Positions 1 to 23,312 of a stretch of DNA of 23,312 bases are shown here, piece by piece. Position 1 is the first letter of the stretch. Each line of letters begins with the position of its first letter. The position numbers were made by a program, and so were the translations under genes. The stretch comes from Pseudomonadota bacterium (lineage in GTDB: Bacteria > UBA10199 > 2-02-FULL-44-16 > JAAZCA01), in NCBI GenBank assembly GCA_043798915.1, contig JAZDOG010000065.1, positions 1-23,312 of the forward strand, given 5' to 3'. The notes below the pieces were generated by a model that saw only the letters and a program-made list of their open reading frames with translations, did no database searches and had not been told where the DNA came from.

Positions 1-147
1 CTGCATAATATAGTGACGTTTCCCTCCCCTTTGTAAGGGGAGGGTCAGGGTGGGGTAGACCGCCGTTTCAATGCTGATCTACCTCCCCTATCCCCTCCTT
101 ACAAAGGAGGGGAAAATGCTTGCCGTAAATTGTCACTATAACCTGCA
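1..147. repeat. Palindromic REP/MITE-like element (two GC-rich hairpin arms in inverted orientation)
   Basis: Arm tttccctcccctttgtaaggggagggtcagggtggggtaga (~19-59) faces an inverted arm tctacctcccctatcccctccttacaaaggaggggaaaa (~78-116). Outer imperfect inverted repeat ctgcataatatagtgac / gtcactataacctgcag. May be cut by the window start. Confidence 0.75.
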
Positions 148-155
148 GGACTCAA

Positions 156-179
156 TAAGTGTCGTGTCCCCGGAATTAC
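156..179 (+). repeat. Single arm of the 1367-1420 palindrome (taagtgtcgtgtccccggaattac)
   Basis: Identical to 1399-1422 (24-bp direct repeat). Bases 156-177 are the exact reverse complement of 1367-1388. Confidence 0.9.
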
Positions 180-180
180 A

Positions 181-1356
181 CTATTGCGACCCCTTCTGTC
201 GGGAATTGCACTCATGTGGACAAGATTCGTAAATGGCAAGAGCATGATTACAGTTGGAACACATTATCTGTATTCCTTTTTTAGGCCATCCATTTTTTCC
301 CAAGTCCTCATATTGCCGCCACCCGTAGTGGCCTGATTGTTTTCGTTCCTTTACACCTCCACCCATCGTGTGGTGAATTTCCAATGTTTCCTTCCGAGCC
401 TCGCCACAACACTTACACTTGTTACCGTAATACTCGAACGCCCTTACTTGAAGTTCATCATGCTTAATTCTCCTGAATTGTTGCCTTTCTGTTACTTTGG
501 TTGATCTTTTTAATAGAGCATGGCAGTTCCAACAAAGTTGTTCCAGACCCTCTCTCGAATTTTCACCGCGTATAATCTTTCGCAACAATTTATGTCCGCC
601 ATCCTTGTCGTGTTTCATGCGGCCAGTCTTATGATGTATCGTAAGAAATTCATGTCGAGTTTCGCCACACCGTTGGCACTTTCCACCCAGCACCTCACTT
701 CCCTCAATGTGCGTTCTGCGGGTGAACTCTTGCTGACGTTTACGATCTGATTTAATGCAAAAAGTGCAACGTGCATCCCCGGTCGCCCTGGGGTGATTGA
801 GACACCTTTCACATAAACCATCGCTTTTTGCTTTATTGAGCCTTCCCATGGCACTCTTCTTTGACTTTTCTCCACACTCTCTACAAAATCTTGAACCTTT
901 AACAGGTTTGTTCCGTCCACATTTGCTACACAACCCGGTTTTCTTGAACTTAATAATCCGCTCCTTGTCGTACTTCTTTTCTTCTTCCCTGCACTTCTCA
1001 CAGCAAGCGTAACCATCGACAGGTTTCGCAATCTTGCACTTCAGGCAAATGCCTTCTATCTTACTTGTTTCCCTTCGCTTCCTGTAGTAGTCGCTGATCG
1101 CCTCTAGACATTTCTTGCAGTAGATCTTTCCCTCGACTGCCCCACGTTGCTTACATTTGACACAAATCCCCTTCGTCCTAAATTCTGCGCGCCGTTTCTT
1201 CTGGTGTTCGGCAATAAACTTTAGACATGATTCACAATAGCGTTTTGCTGGCACACGCCGTTTATTTCTACAGCGCAGACATATTCCCTTTTTCCAATAG
1301 CGTTCCTGCCGCATTCTTTCATATTCTCTTTTTCTTGCTCCTTTGGCTGGTGCCAT
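181..1356 (-). CDS. Tandem C4 zinc-finger repeat protein with two C-terminal HNH-like endonuclease domains (391 aa)
   Basis: Start moved to ATG 1356 (MAPAKG...), preceded by GGAGGTGATT. Five G[IL]CxxC-x11-CxxC repeats at an exact 39-aa period, then CQRCGE..LTIHH..LCWNCH and CKCCGE..LEIHH..MCSNCNH. Visibly AT-richer than the core genes. Confidence 0.75.
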   Translation of the reverse strand: MAPAKGARKREYERMRQERYWKKGICLRCRNKRRVPAKRYCESCLKFIAEHQKKRRAEFRTKGICVKCKQRGAVEGKIYCKKCLEAISDYYRKRRETSKIEGICLKCKIAKPVDGYACCEKCREEEKKYDKERIIKFKKTGLCSKCGRNKPVKGSRFCRECGEKSKKSAMGRLNKAKSDGLCERCLNHPRATGDARCTFCIKSDRKRQQEFTRRTHIEGSEVLGGKCQRCGETRHEFLTIHHKTGRMKHDKDGGHKLLRKIIRGENSREGLEQLCWNCHALLKRSTKVTERQQFRRIKHDELQVRAFEYYGNKCKCCGEARKETLEIHHTMGGGVKERKQSGHYGWRQYEDLGKNGWPKKGIQIMCSNCNHALAIYESCPHECNSRQKGSQ

Positions 1357-1366
1357 AATCACCTCC

Positions 1367-1420
1367 AATTCCGGGGACACGACACTTAATTCTTGAATTA
1401 AGTGTCGTGTCCCCGGAATT
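1367..1420. repeat. Perfect palindrome, 26-bp arms with a 2-nt loop
   Basis: aattccggggacacgacacttaattc-tt-gaattaagtgtcgtgtccccggaatt. Confidence 0.92.
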
Positions 1421-1616
1421 ACGCCCGACCTTCTTTGCGATGAAGTGGAGAAACGAAGGACGGGAAATCGCCTATCAAAAATATCCAAGGGTCGAGTGAG
1501 CGTGAGAACCTTCCACCAAAAAGATGCCACATAATACCCTCTATGAGGCACCAATTGCACGAGGCTTTTCGGGGGTCAAGACAGCTTCCAAAACTGTCCC
1601 GAAAATAAAAAAACAC

Positions 1617-1645
1617 TTGACAATATGTACGGTATACCGCACACT
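1617..1645 (+). promoter_or_regulatory. Putative sigma70 promoter with palindromic operator for the TA operon
   Basis: TTGACA (1617-1622), 17 bp spacer, CACACT (1640-1645). Imperfect palindrome TGTACGG-TATA-CCGCACA in the spacer. GTG start follows 6 nt after the -10. Confidence 0.5.
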
Positions 1646-1651
1646 ACGAAC

Positions 1652-1966
1652 GTGACGCGGTACTCGATCCTAAAAACTGCCGAATTCGAGGAGTGGTTGG
1701 ATCGCTTGCCGCCAAAGGCCAAGTCGATTGTGCTTGCTCGCCTGGACATGGTCTCTATCGGGCATTTCGGCGACCACAAGCGATTCGAGGGATTGCTTGA
1801 GTTGCGATGGCTAAATGGAACCCGTGTTTATGGGTTTTTCTGGGGCGCGAGCATCGTTATCGCTCTCTATGGAGGAAATAAAAATGCGCAAGCTCGTGAT
1901 ATTAAAAAAGCGAAAAAGATCAGGGACGAAGTCCTTGACGGAACACGTACCGTTCTCAAGCGCTGA
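1652..1966 (+). CDS. RelE/ParE/HigB-family addiction module toxin
   Basis: T.EFEEWLD.L...I.ARLD....G.FGD.K...GLLELR....G.RVY.......VI.L.GG.K..Q.RDIKKAK pattern. Start is GTG 1652 or ATG 1625. Confidence 0.85.
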   Translation: MTRYSILKTAEFEEWLDRLPPKAKSIVLARLDMVSIGHFGDHKRFEGLLELRWLNGTRVYGFFWGASIVIALYGGNKNAQARDIKKAKKIRDEVLDGTRTVLKR

Positions 1967-2198
1967 GCTAAAGAATCCCAAGCTCGTGAGTGAGACATTG
2001 CTGGAATGTATCCGAACGGGTGATTTGGATTCGTTTAGGGACGTGCTTGCTGCTTACATCGTGACTGCCAATAAAGCGCACCTGGCAAAGAAAGCTGGTA
2101 TTGGACGCAGAACTCTTTACGACATCCTGGACCAAAAAAAGAAATTCAATCCGGAACTCTCGACGGTTTCGGCGGTCATTCGAGCATTGGCGGCATAG
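1935..2198 (+). CDS. XRE/HTH addiction module antitoxin
   Basis: HTH NKAHLAKKAGIGRRTLYDIL...NPELSTVSAVIRAL. Probable TTG start at 1935 overlapping the toxin 3' end, giving toxin-first order. Confidence 0.8.
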   Translation: MTEHVPFSSAELKNPKLVSETLLECIRTGDLDSFRDVLAAYIVTANKAHLAKKAGIGRRTLYDILDQKKKFNPELSTVSAVIRALAA

Positions 2199-2216
2199 AT
2201 CACAGCCACATCAGAG

Positions 2217-2245
2217 ATCTACCCCACCCATCCTCCCCTTACAAA
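2217..2245. repeat. Isolated arm of the repeat at 19-116
   Basis: tctaccccacccatcctccccttacaaa is a near reverse complement of 30-59 (tttgtaaggggagggtcagggtggggtaga). Confidence 0.7.
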
Positions 2246-2273
2246 TACGTCCTCGTTTTTCGCCACGTCTATT

Positions 2274-2813
2274 TTATCTGATCAAATTCATGAACTCCGC
2301 GCGGGTTTCGGGGCGCTTTCTGAATGCGCCTAGCATCGATGAGGTGATGACCGAGGTCCCGCGCTTCTGCACGCCGCGCATCTGCATGCACAGGTGCTCC
2401 GCCTCGATCACGACCCCTACCCCTTTGGGCTTCAAGCACTCCATCAGCGTGTCGGCGATTTGATTGGTGAGCCGCTCCTGCACCTGCAGGCGCCGCGCGA
2501 AGAGATCGACCATCCGCGCGATCTTCGAGATGCCGACAATCTTGTCGTTCGGGATGTATCCCACGTGCGCGTGGCCGAAGAACGGCAGCAGGTGATGCTC
2601 GCAGAGGCTGTAGATCGGGATGTCCTTGATGAGGACCATCTCCTCGTGCTTGTCGGAATAGACCGAGTTCTCGATGAGCTTCCTCGGGTCCTGCTTGTAG
2701 CCCTCGGTGAGGAAGGCGAGCGATTCCTTGACGCGCTCGGGCGTCCGCAGAAGCCCCTCGCGGTCGGGGTCCTCGCCAAGCTTTTCGAGCAATTTGCGGA
2801 TGACCTTTTCCAT
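2274..2813 (-). CDS. folE: GTP cyclohydrolase I
   Basis: [49 protein letters not shown] motifs. Confidence 0.97.
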
Positions 2814-2863
2814 TCTTCCCCTCCCTTGCCATCTTTAAGTATATATTGAAGTTTATGCCATAA

Positions 2864-4789
2864 CTATAGGTATTCTCGATTGATATAATCGGCGATCTTT
2901 AGCGCTGCGGCCATGATCGTCATCTGCGGATTGACGCCCAGCGAGGTGGGAAAAATCGAGCCGTCGGCGACGAAGAGGTTGTCGAGGCCATAGACCCTTC
3001 CGGCCGGATCGACCACCGCCTCCCGCGGGTCGGCGCCCATCCGGCAGGTCCCAAGCGGATGAAACGCCTGGAGGTCGAGGTCCTTGTTGCGGAGCTTGAG
3101 ATTCGATATCACCGCGGCGCCCTGCTCACGCGTAACCACCGGAAGCGTGTGGATACCGGGGAAGACCTTGACCGCGCCGGCGGCGAAGAGCACCTCGGCC
3201 AGGAGGGCTATGCCCCGCTGATACTTGGGCAGGTCCTCGCGGTTGATCGTGTAGAAAGAGATCGAGTGCCCGGAGATCCCGCGGACCACCCTGCCCCTCG
3301 TTGTGTCCGACACCATCATCCCGAAGACCGCAAGACGGCTGAAGGCATCCATCGCCTCGCGGTGCTCGCGGCCGGTGAGCATGATGGTGGAGGCGGTGAA
3401 CGCCGGAGGAAGGAATATCCCCTCGAGCTTGATCCCCTCCTCGATGAAGTCATCGGAGTAATGGCCCTGAGGGATTCCCTCCCATCCACGCACCTCCTCG
3501 TCCATCAGCGCGATGACCTTCGAAGCGGGATGCAGCGTCAGGTTGTGCCCGCACTGGCCGCTCGGGTTAGGAATTCTGGAGCGCCCGAGGAGCACGGGCG
3601 TATGGAGCGTGCCGCAGGCGACGACGACGGCTCGGGGCCAGACCTTGAGCCTGGGCCCTCGCCTCCTCTCCACCGGGTCGATGAACCGCGCCTCGACGCA
3701 GGTCGCGTGGTGCCTGTCAAACCTGACACGCTCGGCGCGGCATCGCGTATAGACGCGCGCGCCGGCCTGCATTGCCATGGCCATGGCGGAGAGCTGCATC
3801 GACTTCTTGGCGTTGGTGGGACACCCCCAGCAGCAGGCGCCGCTGCCGCAGCAGCCGGGCGCGTTTCTCTGGAGCGGCTTCATATCGATCCCCAGCTTCG
3901 CGGCGCCGCGCGAAAATATCCTCGCCGATTCGGACTGGACTTCGTCCCTCGCGGTCTCCACCTCGAGGATATCCTCCACCCTTTTGTAGAACGGCTCCAT
4001 CCTCTCCGGCGCCCACGTCGCGAGTCCGAAGCTTTCGGACCAGCGCTCGAAGATCTTTGCCGGCGTGCGAAAGCACGTCCCGGAATTTATGACAGTGGTG
4101 CCGCCAACCGCGCGGCCGAGGGGGACGAGTATCGGAGGCCAGCCGAAGGTGTTGGTGAGCCCGCCCGCGCGGTAGAGGCGTTTGGTCATCGTCACCGCAT
4201 CGAGGCCAAAATCGGAGGCGTCGAAGTATGCGCCCTCCTCGATCACGACGACGCTCCTGCCTTTTTCAGCCAGCGCGAGAGCCGCAGAGGCGCCGCCAGC
4301 CCCGGAGCCTATGACGCAGACGTCCACCTCGCACTCGACATCGCCGGCGGGGAATTCGCGCACGAGGTTGGCCGAAGGAAAGTCGCGCGAGCCGCGCGGA
4401 GGTTTGAAGCCCGGCACAACCCCTATGCGCCGCTCAACCTCTGGCAGCGAATAGTAGTTCATGAAGATCATGGTCTCGAGGAAGCGCTTGACCACCCTCT
4501 TCACGGACCACCAGGTGTCGTGCCACGCGTTGAGGTAGCGGGTGCGCAGCGCAACATCCATGCGGGTCATCGCGCGGCACTTGCCGTAGTAGAAGAAGGC
4601 GATGATCTCCAGCATCCAGAGGCTGGCGCGCCAGGCGTATCGGGTGTCCTTCGTGAGATGGCGCAGGTGGTCGTCCACCCTCTCGATGAGCGGCTCCATC
4701 TCGGGGCTCGCCGCATCGAGCGGGATGAGGACCCCGGCGAATGCCGCCACCATCCTGCGCTCTCTTTTTGTGAGCACTTTTTTTGGCAT
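2864..4789 (-). CDS. GMC-family FAD oxidoreductase with an extra N-terminal helical domain
   Basis: VIGSGAGG FAD motif, GGTTVINSG, CCGSGACCWGCP, HPLGTCRMG, ADGSIFPTSLGVNPQMTIMA. Confidence 0.9.
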   Translation of the reverse strand: MPKKVLTKRERRMVAAFAGVLIPLDAASPEMEPLIERVDDHLRHLTKDTRYAWRASLWMLEIIAFFYYGKCRAMTRMDVALRTRYLNAWHDTWWSVKRVVKRFLETMIFMNYYSLPEVERRIGVVPGFKPPRGSRDFPSANLVREFPAGDVECEVDVCVIGSGAGGASAALALAEKGRSVVVIEEGAYFDASDFGLDAVTMTKRLYRAGGLTNTFGWPPILVPLGRAVGGTTVINSGTCFRTPAKIFERWSESFGLATWAPERMEPFYKRVEDILEVETARDEVQSESARIFSRGAAKLGIDMKPLQRNAPGCCGSGACCWGCPTNAKKSMQLSAMAMAMQAGARVYTRCRAERVRFDRHHATCVEARFIDPVERRRGPRLKVWPRAVVVACGTLHTPVLLGRSRIPNPSGQCGHNLTLHPASKVIALMDEEVRGWEGIPQGHYSDDFIEEGIKLEGIFLPPAFTASTIMLTGREHREAMDAFSRLAVFGMMVSDTTRGRVVRGISGHSISFYTINREDLPKYQRGIALLAEVLFAAGAVKVFPGIHTLPVVTREQGAAVISNLKLRNKDLDLQAFHPLGTCRMGADPREAVVDPAGRVYGLDNLFVADGSIFPTSLGVNPQMTIMAAALKIADYINREYL

Positions 4790-4824
4790 ATTATTGATCT
4801 CTAACTGATAATGGATACTCTTTT

Positions 4825-4889
4825 TGTCATTCCTGCGAAAGCAGGAATCTCATTGTATCCATGGGATTCCCGCTTTCGCGGGAATGACA
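4825..4889. repeat. GTCATTCC(C/T)GCGAAAGCGGGAATC-type palindromic intergenic repeat
   Basis: tgtcattcctgcgaaagcaggaatct ... ggattcccgctttcgcgggaatgaca: two small hairpins in inverted orientation. Confidence 0.85.
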
Positions 4890-4922
4890 GCACGCTTATC
4901 CACTATTAGTGTTAGTGAAAGC

Positions 4923-6593
4923 TCAATGTCTCGATTCTTTTCCTTCTTCCCGCTTTATCGCTTCCTTCATTCCCCTCTCGATCGCGCCGGGATCATAGTC
5001 GCTGGTCTTCAGGTCCTTGTAGGGCCTGCCCTCGCTGTCTAAGAAGAGCACCGTGGGCCAGCCGGAGACATGATATTTTGAGATGAGCCTTCTCACCTCC
5101 CCGGTCTCGACCGTCGCATCCACGTGAAGCGCCACAAGCCCGCGGCTTATCCCCACGATGTCGCTCTGCCTCAAGAATCCGGCCTCGAGCTCCCGGCACG
5201 GCGGGCACCACTCGGCGCCGAACTCAATCATCACCGGCTTCTTTGTCTTCGAAGCAATCCGAAGCGCATCGGCCTCCGAGGATATCCACTCGATACCCGG
5301 CCCTGCGAAAAAAATGCCGATGCGATCAGGGCTCCAGTGGAAGAGGCTGCCCATATAGAACACAGCCGGGAAAAGGAGCAGGAGCCCCAGCACGCGCCGG
5401 GCCCACAACATCCATGGGCCGCCGCGGAGCTTGCCTGCCAGTTCGCCGTAGCACGCGCCGAGCAGGACGATCAGGAGGCCCATGCCCATCGCGTAGATGA
5501 CCAGCAGCGCGAAGCCCTCCGCGTAATTTCTCTGCAGCGCGACGTAGCCCAAAAGCCCCGCCAGCACCGGACCGGCGCACGGCGAGGCGACGAGCCCCGT
5601 CCCCATTCCGGCGAGGAATGCCCCTCGGTAGCCCTGCCCCCCAAGCGAGTGCAGGCGATGCTGCCAGCGGCGCGGCATCCTCACGTCGAAGACGCCGAAC
5701 ATCGAGAAGCTCATCGCGAGGAAGAAGAGCACGACGATCGCAAGGAACAAACGGTGCTGAAAGAGGAACCCCAGATTTTTGCCGGCCGCCACTGCGATCA
5801 CTCCCAGTATAGCATAGACGAGGATAAGCCCGGAGATGAGCGTCGAGGAGAGGAGCAGATTCTCCCAGAACCGCTTGTGCGGGTGCACGCCTATGTAGGC
5901 GAGCACGACCGGTATGATCGGCCAGACGCAGGGGGTGAGCGATGTGAGTATCCCCGCGAGGAAAACTATGAGGGTCGTCCAGCCGATCCCCCGCTGCATG
6001 AGGAGGGAGAAATCCTGGACCTTGAGAAGCGATTTGAAGCTCAGCCCTCCAGACTTTTGGGCCTGGGCACCTGCGGAATGTTCTTCCCCTCGCATGGGCT
6101 CGATGGCTGGCGAAGGCGCATCGCCGGGTGCCGGCAGGACCTCGACATGGAATGACAACTCCCTCTCCTCAGCCCGGTAGCAGAGAGTGGGCGAACACCC
6201 CCTGAAGCTCACCCTGGCGACCAGATCGCGCTCGCCGGCCTTCAGGCCCTCCGGGACATGGCCGCTTATGACTATGTTCACGTCGCCGCGATAGACGTTC
6301 ACCTTCTTGTTGAGGTAGGGGTCGGTGTATGAGACAGGCTGCGGATAGCTGACCGCCGTGACTATGAGGCTCTCGAGGCTTTCAAAATCGACGTCGGTCT
6401 CATCGGCATAGATGTAGTACCCCTCCGGGGCGCGGATGGTGAGTTTCAGCTCAAACGTGTTTCCTGGTGCAACCTCGACGATTTTGTTGTCCCATGAAAG
6501 CCCAAATGGGGAATCCGGCGACAGCGAGGCGTACGCCGCGCCGGCGATACAAAGCGCAACAAGCGCCATGAAGGCTTTAATGACCTTTGCCAT
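4923..6593 (-). CDS. dsbD: Thiol:disulfide interchange protein DsbD
   Basis: Signal peptide, N-terminal domain with GCSPTLCY, transmembrane domain with SLTPCVWP and ASPCAGP, C-terminal thioredoxin WCPPC. Confidence 0.92.
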   Translation of the reverse strand: MAKVIKAFMALVALCIAGAAYASLSPDSPFGLSWDNKIVEVAPGNTFELKLTIRAPEGYYIYADETDVDFESLESLIVTAVSYPQPVSYTDPYLNKKVNVYRGDVNIVISGHVPEGLKAGERDLVARVSFRGCSPTLCYRAEERELSFHVEVLPAPGDAPSPAIEPMRGEEHSAGAQAQKSGGLSFKSLLKVQDFSLLMQRGIGWTTLIVFLAGILTSLTPCVWPIIPVVLAYIGVHPHKRFWENLLLSSTLISGLILVYAILGVIAVAAGKNLGFLFQHRLFLAIVVLFFLAMSFSMFGVFDVRMPRRWQHRLHSLGGQGYRGAFLAGMGTGLVASPCAGPVLAGLLGYVALQRNYAEGFALLVIYAMGMGLLIVLLGACYGELAGKLRGGPWMLWARRVLGLLLLFPAVFYMGSLFHWSPDRIGIFFAGPGIEWISSEADALRIASKTKKPVMIEFGAEWCPPCRELEAGFLRQSDIVGISRGLVALHVDATVETGEVRRLISKYHVSGWPTVLFLDSEGRPYKDLKTSDYDPGAIERGMKEAIKREEGKESRH

Positions 6594-6702
6594 GCGCGCA
6601 ATCTACCCGAACAGAGGAGCAAGGTCAATTGCACAGCCCGGTTTATCCTTGAAGTTGCTCCGCTAATCCGTTATTTTGAATTGGAAGCCAATTGGAGCCG
6701 CG

Positions 6703-7596
6703 ATGAAGAGCGACAACACTTTCATTCTCAAGACCGCGTTCACGATCGCCAACAAGACCGGGGCAGAGGCCGTCATGGTGTACGCCGACCCGCTCGACGA
6801 TCTCATCTTCAAAGAGCGGGTCGCGAAGAAGTTCGACCTGATCCTGCTCACGCGCAAGAAGAGGCACGAGGAGGCAGAACAGGATCGGCACTCGCTGGCC
6901 TCGTTCGCCAAGTGCGTCATCACGCTCCCGCGCATCTCGCTCACGCGCATCTCGCTCATCAAGATCGGCACGACGCTCGCGCTCTCCCAGGAGGCGGTCA
7001 AGCCCGGCGCGCGCATCGTCTTCGCCGTCGGCGGCTCTGAAGCGGGCTCGCTCGACCTGATCCAGATAGTCGACACATCGAAGGAATCCGAGATCATCAC
7101 CGGCCGCGGCATCACGAAGATATCAGAGGCGGTGCAGCCGGAGCTCTTCCAGGTGATATTGAACCTCGCCATCGAGCTCGCCGAAAAGGGCCGCGAAGGG
7201 AAACCGGTGGGGACGATCTTCGTCGTCGGCGACCACGAGAAGGTGCTGCAGCTCTCGAAGCAGATGATCATGAACCCGTTCAAGGGCCACGACGAGGCGG
7301 AGAGGAACATCCTCTCGGGCGCCTTGAAGGACACGATCCGCGAGTTCTCCACGATGGACGGCGCATTCGTGATTGCCGACGACGGCACGGTGCTCGCGGC
7401 CGGCCGCTACCTCGGCGCTGCGATCGACAAGGCCTCGGTGCCGCGCGGCCTGGGCAGCCGCCACATCGCCGCGGCCGGAATCACCAGCTTGACCCGCGCC
7501 CTCGCCTTTGTTATCTCAGAGTCCACCGGCGACGTGAGGATATTCAAGGACGGGCAGATCATCATGCACATTGAAAAAGCGCCGCCTAAAAAGTAG
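6703..7596 (+). CDS. Diadenylate cyclase (DisA_N/DAC domain) with an N-terminal pyruvate-kinase-C-like domain, DacZ-like
   Basis: GREGKPVGTIFVVGD, MDGAFVI, GLGSRHIAAAGIT, VISESTG.V.IF motifs. No transmembrane segment. GGAG precedes ATG 6703. Confidence 0.85.
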   Translation: MKSDNTFILKTAFTIANKTGAEAVMVYADPLDDLIFKERVAKKFDLILLTRKKRHEEAEQDRHSLASFAKCVITLPRISLTRISLIKIGTTLALSQEAVKPGARIVFAVGGSEAGSLDLIQIVDTSKESEIITGRGITKISEAVQPELFQVILNLAIELAEKGREGKPVGTIFVVGDHEKVLQLSKQMIMNPFKGHDEAERNILSGALKDTIREFSTMDGAFVIADDGTVLAAGRYLGAAIDKASVPRGLGSRHIAAAGITSLTRALAFVISESTGDVRIFKDGQIIMHIEKAPPKK

Positions 7597-7611
7597 CCAC
7601 CACCAGAAAGG

Positions 7612-7848
7612 ATGGGAAACACAAGGATGACTGCAAAAACACAGCAGGAGACAGAGGCACTGCAGTACGATCTGCGCGTCATCGAACATCGAACGCGCAA
7701 AGGGGAGCTGGATCCGAAGGAATACGAGGCCTACCTCAAGAAGCTGCCTGACGACGAGGCCAACGCGGAATACATCGAAGTCTACGAGGAAATTTCTGTT
7801 GAAGAGCCGACGCCGCATATCGGCGGGCCGAGGTTCACGTCCGCCTGA
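7612..7848 (+). CDS. Small acidic hypothetical protein
   Basis: 78-aa ORF just after the cyclase with host-like codon usage (YDLRVIEHRTRKGELDPKEYEAYLKKLPDD). Start may be 7627. Confidence 0.65.
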   Translation: MGNTRMTAKTQQETEALQYDLRVIEHRTRKGELDPKEYEAYLKKLPDDEANAEYIEVYEEISVEEPTPHIGGPRFTSA

Positions 7849-8504
7849 TAAGACCTTTCCACCATCTCTCCCGCAAGCACCCTGCCGGCATGCCTGATGA
7901 CGGAGGCCTTGGCAATCGCCATCGACGGCCCTCCGCCGGTCTCCCGTGAAACGTCGGTCACGCCCCGAGCCTTCAGGCCGCACGCGACGATATGGCGGTA
8001 CGCGGCTAGATCGCAGCTCAAGTTGAGCGCAAACCCGTGTTCTGTCACGCCGCGCGACACATTGAGCCCGATCGCGGCTATTTTGTCAGGGCCCACCCAG
8101 AGGCCCGGGTGCTCCGCGTCCCGCTCTGCCTCGATGCCGAAATCAGCAAGGGCTCCCATGCAGATATCTTCGATCGCGCGCACAAAATCCTTGATGCCCA
8201 CCCTCAGGCCTTCCAGCCCGCAGATGAAATAGCCGACGAGCTGACCCGGGCCGTGCCAGGTCACCCTCCCGCCGCGGTTGGTCTTCACGACCTCGATCCC
8301 GTCGGCGGCGATCGCATCCGGGTGAGAGAGGAAATCCTCCGGGCAATCCCTGCGGCCGACCGTGAAGACCGGCGGATGCTCTACCAGCAGGAGCCTGTCG
8401 CATATCGAGCCGTCGATCCTCGCCGCGCGCAGCTCATCCTGAAGCCGCCACGCTTCCCTGTAGGGCATCACGCCAATATCCGTATATTCGATTATTCGAT
8501 TCAT
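7782..8504 (-). CDS. lipB: Lipoyl(octanoyl) transferase
   Basis: LLLVEHPPVFTVGR, RGGRVTWHGPGQLVGY, KIAAIG, HGFALN, IVACGL motifs. Confidence 0.95.
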   Translation of the reverse strand: MNRIIEYTDIGVMPYREAWRLQDELRAARIDGSICDRLLLVEHPPVFTVGRRDCPEDFLSHPDAIAADGIEVVKTNRGGRVTWHGPGQLVGYFICGLEGLRVGIKDFVRAIEDICMGALADFGIEAERDAEHPGLWVGPDKIAAIGLNVSRGVTEHGFALNLSCDLAAYRHIVACGLKARGVTDVSRETGGGPSMAIAKASVIRHAGRVLAGEMVERSYQADVNLGPPICGVGSSTEISS

Positions 8505-8540
8505 AAAATCCGGTATTCAGCAGTGTGCCTTTTCGAAATT

Positions 8541-8676
8541 CTCCCTCCCTTGATGGGAGGGAGTCAGAGGGAGGGTGACCCTGCGATATTTTTTCACCTG
8601 GTCTTCGATGCCACCCTCACCCTGACCCTCTCCCCTCAAGGGAGAGGGAAAAGAGGTTTTGGCACCTAAATATTAC
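8541..8676 (+). mobile_element. ~135-bp non-coding palindromic element (MITE/REP-like), empty form of the DUF559 cassette family
   Basis: ctccctcccttgatgggagggagtcagagggagggtgaccc...ccaccctcaccctgaccctctcccctcaagggagagggaaaagagg..ggcacctaaatattac. Near-identical reverse complement of 21075-21210. Confidence 0.8.
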
Positions 8677-8680
8677 AATT

Positions 8681-9769
8681 CTAGATCAACCCCATCTCCT
8701 CAACTTCGCGATACTCACCCTTCCACTCACGCAGGCGACCGTGTGGTTGGCCCTCGTGGTCATAGCTGATCTCTACAAAGCTGAGGAGGAGCTGCCGGCC
8801 CATCGTGCCGATATCCAGACTGATCATCTCGTTCCATATTCCGGTGTTGAAATACTCCTTGCCGCCGGCGAACTGCTTCGCCGCCGCCTTGTGGCCGTGC
8901 CCGAAGACGACGATGTTGTATCCCGGATGCAGGGCGAGGAGCCTCTTCGCCGCGCGGTCCATCTTAACGGGGAACGAAAACTCCTTCATTATCTTCATGA
9001 ACTGCTGCCTCGCGAAGCGCCTGTTCTCGCCAATGCGAAGCAGGACCGCCATGAAGTAGACCGCGCCCATCATCGCCGCCTTGAGCGCAAAGAGCGTGTC
9101 GTGGATGAGCGCCCAGCGGAGATAGAAGCGGAACGGGTAGACCTTGTCGACATAGGGCCTCTTGCGCTTCATCCTGTTGAGGAAGCGGATGACGAAGAGA
9201 TCGCCCCACGGCATGTTGATGATCGGCTCGTCGAAACCCTTCTCGAGGAAGGGGTGATCGAAGTCTATCCTGTTCTCCGCCACGTGCTGGTTGCCGTGCT
9301 CGATCCACACGCCGTCCTCGGCGTATATCGGGTCCGGGTGGACGCGGACATTGGGCCCCAGCCTCGCTGACACGAATTCGCCGACCGACGGCCACAGAAG
9401 ACCCATGTCATGGTTGCCGACCATGAAGGTCACGGAATGCCTCGGCGTCGCCGCGAAGCTGCCGATGGCGTCGAATACACCGGGGTGCCCGGCCATGATC
9501 GCCTCGGTGCGCATCCGCGCCACGGCCTCCGTCATGAGCTCGGGGCTCTTCTCGTCCGGCCAGACCTGAAGGTGGTTGAAAAAGTCGCCGTTGATGACGA
9601 GCTCCACCTCCGCTCTCGCGTAATCTCCGCTCGAGTGATAGTCCAGAAACTCTATGAGCTTTCTGTCGTGAAAGAAGTCTTCGAGGAAGTTCGCGCCGCC
9701 GTCGGGCAGCGTCGAACCAGCGCCAAGATGGAAGTCGCTGATCACGAGCCTGATGCGTTCTCTGGCCAT
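8681..9769 (-). CDS. Calcineurin-like metallophosphoesterase
   Basis: ISDFHLG, INGDFF, VGNHD, EHGN, VFGHGH, YFNTG motifs. Confidence 0.9.
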   Translation of the reverse strand: MARERIRLVISDFHLGAGSTLPDGGANFLEDFFHDRKLIEFLDYHSSGDYARAEVELVINGDFFNHLQVWPDEKSPELMTEAVARMRTEAIMAGHPGVFDAIGSFAATPRHSVTFMVGNHDMGLLWPSVGEFVSARLGPNVRVHPDPIYAEDGVWIEHGNQHVAENRIDFDHPFLEKGFDEPIINMPWGDLFVIRFLNRMKRKRPYVDKVYPFRFYLRWALIHDTLFALKAAMMGAVYFMAVLLRIGENRRFARQQFMKIMKEFSFPVKMDRAAKRLLALHPGYNIVVFGHGHKAAAKQFAGGKEYFNTGIWNEMISLDIGTMGRQLLLSFVEISYDHEGQPHGRLREWKGEYREVEEMGLI

Positions 9770-10338
9770 CAGCCCTTTGCCTTATGTTTTCGAAGTATGC
9801 GGAGCCCCAGTATCACATACTGCACGCCGCTGATCGCGATGAGCAGGGCGGCGGCGAAGATGATCGCCCTGTGCAGCGCGGCAACTTCCATCCCGGAAAA
9901 CGAGATCCCCGGCTGCCACCAGAGGAAGAGCCCCAGCACCGCGACCGCAAGCTGGAGGAGCGTCGCAAGCTTCGACGACCACGTGGGACGGTATGGGAAC
10001 TCCGCCTTGACGCGCTCGAGATAGATGATGCCGAAGACGATCATCACGTCGCGGGTGAGAGCGAGCGCAAAGAACCACCACGGAAGAAGGCCCGACCAGA
10101 GCAGCATGACGAAAGAGCTCTCGACGAGCAGCTTGTCGGCGAGAGGGTCGAGCAGCGCCCCTCCCTTGGAGGGCTGCTCGAGCAGGCGCGCCACGGTGCC
10201 GTCGATCAGGTCCGTGAAGCCGGCGATGCAGAAGACGATGAGCGCCGGTTCCCTGGAGCCCATGACGAAGAGCGCCACAAAGAGCGGCGCCAGCACCAGC
10301 CTCGACAGCGTCAGAATATTTGCGACGTTGATGGTCAT
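9769..10338 (-). CDS. CDP-alcohol phosphatidyltransferase family protein
   Basis: ANILTLSR, TDLIDGTVAR...SKGGALLDPLADKLL signature. Start set at ATG 10338. Confidence 0.92.
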   Translation of the reverse strand: MTINVANILTLSRLVLAPLFVALFVMGSREPALIVFCIAGFTDLIDGTVARLLEQPSKGGALLDPLADKLLVESSFVMLLWSGLLPWWFFALALTRDVMIVFGIIYLERVKAEFPYRPTWSSKLATLLQLAVAVLGLFLWWQPGISFSGMEVAALHRAIIFAAALLIAISGVQYVILGLRILRKHKAKG

Positions 10339-10922
10339 CTGAGTTTCCCGGCTATGGCCTCGCCCATCTCGCCGCAGACATCCCGGATCGCCGTGATGTC
10401 GCGGGGCCCGCTGTTCTTGTCGTCGACGCACCTCTCGCCCGCGGCCGTGGCCACGCGCCGTCTCGTCTTCGTGTCGATTGCCTTGCATCCGGCGCCGGCA
10501 CAGACGGCACCGGCCTTGGACTTCGACGCGAATATCTGCACGCCGCATGCGACGACGGCGGCGGCCCGAGGGTCGACGACAAAGGCCGCCTTGACCGCGA
10601 TGTCGTTGGGCAGCGTGCTCACATCGCCGTATCGACCGAACACCGTGTTAAGCCCACGCGCCGCCCTGCGCCTGGCTTCGCCTTCAGGGGCGACGGAGAC
10701 CGTGATGGCTGCCGCCTCAAGCGCGCGGCCGACCGCCAGCTCGCACTCATTCGGCTGCGCGGTGCCGACGGCGATCGAGCCCAGATATGAGCCGACCCAC
10801 TCGCCCATGATCTTCTCTGAAGCGAAGACGACGACAGGCGACCCCGCCTCCGCGCGGGCCGCGCCCGCACAGATTGCCGCCAGAAAAACCGCCGAAGCAA
10901 CAGTCTCCTTACAAAACTTCAT
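10335..10922 (-). CDS. Hypothetical exported protein
   Basis: ATG 10922 after GGGGGAG, signal-peptide-like N-terminus (..AGAARA/EAG), 4-bp ATGA overlap with the next gene. Confidence 0.65.
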   Translation of the reverse strand: MKFCKETVASAVFLAAICAGAARAEAGSPVVVFASEKIMGEWVGSYLGSIAVGTAQPNECELAVGRALEAAAITVSVAPEGEARRRAARGLNTVFGRYGDVSTLPNDIAVKAAFVVDPRAAAVVACGVQIFASKSKAGAVCAGAGCKAIDTKTRRRVATAAGERCVDDKNSGPRDITAIRDVCGEMGEAIAGKLR

Positions 10923-10998
10923 CGCTCCCCCATCTCGGATAAAAGCCCAAAATTCATATCGTATTCGAAGCGGTACATCCAGAAAAAATATGGAGGTA

Positions 10999-11063
10999 TA
11001 ACTATTCAGGTGCATGTACCTCTTTTCCCTCTCCCCTCGTGGGAGAGGGTCAGGGTGAGGGGG
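10999..11063 (+). repeat. Half copy of the palindromic element, overlapping the hflX stop codon
   Basis: taactattcaggtgc..cctcttttccctctcccctcgtgggagagggtcagggtgaggg matches 21077-21138. Confidence 0.8.
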
Positions 11064-12348
11064 CCTTGCCCTGCACCGCGTATTTGCTGTACTGGCCAAA
11101 TTGTTTATGATGGAGTTCGCAGTCCACCATGATGCCCGAATCCTCGTAGTCGACCCGCCAGACATGGCCCAGCCTGTAGATGTCGGAGAGTATGTCTCCC
11201 CTGTCCGGCGGAAGCTTGAGCGTCACCCTTCGAAACTCGGCGCGCAGCGTCTCGTCGATACGGCTCAGGAGTTCGGAGAGCCCCTCCTTCTTGAGTGCCG
11301 AGATGCAAATTGAATCGGCATCCCCTCGATAGTGCACCTCGGGCCTGTCGCACTTGTTGATGACGTCGATCCGCGGCTTCCGCTCGAGCCCCATATCGGC
11401 AAGGACTCGCATTGCGACCTCCGCCTGAGGCAGGGCTTCTTCATCGGAACCGTCGATGAGATGCAGGATCAGGTGCGCATGCGCCACCTCCTCGAAAGTC
11501 GACTTGAACGACTCCACCAGCTCGTGCGGCAGCCTCCTCAAGAATCCCACTGTGTCGGCTACGAGCACCTCCCGGCCCGAAGGGAGGCGCAGCTTCCTGA
11601 CCGTCGGGTCGAGCGTCGCGAAGAGCTTGTCCTCGACGAAGACGCCCGCATCGGTGAGGGCGTTCATGAGCGTCGATTTGCCGGCGTTGGTATAGCCCAC
11701 GAGCGAGACGAGCGGTATCGTAACCGCCTCGCGCTTCTGCCGCTGGATATCGCGCCGGCCGACGACTTCGGCGAGCCGGCGGCGCAGGAGCGTGATCCGG
11801 TCGCGCATGCGCCTGCGATCGCACTCGAGCGCCGTCTCGCCCGGGCCCCTCGTGCCGATCCTCCCCGCCTGCTGCGAAAGCGTGTGGCCGCGGCCGGCTA
11901 GCCTCGGCGCAAGGTATGAGAGCTGCGCCAGCTCCACCTGAAGTTTGCCCTCCGTGGAGTGCGCCCTCATCGCGAAGATGTCGAGGATGACCGCCGTGCG
12001 GTCGAGGACGAGCACGCCGAGTTCTTCCTCGACATTGCGGTTCTGAACGGGCGAGAGTTCGCCGTCGACGGCGACGATGTCCGCGCCGACAGCCGCGGCG
12101 GTTTCGGCGAGCTCCGCGACCTTGCCCTTTCCGAGGTAGGTAGCCGGATCGATCCGCCGAATCTCCTGCGATGCCCGCCCGACGACCTCGCCGCCGGAGG
12201 TCTCAACGAGGCGCGCGAGCTCGGAGAGCGAAAGCTCCATCTGCCGGCGGCTCATCTTGCCGTGCCGGATGCCGACGATCAGGACGCGCTGGCGCCCGCC
12301 GGAACGCCGCACCATCTGCCGCTTTTTACGCTGCTCTATCGAGGCCAT
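11050..12348 (-). CDS. hflX: Ribosome-splitting GTPase HflX
   Basis: GKGKV.EL, LDIFA.RAH..EGKLQVELAQL, GTRGPGET.LE.DRR, GYTNAGKSTL, LFATLD, DTVGF, NKCD. Confidence 0.97.
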   Translation of the reverse strand: MASIEQRKKRQMVRRSGGRQRVLIVGIRHGKMSRRQMELSLSELARLVETSGGEVVGRASQEIRRIDPATYLGKGKVAELAETAAAVGADIVAVDGELSPVQNRNVEEELGVLVLDRTAVILDIFAMRAHSTEGKLQVELAQLSYLAPRLAGRGHTLSQQAGRIGTRGPGETALECDRRRMRDRITLLRRRLAEVVGRRDIQRQKREAVTIPLVSLVGYTNAGKSTLMNALTDAGVFVEDKLFATLDPTVRKLRLPSGREVLVADTVGFLRRLPHELVESFKSTFEEVAHAHLILHLIDGSDEEALPQAEVAMRVLADMGLERKPRIDVINKCDRPEVHYRGDADSICISALKKEGLSELLSRIDETLRAEFRRVTLKLPPDRGDILSDIYRLGHVWRVDYEDSGIMVDCELHHKQFGQYSKYAVQGKAPSP

Positions 12349-12456
12349 AAATATTGTTCTTTATACAGCAATGCCGCGCCCTTGTCAGGTGACCATTTTT
12401 TGACGCTTATATGACCCTTGCATGATTTGCGGTGCCGTGATAGCGCCCTGCCGACC

Positions 12457-12792
12457 ATGAAGCGAACAGCAAAAACAGCAGCGCTCCTTTTGATCATCCC
12501 CGCCCTCTTCCTGTCGTCGTGCGCAAGGATTCCACCGCCCAAACAGAGCTCAAAGCTCATCCAGCACTACTTCAAGAAGTACGCAAAGAAATACCACGAC
12601 ACCACCTATGCCAGGAGCGGTGGCATAAAGGAGGTCGAGGTAACAAGCCAGCAGGAGATCCACAAATACCTGGTGGCGGTCGAGGCCTTCATCACGCTCA
12701 AGGACAGCTCGGTCCAGCGCATCCGGGCGACCCTCGACAAAGGCCCCTTCGGCTGGCACTTCATCTCCTGGGAAAACGACACCGGGATTTAA
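12457..12792 (+). CDS. Hypothetical lipoprotein
   Basis: MKRTAK, hydrophobic stretch and lipobox LSSC; host-like codon usage. Confidence 0.75.
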   Translation: MKRTAKTAALLLIIPALFLSSCARIPPPKQSSKLIQHYFKKYAKKYHDTTYARSGGIKEVEVTSQQEIHKYLVAVEAFITLKDSSVQRIRATLDKGPFGWHFISWENDTGI

Positions 12793-12981
12793 TAAACCAC
12801 AATATCTCCCGACAGGCGCAATTTTTTGCAGGGGGCCCACCACCCGGTTCAGACCTTGTCATATAACCATTTTTTGACGCTTTCTGCGGGCTTCTGCTCA
12901 AATTGATAATCGATTCAATGCCCTTATAACTTCAGTTGTGTAAATTCAACAAGTTAGAGCGACGCCGACCGCTGTTCCGGC

Positions 12982-12997
12982 TGGCACGCATATTGCT
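12982..12997 (+). promoter_or_regulatory. Sigma54 (-24/-12) promoter
   Basis: TGGCACG-CATA-TTGCT, a consensus match about 75 bp upstream of ATG 13072. Confidence 0.75.
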
Positions 12998-13071
12998 GTA
13001 TAAATGCTGTGGTGGCATTTTGTGCGCGTCACACTTGTGAGGATGACAAACATATTCACAAAGGAGACCCT

Positions 13072-14931
13072 ATGAAATCACATTCCTCTTCGTGTCGCTT
13101 GCGCTTATTGGGACTTGCCGCCCTCCCCCTTCTTTTCTGTTTCGCCATGGCGTTGGGAGCGGCGGGCACCTTCTTAAGCGCCGGCTGTCACGACAACAGC
13201 ACCGGGGGCCAGATTTCTGATGAGGGCGCGCCGCTATTAGGGGCGATAACGCCTGGAACGGAAACGCCCGCCCCCCCCGTTCAACCCGATTTTCTGGGGT
13301 TTGAACTTGTGAAACCCGGCGGCAAGGTCTTGCAGCTCACGGACCGGCCCATCCCTCTCAAGGTAACTGTCCGCGCAAAATTTGATTCGGCGATGAATGT
13401 CGCGGAGACACAGAAGGCCATTTCCCTGAAGGACAGCAAAGGCGCGGCGATCGACTGCGCATTCGGCGGGGACAGCAAGAACATCGAGATGACCCCAAAG
13501 GCAAGGCTCAAGACGGGGGAAACGTATAAGGTTGCCATGACTGCCGATGCCAAATCCGAGGCAGGCGTAAAAATCGCAAAAGAAAATACAGGCGAATTCA
13601 AGACCATGATAGCTGGAGATATAGACGGGGACGGAACTGCCGACATAATTGTCGGAGCGACGGCTGAAGGCGCCAATGACAACGGCGCCGTATATATTTA
13701 TTCAGGCAGGGACTTGACGGCCCCATTTCTAAAAATAGCCGAGGCAAAGGAATCTGCAGGTTTTGGTTACGCCGTCAAGCTGGAAGATATCGACAACGAC
13801 GGATATGCCGATGTGCTGGCAAGCAGCCCGGCTTTTCAGATCATCCAGACGCGCGTTGGAAGAGTCTACCTGTTTAAGGCATCTTCCCTGAACACGAACA
13901 AAGCTGGCGCAAGCATCACAACGGAGAACGCCGACAAGCATATCGATGCGCCAGCAGAAACCCTGGACGCGTTTGGCATGTCAATTGATACGGGCGACAT
14001 CAACGGCGACGGATATGCGGAAATCGCCATAGGCGCGCCATATTATACAAGCGACATCAACGACGCACAGAATACGAGGTTTGGGCGGGTCTATTTGTGC
14101 GACGCAGGCAATCCTGATAAAATAAATTTCATATCCACACTGACCGGCAGCATAACAGGGGGAGTTCTCGGCTGGTCCGCGGCCCTCGGCGATATCGACG
14201 GAGACGGGAAGGCGGATCTGCTCGCCGGCGCATTTGCGGCTGACAGCGATAAAGGACGGGCATATGTCTACAGGGGCTCCGAACTCACAAAGGACGCCGT
14301 CGCGGATGACGCCCACGGCATCGCGGGAGAGAACGACCATAATTGGTTCGGGGCTGCAGTGGCGATGGCCGATGTCACAGGCGACGGAAAGGATGAAGTC
14401 GTCGTCGGAGCGCCGTTTTATACAGACGGCCAGAACGGAGGTCTCGGCCGAGTTTATGTCTACAAGGGCGACGATCTTAAAACACCTCTCGCCACGATAA
14501 CCGGGACAGGAAACGCAAAGACAGCGGGGCGTTTGGGTGCTGCGATCGCGCGCGTAAGAGAAGCGCCTGCGAGAGACGCCCTGGTGATCGGAGCTCCATT
14601 CCTGGATGACGAACACGGCGCCATCTATTTCTTCCATGGTGAGAGTTTTGGCAATGACCCGTCAAATCCCATCCTGATGAAAGCCACAGATGCAACCGGC
14701 GACAAGGGCTGGACGCATTCGTCCACGAATCCCGGCAAGACGGGATTTTCAGTGGCGGCCCTTGATGTCAATGCCGACAATAAGGCCGAAATACTTTTCG
14801 GCAGCCCGGATGCCGAGTTCAATGGGGCGGCAAATGGGATGGTAGATGTTTACGGCATTGATGGAAAGCCTTTGAATGCCCTGAAAGGGTTTGCAGCAGA
14901 CAGCAGATTCGGATTTTCAATTGCAAAATAG
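13072..14931 (+). CDS. Lipoprotein with an Ig-like (Big_5/SbsA-like) domain and FG-GAP/integrin-alpha beta-propeller repeats
   Basis: AAGGAG RBS and lipobox SAGC. Ig-like ...TPKARLKTGETYKV. Repeats GDIDGDGTADIIVGA, GDINGDGYAEIAIGAP, GDIDGDGKADLLAGA, DVTGDGKDEVVVGAP, each followed by G.VY.Y. Confidence 0.88.
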   Translation: MKSHSSSCRLRLLGLAALPLLFCFAMALGAAGTFLSAGCHDNSTGGQISDEGAPLLGAITPGTETPAPPVQPDFLGFELVKPGGKVLQLTDRPIPLKVTVRAKFDSAMNVAETQKAISLKDSKGAAIDCAFGGDSKNIEMTPKARLKTGETYKVAMTADAKSEAGVKIAKENTGEFKTMIAGDIDGDGTADIIVGATAEGANDNGAVYIYSGRDLTAPFLKIAEAKESAGFGYAVKLEDIDNDGYADVLASSPAFQIIQTRVGRVYLFKASSLNTNKAGASITTENADKHIDAPAETLDAFGMSIDTGDINGDGYAEIAIGAPYYTSDINDAQNTRFGRVYLCDAGNPDKINFISTLTGSITGGVLGWSAALGDIDGDGKADLLAGAFAADSDKGRAYVYRGSELTKDAVADDAHGIAGENDHNWFGAAVAMADVTGDGKDEVVVGAPFYTDGQNGGLGRVYVYKGDDLKTPLATITGTGNAKTAGRLGAAIARVREAPARDALVIGAPFLDDEHGAIYFFHGESFGNDPSNPILMKATDATGDKGWTHSSTNPGKTGFSVAALDVNADNKAEILFGSPDAEFNGAANGMVDVYGIDGKPLNALKGFAADSRFGFSIAK

Positions 14932-14958
14932 CTGAAACGGAAGGCTATCCCTGCCTGT

Positions 14959-17427
14959 TCACCGCTTGATGTAGGTCTCCATTCGCAAGTCCTCGCCATC
15001 GGTCGTCATCGTTATAGCGCCATCCTCGTCAGTCCTGTAAATATCAGAGCCTGCCGCATGGAGCCTGGCCAGCGCAGACTTGCTCGGCATTCCGTATCTG
15101 TTGCGGCTCCCGACGGATATCGCGGCAATCTTCGGACGGACGGCCTGCAGGAATGGTGTCGACGAGGACAGGGCGCTCCCGTGGTGGCCGACCTTGAGGA
15201 ACGTTGCGGCGAGGTCTGGCTCCATCTGCATGAGCTCTCTCTCCCCATCCTTCGACATGTCGCCCATGAAGAGAAATCGCCGGGATCCGAAGCGAATGTC
15301 GGCGACGATCGACGCATCGTTCAGCGGCATGCCGGGCATCTCCGGAATTCGCACGAGGCTCAAGGTTGCTCCGCCGACGTCCATGCGCGTCTCCCCCTCA
15401 GCGACCGTGGCGAGCGGAACGCGCGCCGCCTTGAGGCTTGAGAGAAGAGAGCCCCAGCTGTCCCCCTCGCCCGGCGGCGCATCATGGCCGTCCGTCCAGA
15501 GCACCTCTGGCCGAAAGAGGCCCGCGACAGATCTCAATCCCTGATAATGGTCGTAATGCGGATGCGTCAGGAGCACCCAGTCGATGCGGTGTATCCCCAT
15601 CCGCCAGAGCGCCGGCGCCACGACGCTGCGGCCGATGTCGAAGTCGCTCCCCTCGATGCCGCCGCCGTCGATGAGCATCGTCCGGCCGTCCGGAAACCGG
15701 ACGAGGGATGAGTCGCCCTGACCTACGTCGAGGACCGTGATCTTGAGGCGCCGATCAAAAAACGGGATGAGCCTTGGATACCCGGCATCGAAGGCGATGA
15801 GCAGAACGAGCAGAATCGCGGCCGCCCTCCTGTGTTTGAACTGTCTCCAGAAGAGGATCGCCGCAATGGCGGCATAGGCTATCGACATGTCGAACGCAGA
15901 GGGCGCCCATCGGAGGAGAAGCGGCTCGCCGATATCCGCCGTCTCGCGGGCGAACCAGATGAAGAGCGCCGCAGCCACGCCTGAAAATTTCCAGAGGATC
16001 GCCGCGGCGGAAGGCAATGGAAACACGAGGACCGATGCGACCGCGACGACCGGCGAGAGCAGCGCACCGGTGAGCGGCACGGCCACAAGGTTTGCGGCGA
16101 GCGAAATCCCCGAGACAAACTTGAAATGATAAGCCACCAGCGGCGCCGTCGCCACGCCGGCGGCGGCCGATACGGCAACGAGCGCGCGAAACCAGCGGGC
16201 GCATCTCCCGGCGCGCGTCGAGCGATCGCCCTCCCCTCCCATCCGCCGCATGAACCACGGCGTGACGATTATTATCCCGGCGACCGCAACGACGGAGAGC
16301 TGAAACGACACATCGAGGATCGAAAGAGGCATGATGGCGCAGATGGCGACGACTGATGCCCCGAGAGTGGAGAGGAGGTCCTGCCGCAGGCCGACGAGCT
16401 CGCCAGCGAGAAAGACCGTCAGCATGATCGCCGCGCGTATGGCCGATATGGGAGAGCCGGTGATGAGCACGTAGGCCCAGACGGACGGGAGCGTGACGAT
16501 GGCGGCGAGCCTTTTCACCGGGACGCGCAGGATGAGCCAGGAAAACCTCCCGAAGAAAATGCGCGAGAGAAGATAGATGAACGCGGCGACGTAGCCGACG
16601 TTCATGCCGGAGATCGCGAGCAGATGCGCGAGCCCCGTGTTGGCGAAGGCGTCGCGGAGTTTCCGGTCGATCGCGTTCTGGTCGCCGTTTGCCAGCGCGA
16701 TCACCACGCCGCGCGCCGGGCCGTCGATGTTTGCCGCCGCGGAGTCGGCGATCTGCCTCCTCAGGGCCTCGATCCATCCGAAGAAGCGGCTGGCGCCTCT
16801 CTGCCTTTCCATGGCGCCGAATGTCCGCCCCATCGCGCCGACGCCGTGCACCATGAGATAGCGGCGATAGGAGAAACCTCCGGGATTGTGGTACTCGCGC
16901 GGCGCATAGAACCTGGCCGTGAAGCGAACGCGCTCGCCGGGCAGGAGATCGGCATCCTCCGCCGTCGCCGAGAGGCGCACGGTGCCGCGCGCCTTCGCAT
17001 CCGCTGTGCCGGCCGCGCCGCATGAGATGAGGTCCACATCGACGCTCGCGCCCCATTCCTTTATTTGCGGAACGCCGCCAACTTTTCCATCGCATGTGAA
17101 GAGAGTTTTTTCTCCAAGAGGAACGGAAACATCGGACGCGCGCCCCGCCGCCGCATTGGCGAGCGCAAATCCGATAAAAAATACCGCGAGGAGCACAGCC
17201 GCAACTGATGCGGCCTGCGTGGGGCGACTCCTCAGAAAAACAGCGGCGGAGATGCAGATGATCGCCAAAATTATTCCCGCAATTACCGCAAAGAGATGTG
17301 GTGAGATAAGCGCGCCGCTAAGAGCGCCGACTGCCATCGAGGAGGCGAGGAGGGGCATCGGACGGCACGAACTCAAGAGCGAGCGTAATATCGTCGAAGA
17401 GTTCCTTTGCCCGGTTCTGGATGCCAT
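14959..17427 (-). CDS. comEC: DNA uptake competence protein ComEC/Rec2
   Basis: GLAHLLAISGMNV, S.IRAAIM, SFQLS, LDVGQGDS, LTHPHYDHYQG, LKVGHHGS, RTDEDGAI. True start uncertain (possibly 17358). Confidence 0.95.
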   Translation of the reverse strand: MASRTGQRNSSTILRSLLSSCRPMPLLASSMAVGALSGALISPHLFAVIAGIILAIICISAAVFLRSRPTQAASVAAVLLAVFFIGFALANAAAGRASDVSVPLGEKTLFTCDGKVGGVPQIKEWGASVDVDLISCGAAGTADAKARGTVRLSATAEDADLLPGERVRFTARFYAPREYHNPGGFSYRRYLMVHGVGAMGRTFGAMERQRGASRFFGWIEALRRQIADSAAANIDGPARGVVIALANGDQNAIDRKLRDAFANTGLAHLLAISGMNVGYVAAFIYLLSRIFFGRFSWLILRVPVKRLAAIVTLPSVWAYVLITGSPISAIRAAIMLTVFLAGELVGLRQDLLSTLGASVVAICAIMPLSILDVSFQLSVVAVAGIIIVTPWFMRRMGGEGDRSTRAGRCARWFRALVAVSAAAGVATAPLVAYHFKFVSGISLAANLVAVPLTGALLSPVVAVASVLVFPLPSAAAILWKFSGVAAALFIWFARETADIGEPLLLRWAPSAFDMSIAYAAIAAILFWRQFKHRRAAAILLVLLIAFDAGYPRLIPFFDRRLKITVLDVGQGDSSLVRFPDGRTMLIDGGGIEGSDFDIGRSVVAPALWRMGIHRIDWVLLTHPHYDHYQGLRSVAGLFRPEVLWTDGHDAPPGEGDSWGSLLSSLKAARVPLATVAEGETRMDVGGATLSLVRIPEMPGMPLNDASIVADIRFGSRRFLFMGDMSKDGERELMQMEPDLAATFLKVGHHGSALSSSTPFLQAVRPKIAAISVGSRNRYGMPSKSALARLHAAGSDIYRTDEDGAITMTTDGEDLRMETYIKR

Positions 17428-17968
17428 CGTATCTTGTGCTAGACTGCTGGCGCGAGAGAATCAAGCCGAGTTTATCGCGGATGCCGCTCAAGTAGTGCCT
17501 GGCCTTGTCGGTGGGCCTCAGCAGATAGAGCTTTAAAACCGAGTGCACGTTGACGTTGTTGATCCAGAAATCGCCGCCGTTGCATTCAAACCGGACACCG
17601 CCGGTCAGACCGTCGTATATGCTGCCCAGCCGCCCCAGGATCGTCCCCTGGAGCGAGTCGACGGCGCCGTTGAACCTGCCCATCCCCTTTCCGCCCTTGC
17701 CCCAGACGTGGCGCTGATATTCATGGAGCCCCTGCGAGATGCCGCAGAGCGTGCGCACGTCGTTGCCGCTCTCGCCCACGATCTCCTTGATGTCCGCATC
17801 GTTCAGGCAGATGCGCTGTTCCTCTTCGAAGGTCCATTTTTCGTCTTTCTGTGGGGAAAATGTGAGGCGATGGTCGAGCGGGAGGTCGCTCTTTTGATCG
17901 GCCGGGGAGCCGCCGGAGACCCCTTTGCCAGGCCTTAATCCTCGTAACTTGTCGATATAAGTGCTCAT
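17318..17968 (-). CDS. Hypothetical protein
   Basis: 216-aa ORF with host-like codon usage, ATGA-coupled to the upstream ORF and overlapping the comEC start. Confidence 0.7.
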   Translation of the reverse strand: MSTYIDKLRGLRPGKGVSGGSPADQKSDLPLDHRLTFSPQKDEKWTFEEEQRICLNDADIKEIVGESGNDVRTLCGISQGLHEYQRHVWGKGGKGMGRFNGAVDSLQGTILGRLGSIYDGLTGGVRFECNGGDFWINNVNVHSVLKLYLLRPTDKARHYLSGIRDKLGLILSRQQSSTRYDGIQNRAKELFDDITLALEFVPSDAPPRLLDGSRRS

Positions 17969-18393
17969 TTTGCCTTGGGGGCCGCAGCGCGTGCAGAGGC
18001 CCCTTTATTATTATCGGCAATGAGCCTGGCCAAAGTTGCGGAATAATCAGAAATAAATGCCTTGGCATTGGGGTCGGCTGCGAGGATGTCAGTCATCTGC
18101 TGCAGGGCGGCCATCTGACGCTCTGTAAGCTGGAAATTGTGGATGTTGTGCCCCTTGAAGAATATCTCCCTGCGAATGCGATCAAAATGGATCGACGCGA
18201 CCTCCTCGTCCAGAATGAAGGTATAGGTCACGCGGTCGCCGTAGACGGCCAGCATGCCATCCACCGCCATGTGTCCCTTCGCCCTGACCGGTTGGGCCCT
18301 CCCGCCCATCAGGCGCCATAGATCGATGGAAGAATGCGGCTGTCCGGACTCCGGCTTCGCATCTTCTGTAGTTCGTTCCAGTTTGCCCTTCAT
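17965..18393 (-). CDS. Hypothetical protein
   Basis: 142-aa ORF with GGGGAGAGGG before ATG, downstream of a sigma54 motif. Confidence 0.7.
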   Translation of the reverse strand: MKGKLERTTEDAKPESGQPHSSIDLWRLMGGRAQPVRAKGHMAVDGMLAVYGDRVTYTFILDEEVASIHFDRIRREIFFKGHNIHNFQLTERQMAALQQMTDILAADPNAKAFISDYSATLARLIADNNKGASARAAAPKAK

Positions 18394-18429
18394 GACCCTC
18401 TCCCCTCGATTGCCCGCACACCTAAGTTA

Positions 18430-18445
18430 AGCAAGTTCCGTGCCA
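18430..18445 (-). promoter_or_regulatory. Sigma54 (-24/-12) promoter
   Basis: Minus strand TGGCACG-GAAC-TTGCT, 36 bp upstream of ATG 18393. Confidence 0.75.
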
Positions 18446-18607
18446 TTTTCCGAACACACGCGCACCACTAATAAGCTGTAATTAAAGGGGTAATTTTCAG
18501 GGGAGTTTCCGCTCAAACTCTCAAAGTGGGAAATTTCTCAAATTGGAAGAAATCAGCCGCTCGGATGGGTTGTTGACTTTTGGCACGGGTCGGCTTGATC
18601 TGGCGGC

Positions 18608-19108
18608 ATGATCAAAGGTTACTGCGCCAAGGTGGGGCTCGAGGGCATCGGGACGGTCTGGATAGCGGGGGCAAACCGCGGCATATGCCGCGTGGAGTTT
18701 GGCGAGGACAGGCGGCGATTCCTTGCGGGGCTGCCGAAGGATGTCGAATGGGTGGAGGATCGCGCGCGGTTTCGCGGCATAGTGGCGAAGCTCAAAAAGT
18801 TTGCTGCTGGGAAGAGGGCCAATTTAGGAAAGAACCTGGATATTTTGAGCGGCACTCCATTCCAGCGATGCGCATGGAAAAAGATCGCGACGATCCCGTG
18901 GGGCGAGACCAGGAGCTATGCGTGGCTCGCGCGCGCGATTGGCAAACCATCCGCCTTTCGCGCCGTGGCAAACGCCTGCGGAAAAAACCCGGTGCCGATA
19001 ATCATCCCCTGCCACCGCGTCATCTCATCGGACGGGACGATAGGCGGATTTTCATCCGGGATCAAACTGAAAAGGATATTCCTAAAACTGGAAGGTGTTC
19101 GCTTTTAA
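18608..19108 (+). CDS. ogt: Methylated-DNA--protein-cysteine methyltransferase
   Basis: GTPFQ, IPWGETRSY, RAVANACGKNP.PIIIPCHRVI active-site motif. Confidence 0.93.
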   Translation: MIKGYCAKVGLEGIGTVWIAGANRGICRVEFGEDRRRFLAGLPKDVEWVEDRARFRGIVAKLKKFAAGKRANLGKNLDILSGTPFQRCAWKKIATIPWGETRSYAWLARAIGKPSAFRAVANACGKNPVPIIIPCHRVISSDGTIGGFSSGIKLKRIFLKLEGVRF

Positions 19109-19116
19109 AAAAGGAA

Positions 19117-19137
19117 CGGGGACGTTTCTCGTCCCCG
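19117..19137. terminator. Hairpin between convergent ogt and HEPN genes
   Basis: cggggacg-tttct-cgtccccg preceded by an A-tract, which is a T-tract on the minus strand. Confidence 0.5.
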
Positions 19138-19140
19138 AGA

Positions 19141-19557
19141 TCACTTCTCTCCCAAGGCCGTGTGACATATCGAGTGGACCCATCTCGCATCATCCAGCGC
19201 TTTTTTTGCATCCTCCACCTGATAGAAGTCTGAAGGGGTGAGATCCTCCGAGCCATAAAACGCAAGCTCGCGGTCGCGCCGCATTTCTTTGGATATCCTG
19301 GCGAGGGCATCGACGTGCGGCTTCACGGCCGCTGGCAGGCGGCCCTTTGCGTCGACAAGAAGCGCTCCGACGTCATGAATGCGCGGCACCTCTACGCGCG
19401 CGATGCGCAACAGCCCCTTGAGACAGAGTTCGACGAGTTCCTGGCTCTCACGCACGACATCGGCATAACCCTTTCTTTCGAACAACAATTCGACAGCGGC
19501 AAGCCGATGCCCCGACCTCTCGATATAATCACGAGCGAGATCCCTGTTCTTCATCAT
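19141..19557 (-). CDS. HEPN domain protein (putative toxin)
   Basis: VVRESQELVELCLKGLL...VPRIHDV...RELAFYG pattern; overlaps the upstream nucleotidyltransferase. Confidence 0.88.
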   Translation of the reverse strand: MMKNRDLARDYIERSGHRLAAVELLFERKGYADVVRESQELVELCLKGLLRIARVEVPRIHDVGALLVDAKGRLPAAVKPHVDALARISKEMRRDRELAFYGSEDLTPSDFYQVEDAKKALDDARWVHSICHTALGEK

Positions 19558-20125
19558 CCCTCCTCACCCAGTAGGGCTGGCCGCCCTTCCAATAGCGGCG
19601 AACCGCATCGCCTTCTATGAGTTTCTTGACCTGTCCGATAAAGGATGAAAGGGCGCGGCCGCGCTCCCAGATTATCTGTGACGCAAGGGCAACCTCGAAC
19701 CAGATGCTTCCAGCATGAGCGGCATCCTTCGGGAGATTTACAAACTGCGGGCTCGCCTCTGCGCGCCCCTGCCATTTGATCGCGCCATCCCACCACGAAT
19801 AAAGGGAGCGCCTGATCGGAACGCCGGCGTCGAGGACTATCAGGACGTCGAGATCCGACTCATCCGTCGACGTCCCCGCAATCTGCGAGCCGAAGACGGC
19901 CACGCCGGCGAGCCGCGGACCGAAATGTTTTTTCAGCAGCGCTGCGAGCTTCTCGCAATCGCCAAGCCACCACGCTTCATCCATCTTTCCGTGCAGGCCC
20001 GAACTGATAAAACCGGAGCAAATGGTATTTATGGAAACGCCGGCCTGCAAGGCGCGCCTCGCGAGGCCAGAGTGCAAGGCCGGATCGATGCGGAGCAGCA
20101 GCTTTCCAGAGTAATCCGTTTTCAT
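19529..20125 (-). CDS. Minimal nucleotidyltransferase (MNT) fused to an N-terminal HicB-like ribbon-helix-helix domain
   Basis: N-terminal YSGKLLLRIDPALH..LA..A...GVSIN; MNT motif VFGSQIAG....SDLDVLIV. Confidence 0.85.
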   Translation of the reverse strand: MKTDYSGKLLLRIDPALHSGLARRALQAGVSINTICSGFISSGLHGKMDEAWWLGDCEKLAALLKKHFGPRLAGVAVFGSQIAGTSTDESDLDVLIVLDAGVPIRRSLYSWWDGAIKWQGRAEASPQFVNLPKDAAHAGSIWFEVALASQIIWERGRALSSFIGQVKKLIEGDAVRRYWKGGQPYWVRRDDEEQGSRS

Positions 20126-20160
20126 GATATCATGATATCACGGCTATGATAACAACTCAA
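20122..20160 (-). promoter_or_regulatory. Putative leaderless promoter with TGATATCA operator repeats
   Basis: Minus strand TTGAGT-17bp-(TG-n)TATCAT, then 6 nt to ATG. Perfect palindrome tgatatcatgatatca (20125-20140) covers the -10 and the start. Confidence 0.55.
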
Positions 20161-20173
20161 CTGTAAAAACAAT

Positions 20174-21016
20174 TCACATCCCCATCGATGGCGTCCAATG
20201 TCTGGACTTTCCCTTCGCCGCGTCGATCTTCGCCAGGACTTGAAAGGCCGCGAGCCCGGTCTCGATGCAGCGCTTGTCGGCCAGCTCCCGGAGCTCGCTG
20301 TCGATGAAGGTGTTCTTGTGCCGGTTGGCATAGATGGAGCAGACAGCGCCCGACCTGGCGCCTGAAAATTGGGCCAGCGTAAAGAGGCACGAAGCCTCCA
20401 TCTCCAGGTTGCAGACATTCATCGCATCGAGTTTTGCCGGCACGTCCGGATCGCGCGGCGGAAACCCCGGGACCTTGCGCGACTGCGCGCCGTAGAAACC
20501 GGGCGCCGTCGCCGTGAGCCCCGCATGGTGCGGGAAATTCTTTTTTCGCGCGGCCTCGATGAGCGCGATGACCACCTCGTGATGCGCCACCGCCGGATAT
20601 CCCTCGCAGACGTAGGCGGTCGATGTGTTCTCGAGGCGCACAGCGCCGGTCGATATCACCAGCTCGCCAAGTTTTATCCCCTGTTTCAGCGCGCCGGAGG
20701 AGCCTATCCTTATGTATGTGGGGTCCTTCACGATCTGCGTGAGCTCGACGATCGCCATCTCGGTGTTGTCGGGCCCCATGCCGGTCGCTATGACCGTCAT
20801 CGGCAGCCCCTTGTGCTTGCCAGTGATCGTCACATATTCGCGGCTCGTGATCGGCGGCCTCTTCTCGTCAAAGTATTCCGCGACGAGATATGCGCGGCCG
20901 GGATCGCCGCAGAGGAGGATGTTTTTCGCGACATCCCCCGGCTTCAAGCCTGTGTGATATTGCCGGCCCTCGGCTGTGGCCACGATCTCCGCAGACTTGA
21001 AGCTTTTCTTTGCCAT
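20174..21016 (-). CDS. Uridine/nucleoside phosphorylase (PNP_UDP_1 family)
   Basis: LLCGDPGRA, REY, TGMG, IRIGSSGAL, FYGAQSR, NLEMEAS motifs. Confidence 0.92.
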   Translation of the reverse strand: MAKKSFKSAEIVATAEGRQYHTGLKPGDVAKNILLCGDPGRAYLVAEYFDEKRPPITSREYVTITGKHKGLPMTVIATGMGPDNTEMAIVELTQIVKDPTYIRIGSSGALKQGIKLGELVISTGAVRLENTSTAYVCEGYPAVAHHEVVIALIEAARKKNFPHHAGLTATAPGFYGAQSRKVPGFPPRDPDVPAKLDAMNVCNLEMEASCLFTLAQFSGARSGAVCSIYANRHKNTFIDSELRELADKRCIETGLAAFQVLAKIDAAKGKSRHWTPSMGM

Positions 21017-21074
21017 ATATCCCTCCGGTTGCGCGCTATTTAAACGCCGATGCCGGCAAACTCAAGGTGTATTT

Positions 21075-21210
21075 GTAACTATTCAGGTGCCTGTGCCTCT
21101 TTTCCCTCTCCCTTGAGGGGAGAGGGTCGGGGTGAGGGTGGCAATGGCAACCGGGTGAAAAAATCGCAGGGTCACCCTCCCTCCGACTCCCTCCCATCAA
21201 GGGAGGGAGG
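21075..21210 (-). mobile_element. ~135-bp non-coding palindromic element, second full copy
   Basis: Reverse complement of 8541-8676, including the internal spacer (ccctgcgat..ttttcacc.gg). Starts with gtaactattcaggtgc. Confidence 0.8.
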
Positions 21211-21295
21211 GTTTTGGAGAAAATTCAAGTGTCGGATTATGGGGGTTAAAAGAAACATCTTGCCCGCTGCCCGATGTGGCATTATAACCCGGCTT

Positions 21296-21721
21296 ATGAC
21301 GCTTGATCTCACAAGCCTTGAAAAGGCGGCGGGATCGCTGGATGCGGCTGTGGCAGTCGCGAGCGACGGGTCGTTCATGTCGCGGCTCACCGCAGAGCAG
21401 ACCGACACGGTGCGGGCCGGCGTCATCCAGAACTTTGAATTCACCTATGAGCTCTGCTGGAAGTTCATACAGCGCTGGCTCAAGGAACACCAGCACCTGG
21501 AGGATGCCGCGCTTCCCCGCACTCGGAAGGACCTTTTCCGGCTGGCCGCAAAGCATGGCCTCATCGACAGCCCTGAACGCTGGTTCGACTACGGCGACGC
21601 GAGAAACATCACCGCCCACACCTACGATCACCAGAAGGCGCAGATAGTCTACGATGCCGCCATCAAATTCGCGAAGGACGCGCGGGCGCTTCTCAAACGC
21701 CTCGGGGCCTTGAACGAATGA
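21296..21721 (+). CDS. HEPN-type nucleotidyltransferase substrate-binding protein (HI0074 family)
   Basis: RAGVIQNFEFTYELCWK and RNITAHTYD (Rx4H). Start set at ATG 21296. Confidence 0.92.
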   Translation: MTLDLTSLEKAAGSLDAAVAVASDGSFMSRLTAEQTDTVRAGVIQNFEFTYELCWKFIQRWLKEHQHLEDAALPRTRKDLFRLAAKHGLIDSPERWFDYGDARNITAHTYDHQKAQIVYDAAIKFAKDARALLKRLGALNE

Positions 21722-22023
21722 TCGATCTCACTCCCGACGAGCTCGCTGAAGTAAAGCGCATCCTCGCCGAACATGCGCAGGGCATGGAAGTCTGGGCCTT
21801 CGGCTCGCGAGTGGACGGGAGTTCAAGAAAGAACTCGGATCTGGACCTTGCGATCGTGACGCCCGCCAAAGTGGACTGGCGCCTCATTGAACGCATCAAG
21901 GACGCATTCTCCTCATCAAACCTGCCATTCATGGTGGATGTCGTGGAACTCGCCTCGCTGCCTGAGGGCGTTGCCGCTACAGCAAGAAAAAGGCATGAGG
22001 TGATTCAGGAAGCTGGATCATAA
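21718..22023 (+). CDS. Minimal nucleotidyltransferase (MNT) antitoxin
   Basis: VWAFGSRVDG.....SDLDLAI...SNLPFMVDVV; ATGA overlap with the HEPN gene. Confidence 0.92.
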   Translation: MIDLTPDELAEVKRILAEHAQGMEVWAFGSRVDGSSRKNSDLDLAIVTPAKVDWRLIERIKDAFSSSNLPFMVDVVELASLPEGVAATARKRHEVIQEAGS

Positions 22024-22079
22024 AAAACCCCACCCCTCCCGCTCATCCGCCAAAAGCGGATTACGAGGGCTGGGTGGGG
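22022..22079 (-). terminator. Intrinsic terminator-like hairpin closing the DGR TR transcript
   Basis: Minus strand ccccaccc..ccc..tc..atccgc-tttt-g-gcggat-gagcgggaggggtgggg followed by TTTTTT. Confidence 0.6.
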
Positions 22080-22210
22080 CCATGCGATCTTCGGTTCGCC
22101 GCATTTCCAGCGACAAATCAGGGCGATCGATCTGGACTCCTCCGGGCGCTCTCCCGGATTCCGTGAAATCCGGGACTCCGGCCCAAAGCTCTTGACTCCG
22201 CAAAGGAGTG
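22080..22210 (-). ncRNA. Structured spacer 3' of the DGR template repeat (putative cis-priming RNA region)
   Basis: Non-coding and directly 3' of TR. Contains the perfect 9-bp stem tcccggatt-(6 nt)-aatccggga at 22152-22175. Position is equivalent to the DGR Sp region. Confidence 0.55.
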
Positions 22211-22344
22211 CTGGGGCGGGACAACACAACGAAACCCGATATTGTTGTTGCGGTTATCGGGATTGTCGTTGTTGCGATTCGCGGCCCGCAGGTTGTGCGA
22301 GGCGTTGTTATCGTTGTTGTTCCAGGAACCGCCGCGAACTACCC
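22211..22344 (-). repeat. DGR template repeat (TR)
   Basis: Minus strand reads [45 protein letters not shown] with AAC/AAT codons. Ungapped match to 23042-23175. Confidence 0.95.
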
Positions 22345-22360
22345 CTGTGATCGATTGCCC

Positions 22361-22435
22361 TCACTGCTTTTCAAAGATCGTTTCCGCCAGCAGGTTGTTT
22401 CTCAACCGCGCTGTGTCCGCGTGCTCCGCATGGGC
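22361..22435 (-). pseudogene. C-terminal remnant of a DGR reverse transcriptase
   Basis: Translates AHAEHADTARLRNNLLAETIFEKQ*, resembling the W.(G/A)H..HA.T..LR tail of DGR RTs. Cut off by the repeat at 22438 and ends 16 bp before TR. Confidence 0.7.
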
Positions 22436-22815
22436 TGCCTCTTTTCTCCCTCCCTTGAGGGGAGGGAGTCAGAGGGAGGGTGATCCCCGCATTCATCAAG
22501 AATTATCTTTAAAACTCCTGCGGTGTTCTGCAAAACATCCGTATTCCAAAACCGCAGGACTTTATATCCCTCCTCTGTGAGCCATTCATCCCTGTCTGTA
22601 TCTTTCAGGGTTTGATCGGCATGCTGGCCGCCGTCGCATTCAATGACGACACGTTTTTCAAGACAGGCAAAGTCTACGATATATTTTCCTATCGGAACCT
22701 GTCTGCGGAACTTGAATCCTGCCAACTGCCGCAGTTTAAGGTGCCGCCACAGAAACTTTTCGGTATCGGTCGCGTTGTTTCGCAAATCCTTTGCGTTGGA
22801 GACGAGTGTTTTCAA
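22402..22815 (-). CDS. DUF559 / Vsr-like (PD-(D/E)xK) endonuclease domain protein
   Basis: AKDLRNNATDTEKFLWRHLK.RQLAGFKFRRQVPIGKYIVDFAC...VIECDGGQH...D..RDEWL...GYKVLRFWN. The last ~26 codons read through the flanking repeat and the RT remnant. Confidence 0.92.
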   Translation of the reverse strand: MKTLVSNAKDLRNNATDTEKFLWRHLKLRQLAGFKFRRQVPIGKYIVDFACLEKRVVIECDGGQHADQTLKDTDRDEWLTEEGYKVLRFWNTDVLQNTAGVLKIILDECGDHPPSDSLPSREGEKRQPMRSTRTQRG

Positions 22816-22865
22816 AGGTCACCCCCACCCTGACCCTCCCCCCTCAAAGGGGGAGGGAAAAGAGG
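22438..22865 (-). mobile_element. DUF559 cassette bounded by palindromic repeat arms
   Basis: Left end cctcttttctccctcccttgaggggagggagtcagagggagggtga; right end tcacccccaccctgaccctccccc..aaagggggagggaaaagagg. Terminal inverted repeat cctcttttc/gaaaagagg. Same arms as 8541-8676 and 21075-21210. Confidence 0.75.
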
Positions 22866-22959
22866 TGTATCTCTCAGAACGCGGAAATTTTGCGACCTGC
22901 GGGATGAGGTACAGGAGGAAGTCATACGTCTTCGTTACGATTTGAATCTCTGTGGCCAT
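22864..22959 (-). pseudogene. avd: N-terminal fragment of DGR accessory variability determinant (Avd-like four-helix bundle)
   Basis: MATEIQIVTKTYDFLLYLIPQVAKFPRSERYT matches the K.YD...W/Y......KFP+..+Y/F.L start of Avd-like proteins. It runs into the repeat and stops at 22819. Confidence 0.8.
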
Positions 22960-22964
22960 AGCGC

Positions 22965-22994
22965 GGACGAGCGCTCAAACCCGAGCGCTCATCC
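22965..22994. promoter_or_regulatory. Hairpin downstream of VR (putative DGR target-recognition stem-loop)
   Basis: ggacgagcgctc-aaaccc-gagcgctcatcc, a 12-bp stem with one mismatch, 32 bp past the VR stop codon. Confidence 0.6.
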
Positions 22995-23026
22995 GAGTGT
23001 AAGAAACCACAGGGTAAAAGGCTACA

Positions 23027-23175
23027 CTATTTTTTTGAGTCCTGGGGCGGGACAACACAACGGAACCCGACATTGACGAAGCGACCATCGGGATCGACGT
23101 CGTCGCGATACGCGGCCCGCAGACGGCGCGAGGCACCGTTGACGTAGCTGTACCAGGAACCGCCGCGAACCACCC
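23027..23175 (-). repeat. DGR variable repeat (VR), C-terminus of a CLec/FGE-sulfatase-type target, lacking its upstream gene
   Basis: Reads [49 protein letters not shown]. 27 mismatches to TR, 22 at TR adenines. In-frame TGA at 23192-23194 just upstream. Confidence 0.92.
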
Positions 23176-23191
23176 CTGTGATCGATTGCCC

Positions 23192-23232
23192 TCACTGCTT
23201 TTCAAAACCACATCAGCAAACAAATTTTTCCG
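23192..23232 (-). pseudogene. Possible second DGR RT C-terminal remnant (1-nt frameshift)
   Basis: RKNLFADVV|FEKQ* aligns to RNNLLAETIFEKQ* of the first remnant but is 41 instead of 42 nt. Confidence 0.45.
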
Positions 23233-23236
23233 GTAT

Positions 23237-23312
23237 GGACACCTCTAAAAACTCCTGTTTGTCATTGCGAGCGACCAACGGGAGCGCGGCAATCCCTTGG
23301 AACCAGAGAGAT
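23237..23312. repeat. GTCATTGCGAG..GCAATC-type palindromic repeat, truncated by the window end
   Basis: ggacacctctaaaaactc..gtcattgcgagcgaccaacgggagcgcggcaatccc; the inverted second arm appears to begin at the last bases (gagat). Confidence 0.6.

Follow-up and report, generated by a model that had tools for sequence, protein, structure and literature searches.

The window analysed here (23,312 nucleotides, the whole of contig C73 of genome G000) carries near one end what is probably the dead remnant of a recently inactivated chromosomal diversity-generating retroelement (DGR) of architecture B2, with the order target-avd-RT-TR-spacer and with targets of the FGE-sulfatase/CLec type. This reading is supported by the match between the template repeat (TR) and the VR on contig C102, the lack of an RT in the assembly and the many independently decayed loci of the class. 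Against it stand the DGR copies at contig ends, so that avd-RT could be unassembled, and the conservation of the spacer; against plain decay stands the recurrence of the junctions, which is closer than plain decay would be expected to give. The features of the locus are as follows.

22020-22210, minus strand: structured spacer RNA with a conserved fold, ending in a terminator-like stem and U-run
22211-22360, minus strand: TR core (22211-22343) and TR leader (22344-22360), the core having 22 differences from the C102 VR over its 133 sites
22361-22432, minus strand: last 23 codons and stop of a DGR RT, aligning with the C-terminus of the DGR RTs of 15 relatives
22438-22865, minus strand: 428-bp cassette of a BoxC/TM-type arm, a DUF559 gene (TTG start at 22815) and an inverted second arm, identified by Pfam, the consensus and the inverted-repeat ends
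22864-22959, minus strand: avd stub, first 31-32 codons (NF033474, E=2.4e-5, model positions 2-28 of 104)
22964-22995, minus strand: 13-bp hairpin 3' of the repeat, with one G-T pair (fold z=-4.7)
23027-23041, minus strand: VR-type 3' end with stop TAG, common to the intact C102 target
23042-23174, minus strand: adenine-diversified repeat core, the VR-like part of a TR/VR hybrid, outside any gene (22 of 35 adenines changed)
23175-23206, minus strand: RT stop codon and copy of the TR leader, with an in-frame TGA at 23192-23194; 32 of 32 positions identical to 22344-22375, 0 of 11 adenines changed
23206-23232, minus strand: second, different DGR RT tail, nine C-terminal codons RKNLFADVV (21.1 bits)
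23259-23312, minus strand: part of a palindromic repeat of a second family, 93% identical over 54 nt to a copy on C92, with shorter matches on C89 and others

Adenine bias of the repeat pair

Re-alignment of 22211-22375 with 23042-23206 on the minus strand reproduced the gapless repeat pair of the preliminary description, with an offset of 831 and 27 mismatches in 165 nt. Adenines in the AAC-rich copy were affected by 22 of them (13 A>G, 8 A>T and 1 A>C), and the others were 3 C>T and 2 T>C. The best ungapped match of 165 nt had 138 identities, compared with 63-70 in 20 shuffles. The enrichment at adenines, named beforehand as the test of the proposal, was upheld, since changes had hit 22 of 46 template adenines compared with 5 of the remaining 119 bases (Fisher p=2e-10). 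The 46 adenines consisted of 35 in the core and 11 in the 32-nt leader, and all 22 changed ones lay in the core; the earlier count of 22 of 35 in the repeat proper is therefore correct once the 11 leader adenines are set apart. The five non-adenine changes of the hybrid core were all at third positions. Comparison of the TR core with the C102 VR gave 21 of 22 mismatches at adenines (p=3e-14) and one elsewhere. The two repeats thus differed almost only at TR adenines, both in the window and against C102, as in DGRs, and this bias, the Avd stub and the RT tail together support the DGR origin of the locus. A single sequencing run (share 0.06), when mapped, gave coverage of little beyond the repeats.

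Template repeat and spacer RNA

Judged from sequence, the window TR, or an identical copy of it, wrote the VR of the C102 target. The structured spacer proposed 3' of this TR was recovered as a predicted fold, in which 47 of 50 conserved pairs were unbroken in comparison with 11 relatives. One pair that is invariant in all 11 relatives was broken at 22118. Departures from invariant columns numbered 3-4 in the window spacer and 0-6 in the relatives by a leave-one-out comparison. Decay of the spacer was considered and rejected, since this control gave it no support and the window spacer lay within the range of the complete relatives. Because the spacer is no more divergent than that of complete members, the loss of avd and RT appears to be recent. 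As for the proposed terminator, its stem was found to belong to the conserved spacer fold, but a simple terminator scan made no call. A search of Rfam over 20900-23312 gave no credible match, and a promoter scan found no sigma-70-like promoter.

The copy at 23042-23232 as a TR/VR hybrid

The preliminary description took 23042-23206 as the end of a target gene and missed the in-frame TGA and the second RT tail directly before this supposed VR. That assignment did not hold: the copy contains the RT stop codon and the TR leader after a different RT tail, and it is therefore a TR/VR hybrid, occupying the place of a former TR. The nine codons RKNLFADVV were scored with a matrix built from 38 distinct RT tails, and none of 540,056 genomic 9-mers reached their score; they lie one base out of register with the downstream sequence. 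On its 3' side the hybrid is followed by a VR-type 3' end, the hairpin and the avd start, and its core matched the C-terminus of the FGE-sulfatase family in Pfam (E=1e-5). On C102 a protein-coding target does end in its VR, whereas the window copy has the in-frame TGA. The VR-type and TR 3' ends diverge directly after the repeat, at what we take to be the position of IMH versus IMH*.

The hairpin after the VR folded as had been proposed, and its copy on C102 was perfect, with no G-T pair. A role of hairpins downstream of the VR and short-homology 5' integration have been described, as far as the accessible text goes (PMC3240598).

Since none of the 11 leader adenines was changed (p=0.04 at a 25% rate), DNA-level recombination or conversion is favoured over mutagenic cDNA for the leader part of the hybrid. 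Right where the core begins there is one A>G, and this suggests that homing took place once the hybrid existed. The reciprocal fusion, in which a target runs into the 3' end of the TR and the spacer, was found at four loci in three other genomes among 93 genomes of the class. A sibling TR was considered as the possible writer of the hybrid; three of the five non-adenine differences of the hybrid match the closest relative, L188, but the excess of five such differences over one was not significant (p=0.21).

The contig terminates inside the palindromic repeat at 23259-23312, and near-identical pieces lie at the ends of C73, C74, C80 and C102. With 105 contigs and 3.3% contamination in the assembly, the hybrid repeat, the second RT tail and the copies on C74 and C80 might in part be a mosaic misassembled from DGR copies or strains across abundant repeats. 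We consider this very improbable, as the avd/cassette junction is unique sequence on two contigs, the same type of junction occurs in a genome of three contigs (G003) and the reciprocal hybrids occur in the three other genomes.

Remnants of avd and RT flank a DUF559 cassette

The proposal that avd and RT have been lost at this locus was supported, as remnants of 32 and 23 codons flank the cassette. The Avd fragment was confirmed by the NCBIfam model of DGR Avd and was 67-69% identical to the intact Avd of a relative; against Pfam bAvd it scored only E=0.075. The RT fragment had no match in Pfam, but its alignment to the RT C-termini of the 15 relatives confirmed it. The DUF559 gene between the two remnants, which had also been noticed before, matched PF04480 above the cut-off over the full model (142.9 bits, E=4e-42, model positions 3-108 of 109). 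DUF559 has been grouped with Vsr in the Vsr-like PD-(D/E)XK group, according to the part of that work available (PMC3424549).

The cassette ends are inverted repeats. Its left arm, at 22857, fits the TMECO consensus (a C-rich stem, a loop and two G-rich stems) with one mismatch, which is the number allowed; the right arm did not match the consensus at up to two mismatches and, by eye, has a three-stem layout like that of the left arm. Exact matches to the BoxC consensus numbered 36 in the genome. The arms resemble the BoxC/PIT/TMECO intrastrand-triplex repeats of Holder et al. 2015 (PMC4666352) in the one-mismatch left arm, in the inverted arrangement of the two arms and in the association with local sequence loss, BoxC-type motifs having been linked to local instability in E. 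coli. In the accessible sections of that article the E. coli repeats are intergenic and not associated with mobile elements, whereas here the arms enclose a DUF559 gene within coding sequence, the right one in variant form.

A circumstantial hint that such cassettes may be self-mobile comes from the locus L196, which has a cassette, and its relative L200, which has none. At L196:600-1260 (oriented), a DUF559 gene and several hairpin arms stand in place of the region between target and avd, and the two DGRs are 90% alike in the RT stretch compared. A search of mainly open-access articles returned no report joining DGRs with DUF559 and none matching on DUF559 with palindromic repeats.

Target and other copies in the genome

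The assembly comprises 2.3 Mb and is 97% complete. C102 ends with an intact target gene of 288 aa (FGE-sulfatase, 169 bits), whose VR is followed by the same hairpin and 14 avd codons before the contig stops. A second unit of avd stub, partial DUF559 gene and RT tail lies at the start of C74 and ends in another hybrid, and a third piece, with a DUF559 end and an RT tail, lies at the start of C80. Older, more diverged targets and bare VR 3' ends were found on C75, C20, C89, C92, C71 and C98. Similar ORFs of about 80 aa follow several VR remnants (C74:1035, C75 at about 1200 and C71 at about 13950), and the one on C74 has no Pfam match. The cassettes on C74 and C80 were also considered as adenine-mutated cDNA of the window cassette, which was rejected, as the window stands alone with A at several sites that have G in C74, C80 and G003.

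No RVT_1 (Pfam) match was found in the genome, and a clade profile and tblastn with the RT of a relative gave two tails only, so that the assembly contains no full-length DGR RT. Nor does it contain a full-length Avd: C73 and C74 have stubs, and the copy on C102 is cut by the contig end. Contigs end within DGR copies (C102 in avd codon 14, C74 and C13 at target starts), and absence of the RT from the assembly therefore does not show its absence from the cell.

This gap bears on whether TR, leader and spacer still make a usable RNA as a non-autonomous donor, with Avd and RT supplied in trans from a part of the genome missing from the assembly or from minority cells. All cis parts for such a donor are present, the spacer is within the range of complete relatives, and the TR has only one non-adenine difference to the C102 VR; C102 itself ends in avd, before the cassette junction would be reached. 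Trans use of TRs and intact minority variants have moreover been reported for degenerate Thiohalocapsa loci, in the part of the report available (Doré et al., 10.1101/2023.09.22.558884). We nevertheless regard a living donor as unlikely, because an RT is missing from a 97%-complete assembly, the spacer has lost the pair that all 11 relatives keep, each RT or avd piece that is assembled far enough is broken, and G003, which is 100% complete, has the same lesion without a second avd or RT.

Architecture and relatives

Complete target-avd-RT-TR loci in relatives across the class bore out the ancestral order proposed for the window, where avd, RT and TR remnants follow one another on one strand after the target. 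This order had been contrasted with the avd-TR-RT order of Bordetella BPP-1; it is not unusual, being described as architecture B2 (avd-RT-TR) by Wu et al. 2018 (PMC5758913). The locus shares with B2 the gene order, an FGE-sulfatase-type target and a non-adjacent target matched except at adenines. It differs from B2, as described in the sections available, in that only 32 codons of avd and 23 of RT are left and the adjacent repeat, though diversified, is not part of any gene. The clade RT motif gave no match in viral contigs, and thus there is no sign of a phage location.

Of the 22 avd matches in the 93 class genomes, one is not a DGR gene and 7 are 5' stubs, of which the present genome contributes two. 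The stubs are followed by DUF559, by other repeat elements or by a direct deletion, and the other stubs end at codons about 18-68, with other elements or none. The stub of L058 (G071:C26) is followed by a palindrome-flanked cassette on the reverse strand and that of L065 (G015:C4) by a lone palindromic repeat.

A close counterpart was found in G003, of another genus, in which a DUF559 cassette of the same type follows avd codon 30 and the RT is kept from about residue 70; no second avd or RT was found in this genome. The cassettes of G003 and G000 lie within about 10 nt of the same avd position, but only 2 of 11 junction bases are shared and the RT endpoints differ. Because the junction differs, most stub differences (11 of 18) are at third positions and the TR/VR core of G003 differs only at adenines, the two are read as independent recent events. 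In the tree the two nucleases are sisters with weak support (84/81). In another family, contig C133 of G038 carries an avd stub, a BoxC-like remnant and an RT tail that starts from the S-W-I-G codons, with junctions within four codons of those in G000.

Such recurrence could mean that BoxC-DUF559 elements prefer DGR cores, for example through the hairpin or single-stranded DNA near the VR, and excise avd-RT at favoured sites as a recurrent and irreversible off switch. To this we assign a slim chance, somewhat below that of the donor acting in trans. The near-coincident but separate junction of G003 and the layout of G038:C133 speak for it; at L196, DUF559 replaced the region between target and avd; and of 31 metagenome RT loci, 2 had DUF559 at a distance of no more than about 2 kb, where 0.03 were expected from the class density. 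On the other hand, only 2 of 30 inspected DUF559 loci of the class (84 matches in all) were in DGRs, one of them being the window, and the 1 of 80 RT loci in the genome_contigs set was not above chance (p=0.15). The sister relationship of the G000 and G003 nucleases leaves shared ancestry possible, the observed breakpoints are biased because short stubs are undetectable, and dispensable islands gather such elements anyway. Since other stubs end elsewhere, with other elements or none, the clustering does not need DUF559.

Proposed course of inactivation

A recently inactivated DGR would account for the locus in four steps. The TR, or an identical copy, wrote the VR of the 288-aa C102 gene. Two related DGR units would have stood in tandem, and TR-VR recombination or conversion would have left the hybrid at 23042-23232. 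The BoxC-armed DUF559 cassette, whose anatomy is seen in the window, may have taken the place of about 1.2 kb between avd codon 32 and the last 23 codons of RT, either through an insertion accompanied by deletion or through recombination of one arm with another. As the assembly lacks an RT, the targets would now be frozen, while the RNA donor shows no visible decay so far. We best understand the cassette as one of several routes of DGR death in the lineage, tolerated or favoured once a useful variant had been fixed.

Replacement of a DGR RT by small repeat elements is an already known kind of decay, and its recurrence at nearly the same spot in related bacteria is less ordinary. MITE-like arrays replaced the RT at two Thiohalocapsa DGRs (Doré et al., 10.1101/2023.09.22.558884). 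Like Thiohalocapsa PB-PSB1, the present genome has several related DGR loci with CLec targets, small inverted-repeat elements in place of the RT gene and targets that match a TR elsewhere at non-adenine sites. From what is available of that report, PB-PSB1 has one complete locus per class, whereas none is assembled here, and its MITE-like arrays are IS-derived, whereas the element here is a BoxC-armed DUF559 gene.

Such decayed loci are missed by DGR finders that start from the RT, and an adenine-mutated copy beside a TR need not be a target gene. The layouts of avd stub, BoxC-type element and RT remnant in three genomes of two families provide defined junctions for testing cutting by DUF559.

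A tandem-repeat tract in the RT genes of relatives

In the RT genes of the clade, a tandem repeat of 4-, 5- or 8-base units was found directly ahead of the GIPIGN motif (L046-L064, L068-L097 and L178-L208). Fourteen of 16 distinct scorable alleles were out of frame and two in frame; 12 of these alleles came from class genomes (one of the 12 being a short imperfect tract) and 4 from a set of 31 metagenome loci, leaving out duplicates and G082, whose contig breaks in the tract. The excess of off alleles over the 2-in-3 of free slippage was not significant (p=0.06). Among the 22 metagenome loci without the tract, 18 were in frame, one was out of frame and three were not scorable. The tract was not found in some 76 RTs of greater distance, which had been ranked by score and are thereby biased towards intact genes. 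Otherwise identical allele pairs differed in unit number, 13 versus 8 and 9 versus 8, the former pair with 20 further differences clustered in the VR. L188, the closest relative of the window TR-spacer (80%), has an out-of-frame tract, and the deleted RT of the window therefore probably had one as well. At L081 (G054:C49) and L185, deletions end at the RT repeat site and join avd codon 18 or the whole avd to the second half of the RT.

A DGR RT split over reading frames is also known from Quimbyvirus, in which the RT is frameshifted and the element still diversifies (PMC8008677); the likeness applies to the relatives and not to the window. As far as that article is available, the Quimbyvirus shifts are read as programmed frameshifts and no tandem repeat is named, whereas the shift seen in the clade falls within a tract of 4-, 5- or 8-base units whose number varies. 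The search of mainly open-access articles gave no matching report on DGRs with repeat slippage.

It is conceivable, but again unlikely, that DGRs of this lineage are restrained at two levels, reversibly by slippage of the RT repeat and irreversibly by BoxC-DUF559 removal of avd-RT at favoured junctions, with TR, leader and spacer spared. If this were true, the window would show where a recurrent shut-off route ends, perhaps with some remaining use as a donor in trans, and DGR cores would be natural substrates of an uncharacterised DUF559 nuclease. The RT tracts of the relatives are a clean test case for control of an RT by repeat slippage. The recurrent junctions and the repeat switch of the relatives are the worthwhile leads, and the locus itself is ordinary as a decayed DGR.

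Additional observations

Two further loci of relatives were of note. In L039 (G011:C1), a complete DGR with two targets is duplicated in tandem over 5,909 bp, Avd and RT being identical. At L061:1211-2023 (G017:C50), an RNase P RNA gene, which matches the full RF00010 model over 813 nt (232 bits), is split by the gene of a four-helix-bundle protein (TIGR02436, 109 bits), of a kind known from 23S rRNA intervening sequences. Within the window, three toxin-antitoxin-like pairs lie near repeat elements (21302-22023, 19141-20125 and 1625-2198), two consisting of a nucleotidyltransferase and a HEPN-type partner and one of Gp49-like and HI1420-like proteins. A cysteine-rich ORF of 459 aa at 181-1560, with many CxxC repeats and a weak zinc-ribbon match only, lies near inverted repeats of 22-26 nt at 156-177 and 1367-1420. 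A protein with Ig-like and FG-GAP repeats is encoded on the plus strand at 13009-14931, flanked by minus-strand genes.
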